Made by a program: the position numbers and the translations under genes
Part shown: positions 1 to 64,000 of the stretch, in pieces
Layout: every line of letters begins with the position of its first letter
Position numbering within the stretch: position 1 is the stretch's first letter
Notes under the pieces: model-generated
Told to the model about the DNA's origin: nothing
Seen by the model: only the letters and a program-made list of their open reading frames with translations
Database searches by the model: none
Assembly: GCA_034679345.1 (NCBI GenBank)
Contig: JAXDAY010000028.1
Coordinates: forward strand, 232,665-296,664
Length of the DNA stretch: 64,000 bases
Source of the DNA: Candidatus Eiseniibacteriota bacterium
Lineage (GTDB): Bacteria; Eisenbacteria; RBG-16-71-46; CAIMUX01; VGJL01
Reading direction: 5' to 3'

Positions 1-102
1 CCCCCGGTCGCCGCGCGCGCCGCGACGAATCCGGCCGAGTGGAGAAAGATGCGGCGCGTCTCGGGAGCTACCGGTCTCATTCCACGGCCCGGCCGGGGCG
101 CA

Positions 103-978
103 TCACTCCCGCCACCAGCTGCGCCGTCCCAGGAGCGCCTTCTTCTGCTCCCTCCGGAAGCCTTCGATCTCTTCGGGTCGCAGAAGACGGGACGGCCGCA
201 GCCTGTACCCCTCGAGGAATCCATAGAAGAAAGCGATCCCGCCGATCACGTACGGTCGACGGACCATGTTCCGCACGGCGCGCAGGAGCGCGAAGAGGGG
301 CAGGTAGCCGATCCGGTAGGCCGCGAGCCCCTTGACGCGGAGATTGTCCAACCGGCCCGACGCCGTCCCCGTCACCCTCAAGTGGCGGAACCGGACCTCC
401 GGCAGCGAGCGCGTCCTCCAGCCGGCCAGCCGGGCTCGAATGATGTCGACCGTGTCCCACCCGGGACCCGGCACGAGGGGGCCGATGTCATCAAGGCAGG
501 CGCTGCGATAGACCTTCGTCGCTCCATGGACGTGATAGGAGGGGATCCGAACGAGCCCCCACGATCCGTCGGGGTGCGGCTCCAGCGCTCGTCCCCCGGC
601 GATCCCCAGGCGCGGGTCGGCCTCCATCGCCTCGAGGATCCTCTCGAAGTAGTCGGGATCGAAGCTCACATCGCCGTCGAGCTTGACGACCAGGTCGGGA
701 TCGAGCGCTCCCGCCTGCGGGAGCAGCGCGTTGAATCCCGTGGAGGTCGCGCTTCCGGCGCTTCGCCCGCTCTCGCGCTCCGCGCGCACGACGCGGATCC
801 AGGGATTCTCATTCGCGGCCGCCGCCAGCATCGCCGGCGTCCCGTCCCGCGATGCGTCGTCGCGGACGAACCAAGCGATCGGCCGGATCGTCTGGGAGAG
901 AACCGAGCCGATCGTCTGCTCGATGTAGGCCTCCTCGTCGCGAACGACGCTGATCAGGATGTAACGCAGTCCGCTCAT
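103..978 (-). CDS. Glycosyltransferase family 2 (292 aa)
   Basis: GT2-like N-terminal motifs (ILISVVRDEEAYIEQTIGSVLSQT, DDASRDGT, KLDGDVSFD). ATG at 978 forms an ATGA overlap with the upstream ligase stop at 975. The 712-aa track ORF is an upstream extension in GC-rich sequence. Confidence 0.8.
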   Translation of the reverse strand: MSGLRYILISVVRDEEAYIEQTIGSVLSQTIRPIAWFVRDDASRDGTPAMLAAAANENPWIRVVRAERESGRSAGSATSTGFNALLPQAGALDPDLVVKLDGDVSFDPDYFERILEAMEADPRLGIAGGRALEPHPDGSWGLVRIPSYHVHGATKVYRSACLDDIGPLVPGPGWDTVDIIRARLAGWRTRSLPEVRFRHLRVTGTASGRLDNLRVKGLAAYRIGYLPLFALLRAVRNMVRRPYVIGGIAFFYGFLEGYRLRPSRLLRPEEIEGFRREQKKALLGRRSWWRE

Positions 979-2333
979 GCGCGAGTCGAGCCGGAGGGCT
1001 CGCCCCCCTCGTGCAGCGCAAGGGCGAGCAGGATCCAGAACAGGGTCGCGATCACGGGGACCTCGAACGGATTCTCCGCGAAGCTCCCGGCGAGGATGCC
1101 CCAGAACGAGGCGACGGCGGCCTGCGTGACGGCATCGGCGCGGGCCCGCGGGCCTTTCATCCTTCGCCGGAGCATCACCGAGGCGGTCACGACGAAGACG
1201 AGAAACGCCGCGACTCCGACAATGCCGGTCTCGAGCCCCAGTCCGATCCAGGTCTGATGCGACGCTCTGCCGGTGTCGTAGGCCACGTACTCCGTGAAGG
1301 TGTCGGGTCCCGAGCCGAAGTAGGGCCGCTTCGGAATGAGGGTGAGGGCATAGAGCCAGAGGCCGATGCGCCAGAGAAAGCTGTTCTCCCCCTCGTTCGA
1401 CCAGGCGGTCTGCCATCGCGCGAGGAAGGTCGGCAACACCACCGCGACGCTCGCCAGGAATGCGGGGACCCCGACGAGGAGCCACCGCCGGCGCCGCGTG
1501 ATGACGAGCAGCGCGACCGCTGAGACGAACATCACGATCCAGCCGGTCCGTCCGAACGAGAGGTAGAGGATCGAGAGCTGCAACGCGAGAAGGGCCGATA
1601 GATAGGTCCTCCGGAACCACCGTCCGTCGAGGAGCAGGCTCAGGGTCAAAGTCGCCGTCACCGCCAGGTAGATCGACAGAGAGACCGGATGACGAAGCGT
1701 CCCGTAGGCGCGGCGGATCACCTCTCCCCCCGCGACCGGCGTCTCCAGGCCGTAGAACTTCGGGATGTCGAAGATCACGCCCAGGATCGCCGCGATGCAC
1801 GGAATCAGGCTCGAGAGAACGAGCGCTCCCGCAAGCATCCTGCGATCGCTCGAGGAGAACGCGGCTTTGATCAAGAAGGCGTAGAGGATCAGATACTCCA
1901 GATCCCGCATCCAGTTCTTCATGCTGCGCGCCGGATTGACGCTGAGAGCGACCGAGACCAACGTCACGGCGAGGAACAACACGTAGGCTCTCTCGACCGG
2001 ACTGCGGAACGGGGCGGGGCCGCCCAGCGCGAGCCGGACCGCCAGCGCCCACATGAGCAGCGCGGAGAAGACGACGTGGAGCGACACGCTCGTATCGCCG
2101 ATCTGGATGATGTCCAGGTTGACCGCGAGAAGCACGAAGATCGACAGAACCAGGATCGGGCGCGAGAGGATGCGAAGCCCCAGGACCGGCAATGCGAGCA
2201 GGATGGCGGGGAGGAACAAGAACAGCGGGCTCTTCAGCCACGCCGCGGCGAGCGCGGACAACAGACAGAGGAGGATGGCCGAAGCGGTCAGCGCCCGCGA
2301 CGGAGCGAGGGACGGTGCCGGAGAGCTCGCCAT
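975..2333 (-). CDS. O-antigen ligase / Wzy-like polysaccharide polymerase, polytopic membrane protein
   Basis: About 10-12 predicted TM helices and a Wzy_C-like periplasmic loop (LSILYLSFGRTGWIVMFVSAVALLVI). Start chosen at MASSPAPS (ATG 2333), just downstream of the Wzz stop. Translationally coupled to the GT2 gene. Confidence 0.65.
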   Translation of the reverse strand: MASSPAPSLAPSRALTASAILLCLLSALAAAWLKSPLFLFLPAILLALPVLGLRILSRPILVLSIFVLLAVNLDIIQIGDTSVSLHVVFSALLMWALAVRLALGGPAPFRSPVERAYVLFLAVTLVSVALSVNPARSMKNWMRDLEYLILYAFLIKAAFSSSDRRMLAGALVLSSLIPCIAAILGVIFDIPKFYGLETPVAGGEVIRRAYGTLRHPVSLSIYLAVTATLTLSLLLDGRWFRRTYLSALLALQLSILYLSFGRTGWIVMFVSAVALLVITRRRRWLLVGVPAFLASVAVVLPTFLARWQTAWSNEGENSFLWRIGLWLYALTLIPKRPYFGSGPDTFTEYVAYDTGRASHQTWIGLGLETGIVGVAAFLVFVVTASVMLRRRMKGPRARADAVTQAAVASFWGILAGSFAENPFEVPVIATLFWILLALALHEGGEPSGSTRA

Positions 2334-2346
2334 CCGGGTGGAGGCC

Positions 2347-3606
2347 TCAGCCAGCGATTCCTCGGGTCGGTCCGATGCGGAACGCCCGCCGGAGGAATGA
2401 AGGAAGCGCCGCCGCCAGCTCACCCCGAGTCTCGCCGTCGATCCGGCGGTCGAGATCGTCCAGGAACACGCCGCAGAGGATCCCGGCGAGCAGCCCTCCG
2501 ACGAGGGCGGCCAGGACGAAGCCGACGCGGTGCGGGCCGCTCTTTGCATGGGGCACACGCGCGCGATCGAGAGATTCGAAGGCGGGGATCGACTGGCTCT
2601 CCTCGATCTTCGTCTGCTCGAGCTGCGCCGCCAGGAGGCTGTACTTCGTCTCCTGAACCTTGAGGTCGATCAGGATGTGGGCGTATTCCCCGGCAAGCCG
2701 CGGCATCTCGGTCAGGGGGATCAGGAATGGTTCCTCCGATCGCCCGCGCGACGCGACCGCTCCCGAGCGGATGGAGGAGGCCGTCTGGCCCTCCAAGCGG
2801 CCGACCAGCTTCGCGATCTGCCCTTCGATCGCTTCGATCTGATAGTCGAGGCCCTTGAGCCGTCCCGACTGCGGGCTCGCGAAGCCGCCGAGCGCGTCGC
2901 GCTCGGTTTGCGCCTCGAGAAGTTGCGCCTGCAGCGTCCCGATGAGCTCGAGCATCCCCTCGGTCTGCTTCTCGACGGAGAAGACACCGTAGCGCTCCTG
3001 GAAGCCTTCGAGGCGGACTCGGGTCGAGTCGAGCTTCGCCAGCGTCTCGTTCAGGGCGTTCTCGACGCGGATCCGGGTCCGGCGTGCCCGCGATAGAGCG
3101 AGCGTCTCGCTCGAGCGCTCGAGGGCGATGAGGTAGGCGTTCACGATCGACGCCGCCATCGTGGGCGAGAGATCCATCGCCTCAATCGTGATCGAGACAG
3201 GATCGGGCGGGTCGAATACGATCCTCTCCTGCATGATCCGCAGAGTCTTCTCGATCCGCTCCTCCTCGGTCTTCGCCTTGACCTTGTAATGTCGGGAGAG
3301 TCCGAGGCTGTCGGCTACTGTGAGGGCCGTGCGCTCGCTCCTCAGGATCGCCAGGTACATCTCCGTGGGAGACACTTGGGCGGTGATGCCGGTCACCGCC
3401 GTGATCTGCGAGATCAGGTCCGAACCGAGGCCGCCATGCGGCGTCTCCACCAGAATCGTCCCGTTCGCGGTGTAGCGGTTGGGCGTGAAGAGCATGACGA
3501 TCGCCGTGACCAGGGGCAAACCGAGCGTGAATGTGAAGACGACCGACCGGCGCCGGCGAAGCACGCGCGCGAAGTCGAGCAGAGCCGAGCCGCCGCCATC
3601 CGCCAT
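2347..3606 (-). CDS. Wzz-like polysaccharide chain-length determinant (PCP family)
   Basis: N-terminal TM, a long coiled-coil periplasmic region and a C-terminal TM (VGFVLAALVGGLLAGILCGVF) give PCP/Wzz topology. GGAGG sits 6 nt upstream of ATG 3606. Confidence 0.75.
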   Translation of the reverse strand: MADGGGSALLDFARVLRRRRSVVFTFTLGLPLVTAIVMLFTPNRYTANGTILVETPHGGLGSDLISQITAVTGITAQVSPTEMYLAILRSERTALTVADSLGLSRHYKVKAKTEEERIEKTLRIMQERIVFDPPDPVSITIEAMDLSPTMAASIVNAYLIALERSSETLALSRARRTRIRVENALNETLAKLDSTRVRLEGFQERYGVFSVEKQTEGMLELIGTLQAQLLEAQTERDALGGFASPQSGRLKGLDYQIEAIEGQIAKLVGRLEGQTASSIRSGAVASRGRSEEPFLIPLTEMPRLAGEYAHILIDLKVQETKYSLLAAQLEQTKIEESQSIPAFESLDRARVPHAKSGPHRVGFVLAALVGGLLAGILCGVFLDDLDRRIDGETRGELAAALPSFLRRAFRIGPTRGIAG

Positions 3607-3625
3607 CGATTGCCTCCGTCCGGCC

Positions 3626-5353
3626 TCAGTTGGTCGCGTTGTCGATCACGATGTAGACCGCCAGAATCTGCGTCGTGAAGATGAGAGTCTCCCGCGCGAT
3701 CTGCCACCAGTCCCGCTCCGGCTTCTCCGGGACCATGATGGTGTCACCGGGCTTCATCTGCTTCGCCTCTCCGAGCTTCGCCCACTCTCCGCCTTCCACG
3801 CGGATCACCCGTGCCCGTCCCTTGCGCGCATTCTCCGCGAAGCCGCCCGCGAGATCGACGTAGTCCTCGGCCGAAAGCCCCAGCTCGTAGCGGACGTTGC
3901 CGGGATTCACCACCATCCCGAGTACGGTGACGAACTCCTTTCGCTTGGGGATGAAGATCTGATCCCCCCGCTCGAGGAGCACGTCGGCCTCCGGATCGCC
4001 CATCTCCAGCGCCGCGGGGAAATCGACGACCATCTGTCCCGCATTTGTGCGCGCCTTCATCTTGAAGTATGTGTACTCATCCTCGCGCATGTCGGCGACG
4101 GGGATCGTCTTGAGCCGCTCGTACTCGAGGTCCTTCAGGGGGATCGCCTCGCGCCGGATCAGTGTCGCTTCGACGAGGGAAGCCTCGTTGGTCAGCCCCC
4201 CGGCCCATCGAATGACGTCGGAGAGCCGGGTCACTCCTTCGTGCACGGGATACTGGCCCGGGAACCGAACCTCGCCGTCGATCTCGACGAGCCGGTGGCG
4301 GCGGATGTAGGGAATTCGACGCACGAAGACGAGATCGTTCGGCTGAATGTAGAAGTCCGCGTAGGTCGGCCGCCGGCCTCCCGGTAGCGAGGTTGCCGTC
4401 GGCGTGTACCGCTCCCCCGTAAGCCGCACATCCGGCATCGGATGGCTCTGCATGGGGACGAGACCGGATCCTGCAACGACGAGGAATCGTTCCGGCAGCG
4501 TGCTCCCCTTCGGATAGCGCGCGACCTCGACCGTGTCGACCGATGCCTCGAAGGAGAATCCCCCCGCCAGCTCGATGGCGTCGCCGAAGGTGTCGCCTTC
4601 GATGAAGCCGATGCTCAGGTTTTCGTTCACCGCGCCGAGGACGGAGAAGCGATCTTCCATGAATGGCACGTAGATCACGTCGCCGTCGATCAGGGTCGGG
4701 TTGACGCCGCCCACACCGCGCCGGAGGAACGAGAAGAGATCCGCCGTCGCGCGCAGCGTGTCGCCGTTCGTGACCTGGATGCGTCGGACCCCCGCCTTGT
4801 CCAGCATCCCGCCGGCCCATTCGATCGCGTCGGATACCCGATCGACCGCTGTTCCGAGATAGGTGCCGGGGACTTCCACCTGTCCGAGGACGTGGACCTG
4901 GAACTTCCTCAGGGAGACGAAGCTCACTCCGATCTCGACCCTTGGGTAGGTCTTCAGCACGAGCGCGCGGATCCGGTCCTTCGCCTCATCGAGGAGGAGA
5001 CCGTCGACCGTGACCTCCCCGATGTCGGGGACGACGATCTTCCCCTCGAGCGTCACCGGGAGTGAGTGCTGGAGGGTGACCGGGCCGAAGACGGTGAGGG
5101 CGAGGATGTCGCCCGGGCCGAGCCTGTAGCGGGAGCCGTCGATCGCCTTCTCGAGCCCCCCGCCCGGTCCCGGGACGATGCCCGTCGGCCGGCCGGTCGG
5201 CTCGGCCGCGAGCGCCTCGTCGGTCCGGTCGACATCGGGACCTGCGCCGGCTGTGAGCTCAGCGAACGCCAGGAGGAGGGCGATTGAGGTCAGCGCGCGT
5301 ATCCATGGCTGACGAGACCGGCTCAAGCCTATCCTCCCTGGTTCCGGCCCCAA
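3626..5353 (-). CDS. Wza-like polysaccharide export outer-membrane protein (Poly_export + SLBB repeats)
   Basis: PES motif region (RLGPGDILALTVFG) followed by repeated soluble-ligand-binding beta-grasp segments. N-terminal signal peptide. The annotated start at 5353 is a TTG codon, so the start is uncertain. Confidence 0.75.
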   Translation of the reverse strand: MGPEPGRIGLSRSRQPWIRALTSIALLLAFAELTAGAGPDVDRTDEALAAEPTGRPTGIVPGPGGGLEKAIDGSRYRLGPGDILALTVFGPVTLQHSLPVTLEGKIVVPDIGEVTVDGLLLDEAKDRIRALVLKTYPRVEIGVSFVSLRKFQVHVLGQVEVPGTYLGTAVDRVSDAIEWAGGMLDKAGVRRIQVTNGDTLRATADLFSFLRRGVGGVNPTLIDGDVIYVPFMEDRFSVLGAVNENLSIGFIEGDTFGDAIELAGGFSFEASVDTVEVARYPKGSTLPERFLVVAGSGLVPMQSHPMPDVRLTGERYTPTATSLPGGRRPTYADFYIQPNDLVFVRRIPYIRRHRLVEIDGEVRFPGQYPVHEGVTRLSDVIRWAGGLTNEASLVEATLIRREAIPLKDLEYERLKTIPVADMREDEYTYFKMKARTNAGQMVVDFPAALEMGDPEADVLLERGDQIFIPKRKEFVTVLGMVVNPGNVRYELGLSAEDYVDLAGGFAENARKGRARVIRVEGGEWAKLGEAKQMKPGDTIMVPEKPERDWWQIARETLIFTTQILAVYIVIDNATN

Positions 5354-5649
5354 CGACCGGCCCGCTGTAGTCTAGAAACCCCCTTGGGGACGGTCAAGCG
5401 ACCGATCCCCGATGGTTGTGGAGCGAAGATTGGTGCTGGGAGCCGCCGCGGTCTCACGCCTCCCGCGCCGCTCGGCGCCGCCCTCGGAAGGCACATCCCG
5501 GGACCCTCGCCGCCGCGGCGGGGTACCACACCGTGCCGCGCCCCTGGATCCCATCGTTCCGACGGGGTAAATTCCCGGAATATCGGCCGGATCGGCAAAT
5601 CCGAAGGAGGTTCGAGTTTGAGCCCTCGCCATGCCTGCCCCCGCATCTT

Positions 5650-6412
5650 GATTGCCGTCCTCCTGGGAGGGGCGATGCTTCCCATCGCCGCGCTCGCCGA
5701 GACCTGGCAGGAGAACATCGGGCTTCTGGTCCGCGTCGATGGCAAGCCGGACGGCTCGGCCCAGCTCTTCGACAGCGAGGACTATCAGAGGATGCTCCTC
5801 GTGCTCGGCGAGCCTCCCTCGGCGCTGGTCTTGGACCTCGCAGACGGCACAGTCGGCGCCGTTCCACGAGACAGCGTGCGGATCGACGAGAACGGAACCG
5901 CCGATCTGGGATCGATCGGAATCGAGTACCTCGCCGACTGCGAGCGGAAGGACGTCGCGATCCACTTCGCGCTCGAACAGAAGAGCGTCGAGATCGTGCC
6001 GCTGCCCCCGCTCATCGGCGAGACCACTCTCCAGCGGCTGCTGGAGATCAAGCCCTCCTACGCCGTCGCGGCGAAGGCCTACAAGCCGGATGGAGCCGCG
6101 GTCGCGGCTCTCAAGGGAGTGACGGCCTCGACGGAGATCCGCGTCTACTTCGGAACCTGGTGTCAGCTCTGCAAGAAGGTGGTTCCCAATCTGATCCGCG
6201 CCATCGAGCTGGCCGCGAATCCGAAGATCCAGGTGCGGTTCTTCAGCGTCGATGAGAATCTCTCCCAGCCCGAGGCGGAGATCCGGGCCAGTGCGATTGC
6301 GAAGACGCCAACCATCCTCGTGCGTCAGGGAAGCGGCGAGATCGGTCGGATCGAGGAGAAGGCGGAGAAGAGCGTCGAAGGCGACCTTGCCAAGATCCTG
6401 ACGCGCCCTTAG
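5650..6412 (+). CDS. Secreted thioredoxin-fold protein (TlpA/ResA-like, WCQLC active site) with N-terminal domain of unknown function
   Basis: C-terminal Trx fold carrying YFGTWCQLCKK (CxxC). Signal peptide if a TTG start at 5650 is used (MIAVLLGGAMLPIAALA). The track ORF from 5384 adds an unlikely Arg/Pro-rich leader, so the start is uncertain. Confidence 0.55.
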
Positions 6413-6437
6413 CGGGGCGTTCCGGGCGGAGGGCGGG

Positions 6438-7361
6438 ATGGGAGTGGTCACGCGAAGCAGGATCGTCTGGGCGCTGGGCCTAGTTCCGGTGGCCGTTCTC
6501 TTCTACGCCGCCATTCTGAAGGGGCTCGATCCATCCCTCTTCGCCGACCAGATCGGCGCCCACAAGATCACGCCGCCTTCCTGGTCGGGATGGCTCGCCT
6601 ACCTCATCATCGCCGTCGAATTGATACTGGGTGGAGCCCTCCTCTTCTTCTATAGGCCGCGCTGGACGCACCTGGCGTTCATCGCCCTCATGCTGGGTTT
6701 CATCGTCGTCACCGGGATCGCCTGGGCCCACGGGAACACGAAGGAATGCGGCTGCTTCGGCCGCGCCGTCGGACGCGGGCCGGAGAAGGTGATCCTTCAG
6801 GATGTCCTGCTGATTGCGCTCTCCATCGTCGCGATCTACTTGGCCCGGGGCCTCGATTCCTCGAGGTTCGCGCGTCGCATCGCGATCCCATGGATCCTTC
6901 TCTGCGCGGCCTTCACCGCGGCGGGCGCGCAGCTTCCGGCCGACGCCATCGTCACGGGAGTGCGCCGTGGAACCGATCTCGGCGACCTGCCGATCGAGGA
7001 TCTCCGCAAGCCTCACGACGAAGGCTGGGCGTTCCTGATCCTGCTCGATTCCCGCTGCCGGGACTGCCCCGAGGCGGTCGCATCGCTCGCCGGGCTCGCC
7101 AAGTCGAGGAAGGACCTCGCCATGACGGCGGTCTTCTCCGGAAGCCGGCAGGATGCCGCGGCATGGAGGCTCGATCACCTGCCTCCCATCCCGGTGGCCC
7201 ACGCGGCTCAGCGCGCTCTGCGCGCCTATTACCGCGAGCTTCCCTCCTGCTTCCTTCTCCAGAACGGGCGCTTGGTCCGCGCTTTCTGGGGCAGGATCCC
7301 GGGCTCGACCGAGCTGATGCCGCTGCTGCCCGCCCCGGCGGGCGACGGCTCCATTTCCTGA
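6438..7361 (+). CDS. MauE/DoxX-family membrane protein fused to C-terminal thioredoxin-like domain
   Basis: Four TM helices with the conserved CGC motif (TKECGCFG) typical of MauE/DoxX. Followed by a Trx-like domain with CRDC (CxxC) and a ...LVRAFWG end. Confidence 0.65.
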   Translation: MGVVTRSRIVWALGLVPVAVLFYAAILKGLDPSLFADQIGAHKITPPSWSGWLAYLIIAVELILGGALLFFYRPRWTHLAFIALMLGFIVVTGIAWAHGNTKECGCFGRAVGRGPEKVILQDVLLIALSIVAIYLARGLDSSRFARRIAIPWILLCAAFTAAGAQLPADAIVTGVRRGTDLGDLPIEDLRKPHDEGWAFLILLDSRCRDCPEAVASLAGLAKSRKDLAMTAVFSGSRQDAAAWRLDHLPPIPVAHAAQRALRAYYRELPSCFLLQNGRLVRAFWGRIPGSTELMPLLPAPAGDGSIS

Positions 7362-10300
7362 CGCGCCCGGAACTCGCGCTCCCTCTGGGTGAGGCGGTCG
7401 CGGAGGCCGCCTCCGAAGTCGTCGAGGATCGTGTAGACGACCGGCACAACCACGAGGGTGAGCAGCGACCCCGTGATCAGTCCGCCGATCACGGCGCGCG
7501 CAAGCGGGGCGCGGAACTCCGCTCCCGCGCCGATCGCGAGCGCCAGCGGCAACATCCCGAAGATCATGGCCATCGTCGTCATGACGATCGGCCGCAAGCG
7601 GATCTGCCCCGCATCGATCAAGGCCTCCCGCCGGCCGAGCCCCCGCTCCCGTCCCTGATTCGCGAAGTCGATCAGCAGGATCGCGTTTTTCGTCACCAGC
7701 CCCATCAGGAGGATCAAGCCGATCATGCTCATGATGTTGAAGGTCGTCCCCGTGGCGAGCAGCATCAGGAGCACCCCCACCATCGAGAGGGGCAGGGAGA
7801 GCATGATGGCCAGAGGCTGGAGAAAGGATCCGAACTGGCTGGCCAGCACGAGATAGATGAAGATGATCGCGAGTAGCATGGACTCGACGATGTGGCTCAC
7901 CGTCTCTCGGAACATCTCTGTCTCGCCGCTCATCTCCACCGAGTATCCGCTCGGAATCCGAAGCTGGGCGATTCCCTCCTCGATGTCCTTGCTCACCTTT
8001 GTCAAGGTCTCCCCGGTGAAGTTCGATTCCACGAGAGCGACCCTCTTGAGGTTTCTGCGGTCGATCGTCTGCGGGCTCGACGAGAGCGTGATGTCGGCGA
8101 TGTGGCCGAGGCGCACGATCTGGGGGGCGCCGGTCGCCGGATCGCGACCGCCTGTGGCAAGGGGGATCGCCGCGAGCTGAGAGACCGATTCTCGCGCGCT
8201 CCGCGGCAGGCGGACGATGACGTCGTGCTGCTCGCCGCCGGGATCCTCCCAGCTCGTCGCCGCCTGCCCGGCGAAGGCCGGGCGCAGCGTGCCGGCCATG
8301 CTGCCGACGCCGATTCCGATGTCGTTGGCAAGCGCGCGCCGAACGTCGATCCGCACCTCCGGCTGTTCCTCCTCCATCGCCGATTCCGCTTCGATCGCAC
8401 CCGGAGTGTTGCGGACGAGCTGGAGGACCTCGTCGGAAATCCGTTTGAGCTCGTCGATCTGATCCCCGGAGACATAGATCTGCAACGGCTTGTTCGGGCC
8501 GCCGAATCCGCCCGCCGCGAGCACGGAGATGGTCACCCCGGAGAGGCCGGCGAGATCGCGCCGCAGGATCGGCTCGAGCTCCTGCTGGGATCGCTCGCGA
8601 TCCTCCTTCGGTGTGAGCCTCACATAGATGCTCGCCTCGTTGACCTGCGCGCTGAATCCCCCGGCGATCGTCTCGTAGGTGTAGTCCACCTCCTCGTAAC
8701 GATTGAGGATCCGGGAGATCTCCTGCACGCGATCGCGCGTGTACTCGAGTGACGAACCCACGGGCGTCTTGACGTAGACGCCGATCTCGCCCTGGTCGAT
8801 GTCGGGGAAGAACGTCCCTCCGACCAGAGGAAAGAGCGCGAGGGCCGCGACGAACGCCACGACGGCGATGCCAAGGGTCCAGACGCGATGGGAGAGAGAC
8901 CACCCGATGAGGTGGCGGTACAGCTCGCCGAGGCGGATGAAGCCGCGGTTGAACCTCTCGAGCGCCCTTCCGATCGGACCACGTCCCACGTGTCCCTCTG
9001 CGACGGGGTCGTACCAGACGGAGGAGAGCATCGGGTCCAGGGTGAAGGAGACGAAGAGGCTCACGGCGACGGCGCAGGCGACCGTGATCCCGAACTCCTT
9101 GAAAAACTTCCCGACGATCCCCCCCATGAAGCCGATCGGCACGAAGACGCAGAGCGTCGAGAGTGTCGTGGCGAGCACTGCAAGGCCGATCTCGCTCGTT
9201 CCCTTTCTCGCCGCGTTCTTGTGATCCTCCCCCATGCCGACATGTCGCACGATGTTTTCGCGCACGACGATGGCGTCGTCGATGAGAATCCCCGTCGCGA
9301 GAGAAAGCGCCATCAGCGTCATCTGGTTCAGGGTGTAGCCGAACGCGTAGACGGCGGCGAACGCGGCGATGATCGAAACCGGCAGGGTGAGACCCGTGAT
9401 CACCGTCGATCGCCACGAGTTCAAGAAGGTGAAGACGACCAGCACGGTCAGGATCGCGCCCAGGAGGATCGTGACCTCGACGTCCTCGACCGACTCCCGG
9501 ATCCAGACCGAGTCGTCGCGGACGATCCTGAGTTCCACTCCCTCCGGGATCCGATCGCTCAGCGCTTTCACGCGCTCGTTGATCCGGTCGGCGACCTCCA
9601 CGGCGTTGCCCTTCGAGACCATGCGGATGTCGACGCCGATCGCCGGGTCGCCCTCGAAGAAGGCGGCCGAACGCGCCTCGTCCGCGCCGTCGATCACGCG
9701 GGCCACGTCGCGGATCCGGATCGGTACGCCGTTCCGGGAATCGACCACGATGTTGCCGAAGTCGGCCGGCTCCCGGATCCGCCCGGCCACGCGCACGAGC
9801 TGCTCGCCGGGGCCGAGCTCCAATCTCCCCGCGGGGATCTCCATGTTCTCCGAGGCGAGCGCGGCCATCACTTGCTGGATCGTCACCGCTCGCGCCGCCA
9901 GGCGCTCGGGATCGAGCTCGACGACGATCGCGCGCTCCTCCTCACCGACCACCGTGACCTGGCCCACTCCCTCGACGGACTCGATCTCCTTTCGAATCAC
10001 CTCGTCGGCGAGCGTCGTCAACTCCCGAAGCGTCCGCGTGCCCGATCGCAGCGCAAGGGACATGATCGGCTGGTCAGCAGGGTCGAATCGAAGCACGAGG
10101 GGCTCCTCGATGTCCTTGGGCAGCTCGTTTCGGATCGACTCGATCTTCGCTCTCACGTCCTGCTGGGCGTCCATCTCGTCGACTTCGAGCTCGAACTCGA
10201 TGAAGATCAGGGAGAGCCCTTCTTGCGAGGAGGACGTGAGGTCCTTGACGCCGTTGATCGGGTTGACCGCTTCTTCGATCCTCCTGGTGACATCCCGCTC

Positions 10301-10477
10301 GACGGTCTCCGGAGACGCGCCGGGGTAGACCGTCTGCACCGCGATGAAAGGAAATGTGACATCCGGCCAGAGATCGATCGAGAGCCTCCGGAACGAGAAG
10401 AGGCCGAGGGTGACGATGGCGGCCATCATCATCGTGGCGAAGACGGGTCGCTTGATGGAGACGTCTGAGAGGAACAT
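7229..10477 (-). CDS. RND family efflux transporter, inner-membrane permease (AcrB/HAE1-like)
   Basis: 1082 aa with 12-TM RND architecture. N-terminus reads MFLSDVSIKRPVFATMMMAAIVTLGLFSF, and the large periplasmic loops are conserved. Confidence 0.9.
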   Translation of the reverse strand: MFLSDVSIKRPVFATMMMAAIVTLGLFSFRRLSIDLWPDVTFPFIAVQTVYPGASPETVERDVTRRIEEAVNPINGVKDLTSSSQEGLSLIFIEFELEVDEMDAQQDVRAKIESIRNELPKDIEEPLVLRFDPADQPIMSLALRSGTRTLRELTTLADEVIRKEIESVEGVGQVTVVGEEERAIVVELDPERLAARAVTIQQVMAALASENMEIPAGRLELGPGEQLVRVAGRIREPADFGNIVVDSRNGVPIRIRDVARVIDGADEARSAAFFEGDPAIGVDIRMVSKGNAVEVADRINERVKALSDRIPEGVELRIVRDDSVWIRESVEDVEVTILLGAILTVLVVFTFLNSWRSTVITGLTLPVSIIAAFAAVYAFGYTLNQMTLMALSLATGILIDDAIVVRENIVRHVGMGEDHKNAARKGTSEIGLAVLATTLSTLCVFVPIGFMGGIVGKFFKEFGITVACAVAVSLFVSFTLDPMLSSVWYDPVAEGHVGRGPIGRALERFNRGFIRLGELYRHLIGWSLSHRVWTLGIAVVAFVAALALFPLVGGTFFPDIDQGEIGVYVKTPVGSSLEYTRDRVQEISRILNRYEEVDYTYETIAGGFSAQVNEASIYVRLTPKEDRERSQQELEPILRRDLAGLSGVTISVLAAGGFGGPNKPLQIYVSGDQIDELKRISDEVLQLVRNTPGAIEAESAMEEEQPEVRIDVRRALANDIGIGVGSMAGTLRPAFAGQAATSWEDPGGEQHDVIVRLPRSARESVSQLAAIPLATGGRDPATGAPQIVRLGHIADITLSSSPQTIDRRNLKRVALVESNFTGETLTKVSKDIEEGIAQLRIPSGYSVEMSGETEMFRETVSHIVESMLLAIIFIYLVLASQFGSFLQPLAIMLSLPLSMVGVLLMLLATGTTFNIMSMIGLILLMGLVTKNAILLIDFANQGRERGLGRREALIDAGQIRLRPIVMTTMAMIFGMLPLALAIGAGAEFRAPLARAVIGGLITGSLLTLVVVPVVYTILDDFGGGLRDRLTQREREFRARQEMEPSPAGAGSSGISSVEPGILPQKARTKRPFWRRKQEGSSR

Positions 10478-10483
10478 CGGGGC

Positions 10484-11645
10484 CTACCGCTCCTGCGCGC
10501 CGCTCTCCGGCGCGCGACTCGACAGAACTTGGATCGGCACGCCATCGCGCAGGCCGGGCAGGACGCCTGTCAGCAGGGAGTCGCCGACGGCGAGCGCTCC
10601 GACCAGCTCGCAGACGCGCCCCTCCTCGTCCACGATCCCGACCTCGACAGGGACGCGTTCGGCCCGTCCGCCCCGGAGGCGATAGACGACTTGCTGCGTT
10701 CCTTCGTTTCGCAGGGCCACGATCGGGGCCGAGGCCACTCCCTCTCGGACCTGGTCCACGACGCGACCGCTCGCGAACAGCCCGCCCACGAGCTTGTCCC
10801 CCGGATTCGGCAGCCGCGCGTAGACGCGAAGCTGCCTCGTGCCCGGTTCGGTCGTCGGATTAACCCGGCTGACCTTCGCCTCGAACATCTCGCCCGGATA
10901 GGCGTCGACCCGGAATCGGATCGGGGTGCCCGGCCGCACGCGCGCGAGCGCCTCGGAGGGCACGGTCAACGAGAGCTCCATCGTGTCGGTATCGACAATC
11001 TGAAAGAGGGGATCGCCCGATACGGTTCGATCGCCGCCGTGAACATGGACCTGACTCACCGCTCCATGGATCGGGCTGGGCACATCGAGACGCACCACGT
11101 CCTCGCGGGCGGTGTTGCGCATGGCCTCCGCCTGATCCAGCGCGGCCCGCGCGGCGGTCCGACCCGCCTCCGCCGCCTCGAGATCGCTCGCCGATGCCGC
11201 CCCCGCCTCGAAGAGCCGCCGCGCCCGTTTCTCGGCGTTCTCCGCCGCCCGCATCCCCGCCTGGGCCGCGAGTAACTGCGCCTCGGCGGCGCGCATCCGA
11301 TCCTCGATGTCCCTCGGCCGATAGACCGCCAGGGGCTGGTCGCGTCGCACCGGCTGCCCTTCCCGCACCAGAACGCGATCGAGATCCGCGTCGAATCGAG
11401 CGTTGACTTCGACGATCTGCGCCGGCACGAGCTCCCCCGTGAAGGAGACGCCGGACTCGAGCGTGCGCGACTCGACGCGGACGATTTCGGAAGCGTTGAC
11501 GAGAACCGCGGCGGCCTCGGTCGCCCCCTTCGACTCGGCTCGCTCGCGCGCGCATCCCGCCGACACGATCAAGGAGGCCCCCGCAGCCAGCAGGAGCAGG
11601 AGCGAACCGGTGGACAATGGCGTTCGGTCATCCATCTTGATCATC
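10484..11645 (-). CDS. RND efflux membrane fusion protein (periplasmic adaptor, HlyD family)
   Basis: Lipoprotein-like signal (LLLLLAAGASLIVSAGC), coiled-coil hairpin, and beta-barrel/MP domains. Start at MIKMDD (11645). Sits immediately upstream of the RND pump. Confidence 0.8.
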
Positions 11646-11651
11646 ACAGCC

Positions 11652-13139
11652 TCAACGCTCCTCGACCCCTTCGGGGACGAGGGCAGTGAACAGCGGGCGG
11701 CCGCTGTAGCGTTCCAACTGGGCAAGCGCGACGAAGTAGTCGTGCCGCGCCCGCGCCTCATTCGACTGCGCGAGCTGGAATGCGATCCGCGCGGAGGCGA
11801 CTTCCAGCAAATCGGAGGCGCCTTCCTCATAACGCAGGCTCGCCAGGTCATAGGCCCGCCGGGCGAGCTCGACCGTCCTCGATCGGGAATGCAGATCGGC
11901 GGCGGCACGCATGAGATCCCATTGGCTCTGACGAACCCCCTCGCGGACCAGCTCCCGCGTCTGCTGGAGGGTGTATTGCGCCTGCAAGTGTTCGGCCTTC
12001 GCCTGCTGGATCGCCCCGCGCGTTCGGAATCCGTCGAAGAGGCTCCACTGAAGCACGGCCCCGGCGCTGACGTTCTTCTGCCAGTCATCCGATTTCGGGA
12101 ACAGGTCGCTCGGGAACGCCTGCTCGGAGTAGTCCGCGAACAGGGAGAGAGACGGCCACTTCCCGCTCGCCGCCACGCCCACGGCGCTCTTGCGCGCGCG
12201 AGCCACTGAGTCGAGGGCATCGATCCCGGCGGCCTCCAATGCGAGATCGACGAGCCCGGCGGTGTCGACCGCCGCGGGCTCGGCCGGCACGGCGGCGTCC
12301 TCGAGGATGGGAGTCACGAGCTGGATCGGCGAGCCAGAGGGGAGATTGACGAGCCTCGCGAGCTCGAGATAGGCGAGATCCCGCGCCGCGCGCGTCCGCA
12401 TGACCACCGGAACCTCGTTGTCCCGCTGGACCTCGGCCTGGAGCAGCTCGAACTCCGATGCTTCGCCCACGTCGTGGCGGAGCCGCACGCGTTCGAGCTG
12501 GCTCTCGGCCTGCTCGAGCGCAAGCTCGGCGATCCGCACGCCGCGGTCGGCAAGCAAGGCGGCGAGATAGGCGACGCGGACCTGAAGCGTCGTCTCCTCG
12601 GCCCGATCGACTCGAATCAGCTCGGCCGCGCGCATCGCATGCTTCGCGGCCGAGATCGAGTTCCAGATCGATCCGCCTTCGAGGAGCTTCTGGGAGAGGT
12701 TCAGTCCCGCGGTCCAGGTGTTCTCGCTTCCGAAGGAGGTGTTGCTGAACAGGCCGGCCAATCCGAGCAGGCCCGAGGTCGGCAGCGCCTTCTCGAGCTC
12801 CCGGACGCGGTCTTCGATGGGAGCCAATGTGTCGGCCTCGAATGCCTCGATGTCCACATCGGCGCTCTTGCGGAAGACGCTCTCGATCTGTCGCGTGTAG
12901 TTTGTCGAGAGACTGAGCTGCGGCAGCGCCGTCGAGCGGGCCTGGAGATACACGGCGCGGGCCGATTCATAGACCGCCTCGGCGTGCCGCATCTCCTCTC
13001 CCTGCTCCAGGGCGGTTCGCACGCAGTCGGCGAGGGTGAGCCGCAGCGTGTCCTCTCCGCTCGCGGACGCGCGATGCCACCCCACTGCCAGAAGCAACGC
13101 GCAGCAGAGCCCGGCGGCTGCGATCCTCTTCTTGGTCAT
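11652..13139 (-). CDS. TolC-like outer membrane efflux protein (OMF family)
   Basis: Signal peptide and two OEP repeats with the typical coiled-coil/beta pattern. Overlaps the TetR stop by 4 nt. Confidence 0.8.
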   Translation of the reverse strand: MTKKRIAAAGLCCALLLAVGWHRASASGEDTLRLTLADCVRTALEQGEEMRHAEAVYESARAVYLQARSTALPQLSLSTNYTRQIESVFRKSADVDIEAFEADTLAPIEDRVRELEKALPTSGLLGLAGLFSNTSFGSENTWTAGLNLSQKLLEGGSIWNSISAAKHAMRAAELIRVDRAEETTLQVRVAYLAALLADRGVRIAELALEQAESQLERVRLRHDVGEASEFELLQAEVQRDNEVPVVMRTRAARDLAYLELARLVNLPSGSPIQLVTPILEDAAVPAEPAAVDTAGLVDLALEAAGIDALDSVARARKSAVGVAASGKWPSLSLFADYSEQAFPSDLFPKSDDWQKNVSAGAVLQWSLFDGFRTRGAIQQAKAEHLQAQYTLQQTRELVREGVRQSQWDLMRAAADLHSRSRTVELARRAYDLASLRYEEGASDLLEVASARIAFQLAQSNEARARHDYFVALAQLERYSGRPLFTALVPEGVEER

Positions 13140-13756
13140 TGTGTCCGCTCCTTCATTCCGTCGAGGAGGATGCCCATCAACTCGTCCTCCAGCCCCTCCG
13201 GCACCTCGTCGATGTATCCGCTCAGCAGGGCCCCGGCATACATCCCGAGGGATGCCAGCGGCATGACGGCCGCCGCCCTCGGATCGACATCGCGAAACTC
13301 CCCGCTCTCGCGCCCCGCCTCGATCATCTGGACGACTTGCCCGAACAGCTCGCGGCCCGCCGATCGGTAGTCGAAGCCGAGAGGAAGATCTCCGGGCATC
13401 GCCAGGATCTGAAACGCGAAGGCAAAGACCTCCGGCTTCTCCCGGATGACCGAGACGTGATGCCGGAGGAAGCTTCGCACTCGCTCGGTTGCGCTCTGGG
13501 GTTCCGCGAGGATCTGCCGGCCGGCCGACATGCAGGCGTCGATGGCCTCGGTCAAAATGCTGGCGTAGAGCCTCTCCTTTGATTCGAAGTGATAGAAGAC
13601 GAGCGGCTTCGTCACGCCGGCGGCCTCGGCGATCTCCCGCATGGAGGTGCCTTCATACCCGCGCACCGCATAGAGGCGAGCGGCCGCCCGCTGGATCTTC
13701 TCCCGGGCGGATGGTTCTTCTGGTTTGTCGGGTGTCGGGTGCGGCTGGTAGCTCAT
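13136..13756 (-). CDS. TetR/AcrR family transcriptional regulator
   Basis: N-terminal HTH (IQRAAARLYAVRGYEGTSMREIAEAAGVTKPLVFYHFESKERLY). First gene of the efflux operon. Confidence 0.85.
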   Translation of the reverse strand: MSYQPHPTPDKPEEPSAREKIQRAAARLYAVRGYEGTSMREIAEAAGVTKPLVFYHFESKERLYASILTEAIDACMSAGRQILAEPQSATERVRSFLRHHVSVIREKPEVFAFAFQILAMPGDLPLGFDYRSAGRELFGQVVQMIEAGRESGEFRDVDPRAAAVMPLASLGMYAGALLSGYIDEVPEGLEDELMGILLDGMKERTQ

Positions 13757-13828
13757 CGTTCCTGACCTTTCGGTCAGGGTAATCGGATGGTGATCCTCAT
13801 CACAAGGATATTTTCCGCAATACTTCGG

Positions 13829-15031
13829 CTAGCTCGGCCGGGGCCGGCCCGGCGATTCGGTCTCGGAGTCGAGCCCAAGTGTTTGCGCGCGAACGAGTTT
13901 CGCCCGACCGAAGCGGTCCTGGAGTCGGTCCACGGTCTCCGCGAGACGGATCAAGCGTTGCGGGTCGCCCACCTCGTCGAAGAGAGCGCCATCGCTTCCC
14001 AAGGGATGGATCTGGGTCATCCCGACCCCGATGAGCCTAACAGGGCGGCCATCCCAGCTCTCTCGAAAGAGCCGCCGCGCCTCGGCGTGGATCGTCTCGG
14101 CAAGGCAGGTCGGATCCGCGATCTTGCGTCGCCGTGTGAGGGTCTGGAAGTTCGGGTACCGAAGCTTGAGTGTGACGACATGGCCCGTCACTCCGTCGCG
14201 CCGCAACCGCCGCGCCACCCGGGCCGCCTGATCGAGCATCACCGCCTCGACGAACGCGGGATCCTCCACATCGCGCGCGAAGGTCTGCTCATGGCTATAG
14301 GACTTCGCCTCCCAGTCCGGGACGACCTCACGCTCGTCCCGGCCGGCCGCCAGGTCGAGCAAGCGCTCTCCCCAGACTCCGAAACGCCGCTGCAGGGCAT
14401 CTCGATGCATCGCGCGGAGATCGGCGATCGTCTCGATTCCGACGCTCTGCAGCTGGGCGAGCGTCTTGGGCCCCACGCCCCAGAGGCGGCCGATCGGAAG
14501 CGGCGCAAGGAAGCCCTCGATCTCGTCCTGCCCGACGATGACGAGCCCGTCCGGCTTCCGCAGGTCCGAGGCGATCTTCGCGACGAACTTCCGTGGCGCG
14601 ATCCCCACGGAGACGGTGAGGCTCGTCGCATCGCGGACCTCCCGCTTGATCCTCCGACCCACGGCCTCCGGGGGGCCGAAGAGCGCCTCGGTCCCTGTGA
14701 GATCGAGGAAGGCTTCATCCAGCGAGAGCGGCTCCACGACGGGCGAGAACCGCTCGAAGACTCCCATCACGATCTCGGAAACCGCGGCGTACTTTGCGAG
14801 GTTGCCGGGGACGCGAACGAGGTTCGGGCAGAGACGAAGCGCGCGCGCCATCGGCATGGCCGAGTGGATGCCGTACTTGCGGGCCTCATAGGAGGCGGCG
14901 GCGACGACCCCGCGCCCCTCGGCCGATCCGCCGACGACGACCGGCTTGCCCGCTAATGTTGGATCGTCGCGGATCTCGATCGACGCGTAGAAGGCGTCCA
15001 TGTCGCAGTGGGCGATCCACCGATTCTGCAA
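13829..15031 (-). CDS. dinB: DNA polymerase IV (Y-family, DinB)
   Basis: MQNRWIAHCDMDAFYASIEIRDDP...SLDEAFLDLTG. Catalytic DMD and SLDEA motifs conserved along the full length. Confidence 0.9.
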   Translation of the reverse strand: MQNRWIAHCDMDAFYASIEIRDDPTLAGKPVVVGGSAEGRGVVAAASYEARKYGIHSAMPMARALRLCPNLVRVPGNLAKYAAVSEIVMGVFERFSPVVEPLSLDEAFLDLTGTEALFGPPEAVGRRIKREVRDATSLTVSVGIAPRKFVAKIASDLRKPDGLVIVGQDEIEGFLAPLPIGRLWGVGPKTLAQLQSVGIETIADLRAMHRDALQRRFGVWGERLLDLAAGRDEREVVPDWEAKSYSHEQTFARDVEDPAFVEAVMLDQAARVARRLRRDGVTGHVVTLKLRYPNFQTLTRRRKIADPTCLAETIHAEARRLFRESWDGRPVRLIGVGMTQIHPLGSDGALFDEVGDPQRLIRLAETVDRLQDRFGRAKLVRAQTLGLDSETESPGRPRPS

Positions 15032-15085
15032 GCGGCACCTCGCGGTTGGGGCAGGAATGATGATACCGCGGCAGAGCGAATCCCG

Positions 15086-16103
15086 CTAGAGGACCGCGCT
15101 GAATCCGAAGTAGATCCCGTGGGCTCCTTCCTCTCCTCCCACGTCGACGAAGACATGGTGGTAGCGCAGGATGAAGTTGAGCTCGTTCGTGCCGTCCCCC
15201 AGGATCCGCGCCCCCCCACCCAGATCGCCCGTGAGGGCCGTCGTCTCATCGTCCCCATGACTGCAATCGACCGCGAGGCCCTCGGGCCGGTAGATGCACG
15301 GACTCGAATCGATCCGGACATGGTGGAGCCCGACGCCCACGCCGAGGTGGAAGGACTGCCGCCCCCGATCGACCCGGGGGCCGGCAAAGATATCGAAAAG
15401 GGTCCAGTCCACCGCGCCTTCATCGTCCCAGGACTCGCCCAGATGTCCGGACCACGCGAGACCTGCCATCGGAAGAGTCATCTCGACGTGAATCGCTGGT
15501 AGCTCGTTCTGCAGGGCGAGCCGCAGGTTCACCATCCGATCGACGCCTCCGTAGCTCTCGCCCGTCGGGAAGAGGAGCCCTGCGTGGAAGCCCAGTCGCG
15601 GACGTGAAGGCCCGCCGGCCGGAACGACGCCGGAGAGCATGCTCCTCGACTCGAACCGGGAACGATCGGCGCGCGGATCCTCCCGGTCGATCGCCGCGGC
15701 CATCGCGCGCAGCGCCTCGTCGAGCGCGCCCTCGTCGGATGCGGTGAGCTGATCCAGGAAGAAGGGGCTCTCCTCGCCTGCCCGCGCCGCCGCGAGGTGA
15801 ACGGCGATCTTTGGGCCGAGCCGGATCAGGCTGCCGTAGGCAACCTTCTCGGCTGCGGCCGCCGCGCAAGCCGCCCGCGCGCAGTCGATCCGATCGCACG
15901 CCGGATGGTCATCCGGGCGCAGGACGACATGGTCGCGGACCTCGAGCTCGCCTGCGAGGAAGGCCCGCGCCGCCTCCACGGTCGGCGCGCCGACATCGAA
16001 TGAGGAGAAGGGAAGCAGGAGGATCGTCTCCGCTGCGACCGCGGTTCCGGCGAAGACGGCCATGAGGAGGATCGCGGCCGAAAGAAGGCGCGTGCGGCTC
16101 ATC
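15086..16103 (-). CDS. Hypothetical secreted protein (possible outer-membrane/beta-rich)
   Basis: Start at MSRTRLLSAAILLMAVFAGTAVAAE (signal peptide). The upstream part of the 544-aa track ORF is Arg-rich junk. Confidence 0.45.
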
Positions 16104-16176
16104 GGGTTCTCCCTGGTCCCATGAATCGACCTCGGAGGCATGGTCGAATACCCTCCGGGCGCCCGGCGGTTCCGCC

Positions 16177-16839
16177 TCAGAAGGGATCGGCTCCGTACTT
16201 CCGCCAGTAGAGGGCCCCTTTCACCGTCTCGGTGAAGACGGCCACCAGCTCCCGCTCCCGGGTCCACCAGCGGTCGGCTCTCTCTGTGGCAATGTCCGCG
16301 GGCAGGGACTCGACGCCGACCTCGATGCCCGAACCCTCGAAGATCTTCCGGAAGGTGGCGCGCGATCGCCGCAGGTGCATGGGAGAGGTCACGACGATGG
16401 CGCTCTTTGCTCCGCGGCGTTCCAGCTCCGCGCGGGCGTGGCGCGCCTCCTCGTAGGTGCTCGTCGCGCCGAGCGCCAGCCACACGTCCTCGTCCGGGAT
16501 TCCTCTTCGGATCGCGATCCTCCGCTTCACCTCTCCCTGGGTGAGCGAATCCTCCCCTGTGTAAACCGGGAGAAGCGGGACGTCGGGACCGACGATCAGA
16601 ATCGCGCCGGCGCGCCCTTCGCGGTAGATCCTCATCGCGGCGAGAAGCCGCTCCCCCTCTCCTCCGGCGAGCACGACGGCCACATCGGCGCTGCGCGGCG
16701 GATCGGCCGCCATGAGCCACCGCGCGTAGGCGGTCAGCAACGGCGGCATCGCCGCGGTCAAGAGCAGGGCAATGAGGGCGAGGATCGCGAGGATGCGGAC
16801 GGGCCGGATCGCCGGACGCCAGATCGGATCCGCGAGCAT
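16177..16839 (-). CDS. DUF218 / YdcF-ElyC family protein
   Basis: N-terminal TM then a DUF218 core (VAVVLAGGEG...AILIVGPD...IVVTSPMHLRRSRATF). Confidence 0.7.
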   Translation of the reverse strand: MLADPIWRPAIRPVRILAILALIALLLTAAMPPLLTAYARWLMAADPPRSADVAVVLAGGEGERLLAAMRIYREGRAGAILIVGPDVPLLPVYTGEDSLTQGEVKRRIAIRRGIPDEDVWLALGATSTYEEARHARAELERRGAKSAIVVTSPMHLRRSRATFRKIFEGSGIEVGVESLPADIATERADRWWTRERELVAVFTETVKGALYWRKYGADPF

Positions 16840-16840
16840 C

Positions 16841-17404
16841 TCAGACGTCGATCAAGTTCTCGCCCTTCCAGGCGTAAGCGAGACCGCATGAGCAGCGGAG
16901 ATCCTCGGGAAGCTTGCGTCCGCACCTGCAAGCCGCGCCGATGATCCGGGCCGGGTTGCCGGCGACCATCGCATGGTCCGGAACGTCGCGCGTCACGACG
17001 GCGCCGGCGGCGACGAAGCACCAGCGCCCGAGCGTCACGCCGCAGACGATCGTCGCGTTCGCGCCGATGGTCGCCCCGGAGCGGACGAGGGTCGGCTCCC
17101 ATCCGGCGGCTCCGGTTCGGTAGTCGGGATGGCTGCGGGGGACCCGATCGTTCGTGAAGACCGCGTAGGGGCCGATGAAGACATGATCCTCGATCGTCAC
17201 GCGGTCCCAGATCGCCACCCCGTTCTTCACGGTGACCGAGTCGCCGATCAGAGCTCCCCCCTCGACGAAGCAACCCTCGCCGATGTTGCACCCGGCTCCG
17301 ATCCGCGCCCCCTTCATCACATGGGCGAACGCCCAGATGCGGGTGCCTTCCCCGACCATCTCGGAGTCATTGATCCCATGAGAATGAACGAAGACCTCCG
17401 CCAT
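16841..17404 (-). CDS. Hexapeptide-repeat (LbH) acetyltransferase, sugar N/O-acetyltransferase-like
   Basis: Tandem hexapeptide repeats (GARIGAGCNIGEGCFVEGGALIGDSVTVKNGVAIWDRVTIEDHVFIG). Start at MAEVFVHS (17404). Its stop overlaps the DUF218 start. Confidence 0.75.
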   Translation of the reverse strand: MAEVFVHSHGINDSEMVGEGTRIWAFAHVMKGARIGAGCNIGEGCFVEGGALIGDSVTVKNGVAIWDRVTIEDHVFIGPYAVFTNDRVPRSHPDYRTGAAGWEPTLVRSGATIGANATIVCGVTLGRWCFVAAGAVVTRDVPDHAMVAGNPARIIGAACRCGRKLPEDLRCSCGLAYAWKGENLIDV

Positions 17405-17553
17405 GACTCCTCCTCCATCGCCCTTGCGGCCATTCCGGACCGACACCTATCGTCGACTTCACGGATCGCCGGATGCCGCTCCGTCGGGCGCCGCCCGGTC
17501 CGCCGGAAGCATCGCACTCCCGGGCGGATGGGACAAGTTGGGGGAGATCGATC

Positions 17554-18519
17554 ATGAACCGAGTCGGGGAAGAGTTCGAGATCCTCGTCGTCGCGAATCC
17601 CTCATGGGAGCGCGCGTGGCTCGTCTCGGATCTTCCGGTCGACTCATTCGATCCCTCGATCGCCCAGCGCCGGACCGCCGACGGAGGCGGGAGCGCTCTG
17701 AACACCGCCTGCGCCCTGGCCCGCGCGGGTCGGCGAGTCGCCGCCGTCGGTCGCGTGGGCGACGACGCGGAGGGGCGGCTCTGCGTGGAGGCTCTCGCTC
17801 GCAGAGGCGTCCACGCCAAGATCGAGATCGCACCGGGACGGGCGACGAAGCGAAACGACCTCTTCGTCCGAAGCTCGGATCGCGCGACCGCCTTCCGCGC
17901 CACGATTCCGCCCCACACCGCCCCTGCCTGGGAGGAGGATCCCCCCGCGCTTCTCGCGGCGCGCCTGCTCCACCTGGACCGCCTCGCGGCGGCCTCCATC
18001 GATTGGTGCCGGCGGCGTCGCGCGCGCGGCATGCGCAATTCCCTGAACTTGAACGCCCCGATGCGCCGCTCTCCCGGCACGGAGCGCTTCTGCATGGCGG
18101 CGCCGCTTCTCGATTTCATCCAGATCCCCGAGTCGGCCGATGCCACAAGGAACGGGCCGGACCGCGTGGCCCCGCCAAGCGGCTCGATCCACTCGCCGAT
18201 GCCGTCGCCCCCGCTCACCGGAGAGGAGATCGCCTCGATCCTCGAAGGGGGATCGAGGGTCCTCATCCGGACGCGCGGCGCCGACGGGGTCCGCATCGAC
18301 CGGGTGGGAGTCCCGACGATCCACATTCCGGCCCGCCCCACCGAGGTCGTCGACCCCACGGGCGCCGGCGACGCCTTCGCCGCGGGCTGGATCGATGCGA
18401 TCCTCGAGGGCGCGGGCGATGTCGCCGCCGCAAGCCGAGGGGTAGACTGGGCCGCGAGGGCCTGCCGTCATCTTGGGGCGCGCGCATGGCTCGATCACGA
18501 ACCGCCGGAGGTGGCGTGA
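17554..18519 (+). CDS. PfkB-family carbohydrate/nucleoside kinase (ribokinase-like)
   Basis: C-terminal PfkB signature DPTGAGDAFAAGWI and an N-terminal GG-containing sugar-binding region. Start at MNRVGEEFEILVV. Confidence 0.7.
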   Translation: MNRVGEEFEILVVANPSWERAWLVSDLPVDSFDPSIAQRRTADGGGSALNTACALARAGRRVAAVGRVGDDAEGRLCVEALARRGVHAKIEIAPGRATKRNDLFVRSSDRATAFRATIPPHTAPAWEEDPPALLAARLLHLDRLAAASIDWCRRRRARGMRNSLNLNAPMRRSPGTERFCMAAPLLDFIQIPESADATRNGPDRVAPPSGSIHSPMPSPPLTGEEIASILEGGSRVLIRTRGADGVRIDRVGVPTIHIPARPTEVVDPTGAGDAFAAGWIDAILEGAGDVAAASRGVDWAARACRHLGARAWLDHEPPEVA

Positions 18520-21068
18520 GGAATCGACTGGGCCCGGTCCTCCTGTTTCTCTGCGGCTCCGCCTTCGTCGCCGCAGGAGCGCCCGTCGAGGATCCGCAGT
18601 TCGAGGTCTTCCGCCGCGCGGCGAGCCTCGGACTCGAGCCCCTCCTCACGGGTCTCTTCGCCGATCCCGACATGCTTCGACGCCTCGACGGCCTCGACGA
18701 GCCGGATGCGATCCGGCTCGACCTCGACGGCGACGGGAGCATCGATGCGCTCGCGTGGAGGGAAGGAAGCGTCCGCGTGGCGGCGATCGCCCCCGGCCTC
18801 GACGACGATGCGTCCGCGCGCCGCCCCCGGGGCGGCGAGGTCTGCTACGTGGCCGACGGGAACGCCGACGGGGCGCCCGAGCGAGTCGTCGAGTACTTCG
18901 ATCGCGACGGCGACGGTCGGGCGGATCGGCAGGACATCTATGAGCTCGGCCCCGGCGCGCTCGGGACGAGCGGCGTGGGCGTGACGATCTTCATTGACCA
19001 CGACGGCACGAACGATCTCCTGCACACGACCGGCTACGCGTACCACTCCAACCGCGACATCTGGCTCAGCGACTTCGATGGGAACCTCTGCCTCGTCGCC
19101 GGATGGAGGGACGAGGAGACCGGCAAGTGGAGATCGGCGTTCGAGAACCCCTTCTGTTTCTACGACCATGACGGCGACGGCCGCTCGGACGAGGCCCTCC
19201 GCTTGGAGGGGGAAGACCTGCGGTTCACCAGCGTGCGATGGAGCTTCGACGCCGATGGCGACGCAGGCGAGGCGCGCGGATACGACTACGACTTCTCGCT
19301 GACGGCGATCGGAGGCGTCTCGGCGCCGGAGTCCCTGGCCGACAGCGTCCTGCTTCGCGACGGGGGCGTCATGCGATTCGTCGCGTGGGAGCGGGCGCGC
19401 GATCTCGCGCGCTGGGGGATCTGGCGCTCGGCCCTCCTTGTTTGGGACGAGGAGGACCGGAATGTCGACCCGACCGGTCCGGACCGCGAGCGATGGGAAG
19501 GGGTGATCGCCGAGCCATTCTTCGGCTTTCCGCAAGTGGGCGGCCCCGCGTGCGGGCGCATCAACAAGCGCTATGAGCTCGACCTGGACGGATCGGGACG
19601 GCTCGGGCTCTACCGCAGCGGCGTCGACAACCGGATCCACCTCTCGGGGGCGGAGCGCGGCGAGATTCTGATCCAGCTTCGCGGCGATCCATCGGTCGAT
19701 CGGATCGTGCGGATGGCGGACTCCAGCGGCAACGGCTACTTCGACACCTGGTCCTATTCGATCTCCGAGAGCCGCACGCGGGAGGTCCGGCTACGCGATG
19801 AGAAGGTCCGCGGGGTCCCCCTTGATGCGCAGGCGATCCGGACGTTGTGGTCGCGCGAGCTTCCCCGTAGCCGCGACGAGGCCGCGCGCGACGCGCGACA
19901 GCTCGAATCCTCGATCCGCTGGAAGGAGCCCAACGAGGTGGGCCGCTACCTCTCCGCCGCCCGCGACCGGAACGACCCGTGGATCGTCCGGGCCTCAAGG
20001 AGCGTCGAGACCGATCGCTACCTCAAAGAGATCGCCCTCTGGGAGCTCGGAGGCGGCTTCCTCTCGCTCGGCCCGGGTCCCGGCGAACCTGCGGCCGCGG
20101 TGACGATCGAGCGAGAGCATACCGGCGGCTCCTGGGAGATCCCCCTCTCCTCCCTGACATCCGAGATCGCTCGCGCGATCGCGCCCGGCTCGTTTGTCGA
20201 GGGATCGATCGACGGCCAGCGCATTCCGGGACAGGTCGAGGATCTCGACGGCGACGGGTCGGTCGATCGGCTTTACCTCGCTCCCACGCAGGGATCGACC
20301 ATTCGCCTGGAGATCGATCCTCCATCTCCGCTCGCGCCCCTCGACGGCGTGAGAGTCGACCCCTACTTCCCCGGCGGGATCGCATTCGAGTCGATGCCCG
20401 TCGCCTGGCGCACGTATCAGGCCCGCCTCGATCTCTTCCTGAAGCGAAGGCCGCGTCTCATCCTGCGCGGACGGCTGGGGGATCATCACGCGCCGCAGGA
20501 GTGGGGCATGGACGCGCTCGACATCGGGGACGGCCCCGGGGTGGGCGGCTTGTACATTCGAGCCGGCGATCACTGGATCGCGTGCTTCGGCCCCGACCGT
20601 TTCGATGGGCATCGAGTGGTGGCCGAGGGCCCGCACCGCGTTTCGATCGAGGTTCTTCTCGATGCCGGAGGCGAGAGGCTCCGGCGCAACTGGTCTCTCG
20701 AGAGCGGCGCCACCGTGATGATCGAGGAGGTCGCGACCCTCTCCGGCGCGGGATGCGATCTCGCCTCCGCGCTCCCGGCGGCCGACACATGGGATCTCTA
20801 CGAGGGCGAGAAGGCCCTCTGGACATTCGGACCGTCCGCGGAGAGGGCCGGCGCCGTCGGTCTGGCGGGGCGTTTCCTCAGCGGCGAAGGAGTCCGCATC
20901 GAGACGATCGAGGGCCATCCCGCACTCGTCTACCGCATAGCGCCGGAACGACCCGCGCGGATCGCCTGGACCGCGGGGGGCGAGATCGCCGGCGACTCGA
21001 CGGCGGTGGACTGGAGGAATCGCGCATGGGATCGGCTTCGGGACATCGTCTCCCAGGCCGACCGCTAG
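18516..21068 (+). CDS. Large secreted protein with repeated DxDGDGxxD calcium-binding-like (FG-GAP/EF-hand-like) motifs
   Basis: GTG start overlaps the kinase stop (GTGA). Signal peptide VRNRLGPVLLFLCGSAFVAAGAP. Six DxDG[DS]G motifs, for example DLDGDGSID, DRDGDGRAD, DHDGDGRSD, EDLDGDGSVD. Confidence 0.6.
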   Translation: MRNRLGPVLLFLCGSAFVAAGAPVEDPQFEVFRRAASLGLEPLLTGLFADPDMLRRLDGLDEPDAIRLDLDGDGSIDALAWREGSVRVAAIAPGLDDDASARRPRGGEVCYVADGNADGAPERVVEYFDRDGDGRADRQDIYELGPGALGTSGVGVTIFIDHDGTNDLLHTTGYAYHSNRDIWLSDFDGNLCLVAGWRDEETGKWRSAFENPFCFYDHDGDGRSDEALRLEGEDLRFTSVRWSFDADGDAGEARGYDYDFSLTAIGGVSAPESLADSVLLRDGGVMRFVAWERARDLARWGIWRSALLVWDEEDRNVDPTGPDRERWEGVIAEPFFGFPQVGGPACGRINKRYELDLDGSGRLGLYRSGVDNRIHLSGAERGEILIQLRGDPSVDRIVRMADSSGNGYFDTWSYSISESRTREVRLRDEKVRGVPLDAQAIRTLWSRELPRSRDEAARDARQLESSIRWKEPNEVGRYLSAARDRNDPWIVRASRSVETDRYLKEIALWELGGGFLSLGPGPGEPAAAVTIEREHTGGSWEIPLSSLTSEIARAIAPGSFVEGSIDGQRIPGQVEDLDGDGSVDRLYLAPTQGSTIRLEIDPPSPLAPLDGVRVDPYFPGGIAFESMPVAWRTYQARLDLFLKRRPRLILRGRLGDHHAPQEWGMDALDIGDGPGVGGLYIRAGDHWIACFGPDRFDGHRVVAEGPHRVSIEVLLDAGGERLRRNWSLESGATVMIEEVATLSGAGCDLASALPAADTWDLYEGEKALWTFGPSAERAGAVGLAGRFLSGEGVRIETIEGHPALVYRIAPERPARIAWTAGGEIAGDSTAVDWRNRAWDRLRDIVSQADR

Positions 21069-21378
21069 CGCAGCGCGGCCGTCGCGGGCGTCCCCTCGTC
21101 AGACGCGGATCTTCGGTCGCGGTGACGAGCCCGCAACGAACCGAATCCAATCGAGTTGAGAGACTTCGTCAGCCCTGACGAGCCCTTCGCGTCCAGAGCG
21201 CGCTCCACGGTCCGGCCCGAGCGTCCTCCTCGCGCTCACAACGATATTCCTCGCAACGAGTTGCGCGATCTCCGACCGAGCGCTCCGGCGCGGCACGCGC
21301 CTGGCGGTTGGCTCCATCATCCCGCCACCGATCGGAATCCCCCGACGGGAGACGGAATCGGAGAAGGAGGAGGAGGTC

Positions 21379-22089
21379 ATGAAGAAGATCATGCTCGCAG
21401 TCGCATCGTGGCTCGTGATCCTTGGGGCGGCGGCGCCGTTTTGGGGTTGCGGCCAGACATTCCAGGTCACGCTCACACGTGACGGCACCGCATCGGTCAC
21501 CGGTTCGGTCCAGCTCGAGGGAGCGAAGCGGTCGTTCCAGGGCCAAGCCGACGCGGAAGGGAACATCAGCTGGGACATCGAGGGATGCAGCGGCAGCGCC
21601 AAGGTCGCTCCCAATAGCCAGGTGATCGTGAGCTGCAGCGACCCGCTCTTGATGGAGTGGCCGGACTGCTGGACGCTCGTCTCGGCGAACTGGTCGGCGC
21701 CCGATCTCGGACTCGCCGGCGCGATCCTCGTCGAGCCCGCCGCAAACTTCTACATCGATCCGATCCACGGTGCGATCGTCACCGACGCCGGCTACTCCGC
21801 CTGGCTGCTGAACCTCGACGTGCCGAGCATCGGCCCCACCGCGCTCGTCCTGGATCTGACCTTCGATACGGAGGGTTGCGACGTGGACGGCGTCTGCCTG
21901 AAGGGCCTCGACGTCGCGCTCGTCGAGCCGTTCGATCCACCCGGCCAGGCCCGTCAGCTCGTGCCGACGGAGGGTCTCGGGCTCGACTTCACGGTCTTCC
22001 AGCAAGGCGACTACCACGTCTTCTGCATCGAGGAAGAGACACCCACAGAGAAGGCAACCTGGGGAAAGCTGAAGAGCCTCTATCGGTAG
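21379..22089 (+). CDS. Secreted hypothetical protein with conserved C-terminal PTEKxTWGKLKSLYR tail
   Basis: GGAGGAGG sits 4 nt upstream of the ATG. Signal peptide MKKIMLAVASWLVILGAAAP. Six Cys residues. The overlapping antisense 311-aa ORF was rejected. Confidence 0.7.
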   Translation: MKKIMLAVASWLVILGAAAPFWGCGQTFQVTLTRDGTASVTGSVQLEGAKRSFQGQADAEGNISWDIEGCSGSAKVAPNSQVIVSCSDPLLMEWPDCWTLVSANWSAPDLGLAGAILVEPAANFYIDPIHGAIVTDAGYSAWLLNLDVPSIGPTALVLDLTFDTEGCDVDGVCLKGLDVALVEPFDPPGQARQLVPTEGLGLDFTVFQQGDYHVFCIEEETPTEKATWGKLKSLYR

Positions 22090-22162
22090 CGTTGGCGTCG
22101 TCACCGTCCGGACCCGTCGTGAGGCGGGTCCGGACCGATCTTCAAGGAAGGAGCGGGGCGAG

Positions 22163-22936
22163 ATGAGCTCGATCTATGTCTACGGTCTCTTTCAGCTCGC
22201 TGCGGTGGGCCTGTTTCTCGCGTTCACGGAGACGAAGCTGCGCCATCGAGGCGCCACCTTGATCGGCCGGCCGGGCTTCGTCGCCGCTTGCGTACTCGGA
22301 GCGGGGATCGGCGGCCGCCTTCACTTCGTCGCCGAGGGAGTCCTGACCGGAAGGCTCGATTCCGGCGGCATCCTGGCGGCGCTTGACCCTCGAGTCCCCG
22401 GATCCACCTTCTTCGGCGCGATGGTCGGCGCGATCGCAGCGGTTCTCCTGCGCCGTCGGTGCATACCGGGAGGATCGATCGCGCGGCTTCTCGATGATGT
22501 CGTCCCCGGATTCGCGACGGCAATCGCCGTCGGCCGCATCGGGTGCCTCTTGCACGGGTGTTGCCTGGGTGAACCAAGCGGACTCCCATGGGCGATCGTC
22601 TCCGGGGAGGGAGCCGCACGACATCCGCTGCCTCTCTACATCGGTGTCGCGGCCGTCGCCGCCGGTTTCCTTTCGGCGCGCTGGATCGAATGGGATCGGA
22701 TCGCGCGGGTAGTCCCCGGCAGCCGGTTCCTGCTGTTCGCGGCCATCTTCTGCGCCGCTCGGGCGTGGGCGGAAGGCGCTCGCGAGACCGGCCCGGCGCC
22801 CGGATGGGCCCAGCTCGAGTCGGTCGGGATCGCGGCGGGGGCCATGGCGGCGCATCTCACGCGCCGGCGGGGCCACTCTCGCACAAGATCCCCTCTAGGC
22901 CGCGAACGGCGCACACGCTACGCTTCGCGCGCATGA
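22163..22936 (+). CDS. lgt: Prolipoprotein diacylglyceryl transferase family protein (Lgt-like)
   Basis: Polytopic membrane protein with GxGGRLxFV, GRIGCLLHGCCLGEP (Lgt signature G-R-I-G-N-F-x-N-x-E) and HPLPLY (HP-x-x-LYE). The C-terminal tail is Arg-rich. Confidence 0.6.
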   Translation: MSSIYVYGLFQLAAVGLFLAFTETKLRHRGATLIGRPGFVAACVLGAGIGGRLHFVAEGVLTGRLDSGGILAALDPRVPGSTFFGAMVGAIAAVLLRRRCIPGGSIARLLDDVVPGFATAIAVGRIGCLLHGCCLGEPSGLPWAIVSGEGAARHPLPLYIGVAAVAAGFLSARWIEWDRIARVVPGSRFLLFAAIFCAARAWAEGARETGPAPGWAQLESVGIAAGAMAAHLTRRRGHSRTRSPLGRERRTRYASRA

Positions 22937-23748
22937 GCGAGACATCTTCCTCTCCCCACCTCGTGCTCGTCGTCTCCGACGGGACCGGCATCACCGGGGA
23001 ACGAGTGGTCCGCGCCGCGGTGGCTCAGTTCGATCCCGCGCTCGTGAGGGTGGAGCGGCTCGCGGAGGTGCGGACGCCCGAACGCATCCAGGAGGCGGTC
23101 ACGCAGGCGGCCGCGCGAGGAGCGACGGTCCTCTACAGCCTCGTCTCGGCCGACCATCGAAAGTGCCTGATCGAGGAGGCGCTACGCAACCATGTCACGA
23201 CGATCGATCTGCTCGGCCCGATCCTGCGTAGACTCACCGGCGTTCTCGCCGTCTCCCCGCGCGCCGAGGCCGGGATCTTCCGGCAGCTCGACGAGGAGTA
23301 CTTCCACCGAATCGAAGCGATCGACTTCGCCGTCCAGCACGATGACGGCAAGCGCCCACAGGATCTCGAGAGCGCCGATCTGGTCCTGGTCGGCGTCTCT
23401 CGGACCTCCAAGACTCCGCTCTCGATGTTTCTCGCCTACCGCGGATGGCGCGTGGCGAACGTCCCGATCGTTCTCGGCATCGAGCCGCCGAGGGAGGTCT
23501 TCGCGGTGGAGCGATCGAAGGTGATCGGGCTCTCCGCCCGTCCCGCATGGCTCGAGGGGATTCGAAGGCAGCGGGCGATCCGGCTCGCCCAAAGCCTTGA
23601 CATCGGCTACGCCGGGCTGGATCACATCCGCAGCGAGCTCGCGTGGTTTCGCGCGATCGCGGAGCGCGGCGGGTGGACCGTCATGGAGGTCACATACAAG
23701 GCGATCGAGGAGACCGCGGCCGAGATCGTGGCGCTGTTGCGGGCCTGA
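22934..23748 (+). CDS. Pyruvate,phosphate dikinase / PEP synthetase regulatory protein (PSRP, DUF299, bifunctional kinase-pyrophosphorylase)
   Basis: LVLVVSDGTGITGE N-terminus and a GVSRTSKTPLSMFLA P-loop-like motif. ATGA overlap with the lgt stop. Confidence 0.75.
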
Positions 23749-23876
23749 TCGCGAGCAATCCGCCGTCCCGGACCGTATCCGACGCCGTTCATCCCCCGGA
23801 ATGACCGGTTGACACTCGGTTCGATCGACTCGTAGCCTCTTGTGAACATTGTCGTCCCAGGGAGGGCGTTACCGGC

Positions 23877-25127
23877 ATGATTCCCCAGAGTAGAGAGAAC
23901 GACCCCGTGGCGGGCGCCACATCCTCGCAGACGTCGAACGTCGATATCTTCGAGCGGTGCTTCTCTTTCACGCGGGCGGCGGAAGCGCAGGCCGCGGGAC
24001 TTTATCCCTACTTCGTTCCCATCATGGGGTCGGAGGGGACGGAAGTCACGATCGACGGCCGGCGGCTGGTGATGCTCGGCTCGAACAACTACCTCGGGCT
24101 CACGCACGACCCGCGGGTGCTCGATGCCGCCGAGAACGCGGCGCGCCAGTACGGCAGCGGCTGCACCGGAAGCCGGTTCCTGAACGGCAACCTCGACCTC
24201 CATGAGAAGCTCGAGGTGGAGCTCGCGAGCTTGGTCAACAAGCCGGCCGCCCTGGTCTTCTCGACGGGCTTTCACGTCAATCTCGGGGTCATCTCGAGTC
24301 TCGTCGGGCGCGAAGACGTCGTGATCATCGACAAGCTCGATCACGCGAGCATCGTCGACGGCGCGCTCCTCGCCCACGGCTCCGTCTACCGGTACCGGCA
24401 CAACGACATCGCCGATCTCGAGAAGGCATTGCGCAGGGCCCGCAGTCACGGCGGCGGGACCTTGGTCGTCGTCGACGGCGTCTTCAGCATGGAGGGAGAC
24501 CTGGCCGATCTTCCAGCGATCGTTTCGGTCGTGCGACGCCATGGCGCCAGGCTCATGGTGGACGAGGCCCACTCCATCGGCGTGATCGGTTCGACGGGCG
24601 CCGGGACGCACGAGCACTTCGGAGTCACCGACCAGGTCGACATCCTGATGGGAACCTTCTCCAAATCATTCGCCTCGATCGGGGGCTTCGCTGCGGGAGA
24701 CTCCCAGGTGATCAGCTATGTGAAGCACCATGCGAGATCCCTCATATTCAGCGCCAGCCTCCCGCCCTACGCCGTGGCGACGGTTCGAAAGTGCGTCGAG
24801 ATCCTCAAGAATGAACCGGAACGGCGCGAGCAGCTCTGGCGAAACGCCCGCCAGTTGCGCGAGGGATTGACCTCCATGGGCTTCGACATTGGCCCGACCT
24901 GCACTCCGATCATTCCGATCATCGTGGGCGACACGACGAAGACCTTCGTGTTCTGGAAGGAGTTGTTCGAGACCGGCGTCTTCACGAATCCGGTGATTCC
25001 CCCCGCCGTCCCGGAGAAGACCTCGCGGCTTCGCACGAGCTTGATGGCGACCCACACCGCGGAGCAGATCGACCGAGCGCTCGAGATCATCCAGCGCGGG
25101 GGAAAGAAGCTCGGGCTGATTCCCTGA
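23877..25127 (+). CDS. Alpha-oxoamine synthase family PLP enzyme (BioF/Kbl/serine palmitoyltransferase-like)
   Basis: GTFSKSFASIGGF PLP-lysine motif, GSNNYLGL and DEAHSIGVIGSTG. Full-length class-II aminotransferase fold. Confidence 0.8.
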   Translation: MIPQSRENDPVAGATSSQTSNVDIFERCFSFTRAAEAQAAGLYPYFVPIMGSEGTEVTIDGRRLVMLGSNNYLGLTHDPRVLDAAENAARQYGSGCTGSRFLNGNLDLHEKLEVELASLVNKPAALVFSTGFHVNLGVISSLVGREDVVIIDKLDHASIVDGALLAHGSVYRYRHNDIADLEKALRRARSHGGGTLVVVDGVFSMEGDLADLPAIVSVVRRHGARLMVDEAHSIGVIGSTGAGTHEHFGVTDQVDILMGTFSKSFASIGGFAAGDSQVISYVKHHARSLIFSASLPPYAVATVRKCVEILKNEPERREQLWRNARQLREGLTSMGFDIGPTCTPIIPIIVGDTTKTFVFWKELFETGVFTNPVIPPAVPEKTSRLRTSLMATHTAEQIDRALEIIQRGGKKLGLIP

Positions 25128-25154
25128 CCATTCCGGCCGGCCGCAAGAGGTTCG

Positions 25155-25568
25155 ATGGCGGAACAGAAGACGGGCCCGACGGATGGAAGCGTTTCCGCCT
25201 TCCTCGGCCAGCTCGACGAGAAGCGCCGCAAGGAATGCGAGACGATCCTCGGCTTGATGAAGAAGGTGACGCGCGCGGCGCCCCGCATGTGGGGCCCGGC
25301 GATCGTCGGATTCGGCGCCTACCACTATAAGTACGAGAGCGGCAGGGAGGGAGACTGGTTCCTCACCGGTTTCTCGCCGAGAAAGCAGAATCTCACGATC
25401 TATGTCATGGCCGGCTTCGAGCGGTATCCCGAGCTGATGTCCAAGCTCGGCAAGTACTCGACGGGGAAGTCCTGCCTCTACATCAAGAGGCTCGAGGACG
25501 TGGATCTCGCCGTTCTCGAGAAGCTGGTCGCCCGGTCGATCTCGGAGATGAAAAAGCTCTACGGTTGA
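25155..25568 (+). CDS. DUF1801 (YdhG-like) domain protein
   Basis: Small protein matching the DUF1801 pattern (SAFLGQLDEKRRKECETILGLMKK...). Confidence 0.55.
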   Translation: MAEQKTGPTDGSVSAFLGQLDEKRRKECETILGLMKKVTRAAPRMWGPAIVGFGAYHYKYESGREGDWFLTGFSPRKQNLTIYVMAGFERYPELMSKLGKYSTGKSCLYIKRLEDVDLAVLEKLVARSISEMKKLYG

Positions 25569-25673
25569 GACGGTGAAGCTTCAGATGATCCGGGGGCGCA
25601 TCCTTCACGATGCGCCCGGGCGCAGCCGATTTCCCGGGCGCATCGATTCGTTCGGCTTCGAGGCGCGAGCGCG

Positions 25674-26192
25674 CTAGCGACGGCGCCACAGCTGGCGCAT
25701 CAATCCCACGCCGATCGCCAGGGCGCCGATGATGCCGGCGGTCGCCAGAGGGCTTGCGGTCATCGGCATCGTCCCGGAGGCCGTGGTCGCCTGCTCGCCC
25801 GCGGCATCGCCCGACGGGGGAGCGGCCTCCGTGCTGCCATCGAGCGACTGCGACATCGGAGCCGGGCTCGAGCCGGTCGTGGCAAGCGTGACGCTCGAGA
25901 GATGGAACGTCCCGGGCTCGGGGATCTCGTACTCCACACGGACCTGGTCGCCGGTCTTCACCGTCGCGGGCACGTTGCTCGTCGCATCCCGTATGAAGAC
26001 CATCTGATCGCCGCCAACGATCTGGATGACCAGTGAAGTCGGAGTCAACGACTCGACGATGCCCATGACGGTGCTCGGCGCCTCGGTCAGGGGGTTGGCA
26101 GTTGGATCCTCCTGGCCCGACTGCGCCGAGGCTCCGAATGCGAGGGCCAGGATGAGCGCGCCGGCCATGAGGATGGTTGTATTCCGGTTCAT
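25674..26192 (-). CDS. Secreted sortase-substrate candidate (signal peptide, small beta domain, Ser/Thr/Ala-rich linker, PLATAG + TM + RRR tail)
   Basis: N-terminal signal MNRNTTILMAGALILALAFGASA. C-terminus ...SPLATAGIIGALAIGVGLMRQLWRRR is tripartite (motif, hydrophobic, basic). Paralogous to the 28168-28797 protein. Confidence 0.65.
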   Translation of the reverse strand: MNRNTTILMAGALILALAFGASAQSGQEDPTANPLTEAPSTVMGIVESLTPTSLVIQIVGGDQMVFIRDATSNVPATVKTGDQVRVEYEIPEPGTFHLSSVTLATTGSSPAPMSQSLDGSTEAAPPSGDAAGEQATTASGTMPMTASPLATAGIIGALAIGVGLMRQLWRRR

Positions 26193-26570
26193 TGGATGGC
26201 CTCCTTGCTTGAGGGAGGGGCGCCCGCCCGATCCCCACCATGGAGGTCTCGCCGGCGCCGCCCCCGGGTATCCCTCACGGCAAGTCCGGTGCCATCACGA
26301 CCTCCCGTTTCGGATCGAATGCAACCTCATGAGGGATCGAGCGTTCTTCCTGCGTGACGTGAAATCGTCGAGATCATTCGGTTGCGGATGCTTTGTAAAC
26401 TTTGCCTGCGATTGGAGAGAACTTCACTCGACCGGAGCATGCTCGGGCGCGGAAATCCACAGATCGACCAGTCTTGCTTGGAGCGAATGGTGGCATTGAT
26501 CTTGATGGACCTAATGGGAGAATCGACGCGGGTTGCGCGCGTCTCGGGAGAGCGAAACCTGGGAATCCAT

Positions 26571-27164
26571 ATGAAGGCGGTTCGAAGAACGCTGTCGTCC
26601 CCCTGGATCGAGCGGACGCTCTATGTTCTGGGGAGCGTCTTGCTCGGAGCGTGGCTCGCGGTCCAGGTCGATGCGCGGCTCTACTATGCGCGACATCACG
26701 AACTGTTGGTGGCATCGAGGAGCTTGCCGGCTTCAGCGGTGCCTGACTCGGCGGCCCCCCGATCTGTGATCGGGCTGATCGAGATCCCCAGACTTGGGCT
26801 CTCGTCCGTCGTGGCGGAGGGCACCGACGCGATCAGCCTCTTCCGCGCCGTCGGACACCTGCCGGGAACGCCTTTCCCGGGGCGGCCAGGCAACGTGGTG
26901 CTGGCGGGCCATCGCGACACTTATTTTCGCCCGCTCGCGGCCATCGCCGAGGACGACACCATCCGCATCACGACCCCTTACGGACGGTATGCCTACCAGG
27001 TCACCGGCACGCAGATCGTCCCGCCCAGCAGGACGGATGTGCTCGCGGCGTCGCCCTCTCCGATGCTCACCCTTGTGACCTGCTATCCGTTCCGGTACGT
27101 GGGCCGAGCCCCGCTGCGGTTCATCGTTCAGGCAGCGGAGATCCCGGTCCGATCGGGTCGGTGA
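26571..27164 (+). CDS. Sortase family transpeptidase
   Basis: N-terminal TM anchor. GLIEIPRLGL, VLAGHRDTYF (catalytic His), MLTLVTCYPF (TLxTC catalytic Cys) and RFIV (conserved Arg) align with SrtA-type sortases. Confidence 0.8.
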   Translation: MKAVRRTLSSPWIERTLYVLGSVLLGAWLAVQVDARLYYARHHELLVASRSLPASAVPDSAAPRSVIGLIEIPRLGLSSVVAEGTDAISLFRAVGHLPGTPFPGRPGNVVLAGHRDTYFRPLAAIAEDDTIRITTPYGRYAYQVTGTQIVPPSRTDVLAASPSPMLTLVTCYPFRYVGRAPLRFIVQAAEIPVRSGR

Positions 27165-27894
27165 GACTCATGGGGCCGTTCGGACTCTGGGCCCCGGTTG
27201 TGTTGGCCAGCCCCGGCGGATCCTCCCCAGCGACCGCATCCATCCGATCGCGACAGCGGGGACAGAATGAGGTCATCTGCTCGCAGATCGACACCCGTCC
27301 TCGGGCATCCTGCATCAGGCATCCGGCGGCCTCGCAGTGTTCCAGCCCGAGCGTGTGGCCGATCTCGTGCACGGCGATCTTCGATAGGCGGGCCCGGGCT
27401 CCAGCGGATCCGGCCGCGCCGCGAAGACACCGGAACTTCGAAACCACGCCGACGGGGCGCGTGTAGGAAGCCAACCCGACGAGTCCCCAGTCCGCGTTCG
27501 AGCCGCGCGTGGTCGAGATGTCGCGCGCCGTCACGCCGAGAATCCGATCTCCATCTATCGGGAGAAGCGGCTCAAGAAAGTCGAGAAGCTTCTCCGCGCG
27601 AAAGCGGCCTCGCGGCGGGTAGTAGGCGCTGGCAGGCAAGGGTCGCGGAGCGAGAATCCGAACGACGGCGCCGAGCTCGGCGCCCAGCGCCTGGCCGACA
27701 GCGTCAAGGTCCTCCGCGGAGAGTCCATCGCCGAGCGGCTGCAGATAGACCACGACTCCATCTGAAGGCGCGGCCGCGGACATCCCGGAATTCACGCTCG
27801 ATGCGGCAACCGCTCCCAGCGGCAAGCACAAGGCGAGGATCGCGTGCAGGAGGATCGCCCGCAGGACGAAGCGCGCCGAGCCCGACCCTTCCAC
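27121..27894 (-). CDS. Secreted archaemetzincin-like zinc metalloprotease (peptidase M54-like)
   Basis: Signal peptide. HEIGHTLGLEHCEAAGCLM...CEQMTSFCPRC matches the archaemetzincin HExxHxxGxxHCx4CxMx(n)CxxC signature. Convergent 44-bp overlap with the sortase 3' end. Confidence 0.6.
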   Translation of the reverse strand: MEGSGSARFVLRAILLHAILALCLPLGAVAASSVNSGMSAAAPSDGVVVYLQPLGDGLSAEDLDAVGQALGAELGAVVRILAPRPLPASAYYPPRGRFRAEKLLDFLEPLLPIDGDRILGVTARDISTTRGSNADWGLVGLASYTRPVGVVSKFRCLRGAAGSAGARARLSKIAVHEIGHTLGLEHCEAAGCLMQDARGRVSICEQMTSFCPRCRDRMDAVAGEDPPGLANTTGAQSPNGPMSLTDPIGPGSPLPER

Positions 27895-28167
27895 GCCTCT
27901 CCCTTCGCGCCGGAGCTACCGGCGCCTCCGCGCTTCCCCACATCAGGCGCGTCTGGTGGACCCGCGATACTTCCGCTTGGAGTCCAGGCTGAGTCCCGAC
28001 GCATCGAACCGCACCCAGCACGAGCGATGCGGTTCTCATGCGTGATTCTACGTCACGATGCGCAGAATCAACAAACTTCCCGCGCCGATCGCCGTCGCGG
28101 AACGCGTCCGCGGGATCGAATAAAGCCCGCAAGACGCCGCAGCGCCGGCGCCCGCCTGCGGCAACGA

Positions 28168-28797
28168 CTAGCGCTTCTTCGCCGAACGCCGGGCCAGCCG
28201 CCGGACTCCGAAAGCCGCGCCGACGAGTATGATCCCGGCGACCGCCACAATGGGCATCGCAGTCGCGGTCGCCGGCAACTCCTCCTGCGCTTCCGCCACT
28301 CCCGGCGCCCCCTGCGATTCGGTTCCGGGCGCCATCGAGGCCAGATCCCTCGCCGACCCTTGCGCGACCGGCGCGAACCCGGTGGCGGGAAGAGACATCG
28401 CATACGCTTGGCGGGCCTGCTCTTCCTCGCTCATCCGTTGCGAGAGATTCAAGGTCTGGACCGCCTTCGCGAGATCCGTGCCTCCCTCGATCCTGTCGTA
28501 GCGCACCCGGACCGGATCGCCCGGGAGCATCGCGGCTCCATAGGAGTTCAGAGGATCCAGCGCGAAGACGCGGGACCGGCCGTCGGGGTCGGTGATCTCC
28601 AGCCTGTTCGCCCTCGAGCTCACGACCGTCCCGATCGCGGACTGATCCCCCGAGATGGACAAGCTGCTGCCCGGGGCGACGGCGTTCGAGGAAGATTGGG
28701 ACTCCACCTGCGCGGCCGTTCCCGAGGGAGCGCAAAGCGTCAGACTCAACGACAACAGACAGATCGTGCACAAAGTGGACAGCCTTACGGAAGGCAT
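28168..28797 (-). CDS. Secreted sortase-substrate candidate (paralog; LPATAT + TM + basic tail)
   Basis: Signal peptide MPSVRLSTLCTICLLSLSLTLCAP. Conserved small domain (GDPVRVRYDRIEGG). Internal LPATG. C-terminus ELPATATAMPIVAVAGIILVGAAFGVRRLARRSAKKR. Confidence 0.65.
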   Translation of the reverse strand: MPSVRLSTLCTICLLSLSLTLCAPSGTAAQVESQSSSNAVAPGSSLSISGDQSAIGTVVSSRANRLEITDPDGRSRVFALDPLNSYGAAMLPGDPVRVRYDRIEGGTDLAKAVQTLNLSQRMSEEEQARQAYAMSLPATGFAPVAQGSARDLASMAPGTESQGAPGVAEAQEELPATATAMPIVAVAGIILVGAAFGVRRLARRSAKKR

Positions 28798-29269
28798 CGA
28801 ACACCTCCTTCCAATGCTTGTGCGGCGGCCCTATTGCGCAGCCAACCCGATCGAAGACCCAGGTTCGTGCCGGACCGGAGCCTCAGGCTCGACTTTCGAA
28901 ATGTCTCCGTGGCGCAAGCGGTTAGGAGGATTTCATGGATGGGGCCGCCGTGACGGATGACGGGCGGTATCTGCAATTGCTGCCGTCTTCTGTCGGGATT
29001 GCAGGAGGGCTCGGCTGCCGAAGGGCGGGAGGTGAGGTCTCACGGGCCTGCGAATCCAGAGACCCAGACCAAACGCTTCGAACTCAAGCTGCCCCCCCCG
29101 TCTTGTCGATCCATCCGGTACGGAGCGACCGCGGGTGGGAACTGCCGGGGCCCGTCCCTTCCTGGATGCGGCTTCGAAGCGGGATCCCCATGGAGCGCAA
29201 CCCGATCGGGTCCGGGACGGCCGGACGGAACCGATCAAATGCCGGGACCGGCCTGGGAGACGGACGCAA

Positions 29270-30444
29270 TGTACCGATGGCTTCTGGTTCTACTCGCCCT
29301 CGCCGTTGCGGCGATGCCGGCTTCGGCCGCGCGCAACGCCAACGGCGCGATGGTCGTGCATACAGACAATGCGATCGTTTACACGAACATGGACTACTGC
29401 CCCCACCCAGTCCCGAGCGTCTGCACCGATCTCGTGACGAACTGCACGAAGCTGGTGGAGGAGGAAGAGGCGGTGATCTTCTTCCTCGCCGCCTTTGCCC
29501 CCAGCTCGAGTCCGGGCGTGACGACAATCCAGTTCGGCGTCGAGCACAACCTGCCGAGCGCTGACTACTTCAGCGCGTACAGCGCGTGCGGACCGGACCC
29601 GCTCGAGTTGCCGGACGGCGGATGGCCGTTCGCCGGCGGGAACCCTGAGGTTCCTGGGCAGAGCGGCAACCTCGTCGCTTACAGTGGCCCGGTCTACAGC
29701 CAGTTGTTCCCGTTCTACTGGTTCGCCGCGATCGGCAGCCTGCCGAACACCTACGTTGGCAGCCGCACCTACCCGGCCACGGACGAGGCGAAGTTCGTCG
29801 ACGACGGCAACCCGCCGATCGAGGATCTTTGCACCCTGTTCGGCCGCGTCAACTGGGGCGCGCCCGGCTACAACGACTGCCCGGTCGACCCGCCTCCCCC
29901 GACGGGAGCCTGCTGCTTCGAGGACGGGACCTGCGTCGAGCTCCGCATCGACATCTGCCTTGAGCAGGGCGGCGGCTACCTTGGTGACGGCTCGGTTTGC
30001 GATCCGCAGCCCTGTCCGCAGCCGGAGGCCTGCTGCCTCGACGATGGCTCCTGCGTGATGCTCCTGGCGGATATCTGCCTCTATGTGCAGCATGGGACGC
30101 CGATGGGCATCGGGTCCGATTGCGATCCGAATCCGTGCGGACTGCCGTCACAGGCCTGCTGCTTCGCGGACGGAACGTGCCTCGATCTCACTCCCGAGGC
30201 TTGCCTCGAGCAAGACGGCACCGCGATGGGAGAGGGCTCGATTTGCGAGCAGACGGAGTGCCCGCAGCCCCCGCCGACCGGCGCCTGCTGCCTGAGCGGC
30301 AACGAGTGCGTGGTCCTCACGGCGCCGGAGTGCGACGAACAGGGAGGCATCTACATGGGGGACGGTCAGCCCTGCGACCCGAACCCCTGCGGCATCCCCA
30401 CGGAGAAATCGTCCTGGGGCCGTATCCGCGCGATCTACCGGTAG
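29270..30444 (+). CDS. Secreted Cys-rich protein with four tandem ~41-aa six-cysteine modules and C-terminal PTEKSSWGRIRAIYR tail
   Basis: Signal peptide MYRWLLVLLALAVAAMPASAA. Repeats follow ACC[FL]xDG[ST]C-x8-C-x13-C-x4-C. The upstream part of the track ORF from 28957 lacks any signal or RBS logic. Confidence 0.65.
29908..30405 (+). repeat. Four tandem 120-129-bp coding repeats (Cys-rich 40-43-aa modules)
   Basis: GCCTGCTGC(T/C)TCG...GACGG recurs at 29908, 30028, 30154 and 30283. Each encodes ACC[FL]xDG[ST]C...C...C..PC. Confidence 0.7.
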
Positions 30445-30528
30445 ACCGGAAACCGCGTTCACGCGTCGATCACAGTTGAGAAGTCCGTCCCGACCCGGGG
30501 CGGGCTTCTCCGCTTCGGGGAGCTGGGA

Positions 30529-31362
30529 TCAGATCCGACGCGCGCGCAACGCCCGCCGTTCCCTCACCGGGGGGGACTCCGCCGGGAATCCGATCGGAGT
30601 GATCGTCACCAGGTAGTGGCTCTCCGGGACTCCGAGAAGCGCCTTCGCTTCAGGCCGGTCGAGCCCGCCGATCCAGCAGGTGCCGAGCCCGTGCGCCCAT
30701 GCCGCGAGCATCAGGTGGTACATCGCGATGCATCCATCCTCGATGGGACGCGGGGAGACCGCGGGATCGCTGGAGATGGCGATCGCCGCGGGGGCCTGGC
30801 GGATCGGCGCCGAGCTGTCTCCACGCAGGAGCGCGAGTCTCGCAATGAGATCGCGATCTCGCACGATCGTGTACGTGCAGGGCTGGCTGTTGCGGGCCGA
30901 CGGGGCGAGCCGGCAGTTCTCCATGATGGAGTGGAGAACCTCATCCGGCACGGCCTCGTCCCGGTAGGCCCGGATGCTGCGGCGCGTCGCGAGCATCTCG
31001 AGGCCTCCCGCGTGCGGTGGAATCGGGTGCTCGAAGGACTGGAACTCGACGCGCCGTCCATCCGGGTCCTTCGTGAAGAAGTGGTAGATCCGGTATTTCT
31101 CCTCCAGGCGCGGCGGGGCGTCCGCCTCCCCTCCAAATCGCGCGTAGGCCGCGTCGACGCCCGCGCGCGCCGGGGAGAAGATCGTGACGAGGCCGCCCGT
31201 GTCCGAGTCTTCGCGGCTGCAGAATCCCACAAGGAGATTGCCGTGCGCGAGGATCACGCAGTCGGCCTGTTCAAGCCAGACCGACATCCCGACGCGCGAG
31301 ACGTAGAAGTCCCGGACCGCGTCCAACCTGCGAGTCCCCCAGAACACGATCCCCGACATCAC
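30529..31362 (-). CDS. Fusion protein: VOC/glyoxalase-like domain + nitroreductase-family domain
   Basis: N-terminal VOC-like ~110 aa. C-terminal nitroreductase fold (LATRRSIRAYRDEAVPDEVLHSIMENCRLAPSARNSQP). Confidence 0.6.
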   Translation of the reverse strand: MMSGIVFWGTRRLDAVRDFYVSRVGMSVWLEQADCVILAHGNLLVGFCSREDSDTGGLVTIFSPARAGVDAAYARFGGEADAPPRLEEKYRIYHFFTKDPDGRRVEFQSFEHPIPPHAGGLEMLATRRSIRAYRDEAVPDEVLHSIMENCRLAPSARNSQPCTYTIVRDRDLIARLALLRGDSSAPIRQAPAAIAISSDPAVSPRPIEDGCIAMYHLMLAAWAHGLGTCWIGGLDRPEAKALLGVPESHYLVTITPIGFPAESPPVRERRALRARRI

Positions 31363-31556
31363 TCCTCCCCTTCTCCGCCGGAAGCATCATCCTGCGGCGG
31401 CCTGGCGACCTTCCACCGATCCGACTCGACGAGCGCCTTCCTGAGCAGAAACTCGATCTGGCCGTTGAGGCTGCGGAGCTCGTCGTCCGCCCACCGGTGC
31501 AACGCGGCGTAGAGCGCCGGGTCGATCCGCAGGAGGAAGGACTTCCGCTCCGCCAT
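31359..31556 (-). CDS. Ribbon-helix-helix (Arc/MetJ-type) DNA-binding protein
   Basis: 65 aa. SFLLRIDPALYAALHRWADDELRSLNGQIEFLLRKAL fits the Arc-like RHH pattern. Its stop overlaps the downstream gene start by 4 nt. Confidence 0.5.
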   Translation of the reverse strand: MAERKSFLLRIDPALYAALHRWADDELRSLNGQIEFLLRKALVESDRWKVARPPQDDASGGEGEE

Positions 31557-31565
31557 CGATCCCGC

Positions 31566-32435
31566 CTAGTTGTAGAGCGTGCCCGTGTTCACGACGGGCT
31601 GGGTATGCCGATCGCTGCAGAGCACGACGAGGAGGTTCGAGACCATCGCGGCCTTGCGCTCTTCGTCGAGTTGGACGACCTGCTTGCGTGAGAGCATCTC
31701 GAGGGCCATTTCCACCATTCCAACGGCGCCCTCGACGATCTTCTGCCGCGCGGCGATGATCGCGCTGGCCTGCTGGCGCTGGAGCATCGCGCTGGCGATC
31801 TCCGGGGCGTAGGCCAGATGGCTGATCCGCGCCTCGATCACCTCGACGCCGGCTTTCGTCAAACGCGCCTGGATCTCGTGCTTCAGCTCCTCGGCGACCT
31901 CGTGGGTGTGGCTTCGAAGCGCCACATCCCCTTCCACGTGCTGGTCGTACGGGTGGGTCGTCGCCAGATTGCGCACGGCGGCTTCGCTCTGGACATGGAC
32001 GAAGTTCTCGTAGTTGTCCACCTCGAAGATCGCCTCGGCGGTGTCGACGACGCGCCAGACGATGACCGCCGCGATCTCGATCGGGTTGCCGTCGTGGTCG
32101 TTCACCTTAAGCTTGGCGCTCTCGAAGTTCCGCACGCGGACAGAGACCTTGCGCTTGGTCGAGAACGGATTGACGTAGCGCAGCCCCGGCGTGCGGACGG
32201 TCCCCGTGTACGTTCCGAATAGCTGGATCACCCGCGCCTCGTTCGGATTGACCACGAAGATGCCGCCGAGGCCGATGTAGCCGGTCACCATGAGCAATAG
32301 CGCGATGCCGAAGGGGAGCCAGGCGCGATCGACGATCGAGTGGATCATCCAATACGTAGTCGCGAGGATGCAGACGATCAGTAGAGTGAGCATTCCGTAA
32401 CCGGAGAGATGCTTGGCCGGATGTTCCTGAATCAT
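31566..32435 (-). CDS. SPFH / band-7 (stomatin-prohibitin) family membrane protein
   Basis: N-terminal TM then an SPFH core ([31 protein letters not shown]...). Confidence 0.75.
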
Positions 32436-32522
32436 GGTTTGACCTCCAATCGATATCAGTATGATATCATTTCACTATCACGAGTTCAAGAAAAATCATC
32501 CAACTGCTTCATATCCAGCGAC

Positions 32523-33164
32523 TTACGACGCCCCGCCCCCGATCAGGAAGATCGCTCCGAGCAGGAGATAGGTGCCCAAGATCCCTGCGGACAAGACGGC
32601 GCCCGGCCGCCCATGGAGCATCCCGATCGCGTAGAAGGAGTGATGATGGCCGCTCTCCGTCGTACGGCCGGACTCGCGCAGGTCGTAGGGCAGCACGTGC
32701 CAGATGAGCCCGATCGAGGCGACGTCCCGATGAACCAGCGATCCCCGGAGCTGCACGCCCCGCCCGAAGAGCCCGCGCTCTTCCTCCTCCGAGCTGGCGA
32801 GTAGACCCGCCATGCCCTGCACCGCCCACCGCGCGCCGATGCCGTGCGTGATCCGCACGCCCCCCCCGAATCGAGCTTCTTCCTGCCCTGGAGCGAAGAA
32901 GACCGCCAGTCCCAGACTCCGCGTCGGGGCCTCGGAAGAGCGATCCCGTCGCAGCTCGACTCCCCCCTCGGTGTAGAGCCGGAAGTGGGTGGCTCGATAC
33001 GTGGACAGCCGCGTCTCGCCCCCCGCCAGAACGCCGGATTCGAGGAAGGGGCGCAGGCGACGGGGCGACTCCGACGGCGGGTCGGTCGGAGCGGAGCCGC
33101 ACCGACCGGGGATCGCAAGGGACAGCAGAAGCGATATCGCGAGCGGCAGGATCCTTTGAATCAT
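32523..33164 (-). CDS. Hypothetical secreted protein
   Basis: Signal peptide MIQRILPLAISLLLSLAIPG. Purine-rich RBS. Sits between the HAD and SPFH genes on the same strand. No recognisable family. Confidence 0.35.
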   Translation of the reverse strand: MIQRILPLAISLLLSLAIPGRCGSAPTDPPSESPRRLRPFLESGVLAGGETRLSTYRATHFRLYTEGGVELRRDRSSEAPTRSLGLAVFFAPGQEEARFGGGVRITHGIGARWAVQGMAGLLASSEEEERGLFGRGVQLRGSLVHRDVASIGLIWHVLPYDLRESGRTTESGHHHSFYAIGMLHGRPGAVLSAGILGTYLLLGAIFLIGGGAS

Positions 33165-33194
33165 CTCGCACCCCCGGTGAGACAGAACCGCCGC

Positions 33195-33890
33195 TCAGTC
33201 GTCGCGCCCCTCGCGCGCGCTCCGGCCATCGTGACCGGGGAAGTACGGAAGGATCAACCCCAGGTTCGATCCCCGAATCGACACGTCGCAGACCTCGATC
33301 ATCTCGGGGCACTTGGGATTGAATGCGATGGCGAATCCGGCCGCCCGAGCCACGTCGAGGTCGTTGATCGCATCGCCGACGAAGGCGCAACGTTCCAAGG
33401 GGATTCCTTCGCGCGCGGCGATGTCGCGCAGCGCCCTCGCCTTGCCGTCGACGTCATAGGGAGTCGCCTTCCAGCCCGAGAGCCGGTCGGCTTCGTCGAA
33501 GTAGATCCGATTCACGAAGACATCGTCAAAGGGGTGTTCGGGAAGCAGCGTGTCCAGGACGATATCGAGCGTGCCCGAGATGATCGCGAGCTTGTAGCCG
33601 CGGCGCTTGAGCTCCCCAAGGGTCTCGTGCGTCCCGTCGATGAGTTTCAGCTCGCCGATCGCCTCGAGGATCTGATCGCGCGTCGCGGCCGCCCGAATCC
33701 AGTCCTCGACATCGAGCGCGACCCACTCGGCATAGTCGATCCGTCCCTCCCGGTAGTCGACGTAACGCGTCAGGTTTGCCTCGTCGGTCCCGGTGAAGCG
33801 AATGTTCAGGATCTCCCAGACGATCTTGCCCCGGGGATGGACGACCAGGGTGCCGTCCACGTCGAAGCAGATCAGATCGCAGGGGCGCAT
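33195..33890 (-). CDS. HAD-superfamily hydrolase, subfamily IB (phosphoserine phosphatase-like)
   Basis: Motif I DLICFDVDGTLV, motif II ISGT, motif IV GDAINDLDVARAAG. Start at MRPCDL (33890). Confidence 0.75.
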   Translation of the reverse strand: MRPCDLICFDVDGTLVVHPRGKIVWEILNIRFTGTDEANLTRYVDYREGRIDYAEWVALDVEDWIRAAATRDQILEAIGELKLIDGTHETLGELKRRGYKLAIISGTLDIVLDTLLPEHPFDDVFVNRIYFDEADRLSGWKATPYDVDGKARALRDIAAREGIPLERCAFVGDAINDLDVARAAGFAIAFNPKCPEMIEVCDVSIRGSNLGLILPYFPGHDGRSAREGRDD

Positions 33891-34049
33891 TGTTTCCCTC
33901 CCGGCGCGAGGATACCTACCCTGGCCGGGGCGCGCACGATCGCTTTGCCTTCTGTGAGCCAGTCCATTGAATCTGCTATACTTATAATGATGCGCTTTCG
34001 CGCCCCGAGGCGGCCGCGGCCGTCGACCCAACACCCGGAGGCACTCAGC

Positions 34050-36668
34050 ATGCTGCGTCCCGCATCCCGCCCGGCAATCCCATTCGTCCTGATCTCGATC
34101 ATCGCCGGAATCGTCTCGGCGTCGGTCGCCGCCGAGCTGCCCCTCTGGGCGCCGGGGGACCCCGATCCGACGATCCCCTTCTCGGATCGTTATCCCGCTG
34201 CGATCCTTGCCGCCACGCGGGACGACGCCCGCGCCATCGTCGAGACGGGAATCGACGTCGAGTCGGTTCGTCCGGTAGACGGGCGGTGGCTCGTCCGGGC
34301 GAACATCGACGCGGCGGAGGAGCGGGATCTCGCGCGATTCGATCGCGAGATCCTCAAGCTGCGCAACCTCACCCTCGAGGCCCGTCGCGATGCGGAGCTG
34401 CGCGGAGAGAGGGCCTGGCCCACCTGGGCCGAATACGAGGGGTGGATGCAGGCGGTCGCGGCGGCGCACCCGGACATCTGCAGGCTCGTCTCCCTCGGGG
34501 CTTCGGTCCAGGGACGAAACCTCTGGTGCCTCAAGATCAGCGACAATCCCGACCTCGAGGAGGATGAGCCGGAGTTCAAGTACTCCTCCTCGATCCACGG
34601 GGATGAGGTCACGGGCATGGAGCTCTGCCGCCGGCTGATCTCCCTGCTCACGGACAGCTACGGAGTCGATCCTACGCTGACGAGCTATGTCGATCAGATG
34701 GAGATCTGGATCTGCCCGATGCACAACCCGGACGGCTTCGTCGCCGTCTCCCGATACAACGCCCATGGAGTCGACTTGAACCGCACCTTCCCCGATCCGG
34801 TGACCGATCCGTACGACGACCCCGCCGGGCGCGAGCCCGAGGTGCAGCACTTCATGTACTTCGGCTACGACCACCGATTCAACCTCTCGGCGAACTACCA
34901 TGGCGGGGCGCTCGTGGTGAACTACCCCTGGGACTGCCAGGCCGCCTACACGCCCGATGACGACATGATCCGGGAGTTCTCTCTCGGCTACGCCGCCTTG
35001 AACCCGCCCATGTACAACAACCCGGAGTTCCCGCAGGGAGTGACGATCGGGTGGGCCTGGTACATCATCCACGGCGGAATGCAGGACTGGTGCTACGAGT
35101 GGCGCTCCGACATCGATGTGACGATCGAGGTTTCCGAGACGAAGTGGCCGAACTGGACCCTGATGGACCAGTTCTGGAACGAGAACCGCGACGCGATGCT
35201 CTATTACATGAGCCGCGCCCTGCTCGGCGTGCGGGGGATCGTGACCGACGCCGAGACCGGGGAGCCCCTCGACGCCACCATCGATGTCGTTCAGATCGGA
35301 AAGACGATCCGCACCGACCCCGATGTCGGCGATTATCACCGATTGCTCCTTCCCGGCACCTATACCTTGCACGCGGAGGCCTTCGGCTATCTCCCGCAGA
35401 CGATCCCAGGGATCGTCGTCGGAAGCGGCGGCGCGACGCGCCGGGACATCCAGATGGTCCCGCTGCCGAGCTATCAGGTGAGCGGCACGGTGACCGATGA
35501 GGAAACGGGCGAGCCCTTGGCGGCGACGATCGAGGCCCGACGCTACGACACGCAGGAGCTCGTCGAGACCGTGGCGGCCAATCCCGTCACGGGCGCCTAC
35601 GCGATGACCCTGCAGACTTACACCTACGATCTCCGGGTCACCGCCGAGGGGCACTCCCCCGTCGTCCGGCAGGTCGTCGTCGACCAGGACCGCGTCGAGG
35701 ACTTCCAGCTCCCATCGAACGCGAATCGGATCCTCGTCGTGCGAGACGGCGCGACGACGCGCATGGCCGACGATCTCGTCTCGCTGGGCTTCACGACGAC
35801 CGTTGAGACCGCAACGGTGACCGACCCGTCGTCCTGGAACGGATACCGGCTGCTTGTCTGGAGCGCCGGGCCGAACGCCGATCCGATCGCCGACGCCGTG
35901 AAGCGTGGAGCCATCGAGGCATACGTCGCCGCGGGCGGCCGGATCCTGATCGAGGGAGGCCAGATCGCATACGACGTCTTCCGCACGCCGGGCTATCCCT
36001 CATTCGGCGAGAACGTCCTGCACTGTTCGCAGTGGGACGTCAGCAACGCCGGGACGATCTCCATCGCGGCCGGAGCGGAGAACCACGCCCTGGTGACGAC
36101 CCCGAACGCCCTGCCGTCGCAGTACGCCATCCAGTACACCGAGGTCGGGGATCAGGACGCCGTGCTCCCGAGAGCCGAGGCGACTCTGATCTACAAGACG
36201 ACGAGCTACCCGAACGACGCCGGGATCGTGGCCTTCGACGATGCCCCCGAGAACCCGGCGATCGGCCAGATCGTCTTCTACGCTTTCAACTACGCGCGAT
36301 TGACCGATCTTGCGAACGCAAAGAGGCTGCTCGAGAACTCGGTGACCTACCTCGACCGGACCGATCCCGCCGCGCTCGACGGCGATCTCGGTCCCGCGCT
36401 CTCCTGGCTCGGACCGGCTTATCCAAACCCCGCGACGGGGATCGTGCGCTTCCGGATCGATCCGGCGGCCGGAGCGGTCCACGCCGAGATCTACGATCCG
36501 CAGGGACGCCGCGTATTCGCAGAGGCCCTCGACGCGGGGATCTCGCCGGTCCTCTCCTGGGACGGACGGACGGACCTCGGGCGCCCGGCGGCGCGCGGGA
36601 TCTACTTCCTCCGCGTCCGCGACGGGCGCAAGAGTGCCGGCGTCCCGTTCCTTTGGCTGAGGCCTTAG
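34050..36668 (+). CDS. Secreted M14 metallocarboxypeptidase with carboxypeptidase-regulatory-like domains and T9SS-type (type A) C-terminal sorting domain
   Basis: Signal peptide. M14 zinc motif region (SSIHGDEVTG...NYHGGALVVNYPWD). Two CarbopepD_reg-like beta-sandwich segments. The last ~80 aa (YPNPATGIVRFRI...AEIYDPQGRRVFAE...SWDGRTDLGRPAARGIYFLRVRDGRKSAGVPFLWLRP) match the Por/T9SS CTD pattern. Confidence 0.75.
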   Translation: MLRPASRPAIPFVLISIIAGIVSASVAAELPLWAPGDPDPTIPFSDRYPAAILAATRDDARAIVETGIDVESVRPVDGRWLVRANIDAAEERDLARFDREILKLRNLTLEARRDAELRGERAWPTWAEYEGWMQAVAAAHPDICRLVSLGASVQGRNLWCLKISDNPDLEEDEPEFKYSSSIHGDEVTGMELCRRLISLLTDSYGVDPTLTSYVDQMEIWICPMHNPDGFVAVSRYNAHGVDLNRTFPDPVTDPYDDPAGREPEVQHFMYFGYDHRFNLSANYHGGALVVNYPWDCQAAYTPDDDMIREFSLGYAALNPPMYNNPEFPQGVTIGWAWYIIHGGMQDWCYEWRSDIDVTIEVSETKWPNWTLMDQFWNENRDAMLYYMSRALLGVRGIVTDAETGEPLDATIDVVQIGKTIRTDPDVGDYHRLLLPGTYTLHAEAFGYLPQTIPGIVVGSGGATRRDIQMVPLPSYQVSGTVTDEETGEPLAATIEARRYDTQELVETVAANPVTGAYAMTLQTYTYDLRVTAEGHSPVVRQVVVDQDRVEDFQLPSNANRILVVRDGATTRMADDLVSLGFTTTVETATVTDPSSWNGYRLLVWSAGPNADPIADAVKRGAIEAYVAAGGRILIEGGQIAYDVFRTPGYPSFGENVLHCSQWDVSNAGTISIAAGAENHALVTTPNALPSQYAIQYTEVGDQDAVLPRAEATLIYKTTSYPNDAGIVAFDDAPENPAIGQIVFYAFNYARLTDLANAKRLLENSVTYLDRTDPAALDGDLGPALSWLGPAYPNPATGIVRFRIDPAAGAVHAEIYDPQGRRVFAEALDAGISPVLSWDGRTDLGRPAARGIYFLRVRDGRKSAGVPFLWLRP

Positions 36669-36717
36669 GCCGACGAGCGCTACGAAAAACGTCCCAGGGG
36701 CTATAGTCTCTGGTGCC

Positions 36718-38928
36718 GTGACGAAGCTTCCCGAGAAGATCCCTCGGTCCGAGGAGACCGTGATCGAGGGGGTGCTCGCCCGAATCGTATTCGCTTCCGA
36801 TGAGAGCGGCTTCATCGTCGCGCGCCTCGAGATCCCGGGTCGCGCCGAACCGGCGACGATCGTCGGCAATCTCCTGGGGATTCAACCGGGCGAGAGCCTT
36901 CGCCTGCGGGGCCGCTGGGTCCACGACCGTCGCTACGGACGGCAATTCCGCGTCGAGAGCTATGTGACGATCCAACCCTCGACCCTCGAGGGAATCGAGC
37001 GGTACCTGGGCTCCGGTCTGGTCAGAGGGATCGGGAAGGTGATGGCCAAGCGACTCGTGGAAGCCTTCGGGATCGAGACCCTGGAGGTGATCGAATCGGA
37101 CGCGGATCGCCTCACCGAGGTGGAGGGGATCGGAGGCAAGCGAAGCGAGATGATCCGCGCCGCCTGGCGGGAACAGCGCGAGATCAAGGAGGTGATGCTC
37201 TTCCTCCAATCCCACGGCGTCACGACGGGTCTCGCGATCAAGATCTTCAAGCTCTACGGGGAGAGATCGATCGCAGTCGTCCGGGAGAACCCCTACCGGC
37301 TCGCCATCGAGATCTTCGGGATTGGCTTCCGCACGGCGGATCAGATCGCGATGCGAATCGGAATCGCCGCCGATTCCCCTCAGCGCGCCGAGGCCGGCAT
37401 CGTCCACACCCTGCAGGCCGCCACCGAGGAGGGTCACCTCTTCCTCCCGAGGGACCGGCTTCTCACCGCGGCGACCGAGGTGCTCGGAATCGCTCCATCG
37501 ATCGTCGAGGAGGCGGTCTCCGCCCTCGCGGGGCGGGGCCAGGTCATTCTCGACTCGGGCGACGCAGGGAAACCTCCCGCCGTCTACCTCCCCCCTCACC
37601 ACACCGCCGAGACAGGCGTGGCCGAGCGGCTGATCAACATCCGAGAGGCGGCGGTCTCGCCGATCTCGATCGACATCGAGCGGGCGCTCGCGTGGTTTGA
37701 GGAGCGGCAGGGGCTCGAGCTGGCCCCCGAGCAGCGGCAGGCTGTCCGCGCCGCGATCGACGGGAAGCTGGTCGTCATCACCGGCGGACCGGGGACCGGC
37801 AAGACGACTCTCGTCAACGCCATCATCCGAATCCTAGAGCGCAAGTCGCAGAGAATCCTCCTCGCGGCCCCTACGGGCCGCGCCGCCAAGCGGCTGAACG
37901 AGGCGACCGGCCGCGAGGCGAAGACGATCCACCGTCTGCTCGAGTTCAGCCCGAAGCTCATGGGATTCGGGCGGAACGCCGCTCGTCCCCTCGAGGCGGA
38001 TCTTGTGATCGTCGATGAGTTCTCGATGGTCGACAACCTGCTCGCATACAACCTCTTGCGGGCGATCCCCGACTCCGCCCGTCTGGTGGTCGTCGGCGAC
38101 GCCGACCAGCTTCCCTCCGTCGGGCCGGGAAACGTCCTGCGCGACTTGATCCAGTCGGGATCGGTGCCCGTGGTCCGGCTGCGGACGATCTTCCGGCAGG
38201 ACGAGGAGGGTGGGATCGTCGTCAACGCCCATCGCGTGAACGAGGGACGGATGCCCCACCTGGACGAGAGCGGTCCCGAGCAAGAGTTCTACTTCATCGA
38301 TCGCGACGATCCGGAGGAGGCGCTCCGGACGATCCTGAGCCTCGTCTCGGAGCGGATCCCCAAGAGCTTCGGCCTCGATCCGACCGACGACATCCAGGTG
38401 CTCACCCCGATGCACCGGGGAATCCTCGGAGCGTCCAATCTGAACACGGCCCTCCAGGAGATCCTGAACCCGAGCGGCGAGGAGATCACCCGGGGCAGCC
38501 GTAGGTTGCGCGTCGGAGACAAGGTGCTCCAGATCCGCAACAACTACGATCTGGAGGTCTGGAACGGCGACATTGGCCGGGTCATGGGAATCGATCCGGA
38601 CGAGGGGGAGGTTCGGGTCCGGTTCGACGATCGAATCGTCCGGTACGATCCCTCCGAGATCGACGAGCTCATGCTCGCCTACGCATGCTCGATCCACAAG
38701 TCCCAGGGAAGCGAGTACCGGTGCGTCGTGATCCCGATCCACACGCAGCATTACGTCCTGCTGCAGCGCAATCTCCTCTACACGGCGATCACCCGAGGGA
38801 AACAGAAGGTGATTGTGGTCGGCTCCAAGCGCGCCCTGGCGATCGCCGTCCGCAACAATGCGATCCGTTCCCGCTTCACGCGGCTTGCCGAGCGGCTGCG
38901 CCGCGCCGCCCCCACGGTCACTTCATGA
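36718..38928 (+). CDS. recD2: RecD2-like SF1B ATP-dependent DNA helicase
   Basis: N-terminal HhH/SH3 region. Walker A GGPGTGKTT, DEFSMVD, helicase motifs to the C-terminus (HKSQGSEY, TAITRGK). GTG start. Confidence 0.85.
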   Translation: MTKLPEKIPRSEETVIEGVLARIVFASDESGFIVARLEIPGRAEPATIVGNLLGIQPGESLRLRGRWVHDRRYGRQFRVESYVTIQPSTLEGIERYLGSGLVRGIGKVMAKRLVEAFGIETLEVIESDADRLTEVEGIGGKRSEMIRAAWREQREIKEVMLFLQSHGVTTGLAIKIFKLYGERSIAVVRENPYRLAIEIFGIGFRTADQIAMRIGIAADSPQRAEAGIVHTLQAATEEGHLFLPRDRLLTAATEVLGIAPSIVEEAVSALAGRGQVILDSGDAGKPPAVYLPPHHTAETGVAERLINIREAAVSPISIDIERALAWFEERQGLELAPEQRQAVRAAIDGKLVVITGGPGTGKTTLVNAIIRILERKSQRILLAAPTGRAAKRLNEATGREAKTIHRLLEFSPKLMGFGRNAARPLEADLVIVDEFSMVDNLLAYNLLRAIPDSARLVVVGDADQLPSVGPGNVLRDLIQSGSVPVVRLRTIFRQDEEGGIVVNAHRVNEGRMPHLDESGPEQEFYFIDRDDPEEALRTILSLVSERIPKSFGLDPTDDIQVLTPMHRGILGASNLNTALQEILNPSGEEITRGSRRLRVGDKVLQIRNNYDLEVWNGDIGRVMGIDPDEGEVRVRFDDRIVRYDPSEIDELMLAYACSIHKSQGSEYRCVVIPIHTQHYVLLQRNLLYTAITRGKQKVIVVGSKRALAIAVRNNAIRSRFTRLAERLRRAAPTVTS

Positions 38929-39289
38929 GCAGATAGCGCATCGAGGCGAGGAGGAGAATCACCCCGAAGATCTTCTTGAGAACCGACTGGGGAAGTCCGA
39001 GGGCCAGCTTCGCGCCGAACACCGAACCGAGGACGAGCCCGGCAGCGATCAGGACCGCCGCCTTCAGGTTCACGTCTCCCTTCCTGTAGTACTCGATCGC
39101 CGCGAGGATTCCGATCGGCGGCACCAGAACCGCGAGCGAGGTTCCTTGCGCAGTGTGCTGGGTGAATCCGAACAGGAAGACGAGAGCGGGCACGATGATG
39201 ATTCCGCCGCCGACGCCGGCCAGGCCCGCGAGGACGCCCGCGGCCAGACCGAGCAGGAGCATACCGACCGGTTGCATTGGCATCGCCAC
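38918..39289 (-). CDS. TSUP (TauE/SafE, DUF81) family membrane protein, half-size
   Basis: Four TM helices with a Gly-rich GLAAGVLAGLAGVGGGIIIVP motif. Confidence 0.65.
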   Translation of the reverse strand: MAMPMQPVGMLLLGLAAGVLAGLAGVGGGIIIVPALVFLFGFTQHTAQGTSLAVLVPPIGILAAIEYYRKGDVNLKAAVLIAAGLVLGSVFGAKLALGLPQSVLKKIFGVILLLASMRYLLMK

Positions 39290-39443
39290 CTCCTCCGCTC
39301 AGCCAAAAATAGAGCCCTCCGACCCGCTCGCGCCAGGAAATCCCCTCGGCGGATGGCGCCCTTTCCTTCCATCCCCATCCAGGATCGGTTACGATCAGAT
39401 CGGGAGTCATTGTCATCGGCACACGATTCCGGGCCTCCCCGCC

Positions 39444-40100
39444 ATGGAGGATCGAATGGAGACGGTCAGCTCCCAGCTCGTTCAATCATCCGAGGACCTG
39501 ATCCGAAGGATGATCTCCCACCCGTTCCTCCGCGAGACTGCTGATGGAACCGTCTCCGATGAGACGTTCCAGCGATGGCTCGTCCAGGACTACCTCTGGG
39601 TCCTCGAGTACCAGAGGGCGCTCGGCGCCGTCTGCTCGCGCGCACCGAGCGAGCTGCACCGCCACTTCCACGAGGCGATGCTGAATCTCCATGGGGAGAT
39701 CGAAGTCTTTGAGGAGATCGCCGCGCGAGAGAGCGTGAGGCTCGGCGACGGAGAGATGATCCTTGCCGGCCACGCCTACTCAAACTACCTGAAGGCGACG
39801 GCCGCGTTCAGGACCTTCGGCGAGGGACTCTCGGTGGTCTATGCGGGCAATCTGAGCTACCTGCGCGCTTGGTCTTCGGTGAAGGAGCAGCAGAGGGGCC
39901 CGAGCCGGTGGCAGGAGTTCATCGACTCCTATTCGGGCGAGGGGTACCGGCATTGGGTCAAGACGCTGTCGGACCTCGTCGACCGTGTCTCCGAGTTTGC
40001 GCCGGCTGCCCTGACGGACCGGATGAAGGTGGCATTCCGGACCACGGTCCGCTACGAGATCTACTTCTGGGACGCCATCTACCGGAACCAGGACTGGTAG
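39444..40100 (+). CDS. TenA/thiaminase-II / PqqC-like haem-oxygenase-fold protein
   Basis: HPFLRETADGTVSDETFQRWLVQDYLWV...RYEIYFWDAIY is the typical TenA_C pattern. Start at MEDRMETV. Confidence 0.65.
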   Translation: MEDRMETVSSQLVQSSEDLIRRMISHPFLRETADGTVSDETFQRWLVQDYLWVLEYQRALGAVCSRAPSELHRHFHEAMLNLHGEIEVFEEIAARESVRLGDGEMILAGHAYSNYLKATAAFRTFGEGLSVVYAGNLSYLRAWSSVKEQQRGPSRWQEFIDSYSGEGYRHWVKTLSDLVDRVSEFAPAALTDRMKVAFRTTVRYEIYFWDAIYRNQDW

Positions 40101-40205
40101 CGCCTCCCATCCCCCAACGACGCCAGGGTCAACTTCCCCAGCCGGCCGGCCGAAAACCCTGAGTGGGTTGGTCCGTGCCGGTATGGCCGTCCGACTCGGG
40201 GGGAT

Positions 40206-41873
40206 ATGCGAGATCCGGCGTGCACAGTGGTCCATTCGCCCGAGACCCGGCGATGGGGCGTCGCGGCGAGCGAGTCGAGGCCGTCCCGCTTCGGCTGGAG
40301 GGGAACGCTTCTTCTTTCCGCCGTGCTCGGCGCCATCGCGGCGGGAGTCGCCGCGCTCGCCGGCGATCCGCGCCTTGCCATCACACCCGATTCCGTCGCC
40401 TACTTGAATGCCGCGGAAAACCTGCGCCGCGGGCTGGGATTCGTTCTCACGATCACCCCGCTCTCCAGCCCGTCATCGATGATCCCGTTCGCGACCTGGC
40501 CGCCGTTCTATCCCCTGCTCCTCTCTGCGGCAGGCGGGATCGCCGGCGATCCGGTCACGGCCGCGCGCTGGGTGCAGATCCTCTCGGTCGGACTTCTCGC
40601 GCTACCGATCGGCTGGCTGACCTATCGAATTGCCGGGCCGAGGTTCGTCCTGCCCGTCCTGGTCTTCTGCGCAATTCTCCGGCCGCTCCTGATGACCTCG
40701 TCCTTCGTCTGGAGCGAATCGACATTTACGCTCCTCGCTTACGCGTCGATTGTCCTGCTCGTCGAGGGGATGCGCGACGATCGCTTCCCGGGCCGGGCCC
40801 GCCATGCCTTCCTCATGGGCGCAGGGGTCTTTGCCGCCCTCGCGATGCTCACCCGCTACATCGGGGGGGTCGTCATCGCGACCGGAGTCGCGGTCATCGT
40901 CATGCACGCGGAGGAAGAAGTCTCGGGCCGGCGTACCCTCCGTCGTCTCGCCTCCTTCACGATCCCGGCAATCCTTCCCAATGCGCTCTGGATCGTCCGA
41001 AACCGGGCGGCAACCGGTTATCTCTTCGGAGAGGACCGCGGCACGGCCGTGCTCGAGCCGGAATCGGTCGTGCTCGCGACCCTTCGAACCTTCTGGACCG
41101 ACGTCGTCGTCCCGCCGACGGCAGCCGTCGATCCCGCTCGAACGATCCTGACCGTCCTGGGTCTCGCCTGTTTCGGGATCCTGGTGGCCGCGGTCCTCCG
41201 CAGGTTCGGCCCCGAGATGTTCGAATCCGCGATGGGACGGAAGGCGGCTGTCTGCGCGGTCGGCGCGTTCGTCGTTCTCTATCCGCTCGCCGTCGTCGCC
41301 CTCTCCCTGCGGATTCCGTACGATCCGGTCAATACGCGGATCCTCTCGCCCGTCTATCCGGGGCTGCTCGCGGTCGGCGCGTTTCTGCTCCGCCCGACCC
41401 TTCAGGAGAACGCGGCCCGCCGTCGGTTCGGTTTTCGCGGAGCCGTCATCGCGGCGGGCGCCGTCCTGTTCTTGATCCAAACGGCTGCAACGGTGCGCTA
41501 TGTCCGCGGCCCTCTGGAGGATCGAAGCCTGACCCATCCCTACTGGAGAAGCGTCCTGTTCGGCGAGTCGGGATGGGCGCAGGATCCCGCGATCGCGGGA
41601 CTCGCCGAGTTCGCGCCTCCCGGAACGCTCGTTCTCTCGAACATCGCCGATGCGGTGGCGATCTGGACCGACTATCCCACGAAGTCGCTGCCCCCACGGG
41701 GCGGACGCGCCTATGCGAGCGAGATCGCTCGTCATCGCGGCGCGCTGGTCATGGTCCATCCCGAGCATCGCAGGGTCGTGATCGGATACGAGGAGATGGA
41801 GGCGATGGCGGAGTCGGGCGCGTGTGCCCGCCTGGGCCGGCGCGGAGATGGGATCTTCTACCGTGTGCGCTAG
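40206..41873 (+). CDS. GT-C fold membrane glycosyltransferase (ArnT/PMT-like, family 39/83-like)
   Basis: Multi-TM protein with an N-terminal periplasmic-loop motif ITPDSVAYLNAAENLRRGLGF, as in GT39/83. Confidence 0.5.
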   Translation: MRDPACTVVHSPETRRWGVAASESRPSRFGWRGTLLLSAVLGAIAAGVAALAGDPRLAITPDSVAYLNAAENLRRGLGFVLTITPLSSPSSMIPFATWPPFYPLLLSAAGGIAGDPVTAARWVQILSVGLLALPIGWLTYRIAGPRFVLPVLVFCAILRPLLMTSSFVWSESTFTLLAYASIVLLVEGMRDDRFPGRARHAFLMGAGVFAALAMLTRYIGGVVIATGVAVIVMHAEEEVSGRRTLRRLASFTIPAILPNALWIVRNRAATGYLFGEDRGTAVLEPESVVLATLRTFWTDVVVPPTAAVDPARTILTVLGLACFGILVAAVLRRFGPEMFESAMGRKAAVCAVGAFVVLYPLAVVALSLRIPYDPVNTRILSPVYPGLLAVGAFLLRPTLQENAARRRFGFRGAVIAAGAVLFLIQTAATVRYVRGPLEDRSLTHPYWRSVLFGESGWAQDPAIAGLAEFAPPGTLVLSNIADAVAIWTDYPTKSLPPRGGRAYASEIARHRGALVMVHPEHRRVVIGYEEMEAMAESGACARLGRRGDGIFYRVR

Positions 41874-43458
41874 GATCGGCGCGCTCTTGCCCGTGATCCT
41901 GGCGGCGCTCGTCGCCGCCGCCTCCGCGGGAGCGTGGGATGAGATCGCCGCGGGACGCGCCGCCATCGATCGAAGCGATCCGGATGCGGCGATCGCCGCC
42001 TTCCATCGAGCGATCGATATCGATCCATCGATCCGAGACACCATCGCCGTGGCCCTGGCTTCGCAGCTCACGTGGGTTGGGCGATACGACGAGGCGATCG
42101 CGGAGTTTCGCTCCTACCTGGATCGCCACCCCGGAGCGACCGGCGCGATGAAGACGCTGGCGCTTGCCCAGTCGTGGAGCGGGCGCAATGCGGAGGCCCT
42201 CGCCACCTACCGCGCGATCCTGGCTCGCGCGCCCGAGGATCGCGACGCCGCCTTCGGCGAAGCGCGCATCCTCTCCTGGACCGGCCGGCTCGACGATTCC
42301 CTCGATCGCTATGAGGCGATCTTGCGCCGCGACCCCATGTTCGTCGATGCCGCGCTCGGACGCGCGCAGGTCGTCAACTGGCGTGGGGATCATCGACGCG
42401 CCGCGGGCCACTACGGCGCGATCCTGGAGGCGGATCGCGCGAATCTGGCCGCCCTGGAGGGGCGCGCCGCCGCCTGGAACTGGGCCGGACTCCAGAACCG
42501 GGCGATCCACGATCTCGAGGCGAGCCGCGCCGCGGGGGGCCCGACGAAGGACGCGCTCGACCTCGAGCGCACGATCCGCGCCGCGTGGGCGCCCGCCGGC
42601 AGAGCCACGGTCGACCTTTCACGCGATTCCGATTCCTTCCGTCTCCTGTCGTACCGGCTGGATGGGGACCTCGGCTTCCAGTACCGCGCCCGCATCCGCC
42701 CTGCGCTTGTGCGAAACGAGTACCGAAAGCCGCGCCGGCCGGACGCCGAGGATCTCTGGCTTGGCGCGGGAGGGGATTGGCGCTTCTCGGAGGACGGCCT
42801 CCTCTATGGCTCGATCCTCGGCCTCGTCCATCCTCCCGACGGGATCGCGTCCCGCGCGACCGGCGATCTGCACGCCGCCTGGTTGCGCGACGACCGCGTC
42901 CGCGTCGATCTGGGATATGCCCGAGCCTCGTATTTCACCTATGAACGGACCCGGGATCTCTCTCCGCGCTTCGTCGATGCCGACATCTACGACTTCGGCG
43001 TCCGCATTCGTCCCGAGTGGCGCACGACGGTCGATCTCGCGGTCGATCGAGGCTTCTACAGCGACGACAATCGACGGCTGAATCTTCGCGCGCGTGTCCG
43101 CCGCGCGATCCTCTCCCGGCCGCGTCTCTCACTCGAGTTGGGGGGGCAGTGGCTCGACTATGATGAAGACCTCGCCGGAGGACTTTGGACGCCGCAGGAG
43201 TTTCGCGGCGCGCATCTCGCTCCCGAGTGCGAGTGGAGCCCGATCGATCGCCTCACGCTCTTCGCGAGAGTCGACGCGGGCGCGGCGAAGGACAAGACGA
43301 GCGATCTGAGCTCGTTTCTCACCTACGCGGGAGGAGCCCGTTACGAAGCCGGCGGTCTGCTCGTGGAGCTGCGAGGCGGGCACGCCGATTCGAATCTCGA
43401 GATCGGTCGCGGGTACCGGCGCGATTTCGGAACATTGACTCTGCGCCTCGCTCCTTAA
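41848..43458 (+). CDS. TPR-repeat protein with C-terminal predicted outer-membrane beta-barrel (PgaA/BcsC-like architecture)
   Basis: Signal peptide. About 6 TPR repeats (AAIAAFHRAIDIDP..., ALATYRAILARAPED...). The C-terminal ~280 aa show an alternating amphipathic beta pattern ending in an aromatic-rich terminus. Start overlaps the GT-C gene, with ATG 41848 or GTG 41862 both possible. Confidence 0.5.
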   Translation: MGSSTVCARIGALLPVILAALVAAASAGAWDEIAAGRAAIDRSDPDAAIAAFHRAIDIDPSIRDTIAVALASQLTWVGRYDEAIAEFRSYLDRHPGATGAMKTLALAQSWSGRNAEALATYRAILARAPEDRDAAFGEARILSWTGRLDDSLDRYEAILRRDPMFVDAALGRAQVVNWRGDHRRAAGHYGAILEADRANLAALEGRAAAWNWAGLQNRAIHDLEASRAAGGPTKDALDLERTIRAAWAPAGRATVDLSRDSDSFRLLSYRLDGDLGFQYRARIRPALVRNEYRKPRRPDAEDLWLGAGGDWRFSEDGLLYGSILGLVHPPDGIASRATGDLHAAWLRDDRVRVDLGYARASYFTYERTRDLSPRFVDADIYDFGVRIRPEWRTTVDLAVDRGFYSDDNRRLNLRARVRRAILSRPRLSLELGGQWLDYDEDLAGGLWTPQEFRGAHLAPECEWSPIDRLTLFARVDAGAAKDKTSDLSSFLTYAGGARYEAGGLLVELRGGHADSNLEIGRGYRRDFGTLTLRLAP

Positions 43459-43638
43459 TAAACAAGCAGGGGGCCCACCGCATCCTCCACGCCGTCGAAA
43501 CGTACGCAGAAGAATAGGCGGGGCCCCCGCACTCTCGCATGAGATTCTATCAGAGCGCCAATTCCTGGCAAGTCCCTTCCACACGATATCCGCGAAGGCT
43601 AGTCTTCCCGAGTGGGCGCGGGTCGCCCGGGAGGATCG

Positions 43639-44220
43639 ATGGAGGAACGAGGGCCCGACCGCGACGGAGCTTGGGAGCTGCTCTGCTCCTACACGAAGAC
43701 CGATTCGCTGCGGAAGCATGCCCTGGCCGTCGAGGCCGCGATGCGCGCCTACGCCGAGCGCTTTGGAGAGGACGCCGATGCGTGGGGGATCGTCGGCCTT
43801 CTGCACGACTTCGACTACGAGCGCTGGCCCGATGCGGAGAATCACCCCTATCGCGGGGAGGAAATCCTCAGGGAGCATGGATTCCCGGATGCATGGCGCC
43901 GCGCGATCCTCGGCCACGCCTCCTACACGGGCGTGCCGAGGGATAGCCTCATGGCGCGCGCCCTCTTCGCCGTCGACGAGTTGTGCGGGTTCATCTCCGC
44001 CGTCACGCTGGTCCGCCCATCAAGGAGCCTGATCGATGTCGACGTGCGATCGGTAAGAAAAAAGATGAAGGAAAGGGGATTCGCCCGGTCAGTGAACCGG
44101 GAGGAGATCGTCCAGGGGGCGGAGGAGCTGGGAGTCGATCTCGACGCGCACATCGACTTCGTCCTCGCATCGCTCCGCGCGATCGCCGGTTCCATCGGGC
44201 TCGCCGGGTCAGCGAGCTGA
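43639..44220 (+). CDS. HD-domain phosphohydrolase (HDIG-like)
   Basis: H...HD motif (LRKHALAVEAAMRAYA...GLLHDFDYERW) and a later conserved His. Confidence 0.6.
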   Translation: MEERGPDRDGAWELLCSYTKTDSLRKHALAVEAAMRAYAERFGEDADAWGIVGLLHDFDYERWPDAENHPYRGEEILREHGFPDAWRRAILGHASYTGVPRDSLMARALFAVDELCGFISAVTLVRPSRSLIDVDVRSVRKKMKERGFARSVNREEIVQGAEELGVDLDAHIDFVLASLRAIAGSIGLAGSAS

Positions 44221-44245
44221 GATCCGCCCCGGAGAGCCGACTCCC

Positions 44246-46183
44246 CTAGCGTTCCTCCCGTTTCAGATGGCGATCGAAGAATTCGACCATTCTTCTGTAA
44301 AGGAGAAGTCGATTCGGCCGCTTCGCCACGCCGTGGCCCTCATCCGGGAAGATCAGGCTGTCGACGGGTACCGACCTCGACTGAAGCGCCCGCAGGATCT
44401 GCCGCGCCTCGCCCACGGGAACCCGGGGGTCGTTTTCCCCATGCACGACGAGCAGGGCGCCGCGGATTCGGTCGACCTTGTGGATCGGCGAGATCGACCT
44501 CAGGAACTCCCGGTCCTCGAGCGGCCCGTACTCCGTCTCTCGCAGCTCCCTGCGATAGACCGCCGTCTCCGAGAGAAAAGTCTCGAAGTTGGCGATTCCG
44601 ACCTCGTCGATGCCCGCCGCGAGGAGATCCGGATACTCCGTCAGGACCGCGAGCGTCATGTACCCGCCGTATGAGGCGCCCTTCACGCCGATCCGGTCCG
44701 GGCTGGAGTAGCCCTCCCCGATCAGGTATTTCGCGCTCCATGCGAGATCCCGCACGGAATCGAGGCGCTTCCTGTAATCGTCCGCCTCGAGGTAGGCCCG
44801 GCCGTACCCTCGGCTGCCGCGCACGTTCGGCGCGAGGATCCCGTAGCCATGGATGAGCAGATACTGGAAATGCCGGTTGAAGTAGGGGCGGAACTGGCCT
44901 TCTGGGCCGCCATGGACATCGATCACGAACGGAATCGGTCCGCTCTTCGACCCGGGCGGCAAGTAGAGGAAGGCGGGGATCTTCGTGCCATCGAAACTCT
45001 CGTAACGGATGAGGCGGGGCGGAGTGAACCACGCCGGATCGACGCCGGCATAGGAGGAGAACGTCCTCTGGGTCAACCGATCGTCGCCTCGCGTTCGCCC
45101 CCAGCCGGCCACTCGGTCGAACTCCCAGGTCCAGATGTCGGCGGTCTGGGTCGGGCTGTTGTAGACGAAGGCGACCTGCCCGCGATCCGAGAGGGACGGG
45201 CTTGTGACGATCCCATCCAGCTCCGGCACGGGCAGGGGCTTCCCCGCCTCGGCGTCCCAGAGATGGAGTCTTCCCCAGCCGTCCTCGTTGACGCACCACG
45301 CGAGGACGCGGCGATCTGCCGAGATCGCAAACGCCTCGACCGCCCAAGGGGAAGTCTCATCCGGAAACAGGGGGCGAAGCCGCGGGGAAGCGCCGTCGAT
45401 GACCGAGATGCGCGCGACTCCCTCCGGGTTGTCGTCGGCAACCACGAAGACGCGGTTCGGGTCGCTCGAGAAGGCGCCCGCGGTGAAACGCGCCTCCCAG
45501 CCGGGTGGAGTGAGGCTCTGGATCTGCGAGGTGCGAAGATCCATCCGGTAAAGCTCGTTCCTTGTGTTCGAAATCGTGTGGTAGAGGAGAAGGAACCTCC
45601 CGTCGTCGGAAACATCCCCGGGGCTGTTGATGCGATCGTTTTGGTAGATGCGCCGGCGCTCGCCCGTCCGCAGGCGCTGGGAGTAGACGTGGAACTCCGC
45701 CGGGTCGTCCAGATTCGCCGAGTAATAGATCGTCTCGCCATCGGGGGCGAAGACCGGAGGGCTGAAGCGTCTTTCCGGCTCCTCGGTGAGCGCCCGCTGG
45801 AAGCCCGTGATCGCGTCGATCAGGAAGATCTGATAGCGCTCGGTGCCGTCCGGGGCCGCGGTAACCGCGATGGAGCGCTCATCGGGCGAGAGCGTGAAGT
45901 CGGACAGACCGCTGGGAAAGAAGGTGAGCTGGTAAGGCCATCCCTCCGGGGTGAGGCGGAAGAGCTGCCTCGTTCCGGTCATCGCGGTGGTGAAGTAGAG
46001 CCGTTCCCCATCCCGCGTGATCCAGGGCGAGCTCGCCGCCCCGATCTGCATGAAGGTCTCGATGTCGGGGACGCGACCCGGCGGGGGCAGCTCCGCGGAG
46101 CGCGTCTCCACGGCGATGGCTCCCCCCGAACCGGCCGACAATGTCCAGACCGCGGCGAACAGCAAACCTCGCAAGGCGCTCAT
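44246..46183 (-). CDS. S9 family serine peptidase (prolyl oligopeptidase/acylaminoacyl peptidase-like) with N-terminal beta-propeller
   Basis: Signal peptide MSALRGLLFAAVWTLSAG. TolB-like propeller. C-terminal alpha/beta hydrolase with GxSxGG (GASYGGYM) and conserved Asp/His. Confidence 0.8.
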   Translation of the reverse strand: MSALRGLLFAAVWTLSAGSGGAIAVETRSAELPPPGRVPDIETFMQIGAASSPWITRDGERLYFTTAMTGTRQLFRLTPEGWPYQLTFFPSGLSDFTLSPDERSIAVTAAPDGTERYQIFLIDAITGFQRALTEEPERRFSPPVFAPDGETIYYSANLDDPAEFHVYSQRLRTGERRRIYQNDRINSPGDVSDDGRFLLLYHTISNTRNELYRMDLRTSQIQSLTPPGWEARFTAGAFSSDPNRVFVVADDNPEGVARISVIDGASPRLRPLFPDETSPWAVEAFAISADRRVLAWCVNEDGWGRLHLWDAEAGKPLPVPELDGIVTSPSLSDRGQVAFVYNSPTQTADIWTWEFDRVAGWGRTRGDDRLTQRTFSSYAGVDPAWFTPPRLIRYESFDGTKIPAFLYLPPGSKSGPIPFVIDVHGGPEGQFRPYFNRHFQYLLIHGYGILAPNVRGSRGYGRAYLEADDYRKRLDSVRDLAWSAKYLIGEGYSSPDRIGVKGASYGGYMTLAVLTEYPDLLAAGIDEVGIANFETFLSETAVYRRELRETEYGPLEDREFLRSISPIHKVDRIRGALLVVHGENDPRVPVGEARQILRALQSRSVPVDSLIFPDEGHGVAKRPNRLLLYRRMVEFFDRHLKREER

Positions 46184-46194
46184 GCGGACCTCCC

Positions 46195-46920
46195 CTACTC
46201 CTGTCCGAGGATCCCTCCCAGCAGATTCCGTCCGCGTCCGCCGCCGCCCGCGCCCGATTGCGGAAGGCGCGGCGCGAGCCAGTTGAGGAACGACTGGCTG
46301 CTGCGCGTCTGCAGGTAGAGCGTCCCGCTGCCGCGGAACTCGCAGACGAGCCCCTCGCCCGAGAGGATCGTGGATTTCCACCCTCCGACACGGCGGACAT
46401 GGAACTCGAGGCCCGCGGTGAATCCCACGACGTGGCCCGTGTCCACCACATAGGACTTTCCGGCGATCGGGACGGCATGGATCGCCCCGTAGCTCGCGAA
46501 GATCAAGGTCCCCTGGCCGGTCGCCTTCAGCAGGAAGAGCCCCTCGCTTCCGAAGAAGGACTTGGCTCCGCCCCAGGAGGCGTCGACCTCGACTCCCGCC
46601 GCCGATGCGATATAGGAGCCCGACTGGATGTAGAAAGCCTCCCCCTTGAGATCCAGGGTGGAGAGATCGCCGGGCAGGGCGGGGGCGAGGGTGATCTCGC
46701 CCGGCCGCCCCCTGGCGGCGAAGGTGTTGAAGAAGAGCGACTCGCCGCCGAGCACGGAACGTTTGAGGGCTCCGAAGAGGCCGCCTTTCATCCCGGTCTG
46801 GATCTCGATGTTGTCGCTCATGCTGACCATGGCGCCACCCTCGGCGAGGACGGACTCCTCCGCCTCCAGCTCGACCACGGCAAGCGCGTACGACGGTTGA
46901 TAGAGAATGTCGACTTTCAT
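46195..46920 (-). CDS. AIM24 / TIGR00266 (DUF124) family protein
   Basis: MKVDILYQPSYALAVVELEAEESV... has typical AIM24-family spacing. Confidence 0.6.
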   Translation of the reverse strand: MKVDILYQPSYALAVVELEAEESVLAEGGAMVSMSDNIEIQTGMKGGLFGALKRSVLGGESLFFNTFAARGRPGEITLAPALPGDLSTLDLKGEAFYIQSGSYIASAAGVEVDASWGGAKSFFGSEGLFLLKATGQGTLIFASYGAIHAVPIAGKSYVVDTGHVVGFTAGLEFHVRRVGGWKSTILSGEGLVCEFRGSGTLYLQTRSSQSFLNWLAPRLPQSGAGGGGRGRNLLGGILGQE

Positions 46921-47000
46921 GGGGCTTCCTCCTCGTCGCGGGAGGGTAACACGGAACGGGACCTTGACAATCGAGATCCCATGCCATACAATCGTATGGT

Positions 47001-48017
47001 ATGAAGACGATGACGTCCCCATCCCTCTTCCCCGCGCCTGCGGGCGATTCCGACCCGCCCCGCGACCCGCGGGGGGGGATTCCCGCCGGCCCGCCGGTCG
47101 ACGAGACGCCCCGGGCCCAGTTCCGGCCGCTGGTCTGCAAGACTTTGCTCAACGAGAATCAGAACCGCTCCCTCCCCTTCCGCTGGACGATCAATCCGTA
47201 TCGCGGGTGCGAGTTCGGCTGCGCCTACTGCTACGCGCGCTACACCCACAAGTACATCGAGCGAAGCGATCCCTCCGAGTTCGACTCCCGGATCTTCGTC
47301 AAGTTCCAGGCGCCGGCCGTCCTCGCGGACCAGTTGCGGCCTGAACGGATCCGCGGAGCTCCGATCGCCCTGGGAACGGCGACTGATCCCTATCAGCCCG
47401 CGGAGAAGCGCTTCCGCATCACGAGAGGGGTGCTCGAGGTGCTGGCGCGCTGTCCCGAAGTGGATCTGTCGATCACGACGAAGAGCCCGCTCATCCTGCG
47501 AGACATCGATCTCCTCCGGCGAATCGCCCGCAATGGAAGGCTCACCTGCCACATCAGCCTCATCACTCTGAACCCGGCGATATCGCGAATCGTCGATCGA
47601 TGGGCCCCGACGCCCAGGAGGAGGCTCGAGACGCTACGGGGGCTTCGCTCCGATGGGATCGAGGCGGGGATCTTCGTGATGCCGATCCTCCCGGGCATCA
47701 CCGACGCGCCGTCCGAGCTGAGGGCACTCCTCCGCGCAGCGCGATCCGCCGGATCCTGCTATGCCGAGGGCGCCGTCGTCCGTCTCGCCGGCGCGTCGTG
47801 GCGCTCCTTCGAGCCGATCCTGCGGTCTCGCTTCCCCGATCTGCTCACCCCCTACCGTTCGATGCGAGATCCGGAGGGTGTCTTCATGCCGAGCGTCACC
47901 AGGTCGATCCAGACGCGATTCCGCGAGATCTGCGAAGAGGTGGGAATCCCCTCCCGCACCCCCGGGCCGCGGGTGCCTCCCGACGGATCATTCGGGTCGG
48001 GCTGGCTGTTCACCTAG
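47001..48017 (+). CDS. Radical SAM protein, SplB/DNA-repair-photolyase-like family
   Basis: CEFGCAYC (Cx3CxYC radical SAM motif) near the N-terminus with a TIM-barrel-like remainder. Confidence 0.7.
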   Translation: MKTMTSPSLFPAPAGDSDPPRDPRGGIPAGPPVDETPRAQFRPLVCKTLLNENQNRSLPFRWTINPYRGCEFGCAYCYARYTHKYIERSDPSEFDSRIFVKFQAPAVLADQLRPERIRGAPIALGTATDPYQPAEKRFRITRGVLEVLARCPEVDLSITTKSPLILRDIDLLRRIARNGRLTCHISLITLNPAISRIVDRWAPTPRRRLETLRGLRSDGIEAGIFVMPILPGITDAPSELRALLRAARSAGSCYAEGAVVRLAGASWRSFEPILRSRFPDLLTPYRSMRDPEGVFMPSVTRSIQTRFREICEEVGIPSRTPGPRVPPDGSFGSGWLFT

Positions 48018-48279
48018 AAGCAGGCAGGCCACGGGGTCCGAGCGCCACCTCCGTGAAGAGGTGTTTGAGTGTCTTGACGCCCATATAGGTGGAAAAAAGC
48101 GCTCCGTTGCGCCAGTGCGGGGCGGAGATTCGCGGAGCCGCCGCTTCGTCCTCGCAGATCATCAGCACGAAACTCGATCCAACTCCAGGCTTGATCGGGC
48201 CCGAGGCATGATCCATCAAGCGCTATAACCTACTCGCGTGTAATGCGATACGGAATCAATTGAATGGAGAGAATCTTTC

Positions 48280-48308
48280 TTGACAACAATCGTATAGATA
48301 AGTATTGT
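48280..48308 (+). promoter_or_regulatory. Candidate sigma70-like promoter (TTGACA - 17 nt - TATTGT)
   Basis: TTGACA at 48280-48285 and TATTGT at 48303-48308 with a 17-nt spacer. Lies in the only markedly AT-rich stretch between the radical SAM gene and the carB 3' end. Confidence 0.35.
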
Positions 48309-48401
48309 TTGACGGTTCGGAGAGACGATAGGCGGCGGCTCTCCAGATCGATTTGATCGATTCGACGTGGGAGACTGACCGACTGCTCACGCGGGGCACA
48401 T

Positions 48402-51400
48402 CTAGGTTCCCCCCTGGTGCCTTGTGGAGGATCGGCTGGTCTCACCCCTCATGAGCGGGCGGATTCGACCCATCCATGGTCGATCCGCCCGTCTCCCCTT
48501 TTTTCCCGGAGGGTTCTCATCCTCCCCGGCGGCGGACGGCCCGATACCGTGGATCTCCTGCAGCGGTTCGACCGCGAGGATCGTTCCGCGAATCGCGCGG
48601 ATCCCGTCGATCGCGGCGCGCGCTCCCTCGAGGGTCGTGATGCAGGCAATGCCCCTCTCCAGGGCTCCCGCGCGGATCGCTCGCTCGTCGAAGAACGAGG
48701 CGCGTCCGAGAGGGGTGTTGATCACCATCGCAACCTCCCCCGCGCGGATGCGATCCACGATGTGGGGACTGCCCTCGTTCACCTTGAACACCACCTCGCA
48801 GGCGATCCCGGACTCCCGCAGGCGCTCCGCCGTCCCTCTCGTGGCCAGAAGGCGAAAACCCAGCGCCCGGAGGGATGCGGCGACCTCGCTCAGCCTCGGT
48901 TTGTCCTCGTTGTTGACGCTCAAGAAGACGCACCCCTCGAGCGGCAGGTGGATCCCCGCGGCGAGGCACGCCTTCGCGAAGGCCGCGCCGAACCCCGGGC
49001 CGATCCCCATCACCTCCCCGGTCGATCGCATCTCGGGACCGAGCACCGAGTCCGCGCCGGGGAATCGACGGAACGGGAAAACCGGCATCTTGATGAACGA
49101 TCGCGGCGGCCTCGGCTCCGCCGGGAGTCCGAGATCCTCCAAACGATCGCCGAGCAGAAGGCGCGTCGCGAGCCGCGCGAGCGGAAGCCCGATCGCCTTG
49201 CTGACGAAAGGGATCGTCCGCGAGGCGCGCGGGTTCGCCTCGAGGATGTAGGCTCGCTCGTCCTTCAAGGCGAACTGGATGTTCAGGATTCCCACCGCGC
49301 GCAGCGCCGTGCCGATCCGAAGGGTGTACTCGCGGATCTGCCGTAGCGCCCCTTCGGGGATTCCGCCCGCGGGTAGGGCCGACGTCGAGTCCCCCGAGTG
49401 GATTCCGGCCGCCTCCACATGCTCCTGGATCCCGGCGATCCAGACCGAGGCGCCGTCACAAAGGGCGTCGACGTCGACCTCTGTCGCTCCCTCCAGGAAT
49501 CGATCGAGGAAGAGGGGATGCTCGCGGCCCTCCGGCCAGCTCTGCCGGATATAGTCCTGGAGCGCCGACTCGTCGTGGATGCAGATCATCCGCTGCCCTC
49601 CCAGAACGTAGGAGGGCCGGACGATCACCGGGAAGCCGATCCTCTGCGCGAGCCCGACGGCCTCCTCCGGGGTCGCGGCCACGCCATGGTCCGGGATCGG
49701 AATCTCCAGGGACCGAGCCAGCTCGCCGAAGCGAAGCCGGTCCTCCGCGAGATCGATCGAATCGGCCGATGTGCCGAGAACCGGAACGCCCGCGTCCTCA
49801 AGGGGTCGCGCCAGCTTGAGCGGCGTCTGCCCCCCGAACTGGAGGATCACCCCGTCGGGCAGCTCGCGCCGGACAACCTCGAGGACGTCCTCGAGCGTCA
49901 GGGGATCGAAGTAGAGCCGGTCGCTCGTGTCGTAGTCGGTCGAGACGGTTTCGGGATTGCAGTTCATGAGGATCGATTCGATTCCCTCGGAGCGCAGCGC
50001 CATCGCGGCCTCGCACGCGCACGCGTCGAACTCGATCCCCTGCCCGATCCGGATCGGGCCGCCCCCGAGGATCAGGACGCGGCGCCTGCTGGTGGGAGCC
50101 GCCTCGTCATGAGTCTCGTATGTCGAGTAGAGGTAGGGCGTCGATGACTCGAACTCGCCCGCGCAGGTGTCGATCCGATGAAAGACCGGGTGCAGCCCCA
50201 GGACGCCGCGCGTACGGCGGACCTCCTCTTCGGTGGCGCCGATCAATGCCGCGATCCGGGCGTCGGAGAAACCCTCGCGCTTGGCGTGCAGCAGGAGCTC
50301 TCCCTGCATCTCGGGAAGCGTGCGCGCCGCGATCTGGCTCTCGAGATCGACGATCATCCGGATCTGATGGATGAACCAGGGCTCGATCGAGGTCCGATGG
50401 GCGATCGTCTCCACGCTGAGTCCGCGTCGCAGCGCCTCAGCCACGACGAGCAATCTCTCCGGCCCCGGCTCGGCCAGGGCCGAGTCGAGATCTCCGCGTC
50501 GCTCCCAGGGATCGAAGCCGGAGAGCCCCACCTCGAGCGAACGCAGCCCCTTCTGCACCGCCTCGCGGAAGGTCCGTCCGATCGCCATCGCCTCTCCCAC
50601 GGAGCGCATCTCCGTGGAGAGGACCGGACGCGTCTCGGGAAACTTCTCGAAGTTCCACCGCGGGATCTTCACGGCGACGTAGTCGAGCGTTGGCTCGAAG
50701 CTGGCCGGCGTCTTCTTCGTGATGTCGTTGGGGATCTCGTCGAGCCGGTAGCCCAGGGCGAGGAGGGCCGCGATCTTCGCGATCGGAAACCCCGTCGCCT
50801 TGCTGGCGAGGGCGGAGGAGCGGGAGACGCGGGGATTCATCTCGATCACGACGCGCCGCCGGGTGGCCGGATGCACCGCGAACTGGATGTTGCTCCCCCC
50901 TGTCTCGACCCCGACCGCCCGGATGACGCGGAAGGCCTCGTCTCGCATTTCCTGGTACTCGCGGTCGGTGAGGGTCATCGCGGGAGCGACGGTGATCGAA
51001 TCGCCCGTGTGGATCCCCATCGGATCCAGATTCTCGATTGCGCATATGACGACGGCCTGATCGGCGCAATCGCGCATCACCTCGAGCTCGTACTCCTTCC
51101 AGCCGATCAGGCCTTCCTCCACGAGGACCTCGTGGACGGGTGAGGCGCGCAGGCCGCCGGCGACGACGCGGCGGAACTCCTCCATCGACCCGGCGGTGCC
51201 GCTCCCCGTCCCCCCGAGCGTGAACGAGGGGCGGATGACCGCCGGAAGCCCGAACTCCGCGAGCGCCCTTTCGGCTTCCTCCACGGATCGGCACAGGGCT
51301 CCGCGAGGGAGGTCGCAGCCGGCGGCCCTCATCGCCTGCTGAAAGGCGAGTCGGTCCTCCGCGAGGCGAAGGGCGGACTCCGAGGCGCCGAGCAAGCGCA

Positions 51401-51776
51401 CCCCGTGATGTTGCCAGACCCCCCGGTCGTGGAGGGCGAGCGCGAGGTTGATCGCCGTCTGGCCGCCGACAGTGGGAAGGCACGCGTCGGGTCGCTCCCG
51501 GGCGATCACCTGCTCCACGAAATCGGGATCGAGCGGCTCGACGTAGGTCGCGTCGGCCAGAGTCGGGTCGGTCATGATCGTCGCCGGATTGGAGTTCACG
51601 AGGATGACGCGGCAGCCGTCCTGGCGGAGCGCTTTCACCGCCTGCGTCCCCGAGTAGTCGAACTCGCAGGCCTGCCCGATCACGATCGGCCCGGAGCCAA
51701 GCACGAGGACCGAACGGATCTCCTCTCTACGCGGGGCCAATCCCGGCTCCTCCGGCCAGAGCGAGGACGAAATCAT
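48402..51776 (-). CDS. carB: Carbamoyl-phosphate synthase large subunit
   Basis: Two ATP-grasp halves ([24 protein letters not shown]...; [21 protein letters not shown]...), an oligomerisation domain and an MGS-like C-terminus. Start is uncertain, with ATG 51776 or TTG 51741 both possible. Confidence 0.9.
48455..48504 (+). terminator. Candidate intrinsic terminator on + strand (GC hairpin + T8)
   Basis: GCGGGCGGATTCGACC...GGTCGATCCGCCCG inverted repeat (~13-bp stem) followed by CTCCCCTTTTTTCC. Lies inside the 3' end of the carB (-) reading frame. Confidence 0.4.
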
Positions 51777-52827
51777 CGAAGATCGCGAGCGCTTCGTGGG
51801 GACCGGGCGCTCCCTCGGGATGGAACTGATACGACCAGAGGCGCCTGCCGCCATGCACGAATCCCTCGACCGTGCCGTCGTTCAGGCTCGTGTGGGTGAC
51901 CGCCGCTTCGGCCGGCAGTGAATCGCCATCGACGGCGTAGTTGTGATTCTGCGCCGTGACTCTCACGATCCCGGTTCGCAGGTCCTTCACGGGGTGGTTC
52001 GATCCATGGTGGCCGAAGCGCAGCTTGACGATGCGCGCTCCCAGCGCGAGTCCGGCCAGCTGGTGCCCCAGACAGATCGCCAGGGTCGGATGCCGGTCGA
52101 TGCAGTGGCGAATCGTATCCAGAAGCGGGAGCAGAGTCTCCGGATCCCCGGGCCCATTCGAGAGAACGATCCCATCCGGGCGCAGACTCTCGATCTCCTC
52201 CACGGAGGCGCCGGCGGGCAACGAGGCGAGCGGGCAGCCCCGCCGGCGGAGCTCCTTCTCGATCGACGACTTCGCGCCGAAGTCGAGGAGGACGATGCGG
52301 GGACCGCGCCCGTTGCTCGAGGGCATTCCCGAGCGCGGACGCCCGGACGTCACTTCCGAGACGAGATTCCGCTCGGCCATCGAGGGGACCTGGCGCGCCA
52401 TCGCCACTGCGGCCTCCCGATCTTCGATCTGCGTGGTGAAGAAGCCCCGCATCGCGCCGTGCTCTCGCAGGTGAAGGGTCAGGGCACGGGTGTCGACATT
52501 GGTCATGCCGCAGAGGCCGTGGCGGCGAATGAACCCGCGCAGCGACTCGACGGAGTCAGGATGCGATGGAATCTCGGCGAGATCGCGGAGGATCACGCCG
52601 GCGGCCCAAGGGCGGTCCGACTCCCCGTGTCCCAGATGGATGCCGTAGTTGCCGATGTGCGGTGACGTAAAAACGACGAATTGACCGTGGTAGGAGGGAT
52701 CGGTGAGAACCTCCTGATAACCGGTCATAGCGGTGCTGAAGACGACTTCAGCACCGGCCTCGGAATGATCTCCGATCGAGCGCCCATGGAAGATGCGGCC
52801 GTCCTCCAGGGCGAGAAGAGCCTGCAT
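51727..52827 (-). CDS. carA: Carbamoyl-phosphate synthase small subunit (glutamine amidotransferase)
   Basis: N-terminal CPSase_sm domain. GATase catalytic Cys in LAICLGHQ and C-terminal His/Glu. Confidence 0.9.
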
Positions 52828-52995
52828 GAGGCCTCCCGGGGACTCGGGGGGAATGGCACATGGCGCCGCGCTATGGTCTGGAGACGCACGACGGCAAGAT
52901 CGTTGCCCGAGCCTGGTCGATGGTATGGATGCGCCACGTTGAACGCAAGGTGGAAAGGCCGCGTCGCGGAGAGGCCGCGCCGCGCTCGACTTCAG

Positions 52996-54213
52996 CTATT
53001 CGAGCGCGCCGCGGTAGCGGGAGACGAGATGTTCGATCAGCTCGCGGACGCGAAGGGCGCTCCGCCATCGCTCGGGAATCGCGTCCGCGCCATGAAGGGC
53101 TCCCAGAAGCGCGCCCGCCGCCGCGCCGTGCGTGTCGGCGTCTCCCCCTCGGTGGATCAGATCGAGGAGCGCCTCCTCGAATCCCGCCTCGCGACGGCAC
53201 GCCCAGAATGCGGCCTGAATGGTCTTCAGCGGATGGCTCCGCTCGTGGCTGTTCCAGTCCGATCCACCGGGCTGCCATCCGGAGCGGACTTCCTCGAGAG
53301 CGGCCGCCGTCGCGTCGTGCCAGGCACCAGCGAGAGCCGCCTCGAGCGGGTCCTGCGATGCGAGCGCGGCCGCGACCCCGTCGGCGAGGGCGACGGCGCA
53401 CGCGAGCGCGACCGGGGCCGGATGGGTCATCCCCGATGCCGCGATGGCCGAAGCGCAGCGCCGATCTGGATCGTGCGGGAGCGCCGCGCCGATCGCCGCC
53501 GCGCGGCTGAGCGCGCCGTTGAACTCCGGCTTTCGCCCAGCCTTTTCCCAGATCGTTCGCGAAGCGGGCACGGGAGGAGAATCGAGGTAGGCCCGCAACA
53601 CCCCGCGCGTCAGATGGCCGAAGTCCCGCGGCCGGCCCAGAGCCCATCGACCGAGCGCCTGGGCGAGTCGATCCCGATCGTCGGGTCGATGGACCGTTCT
53701 GGCGGAAGCGAGCTCGCGAAACCAGAGCAGCGCGAGCGTCGTTTCGCGCGTCGGATGGCCGGGACCCCAACCCCGGCCGCTGACGAAGTCGCGGAACGGC
53801 CCATGGATGCGAAGGATCTTCTCCTGCGGCCAGTTCTCGACCGGCGCGCCGAGACAGTCGCCGACGGCGAGGCCCAGGAGAGCCGCGTGGATCCTGGGAA
53901 ACAGGGATCGATCGAGCCGCGGCGTCGCTGCGGAATCTCGATCCGCCGGCGCGTCGGCGCGCGCGCCCGCATCCGCGGCCTCGTCCATCGGCCCCGGCGG
54001 GAGAATCCGGATCGCATCGAGCGTCCCGCCGGTCAGGATGTCGATCTCGAGCGCCGCGATGCGCGCGGCCTCAGGCTCCACGTCAACGGGCCGAGCGCAA
54101 GTCGCCACGAGCGGCCGCAGACCCGCCAGTCGCCAGCGGCCGAGCGTGCCGACCAAGCGCGGAGGGATCGCGGGGCGTCCCGGCTGGAGACTGCCCCCCT
54201 CCGCGCGCATCGC
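52996..54213 (-). CDS. ADP-ribosylglycohydrolase (ARH/DraG) family protein with N-terminal extension
   Basis: ARH signature LLGLAVGDCLGAPVE and C-terminal GGDADTHGAAAGALLGALHG. The start is uncertain because the 541-aa track ORF overlaps the GNAT gene by ~300 nt. The first ATG after the GNAT stop (54213) was chosen. Confidence 0.6.
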   Translation of the reverse strand, partial: AMRAEGGSLQPGRPAIPPRLVGTLGRWRLAGLRPLVATCARPVDVEPEAARIAALEIDILTGGTLDAIRILPPGPMDEAADAGARADAPADRDSAATPRLDRSLFPRIHAALLGLAVGDCLGAPVENWPQEKILRIHGPFRDFVSGRGWGPGHPTRETTLALLWFRELASARTVHRPDDRDRLAQALGRWALGRPRDFGHLTRGVLRAYLDSPPVPASRTIWEKAGRKPEFNGALSRAAAIGAALPHDPDRRCASAIAASGMTHPAPVALACAVALADGVAAALASQDPLEAALAGAWHDATAAALEEVRSGWQPGGSDWNSHERSHPLKTIQAAFWACRREAGFEEALLDLIHRGGDADTHGAAAGALLGALHGADAIPERWRSALRVRELIEHLVSRYRGALE

Positions 54214-54311
54214 CTCGTCGAGATCGATCCACCGGATCGCCTCGGGAAGCGGTTCGCCCTCGGCGAGGCGCGAGCCGACCAGCTCGCCCCGCAGCCAGAC
54301 CGGCTCGCGGC

Positions 54312-54833
54312 TCAAGAGGCCTCCGGGCCCGGGTTGAGGGGCTTCCACAACTCGACCTCGTCGCGCAGGGGAATGCCGTTCATTCCCATCTTCGGGATCG
54401 AGGGTTTCAGTCGGCGCGAGCCTTCCAGCGCGCGGGCATGAACGCGCCGCAGGAAGAACGCTCGCCTCTGATAGAAACCGATCGCGCGCAGATTGTCGTT
54501 CGTCGTCACGAGCCAGATCTCCCTGCAGCCGGCCGATCGCGCGGTCCGCGTCGCCGCCGCGAGAAGCTTCGTTCCGATTCCCCGCCCTTCGAGGAAGCTG
54601 TTCAGGGTGACGACCTCGCACCGGCGGCGATCGATTCGATAGGTGAGCAGTCCGACGATCCGCCGGCCGCGGACCGCGAGCTTCGCTGGATACTCATGGG
54701 CCGGGTGGAGCCTTCCCCGCGAGACCACCCCGGGAGCGCCCCATTCACGGAACAAGATCCTTCGGATCTCGGGACGGTCGAGGGGGCGCCCCTCGCGGAT
54801 TCGGATCGGAGCGTCAACCCGCTTGCTCGTCAT
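54312..54833 (-). CDS. GNAT family N-acetyltransferase
   Basis: Motif A (VGLLTYRI...VVTLNSFLEGRGIGTKLL) forms the acetyl-CoA binding loop. Confidence 0.7.
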   Translation of the reverse strand: MTSKRVDAPIRIREGRPLDRPEIRRILFREWGAPGVVSRGRLHPAHEYPAKLAVRGRRIVGLLTYRIDRRRCEVVTLNSFLEGRGIGTKLLAAATRTARSAGCREIWLVTTNDNLRAIGFYQRRAFFLRRVHARALEGSRRLKPSIPKMGMNGIPLRDEVELWKPLNPGPEAS

Positions 54834-55222
54834 AGGAGTCGGAGCGTAGGAAGGGGTCCAGGGGCGAGTCAAGGAACCGAGCAGGCTTCATCTCCGGAGC
54901 GGACCAGCGCCTCGGCTGGCTGTTCGATATTCGTCCGCTCACGGTGATTAGCCATGAATTGCATTTATTTCAATGTGTTACGGCCTCCGATACGCCCGCG
55001 GCGCCCGCGTGAAGTCTGCCTCGGACCGGCAGCGCGCCGGGGGGCGCTTTCCTGAAGCATTCCGGGCACGCAGGCTGTACGATGAGCTGGTTCGCGCGGG
55101 ATCCTCCCCGCCGAAGTGGAATCGCAGATCCACACGGACCGTTTCTCGATTGAATCGATTGCTGGAATGCGCGGTCGCAGGAGCGACCGACGGGACAGCT
55201 TGCTTAGAAAGGGAGTCTAAGG

Positions 55223-55813
55223 GTGAAGCACGAAGCGAAGAACTTCGACCAGCTCCTCGGCCAGGTCGACGGGCTGAGCGATGCGCAGCTGAAGGCCCAC
55301 TTCGGCCTCTATCAGGGATATGTCAACAAGCTCAACGAGATCGAGGAGAAGCTCTCGAAGGCGGACCCGGCGCTCAGCAACTACTCCTTCGGCGAGTTCA
55401 GCGAGCTGAAGCGCAGGGAGGCCGTGGCCTTCAACGGGGCGTATCTGCATCAGATGTACTTCGAGAACTTCGCGCCGAACCGCGGGCAGATCGCCGCGGG
55501 GCTGAAGGCCGCCATCGAGTCCGATTTCGGCAACTGGGGCGCCTTCGAGGCGAACATCAAGGGGACGGCCACATCCACGCCGGGGTGGGTGTTGCTCACG
55601 CAGAGCCACGTCGACAAGAAGCTTCATAGCTACATCATGTTCGAGCACCATGTCGGGCTGCCGGCGCATCAGGAGATCCTCTTGGCGCTCGACTGCTGGG
55701 AGCACGCCTTCATGATCGACTACGGAACCAAGAAGCCCGAATACCTCGCCGCGTTCATGAAGAACATCAACTGGAACGTCGTCAACGAGCGCTACGCCAA
55801 AGCGAGAGGTTGA
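55223..55813 (+). CDS. Fe/Mn superoxide dismutase family protein (divergent)
   Basis: GTG start with GGGAG 9 nt upstream. C-terminal DCWEHAFMIDY (DxWEH), N-terminal AHFGLYQGYVNKLN and AYLHQMYFENFAP. The four metal-ligand positions are conserved, but the second-shell HH pair is replaced. Confidence 0.55.
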   Translation: MKHEAKNFDQLLGQVDGLSDAQLKAHFGLYQGYVNKLNEIEEKLSKADPALSNYSFGEFSELKRREAVAFNGAYLHQMYFENFAPNRGQIAAGLKAAIESDFGNWGAFEANIKGTATSTPGWVLLTQSHVDKKLHSYIMFEHHVGLPAHQEILLALDCWEHAFMIDYGTKKPEYLAAFMKNINWNVVNERYAKARG

Positions 55814-55943
55814 GATCGGCGAACTGAACGCATGATTCCGGTATCGGGAGGGCGGCGAGCCGCCGCCGTCCCGCGCCGGAGCATGCCCGGCGATCCACAC
55901 AATCGGCGGCCGACCGCCCGGGATGCCCGTCGCACGGAGCGAC

Positions 55944-58340
55944 ATGACACAACCCATGCTTCTCACGGTTCACGGCCACTTCTACCAACCGCCACGGGAG
56001 GACCCTTGGACGGGGAGGATCCCCGTCCAGGAGTCGGCCGCTCCCTACCACGACTGGAATGAGCGAATCTCCGCCGAATGCTACGGCCCGAACGCCCGTA
56101 GCCGCGTCCTGGACGCGAAGGGGCGGATCGAGGAGATCGTCTCGAACTACGAGTGGATCCACTTCGACTTCGGCCCGACCCTCCTGCGCTGGCTCGAGAC
56201 CGAGGACCCGAAGATCTATCAGGCCGTCCTCGACGGGGATGCGCGCTCCGTGGAACGATTCGGCGGGCATGGAAACGCGATCGCGCAGGCCTACAACCAT
56301 ATGATCATGCCGCTAGCGAACTACCGGGATCAGCGAACGCAGGTGATCTGGGGACTGCGCGACTTCGAGCATCGATTCGGCCGCAGGAGCGAGTCGATGT
56401 GGCTCCCCGAGACCGCCGTGAATCTCGAGACCTTGCGGATCCTCGTGGAGTTCGGGATGCGCTACCTGATCCTTGCCCCCTCCCAGGCGCGGCGGATCCG
56501 TCCGCTCCAGGGGGGCGCCTGGACCGATGTTTCCGGAGGTAGGATCGACCCTCGGCGCGCCTATCGGTGGCGCGTCCCGGGCAGCGAGGAGAAGGGAATC
56601 GATCTTCTCTTCTACGACGGACCGATCTCCGCGTCGATCTCCTTCGAGCACCTCTTGCGCAACGCCTCCTCGCTCGCGGACCGGCTGCAGCTCGCGGGCA
56701 AGGCAGCCCCGGCGGGCTCCCTCGTCCATGTCGCGACCGACGGCGAGGTCTACGGCCATCACGAACCCTTCGGCGACATGTGCCTTGCCTATCTGATCAG
56801 TCGGGAGGCGCCGTTGCGCGGCATCGAGATCGCGAACTACGGCAGCTTTCTCGACCGCCACCCGCCCCAGCACCAGGTCGACATCGACTTCGGGGACGGC
56901 GGCGACGGCACATCCTGGTCGTGCGCCCACGGCGTCGATCGCTGGCGCCGAGACTGCGGATGCTCCGTCGGCGGCAAGCCCGGATGGAACCAGAAGTGGC
57001 GCTCGCCGCTACGGCGGGGGCTTGATCGCTTGCGCGATCGCCTGGTCGAGGTCTACATGGCGGGCGTCTCCGACCTCGTGCACGATCCGTGGGATGCCCG
57101 GGACGATTACATCGAGATCCTCCTGCGCCCCGACACCCGAGACGCGTTTCTGGCGCGCCACGCGCATAGGATCCTTTCGATCGAGGAGCAGCGCAAGCTC
57201 TGGCGGCTCCTGGAGAGCCAGCACCAGGCGATGCTGATGTTCACATCCTGCGCGTGGTTCTTCGCGGAGATCTCGGGCCTCGAGGTGCGACAGAACTTGG
57301 GCTACGCCGCCCGCGCGATCGATCTCGCCCAGCCGTTCGCCCGCGTCGATCTGGAAGAGGAGCTCCTCTCCAATCTGATCTCCGCCAAGAGCAACATCGC
57401 GGAGATCGGCAACGGCGCGGAAGTCTGGCGGCGCTTCGTCGTCCCAAGCCGGCGCTCGCCCTCGGGCGTCGCCCTCGAGGCGGTGGCCCTCGTGACCGCG
57501 TCTCAGGACGGCGCGCCGGTCCAGAGCCCGGCTTACGCAGTCGAGCTGCTCTCCTCGGAGGGACGGCTCAGCGATGGAGGCGTTGACGGCTCGTTGCGCG
57601 TGCGCGATCGCGCGACGACCGAGGAAACGATGTTCCGTTTCGCCGCGCGACGCGATGCGGAGACCCTCATGCGGTTGAGCGTTCGTGCCGAAGACTCATC
57701 GGAGGTCTATGAAGGACACCTCGAGGACCTGCCGTCTGATCCGAGGCAGAGGGTCGTCCGAGCCCTTCTGCGCGATGTGATGGAGCAGGAGGAGTCGCGC
57801 TTCGATGCGCTCTTCGAGTCCTCCAAGTCCTTGATGGAGCAGTTCCGGAAGATGGGGCTCGCTCTGCCTTCTGTCTTTCGGGCTTTGGCCGGAGACGTCC
57901 TGCGCCGCCGCGCCGATCGGATGGCCGAGGAGCTCAAGAACGCGCGCGGCGCGGGTCTATCCGCGGGCGGTATCCGCGAGGCGTACGAGGGTTTGAGGGA
58001 ACTGGCCGAGGCCATCGGGGTGCCAGCGCCCCATGAGCCGATTGCGCGGTTGATCGAAGAAGAGCTTGACGCCACACTCATGGATGTCCGACAAGTTACC
58101 GAGGCTGATGTCGCCCGCTGCCTCGACCTCCTGGGCACCGCGGAGGGTATCGGGGTCCCGATTCAACGGACCCGTCTGGAAGAGAGAGTCTATGCGCTGA
58201 TCTCGGCGCATCGTGAAGCGGTCGCCTCGCGACTTGCGGGCGGCGCGCTCGACGTGAGCGGTCTGGATCCCGAGACACTGATCCGTCTGGCGGAACAATC
58301 GAACTTGAGCCTGCGCCCCTGGATGGGAGCAAGGCCGTGA
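55944..58340 (+). CDS. Glycoside hydrolase family 57 protein with C-terminal DUF3536-like region
   Basis: N-terminus LLTVHGHFYQPPRE with catalytic-region motifs of GH57 (HVATDGEVYGHHEPFGD). Confidence 0.75.
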   Translation: MTQPMLLTVHGHFYQPPREDPWTGRIPVQESAAPYHDWNERISAECYGPNARSRVLDAKGRIEEIVSNYEWIHFDFGPTLLRWLETEDPKIYQAVLDGDARSVERFGGHGNAIAQAYNHMIMPLANYRDQRTQVIWGLRDFEHRFGRRSESMWLPETAVNLETLRILVEFGMRYLILAPSQARRIRPLQGGAWTDVSGGRIDPRRAYRWRVPGSEEKGIDLLFYDGPISASISFEHLLRNASSLADRLQLAGKAAPAGSLVHVATDGEVYGHHEPFGDMCLAYLISREAPLRGIEIANYGSFLDRHPPQHQVDIDFGDGGDGTSWSCAHGVDRWRRDCGCSVGGKPGWNQKWRSPLRRGLDRLRDRLVEVYMAGVSDLVHDPWDARDDYIEILLRPDTRDAFLARHAHRILSIEEQRKLWRLLESQHQAMLMFTSCAWFFAEISGLEVRQNLGYAARAIDLAQPFARVDLEEELLSNLISAKSNIAEIGNGAEVWRRFVVPSRRSPSGVALEAVALVTASQDGAPVQSPAYAVELLSSEGRLSDGGVDGSLRVRDRATTEETMFRFAARRDAETLMRLSVRAEDSSEVYEGHLEDLPSDPRQRVVRALLRDVMEQEESRFDALFESSKSLMEQFRKMGLALPSVFRALAGDVLRRRADRMAEELKNARGAGLSAGGIREAYEGLRELAEAIGVPAPHEPIARLIEEELDATLMDVRQVTEADVARCLDLLGTAEGIGVPIQRTRLEERVYALISAHREAVASRLAGGALDVSGLDPETLIRLAEQSNLSLRPWMGARP

Positions 58341-58374
58341 TACGGCATGGAGCACACGGGGAGGAATCCGAGTC

Positions 58375-60192
58375 ATGAGACCCGATGAGCTGAACGCGAA
58401 GTCAAAGAAGGATCTGCTCGATCTCGCCCGCAAACACGAGGTGCCGGGTCGAAGCGGAATGTCCAAGGAGGAGCTCGTTCGGGCGATCGCCAAGGCCACG
58501 GCCGCATCGGCCCCGAGATCTCCGGGCGCAGGCAAACAACCTGCGAAGGCTTCGAAGCCCGCGCCGAAGCGCGCCGCGGCGCCCGAGAAGAAGTCCCCGA
58601 GAGCGGAACCGCCTGCGGCGAGGCGCGAGATGCCCCCACAGGCCAAGTCCGCGCCGCGCCCCCCTGCGGCGATCCGGCCCGAGTCGCCTGCCGCCTCGCA
58701 GCCCCCTCCCCGGCCCGAGCCCCCGCCGCCTCCTCCCCCGCGTTTCCCCGCGCCGCCGCAGGGGCGTCCGGTAGCGCCGCCGCGTTCCCCACAGCGCCCT
58801 CCTTTCGATCGCGACTCCGGCCCGCGGCGCGGCGGTCCGCCGATCGATCCGGCGCTCAAGCTCTCCCGCGTGGAGGAGATCCGCAAGTCCTCGCCGGGAC
58901 GGGGTCCTCGACCCGGCCGCAGGCCCCACGAGCAAGGTCCGCGCGGAATGCGCGGCGGTCCGCCGGACGCGCGTCCGATGCGAGGCGGCGATCGCTTCCC
59001 TCCGAAGGGCGGCCCGCGGATCGGCCACGACCGAGACCCGAGGAGCGGCCACCTGGACGAGCGCGCGCTGCAAGCCCGCGAGCATCTGCGCCGGACGGGA
59101 GAGGCGCGCCACCAGAGCGGCTATACCCCGCAGTTCGACCGGACGCGCGACCGGGATCGTGACCGGGACCGCGGCCGCGGCCACGGCCGCGACAGAGGGA
59201 GGGACCGGGAGCGGGACCGCGACCGGAGTCGGCGCGAGCCGAGCCGGATCGAGCCGCCGCGGACGGCGCCGATTCCGGAGAGATTCACCGCCCCGGCGGG
59301 CGTGCCGCCGCAAGCGCCCCAGGCGCCCGAGCGGAGGCCCGATCTCGAGCAGCGCACCAGCCACCCGGCGGAGCTGCCCGCGGCCTACGGGATCGATCGG
59401 ATCGTGATGATGGTGCGCGATCCCTACTGGATTCACTCCTACTGGGAGGTCACCGGCGATTCGGTCAACCGCGCGAAGGAGCAACTCGGCGAGCGCTGGG
59501 ACGGGCACCGATGGATCCTTCGCGTGCGCTCCTACACCGGTGAGGGAGAAGCGCAACCCGGGACCGAGCTCTTCGACATCGACGTCAACCCGGATGCCAA
59601 GAACTGGTACATTCGCGTGCCGCAGACCGACTGCTCCTATGACGGCATGATCGGCGTCCTCACGCGCGACGGGACATTCTATCCGTTCGCGCGCAGCAAT
59701 CGGGTGCACACTCCCCGGGATACGATGAGCAGCGTTCTCGACGTCCAGTGGTCCACCACGCCGGAGGAGTTCGAGAAGATCTACACCCTTTCCGGTGGGT
59801 ACAGGATCGGAGCTTCCTCGGGCGAGGTCGGCGGGGAGAGATCGCGCGAGCGCGAGGAGGCGTGGTTCTCCGGGATGCTCGGGAGCATGGGCAGCGGCGC
59901 CCTGGGAGGCGCGCAGCGCAGACGCGGCTTCTGGTTCCAGGTCAACACGGAGCTCATCGTCTACGGCGCGACCGAGCCGGACGCCAAGGTGACGGTCCAG
60001 GGGCGACAGATCGCGCTACGACCCGACGGCACCTTTACGCTTCGGTTCCAGCTGCCGGATGGAGTGGAGGAGATTCCGTGCGTCGCCACTTCCGCCGACG
60101 GCCTGTCGGAGAAGACGATCACGCCCGTGGTGCGTCGCAACACGACTTCGGCCGATCGGGAGAAGACATCGAGCTCGGACCAGGTATCCTAG
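58375..60192 (+). CDS. Rho_N-like N-terminal domain / disordered RD-RG-rich linker / DUF4912 C-terminal domain protein
   Basis: N-terminus KKDLLDLARKHEVPGRSGMSKEELVRAI (Rho termination factor N-terminal-like). Pro/Arg-rich region with an (RD)n run. C-terminal DUF4912-like fold (IVMMVRDPYWIHSYWEV...). Confidence 0.6.
   Translation: MRPDELNAKSKKDLLDLARKHEVPGRSGMSKEELVRAIAKATAASAPRSPGAGKQPAKASKPAPKRAAAPEKKSPRAEPPAARREMPPQAKSAPRPPAAIRPESPAASQPPPRPEPPPPPPPRFPAPPQGRPVAPPRSPQRPPFDRDSGPRRGGPPIDPALKLSRVEEIRKSSPGRGPRPGRRPHEQGPRGMRGGPPDARPMRGGDRFPPKGGPRIGHDRDPRSGHLDERALQAREHLRRTGEARHQSGYTPQFDRTRDRDRDRDRGRGHGRDRGRDRERDRDRSRREPSRIEPPRTAPIPERFTAPAGVPPQAPQAPERRPDLEQRTSHPAELPAAYGIDRIVMMVRDPYWIHSYWEVTGDSVNRAKEQLGERWDGHRWILRVRSYTGEGEAQPGTELFDIDVNPDAKNWYIRVPQTDCSYDGMIGVLTRDGTFYPFARSNRVHTPRDTMSSVLDVQWSTTPEEFEKIYTLSGGYRIGASSGEVGGERSREREEAWFSGMLGSMGSGALGGAQRRRGFWFQVNTELIVYGATEPDAKVTVQGRQIALRPDGTFTLRFQLPDGVEEIPCVATSADGLSEKTITPVVRRNTTSADREKTSSSDQVS
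59141..59235 (+). repeat. Low-complexity (CGC/GAC/CGG) repeat encoding (RD)n/(RG)n run
   Basis: Encodes RDRDRDRDRGRGHGRDRGRDRERDRDRSRR inside the DUF4912 protein linker. Confidence 0.7.
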
Positions 60193-60216
60193 GCGATTCG
60201 AGACGGGAGCGAGGGG

Positions 60217-61815
60217 ATGGAGAAAGGGTACTTGTGCCTGGTCTTGCACGCGCACCTGCCGTACGTGCGCCATCCGGAGTTCGAAGCGTTCCTCGAGGAG
60301 GACTGGCTCTATGAGGCGATCACCGAGACCTATGTCCCGCTGATCCTCGCCTACGAACGGCTCCTCCAAGACCGCGTCCCCTTCCGGATCACGATGTCGA
60401 TCTCCCCGCCGCTGGCGGGGATGCTCGCCGATCCGCTCCTGCAAGAGCGATACCTTCGTCACATCGAGGAGCTGATCGAGCTCTCGGCGAAAGAGGTCGA
60501 GCGCACCCGCTGGATGCCCGAGTTTCAGCCGTTGGCCATCCGATACCACGAGATGTTCAAGGAAACGCGAACCGTCTTCGCGGATCGCTACGGCCGGAAT
60601 CTCATCAACGCCTTCCGCGCGTTCCAGGACGCCGGCGCTCTCGAAGTGATCACCTGCGGGGCCACCCACGGCTTCCTGCCGTTGATGGTGGGCAATCGAA
60701 ACTGGTGGCGGGGCCAGATCCTGCTTGCGGCGCGTGACTATGCGCGCCACTTCGGCCGGCCTCCGCGGGGGATCTGGCTTCCCGAGTGCGGCTATCAGCC
60801 GGGCGTCGAGGAGGCGCTGCGCGAGGCGGGAATCCGGTTCTTCTTCGTCGACACCCACGGGATCCTGCACGCGCGCCCGCGCCCCAAGTACGGGGTCTTC
60901 GCTCCTCTCATCACGCCGGCGGGCGTCGCGGCCTTCGGTCGAGATCTCGAGTCGTCCAAGTCGGTCTGGAGCGCAAAGGAAGGCTACCCGGGCGACTACC
61001 ACTACCGGGAGTTCTACCGCGACATCGGCTGGGACCTCGACTACGAGTACGTCCGCCCCTATCTGCATGCCGATGGCAACCGGAGCAATCTCGGGATCAA
61101 GTACTACAGGATCACGGGGACGGGAGACCACAAGGAGCCCTACAACTTCGACTGGGCGAGGGAGAAGGCCGCCGAGCATGCGGGAAACTTCATGTTCAAC
61201 CGCGAGCGTCAGGCGGAGCACCTCTTCGGCTTGCTGGGCAGAGCGCCGCTGATCACCGCGCCGTACGATGCCGAGCTGTTCGGGCACTGGTGGTATGAAG
61301 GGCCGCAGTGGATCGAGTTCCTGCTGCGCAAGATCGCCTTTGACCAGAAGTCGATCGCGACGATGACGCCGAGCGACTACCTCGAGCGATTCCCGACGAA
61401 CCAGGTCGCCGTGCCCTCGATGTCCTCATGGGGGTACATGGGCTACAACGAGGTCTGGCTGAACGACGCGAACCACTGGATCTACCCCCACCTGCACATG
61501 GCGGCGGATCGGATGGTGGAGCTGGCCAATGCTCATCGCCACGGAACCAACGGGAACCTCCTGCTCGATCGCGCGTTGAAGCAGGCGGCGAGGGAGCTCC
61601 TGCTCGCCCAGAGCAGCGACTGGGCGTTCATCATGAAGACGGGGACCATGGTGGGCTATGCGGAACGCAGGACGAGGGATCATCTGGCGAACTTCAACAA
61701 GCTCTATCACGACATCCGATCGAATCGGATCGACGAGTGGTGGCTCTCCTCGATCGAGCAGAAGAACAACATCTTCCCCGAGATGGACTACACGGTCTAT
61801 GCGGATCCGTCCTGA
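60217..61815 (+). CDS. GH57-family 1,4-alpha-glucan branching enzyme
   Basis: YLCLVLHAHLPYVRHPE N-terminus. Catalytic region GIWLPECGY...APYDAELFGHWWYEG typical of GH57 branching enzymes. Confidence 0.8.
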   Translation: MEKGYLCLVLHAHLPYVRHPEFEAFLEEDWLYEAITETYVPLILAYERLLQDRVPFRITMSISPPLAGMLADPLLQERYLRHIEELIELSAKEVERTRWMPEFQPLAIRYHEMFKETRTVFADRYGRNLINAFRAFQDAGALEVITCGATHGFLPLMVGNRNWWRGQILLAARDYARHFGRPPRGIWLPECGYQPGVEEALREAGIRFFFVDTHGILHARPRPKYGVFAPLITPAGVAAFGRDLESSKSVWSAKEGYPGDYHYREFYRDIGWDLDYEYVRPYLHADGNRSNLGIKYYRITGTGDHKEPYNFDWAREKAAEHAGNFMFNRERQAEHLFGLLGRAPLITAPYDAELFGHWWYEGPQWIEFLLRKIAFDQKSIATMTPSDYLERFPTNQVAVPSMSSWGYMGYNEVWLNDANHWIYPHLHMAADRMVELANAHRHGTNGNLLLDRALKQAARELLLAQSSDWAFIMKTGTMVGYAERRTRDHLANFNKLYHDIRSNRIDEWWLSSIEQKNNIFPEMDYTVYADPS

Positions 61816-63058
61816 CCTCGCGTTTCTCGGGGTCCTGCTCGCCGTCGTCGGGGCTCAAGCGGCCCTCGCCGAGGACCCGCCGGCCGCCGACCCCCACCGG
61901 ACGAGCTACCGCGAGCCGACGTCGCTCGAGCAAGTGATCTATTCGTTCAGGGAGGCCTTCCCCTACGCGCTTGCGGCCGACTCGACGGGTTACGGGACGG
62001 TCGAGCAGTTTCGAACGCTCCATCCCGATGCCTACTGGGAAGAGCAATTGCGCTCGCTCACGAACGAAGACGGATCGCTTGCCTGGCGAAGCTCGCAGGA
62101 GATGCTCGCCCTTGCGGTCCTCTACGACTTCACGGGGGATGCCTGGTACCTGCGGTGGATGGGTCGAATGGCCGATGCGGCGATGGCGGCGCGCGACGAC
62201 TTCACCGGCCGCAAGGACGAGGAGGGACGCCCCTCGCTCGCCTGGGGGAGCGGCCGCTACGGTCAGGGGGAGCGGCGCGTCTACCTGGTCCATTCGGGAC
62301 TCATCATCAACGCCATCCTGGAGTATTGCGCGCGAGCGCCGAAGCTCGCGGACTGGAGCGACGCGGACGAGAAGTCGCGCCAACAGCTCGTCGACCGCTG
62401 CCGGCAGACTCTTCTCTGGCACGACTACCAGCTCGATCCCGACTCCCACCCGGGTGAAACCGCCTACCTTGGAGTCCGGGAAGAGGGTGAGCGACGGGCG
62501 GCCTGGCAACCGTTCAACCGCCAGATCCTCTTCGCTCGGGACTTCTACCTTCTCTATCAGATCACGAAGGAGGAGGAGTTCCTCGAGCGCAGCCGGAAGC
62601 TCTACCAGTTCTTCCGAAACCGTGTCGAGCGGACTCCGTCGGACGCCTATGTGTGGGAGTACGAGCCGGCGCGATTCGCGCCGGGCCAGGTGAAGGTCGC
62701 CAACTGCGATGATGTCTCCCACGCCACGTTCACGATCGAACCGGTCTTGCATGCTTGCCGGGACGGCTTCGTCTTCGAGAAAGCCGACATGGCGCGCTTC
62801 GCGAGGACCTTCACCCTCTACGTCCATCTCGGGGATGGGGTCTTTCAGTCGAACATCGGCTGCACTCCGGTCTTCACGCCGCGGTACATGGATCGCCTCT
62901 ATGCCTGGCTTCCGCTATCCGAGGCCGATCCGCAGATCTACCGGCTGATCGAGCGCTTCATGGTAGGCAACGTGGCCAAGCCGGGGCCCCTGGCCATCGC
63001 CTATCTCGCGGCCTACCGGCCGAAGGGGATGAGCGGCGTCGACACGCGGATGCGGTAG
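61799..63058 (+). CDS. Hypothetical secreted protein (possibly alpha/alpha-toroid carbohydrate-active fold)
   Basis: Start at MRIRPDLAFLGVLLAVVGAQAALA (signal peptide), overlapping the branching-enzyme 3' end by 17 nt. Helix-rich, Trp/Tyr-rich. No confident family assignment. Confidence 0.4.
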   Translation: MRIRPDLAFLGVLLAVVGAQAALAEDPPAADPHRTSYREPTSLEQVIYSFREAFPYALAADSTGYGTVEQFRTLHPDAYWEEQLRSLTNEDGSLAWRSSQEMLALAVLYDFTGDAWYLRWMGRMADAAMAARDDFTGRKDEEGRPSLAWGSGRYGQGERRVYLVHSGLIINAILEYCARAPKLADWSDADEKSRQQLVDRCRQTLLWHDYQLDPDSHPGETAYLGVREEGERRAAWQPFNRQILFARDFYLLYQITKEEEFLERSRKLYQFFRNRVERTPSDAYVWEYEPARFAPGQVKVANCDDVSHATFTIEPVLHACRDGFVFEKADMARFARTFTLYVHLGDGVFQSNIGCTPVFTPRYMDRLYAWLPLSEADPQIYRLIERFMVGNVAKPGPLAIAYLAAYRPKGMSGVDTRMR

Positions 63059-63216
63059 GGACGGCGCGGGGGGGGCCAGCGCGCGCCCGCCCAGCGCGTT
63101 TCCTGGGATCGCCGCCGATCTGCTAGAGTCAGGAGGATGTGAGGACGCCCGGAACAGGCGGGGCGTCCTCCGTGTTCTAGGGCAGGCGCCCCGGCCGGGT
63201 GCGCGGGAGGGAACGG

Positions 63217-64000
63217 ATGACCACGCAAGCGACTACGGAGAACCTGAAGGCGGTCCAGGAGTGCGCGGAGGCCCGCGAGCGGATCGTGGGGGAGCTGCGC
63301 AAGGTGATCGTCGGCCAGGACCGGGTGGTCGATGAGCTCCTCACCGCGCTCTTCAGCGACGGCCACTGCCTCCTTGTGGGCGTCCCCGGCCTGGCGAAGA
63401 CCCTCTTGATCTCGAGCCTCGCCCGGGCGCTGGACTTGAAGTTCAACCGCATCCAGTTCACGCCCGATCTCATGCCATCCGACATCACGGGAACCGAGAT
63501 CCTCGAGGAGGATCGCACGACCGGCAGGCGCGCCTTCAAGTTCGTGCGCGGACCCGTCTTCGCGAATCTGATCCTGGCCGATGAGATCAACCGCACCCCT
63601 CCCAAGACTCAGGCGGCGCTCTTGCAGGCGATGCAGGAGAAGCAGGTGACCGCGGGCGCCGAGACCCTGACGCTCGAGCCGCCCTTCTTCGTCCTGGCGA
63701 CCCAGAACCCGATCGAGCTCGAGGGGACCTATCCGCTACCCGAGGCGCAGCTCGACCGCTTCATGTTCCACATCTCGGTCGACTACCCGAGCGAGACCGA
63801 GGAGCAGCAGGTTGTGACGCGGACGACGGGCCTGAGCGAGGCCGACGTGAAGCCGGTCCTCGCGGGGGCGGACATCATGAGGCTGCAGAAGATCATCCGC
63901 CGCGTGCCGGTCTCCGAGCATGTGGTGAGCTATGCCGTTCGAATCGCGCGCGCCACGAGACCTGAATCGGCGGGGCTTCAGTTCGTGAAGGACTGGGTGA
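63217..64000 (+). CDS. MoxR-family AAA+ ATPase (partial, continues beyond window)
   Basis: GGGAGGGAACGG RBS then ATG 63217. Walker A HCLLVGVPGLAKT, Walker B LADEINRTPPKTQ, sensor FFVLATQNP. No stop before the window end. Confidence 0.8.
   Translation, partial: MTTQATTENLKAVQECAEARERIVGELRKVIVGQDRVVDELLTALFSDGHCLLVGVPGLAKTLLISSLARALDLKFNRIQFTPDLMPSDITGTEILEEDRTTGRRAFKFVRGPVFANLILADEINRTPPKTQAALLQAMQEKQVTAGAETLTLEPPFFVLATQNPIELEGTYPLPEAQLDRFMFHISVDYPSETEEQQVVTRTTGLSEADVKPVLAGADIMRLQKIIRRVPVSEHVVSYAVRIARATRPESAGLQFVKDWV

What the first reader, a model, noticed from the sequence alone, without database searches (positions are those of the whole stretch)
22042..22089. Shared 15-aa C-terminal tail P-T-E-K-x-[ST]-W-G-[KR]-[LI]-[KR]-x-[LI]-Y-R on two unrelated secreted proteins (second copy at 30397-30444)
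The secreted proteins 21379-22089 and 29270-30444 end in ...PTEKATWGKLKSLYR* and ...PTEKSSWGRIRAIYR*. That is 11 identical or conservative positions out of 15, flush with the stop codon, while the upstream bodies are unrelated (a 6-Cys globular protein versus a 24-Cys tandem-repeat protein). No hydrophobic segment follows, so this is not an LPXTG, exosortase or rhombosortase-type signal. It is also much shorter than a T9SS CTD. A conserved short C-terminal tag on otherwise unrelated secreted proteins usually marks a dedicated sorting, secretion or anchoring pathway, for example recognition by a secretion-system component or a non-covalent cell-envelope binding peptide. I do not recognise it as a described sorting signal. 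The first tagged gene is immediately followed by an lgt-like gene, which may or may not be meaningful.
Basis: seen in the sequence. Interest (0 to 1): 0.7.

Follow-up and report, generated by a model that had tools for sequence, protein, structure and literature searches.

The report
Short C-terminal tag on secreted proteins
Two unrelated secreted proteins in this Candidatus Eisenbacteria window end in the same ~17-residue tail, which also ends hundreds of unrelated secreted proteins in several uncultured phyla, sits where other bacteria put a surface-sorting signal, and matched no family model or paper I could search.

Summary
Their bodies are unrelated and the tail codons differ, so this is not a recent duplication.

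The tail is general. Consensus: (Cys)-P-[TV]-P-[VT]-E-x-[ST]-[TS]-W-G-x-[ILV]-[KR]-[AS]-x-[YF]-[RK]-COOH. It is kept in all 14 homologues of protein 1 and 109 of 120 of protein 2. Named records are mostly Candidatus Eisenbacteria, with some Latescibacterota, Krumholzibacteriota and Zixibacteriota.

Of 93 complete tail proteins, 89 have an N-terminal signal peptide. Their bodies form 55 unrelated clusters, some from families that elsewhere carry PEP-CTERM, MYXO-CTERM or T9SS anchors. There is no transmembrane segment, and no Pfam or NCBIfam model matches.

AlphaFold2 puts the tail outside the fold, as a linker plus an 8-residue helix. One homologue of protein 2 carries a T9SS type A sorting domain (TIGR04183) at the same junction instead, and tandem paralogues alternate between the two.

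Best reading: an undescribed, non-tripartite C-terminal sorting or anchoring tag. Its receptor is unknown and may be linked to the T9SS. The function is inferred, not shown.

The parts
21379..22089 (+). Protein 1 (236 aa). It has a lipoprotein-like signal peptide (..AAAPFWGC24G), a beta-rich 6-Cys body (residues ~27-216) and the C-terminal tail. The stop codon is TAG.
   Evidence: Translation. 14 homologues down to ~42% identity all keep the tail. AlphaFold2: body pLDDT 80-94, residues 220-236 pLDDT 33-35 and coil. No Pfam or NCBIfam hit. No meaningful PDB fold match, TM <=0.3.
22036..22086 (+). Tail copy 1: E-T-P-T-E-K-A-T-W-G-K-L-K-S-L-Y-R. The linker is 22036-22056 and the invariant core TWGKLKSLYR is 22057-22086. 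It is flush with the stop codon at 22087-22089.
   Evidence: Position-specific conservation across 122 tails.
29269..30444 (+). Protein 2 (391 aa). It has a type I signal peptide (..AMPASA|ARNANG), a ~190-aa N-terminal domain, four 6-Cys repeats (CCxxDGxC...C...CDPNPC; residues 215-374) and the tail. The stop codon is TAG.
   Evidence: 515 homologues at E<=1e-3, named Candidatus Eisenbacteria where named; 109 of the 120 listed end in the tail. AlphaFold2 mean pLDDT 93.
30391..30441 (+). Tail copy 2: G-I-P-T-E-K-S-S-W-G-R-I-R-A-I-Y-R. The core SWGRIRAIYR is 30412-30441. It is flush with the stop codon at 30442-30444.
   Evidence: AlphaFold2: residues 366-382 are coil, and W383-Y390 form an alpha-helix with pLDDT ~72 falling to 49.
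32844..36668 (+). Comparator in the same window, not tail-bearing: a 1274-aa M14 carboxypeptidase whose last ~100 aa (36366-36665) are a T9SS type A sorting domain. It shows that this genome also uses the classical long C-terminal signal.
   Evidence: Pfam Peptidase_M14 at 8.7e-57, with FlgD_ig and Por_Secre_tail weak. NCBIfam TIGR04183 scores 31.6 bits against a cutoff of 23.

Best explanation
The tail is a linear C-terminal address tag on proteins exported by the Sec pathway.

Anatomy. The last structural element of the body, often ending in a Cys, is followed by an extended P-x-P-[VT]-E-x-[ST] linker. Then comes an 8-10 residue amphipathic, basic helix, [TS]-W-G-x-[ILV]-[KR]-[AS]-x-[YF]-[RK], whose free carboxylate is the protein's end.

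Proposed mechanism. After export to the periplasm, the tail stays outside the folded body. A dedicated envelope factor reads it through one helical face (W-9, I-6, K-5, Y-2, R-1) plus the free C-terminus. That factor then sets the protein's final location, most likely the outer membrane or cell surface.

In these lineages the tail is a short alternative to the ~80-100-aa T9SS type A C-terminal domain, and is used mainly on small proteins (median 232 aa). My preferred sub-hypothesis, at about 0.35, is that it feeds into the T9SS route or a lineage-specific shuttle or adaptor of it. The alternative is a wholly separate receptor.

Shown here: the motif, its scale, its position at the exact C-terminus, the signal peptides, the unrelated bodies, the absence of a transmembrane segment, its interchange with TIGR04183, its predicted placement outside the fold, and selection at the protein level.

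Inferred: that it is a sorting or anchoring signal, that a receptor reads it as a helix, and any link to the T9SS.
For: Conservation and scale:
- The tail is conserved at the exact C-terminus in all 14 homologues of protein 1 and 109 of 120 of protein 2, while the bodies diverge to ~35-45% identity.
- Positions the pattern did not force are also conserved: -17 P, -16 T/V/S, -15 P/A, -14 V/T, -13 E, -11 S/T, -4 A/S, -3 L/M/I.
- 30 further variant tails lie in the same loci, and 27 of 119 loci hold two or more tail genes.

Cargo:
- 89 of 93 complete proteins have a signal peptide.
- The bodies fall into 55 clusters with no BLAST relationship.
- Domains include Beta_helix/Pmp, LTD, CHRD, CBM_20, CBM96 and NHL.
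- NCBIfam finds choice_anch_V, DNRLRE_dom, a ScyF-like PEP-CTERM family and an MXAN_6652 MYXO-CTERM-anchored family, that is, bodies that elsewhere carry other anchors.

Tail properties:
- No transmembrane segment: the maximum 15-residue Kyte-Doolittle hydropathy (KD) in the last 30 aa is <=1.47. Net charge of the last 10 residues is about +2.2.
- The motif is internal only 4 times, at 1, 1, 6 and 13 residues from the end.
- All synonymous codons are used, including six Arg codons and four Gly codons.
- AlphaFold2 places the tail outside the fold: coil at pLDDT 33-35 in protein 1, and linker plus helix W383-Y390 in protein 2.

Interchange with the T9SS domain:
- P0088, a homologue of protein 2, replaces the tail after the last 'PNPC' with a TIGR04183 domain scoring 36.3 bits.
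- In L107 a 206-aa tail protein sits between two TIGR04183 proteins that share its body domain (E = 4e-15 and 4e-23).
- The window itself encodes a TIGR04183 cargo.

Precedent for short signals: the last 22 aa of the HBP35 C-terminal domain suffice for T9SS secretion of GFP, and the last 13 residues with the motif E lysines are required and relate to PorV (review PMC10202324).
Against: - There is no experimental or proteomic evidence for location, cleavage or attachment.
- No candidate receptor or sorting enzyme was found. Apart from TIGR04183 cargo and Ser/Thr kinases, no family recurs next to tail genes in 120 loci.
- The window's other genes are mostly housekeeping.
- The tail shows no detectable homology to the T9SS domain. 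hhalign gives probability 0.6% and E = 0.1, and TIGR04183 and PF18962 do not match.
- Type A T9SS domains are recognised as folded Ig-like domains.
- None of the 120 loci is labelled Bacteroidota, although the T9SS is abundant there. A T9SS link would therefore need a lineage-specific adaptor.
- The helix prediction has only moderate confidence. The hydrophobic moment does not separate helix from strand (0.49 against 0.48).
Confidence: 0.6

Rival explanations
1. The tail is a non-covalent anchor that does not depend on the T9SS. The amphipathic, basic helix (W, I/L, Y plus K and R) binds an envelope component directly, such as LPS or lipid phosphates, peptidoglycan or an abundant outer-membrane protein. 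This would retain small secreted proteins at the envelope. It would resemble GW, WxL or SLH modules in function while being far shorter.
For: The tail has net charge about +2, interfacial aromatic residues (W, Y) and no transmembrane segment. It is predicted to lie outside the fold as a short helix. It occurs on lipoprotein-like as well as type I signal-peptide proteins. No dedicated enzyme gene lies nearby.
Against: A 9-10 residue helix is short for stable lipid binding. Invariant W-G and the strict requirement for the exact C-terminus point to a specific protein receptor rather than generic electrostatics. This model also does not explain how CBM-, beta-helix- and adhesin-like bodies would cross the outer membrane.
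Confidence: 0.2
2. The tail is a docking peptide for an extracellular multi-protein assembly, dockerin-like in logic. Many small tail-bearing proteins would plug into repeated receptor modules on a large scaffold, possibly one of the neighbouring large T9SS cargo proteins.
For: Tail genes are small (median 232 aa), often occur in tandem arrays and often sit beside large TIGR04183 proteins (about 30 in 120 loci). Bodies include CBMs and beta-helix domains.
Against: No repeated receptor module was identified. The same bodies occur with either the tail or the T9SS domain, which fits alternative addressing better than a subunit-scaffold relationship. Secreted-protein genes cluster anyway.
Confidence: 0.1
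3. The tail is a processing or turnover signal. A periplasmic or surface protease that binds C-termini would recognise it and remove it, either for maturation or as a degron. A carboxypeptidase acting on the terminal Arg or Lys could also be involved.
For: The tail must be at the free C-terminus and ends in R or K. M14 carboxypeptidases with T9SS domains exist in these genomes, including in this window.
Against: A degron on hundreds of unrelated secreted proteins, conserved across several phyla, is hard to explain. Canonical PDZ and tail-specific proteases prefer non-polar C-termini (established knowledge). Replacement of the tail by a bona fide sorting domain argues for an address function.
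Confidence: 0.07
4. The tail is not a tag at all. It would be a conserved C-terminus inherited within one protein superfamily, or a DNA-level element such as a repeat or recombination site that happens to be translated.
For: Some bodies are paralogous and arranged in tandem. TAG stop codons are over-represented after the tail.
Against: There are 55 unrelated body clusters with different Pfam domains. All synonymous codons are used, and mean nucleotide identity of the 30-nt core is only 72% even though seven of its ten codons were constrained by the search pattern. The two window copies are 28/51 identical. The tail lies outside the predicted folds.
Confidence: 0.02

Closest known systems
T9SS type A C-terminal sorting domain (TIGR04183 / PF18962 Por_Secre_tail, with FlgD_ig-like variants)
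   Same: Both sit at the extreme C-terminus of Sec-exported proteins with very diverse bodies and occur in the same genomes, including this window. They are interchangeable at the same junction in homologues and tandem paralogues and are mutually exclusive within a protein. Both end in hydrophobic or aromatic residues followed by a basic residue (..VLL[RK]* against ..LY[RK]*). A 22-aa terminal fragment of a type A domain can suffice for secretion (PMC10202324).
   Different: The tail is 17 aa against 70-100 aa. It has no Ig-like sandwich: the prediction is a linker plus an 8-residue helix. It does not match the HMMs, and hhalign gives no support for homology. None of the 120 loci found is labelled Bacteroidota.
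Tripartite small C-terminal sorting signals (LPXTG/sortase, PEP-CTERM/exosortase, GlyGly-CTERM/rhombosortase, MYXO-CTERM and related/myxosortase, PGF-CTERM/archaeosortase)
   Same: Both are short signature motifs at the C-terminus of many unrelated secreted proteins per genome, restricted to particular lineages. The tail's bodies overlap with families that carry those anchors elsewhere (choice_anch_V, DNRLRE, ScyF-like, MXAN_6652-like). Cys is frequent just upstream (62 of 93), loosely recalling the Cys-containing signals.
   Different: The defining architecture is motif + transmembrane helix + Arg cluster (bioRxiv 10.1101/2023.06.07.544157). It is absent here: there is no hydrophobic segment and only one terminal R or K. 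No cognate intramembrane enzyme has been identified. The window's own sortase has its own classical LPxTA[ST]+TM+basic substrates.
Short C-terminal peptides that become helical when bound by a targeting factor, such as the secretin S-domain bound by its pilotin lipoprotein (recalled from established knowledge, not tested here)
   Same: Both are a disordered C-terminal segment outside the fold that would form a short amphipathic helix on binding, and would be used for outer-membrane targeting.
   Different: The secretin-pilotin system is one substrate to one partner. Here there is one motif on very many cargos, no pilotin-like partner is known, and there is no sequence similarity.
Outer-membrane protein beta-signal (C-terminal aromatic residue read by BamA/BamD) and the Lpp C-terminal ..YRK that is cross-linked to peptidoglycan (established knowledge)
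   Same: In both, a motif at the exact C-terminus of an exported protein, with an aromatic residue next to or at the end, is read by envelope machinery. Lpp ends ..Y-R-K and the tail ends ..Y-R.
   Different: The tail's last residue is basic, not aromatic, and the bodies are soluble domains rather than barrels. The terminal residue is Arg in most tails and no Lys is required. Protein 2 in this window has none in its last 11 residues, so a Lys-mDAP cross-link of the Lpp type cannot be general.

Membership tests
T9SS type A C-terminal domain (TIGR04183 / PF18962) | Sequence match to the curated domain models | tested here: not met
   There is no hit for either window protein or for the isolated tails at E<=10. 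No TIGR04183 or PF18962 hit appears among the 93 tail proteins. Positive controls pass: 8 of 8 lineage domains score 29.7-43 bits against a cutoff of 23.
T9SS type A C-terminal domain (TIGR04183 / PF18962) | A 70-100-aa Ig-like seven-strand beta-sandwich at the C-terminus (PMC10202324) | tested here: not met
   The conserved segment is about 17 aa. AlphaFold2 shows coil or a linker plus an 8-residue helix. hhalign against the lineage's own domains gives probability 0.6%.
T9SS type A C-terminal domain (TIGR04183 / PF18962) | Cargo has an N-terminal Sec signal peptide | tested here: met
   89 of 93 complete tail proteins have one by a heuristic, as do both window proteins.
T9SS type A C-terminal domain (TIGR04183 / PF18962) | Strict co-occurrence with T9SS machinery (SprA/Sov, PorV, PorK-N, PorU) | not testable with these tools
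   Only co-occurrence with T9SS cargo could be seen. Whole genomes could not be retrieved.
Tripartite C-terminal sorting signals (LPXTG, PEP-CTERM, GlyGly-CTERM, MYXO-CTERM, PGF-CTERM) | A hydrophobic transmembrane helix after the signature motif | tested here: not met
   The maximum 15-residue Kyte-Doolittle mean in the last 30 aa has a median of 0.45 and a maximum of 1.47. No hydrophobic read-through follows the stop codon.
Tripartite C-terminal sorting signals (LPXTG, PEP-CTERM, GlyGly-CTERM, MYXO-CTERM, PGF-CTERM) | A cluster of basic residues (usually several Arg) at the very end | tested here: not met
   There is a single terminal R or K plus one K or R at position -5.
Tripartite C-terminal sorting signals (LPXTG, PEP-CTERM, GlyGly-CTERM, MYXO-CTERM, PGF-CTERM) | A short signature motif at the C-terminus of many unrelated exported proteins, restricted by lineage | tested here: met
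Tripartite C-terminal sorting signals (LPXTG, PEP-CTERM, GlyGly-CTERM, MYXO-CTERM, PGF-CTERM) | A cognate sorting endopeptidase that co-occurs with the signal | not testable with these tools
   No recurrent neighbouring enzyme was found. The window's sortase (NF058671-like, 132 bits) has its own LPxTA[ST]+TM+basic substrates. Phylogenetic profiling needs whole genomes.
Outer-membrane protein beta-signal (BAM substrate) | A terminal aromatic residue on the last strand of a beta-barrel | tested here: not met
   The last residue is R or K. The bodies are soluble beta-rich or repeat domains and the tail lies outside the fold.
Known non-covalent wall or envelope-binding modules (SLH, LysM, GW, WxL, dockerin) | Match to the corresponding Pfam domain (>=40 aa) | tested here: not met
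   None is among the 16 Pfam families found in the 93 tail proteins.

The most novel reading that the evidence does not exclude
The tail is the address label of a protein-sorting route not yet described in uncultured FCB-group phyla (Eisenbacteria, Latescibacterota, Krumholzibacteriota, Zixibacteriota). It would be either a fourth, minimal class of T9SS signal with its own shuttle, or an entirely separate outer-membrane or surface sorting system with an unknown receptor or sortase-like enzyme. It would be the shortest bacterial C-terminal sorting signal known to me, and the first small one that lacks the motif-TM-Arg architecture.
Probability: 0.5. Interest if true: 0.85.

Novelty: new variant of a known kind. 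Interest (0 to 1): 0.72.

Why it matters
C-terminal sorting signals such as LPXTG, PEP-CTERM, GlyGly-CTERM, MYXO-CTERM and the T9SS domain have each led to a dedicated sorting machine. They are also the main way to predict which proteins of uncultured bacteria sit on the cell surface.

This tail marks many secreted proteins per genome in phyla with no cultured members, and most of those proteins are annotated as 'hypothetical'. A model for it would label a large, currently invisible surface or secreted proteome.

It would also give a precise handle for finding the partner machinery, through phylogenetic profiling or co-folding. And it would test whether outer-membrane sorting can be specified by a ~10-residue peptide rather than a folded domain or a transmembrane anchor. 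A tag that short would be attractive for surface-display engineering.

Tried and rejected
1. Protein search with a tail-only profile. The 40-aa profile A4 gathered only 10 candidates and 8 short fragments, so I got no global count.

2. Exhaustive representative search with A4. A version using only the allowed proteins would have been dominated by the upstream 'CDPNPC' of family 2, so I did not run it.

3. Partner hunt by clustering neighbours across 120 loci. Only T9SS cargo and Ser/Thr kinases recur, and no candidate receptor or enzyme appeared. The window's gene content is mostly housekeeping.

4. Homology of the tail to the T9SS domain. By eye, P-x-P-V-E-x-S-T resembles the domain's 'PNPFNPxT'. 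hhalign picks that same alignment, but at probability 0.6% and E = 0.1, so I rejected it as evidence.

5. Read-through of the stop codon into a hidden transmembrane and Arg segment. No consistent extension was found.

6. A DNA-level repeat or cassette. Rejected on codon diversity.

7. Lpp-like Lys cross-linking. Rejected as a general mechanism, because Lys is not required.

8. The lgt neighbour as partner. It is conserved only beside the protein 1 family, and it is a divergent Lgt paralogue.

9. Fold search of the protein 1 body against the PDB. Only generic beta-sandwich hits with TM <=0.3.

10. Literature searches for Eisenbacteria with secretion or T9SS, and for the motif strings. Nothing relevant was found.
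Full report
**Observation.** Window 21379-22089 (+) encodes a 236-aa protein ending ...ETPTEKATWGKLKSLYR*. Window 29269-30444 (+) encodes a 391-aa protein ending ...GIPTEKSSWGRIRAIYR*. The tail coordinates are right.

A six-frame regex finds the tail only at these two places. The back-translated pattern gives 2 matches against 0.00 expected from shuffles. The bodies are unrelated, with a best BLASTP E-value of 0.11. The 51-nt tail-coding stretches are 28/51 identical, with synonymous differences at conserved residues. So this is not a recent partial duplication. The window is 66.7% G+C, and named homologues come from Candidatus Eisenbacteria.

**The tail is conserved, and 'PTEK' is not its core.** All 14 homologues of protein 1, down to ~42% identity, end in [STA]-W-G-x-[LIV]-[KR]-x-x-[YFH]-R*. 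The PTEK positions vary among them (PTLD, PVEG, SVKQ and others). Of the 120 listed homologues of protein 2, out of 515 at E<=1e-3, 109 end in the tail. The rest are fragments or have one to six extra residues, and one case carries a different C-terminal domain.

**Scale and distribution.** I scanned one genome per species (GTDB) for ACNTGGGGNNNNATHAARNNNNNNTAYMGNTRR, which encodes T-W-G-x-I-K-x-x-Y-R-stop. Of 126 matches, 125 are the ends of real ORFs.

Positions the pattern did not force are also conserved: P at -17, T/V/S at -16, P/A at -15, V/T at -14, E at -13, S/T at -11, A/S at -4 and L/M/I at -3. Cys is enriched at -18 to -21. The consensus is (C)..P-[TV]-P-[VT]-E-x-[ST]-T-W-G-x-I-K-[AS]-L-Y-R-COOH.

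The strict pattern captures only 46 of 123 tails in the unbiased homologue set. The same loci hold 30 more variant tails, and 27 of 119 loci have two or more tail genes within 8 kb.

By my count of the record titles, about 39 loci are named Candidatus Eisenbacteria or Eiseniibacteriota, 8 Latescibacterota, 5 Krumholzibacteriota and 1 Zixibacteriota. A few carry other labels (Gemmatimonadota, Acidobacteriota, a gammaproteobacterium, Limnocylindria), which I could not verify and which may reflect mis-binning or submitter labelling. About half are unnamed. All are MAGs, and none is labelled Bacteroidota. Only four hits occur in IMG/VR viral contigs.

**What carries the tail.** Of 93 complete ORFs, 89 have an obvious N-terminal signal peptide. 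Most are type I; a few, including protein 1, are lipoprotein-like. Median length is 232 aa and median Cys count is 6. A Cys lies within -26 to -17 in 62 of 93.

With signal peptide and tail removed, the 93 bodies fall into 55 clusters with no BLAST relationship. Pfam finds Beta_helix/NosD/Pmp repeats, LTD, CHRD, CBM_20, CBM96, NHL and several DUFs. NCBIfam finds choice-of-anchor V, DNRLRE, a ScyF-like PEP-CTERM family and an MXAN_6652 MYXO-CTERM-anchored family. These body families carry other C-terminal anchors in other lineages.

**What the tail is not.**
- It has no transmembrane segment. The maximum 15-residue hydropathy in the last 30 aa is <=1.47, and the net charge of the last 10 residues is about +2.2.
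- Nothing hydrophobic is encoded after the stop codon.
- No Pfam or NCBIfam model matches the isolated tails at E<=10, and none of the models matched by the 93 tail proteins is a C-terminal sorting-domain model.
- The known small sorting signals all share a tripartite design of motif, transmembrane helix and Arg cluster (bioRxiv 10.1101/2023.06.07.544157). That design is absent here.
- Full-text searches found no paper describing the motif.
- All synonymous codons are used at the invariant residues, including six Arg and four Gly codons. Selection therefore acts on the peptide, not on a DNA element.

**Predicted structure.** For protein 1 (12-sequence alignment), AlphaFold2 gives a confident beta-rich body, with pLDDT 80-94 to about residue 216, the conserved Cys. 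Residues 220-236 are coil at pLDDT 33-35. For protein 2 (66 sequences, mean pLDDT 93), residues 366-382 are coil and W383-Y390 form an alpha-helix, with pLDDT ~72 falling to 49.

In a helix, the conserved residues W-9, [ILV]-6, [KR]-5, [YF]-2 and [RK]-1 lie at i, i+3, i+4, i+7 and i+8, which is one face. The variable positions -7 and -3 fall on the other face. This is my inference. The hydrophobic moment does not separate helix from strand. The tail therefore looks like an exposed linear recognition peptide rather than part of a domain.

**Relation to the T9SS.** The same genomes use bona fide T9SS type A sorting domains. All eight tested C-terminal domains pass the TIGR04183 cutoff of 23 bits, scoring 29.7-43 bits. 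They include the window's own 1274-aa M14 carboxypeptidase (32844-36668) and six neighbours of tail genes.

P0088 is a homologue of protein 2. After the last 'PNPC' it has a TIGR04183 domain (36.3 bits) where protein 2 has the tail. In L107, a 206-aa tail protein lies between two TIGR04183 proteins whose N-terminal domains are homologous to its body (E = 4e-15 and 4e-23). No protein has both signals.

So the tail and the T9SS domain are alternative C-terminal addresses on the same kinds of cargo. The tail goes with small proteins and the domain with proteins of 450-1300 aa. The literature offers a precedent for a minimal signal: the last 22 aa of the HBP35 domain suffice for GFP secretion, and the last 13 residues with the motif E lysines are required and relate to PorV (PMC10202324). 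However, I found no homology between the tail and the domain (hhalign probability 0.6%).

**Mechanism.** The best-supported reading, at confidence ~0.6, is a C-terminal sorting or anchoring tag. The protein is exported by Sec. The tail stays exposed, and an envelope factor reads it as a short basic amphipathic helix with a free carboxylate. That factor then fixes the final location. I put coupling to the T9SS or to a lineage-specific shuttle at ~0.35 and a separate pathway at a similar level.

The rivals are a direct non-covalent envelope anchor (0.2), a dockerin-like docking peptide (0.1), a processing or degron signal (0.07), and a non-tag explanation (0.02, effectively refuted). No step after export has been demonstrated, and no partner gene was found.

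**The lgt lead.** The gene after protein 1 (22163-22936) matches Pfam LGT at 81 bits. It is far below NCBIfam's cutoffs for Lgt (17 bits against 119, and 38 against 334), so it is a divergent paralogue. Its position next to the protein 1 family is kept in related contigs. That family has a conserved lipobox-like Cys. LGT does not recur next to other tail genes. The link is therefore specific to that family and says nothing about the tail.

**Verdict.** The feature is real, widespread and strongly selected. It behaves like a sorting signal by every comparative test available here, and it matches no curated model or paper I could search. I class it as a new variant of a known kind, the C-terminal sorting signals. 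There is a substantial chance that it marks an undescribed sorting route.

Noticed in passing
window 25674-28797 (sortase 26382-27164 +; candidate substrates 25674-26192 - and 28168-28797 -; metzincin-like gene 27121-27894 -): A sortase locus lies between the two tail genes. The sortase best matches NF058671 'class D sortase, LPxTATN-specific' at 132 bits, just under the cutoff of 140. It is flanked by two small secreted proteins with classical tripartite signals (..MPMTAS-PLATAGIIGALAIGVGLM-RQLWRRR and ..LPATAT-AMPIVAVAGIILVGAAF-GVRRLARRSAKKR). An archaemetzincin-like gene lies between them. This is a separate sorting system from the tail.
   Followed up: partly
window 22163-22936 (+): The 'lgt-like' gene passes Pfam LGT (81 bits) but falls far below every NCBIfam Lgt cutoff, so it is a divergent Lgt-family paralogue. 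It stays adjacent to the protein 1 family in L001-L005. That family has a conserved lipobox-like FWGC/LGGC/LSGC. The gene might be a dedicated acyltransferase for this family.
   Followed up: partly
window 32844-36668 (+): A 1274-aa M14 zinc carboxypeptidase with CarboxypepD_reg domains and a T9SS type A sorting domain (TIGR04183, 31.6 bits). Three different kinds of C-terminal sorting signal (tail, T9SS domain, sortase signal) therefore occur within about 15 kb. From my own recall, not checked here, some M14 carboxypeptidases remove C-terminal basic residues, and the tail ends in Arg or Lys. No link between the two was tested.
   Followed up: partly
L006-L125 (stop codons of tail genes); window 22087-22089 and 30442-30444: Tail genes end in TAG far more often than other genes in the same loci: 63% against 34% of GC3-filtered ORFs (odds ratio 3.3, p = 5e-8). 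After Arg generally, the figure is 29%. The bias holds in both high-GC and lower-GC loci. Both window copies use TAG. I have no explanation.
   Followed up: partly
L029, L032, L061, L067, L091: A Ser/Thr protein kinase gene lies upstream of a tail gene on the same strand in five loci. Kinases are the second most frequent recurrent neighbour after T9SS cargo. This may only reflect how abundant kinases are in these genomes.
   Followed up: no
L006-L125 neighbours; P0088; window 36366-36665: Bona fide TIGR04183 T9SS type A sorting domains are common in MAGs labelled Candidatus Eisenbacteria and in unnamed MAGs carrying the tail. The T9SS review I read describes proteins with this domain as restricted to Bacteroidota.
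   Followed up: partly
window 29911-30390 (protein 2 residues 215-374) and its homologues: There are four tandem 6-Cys repeats (CCxxDGxC-x7-C-x13-16-C-xPNPC) with no Pfam model. In homologues the same repeat-plus-tail module is joined to other N-terminal domains, for example PPC in P0105, and the repeat number varies (proteins of 340-680 aa).
   Followed up: no
L126-L129 (IMG/VR contigs): Four contigs classified as viral encode ORFs ending in the tail (for example ..TWGGIKAFYR*). These could be host-derived genes, prophage flanks or misclassified contigs.
   Followed up: no
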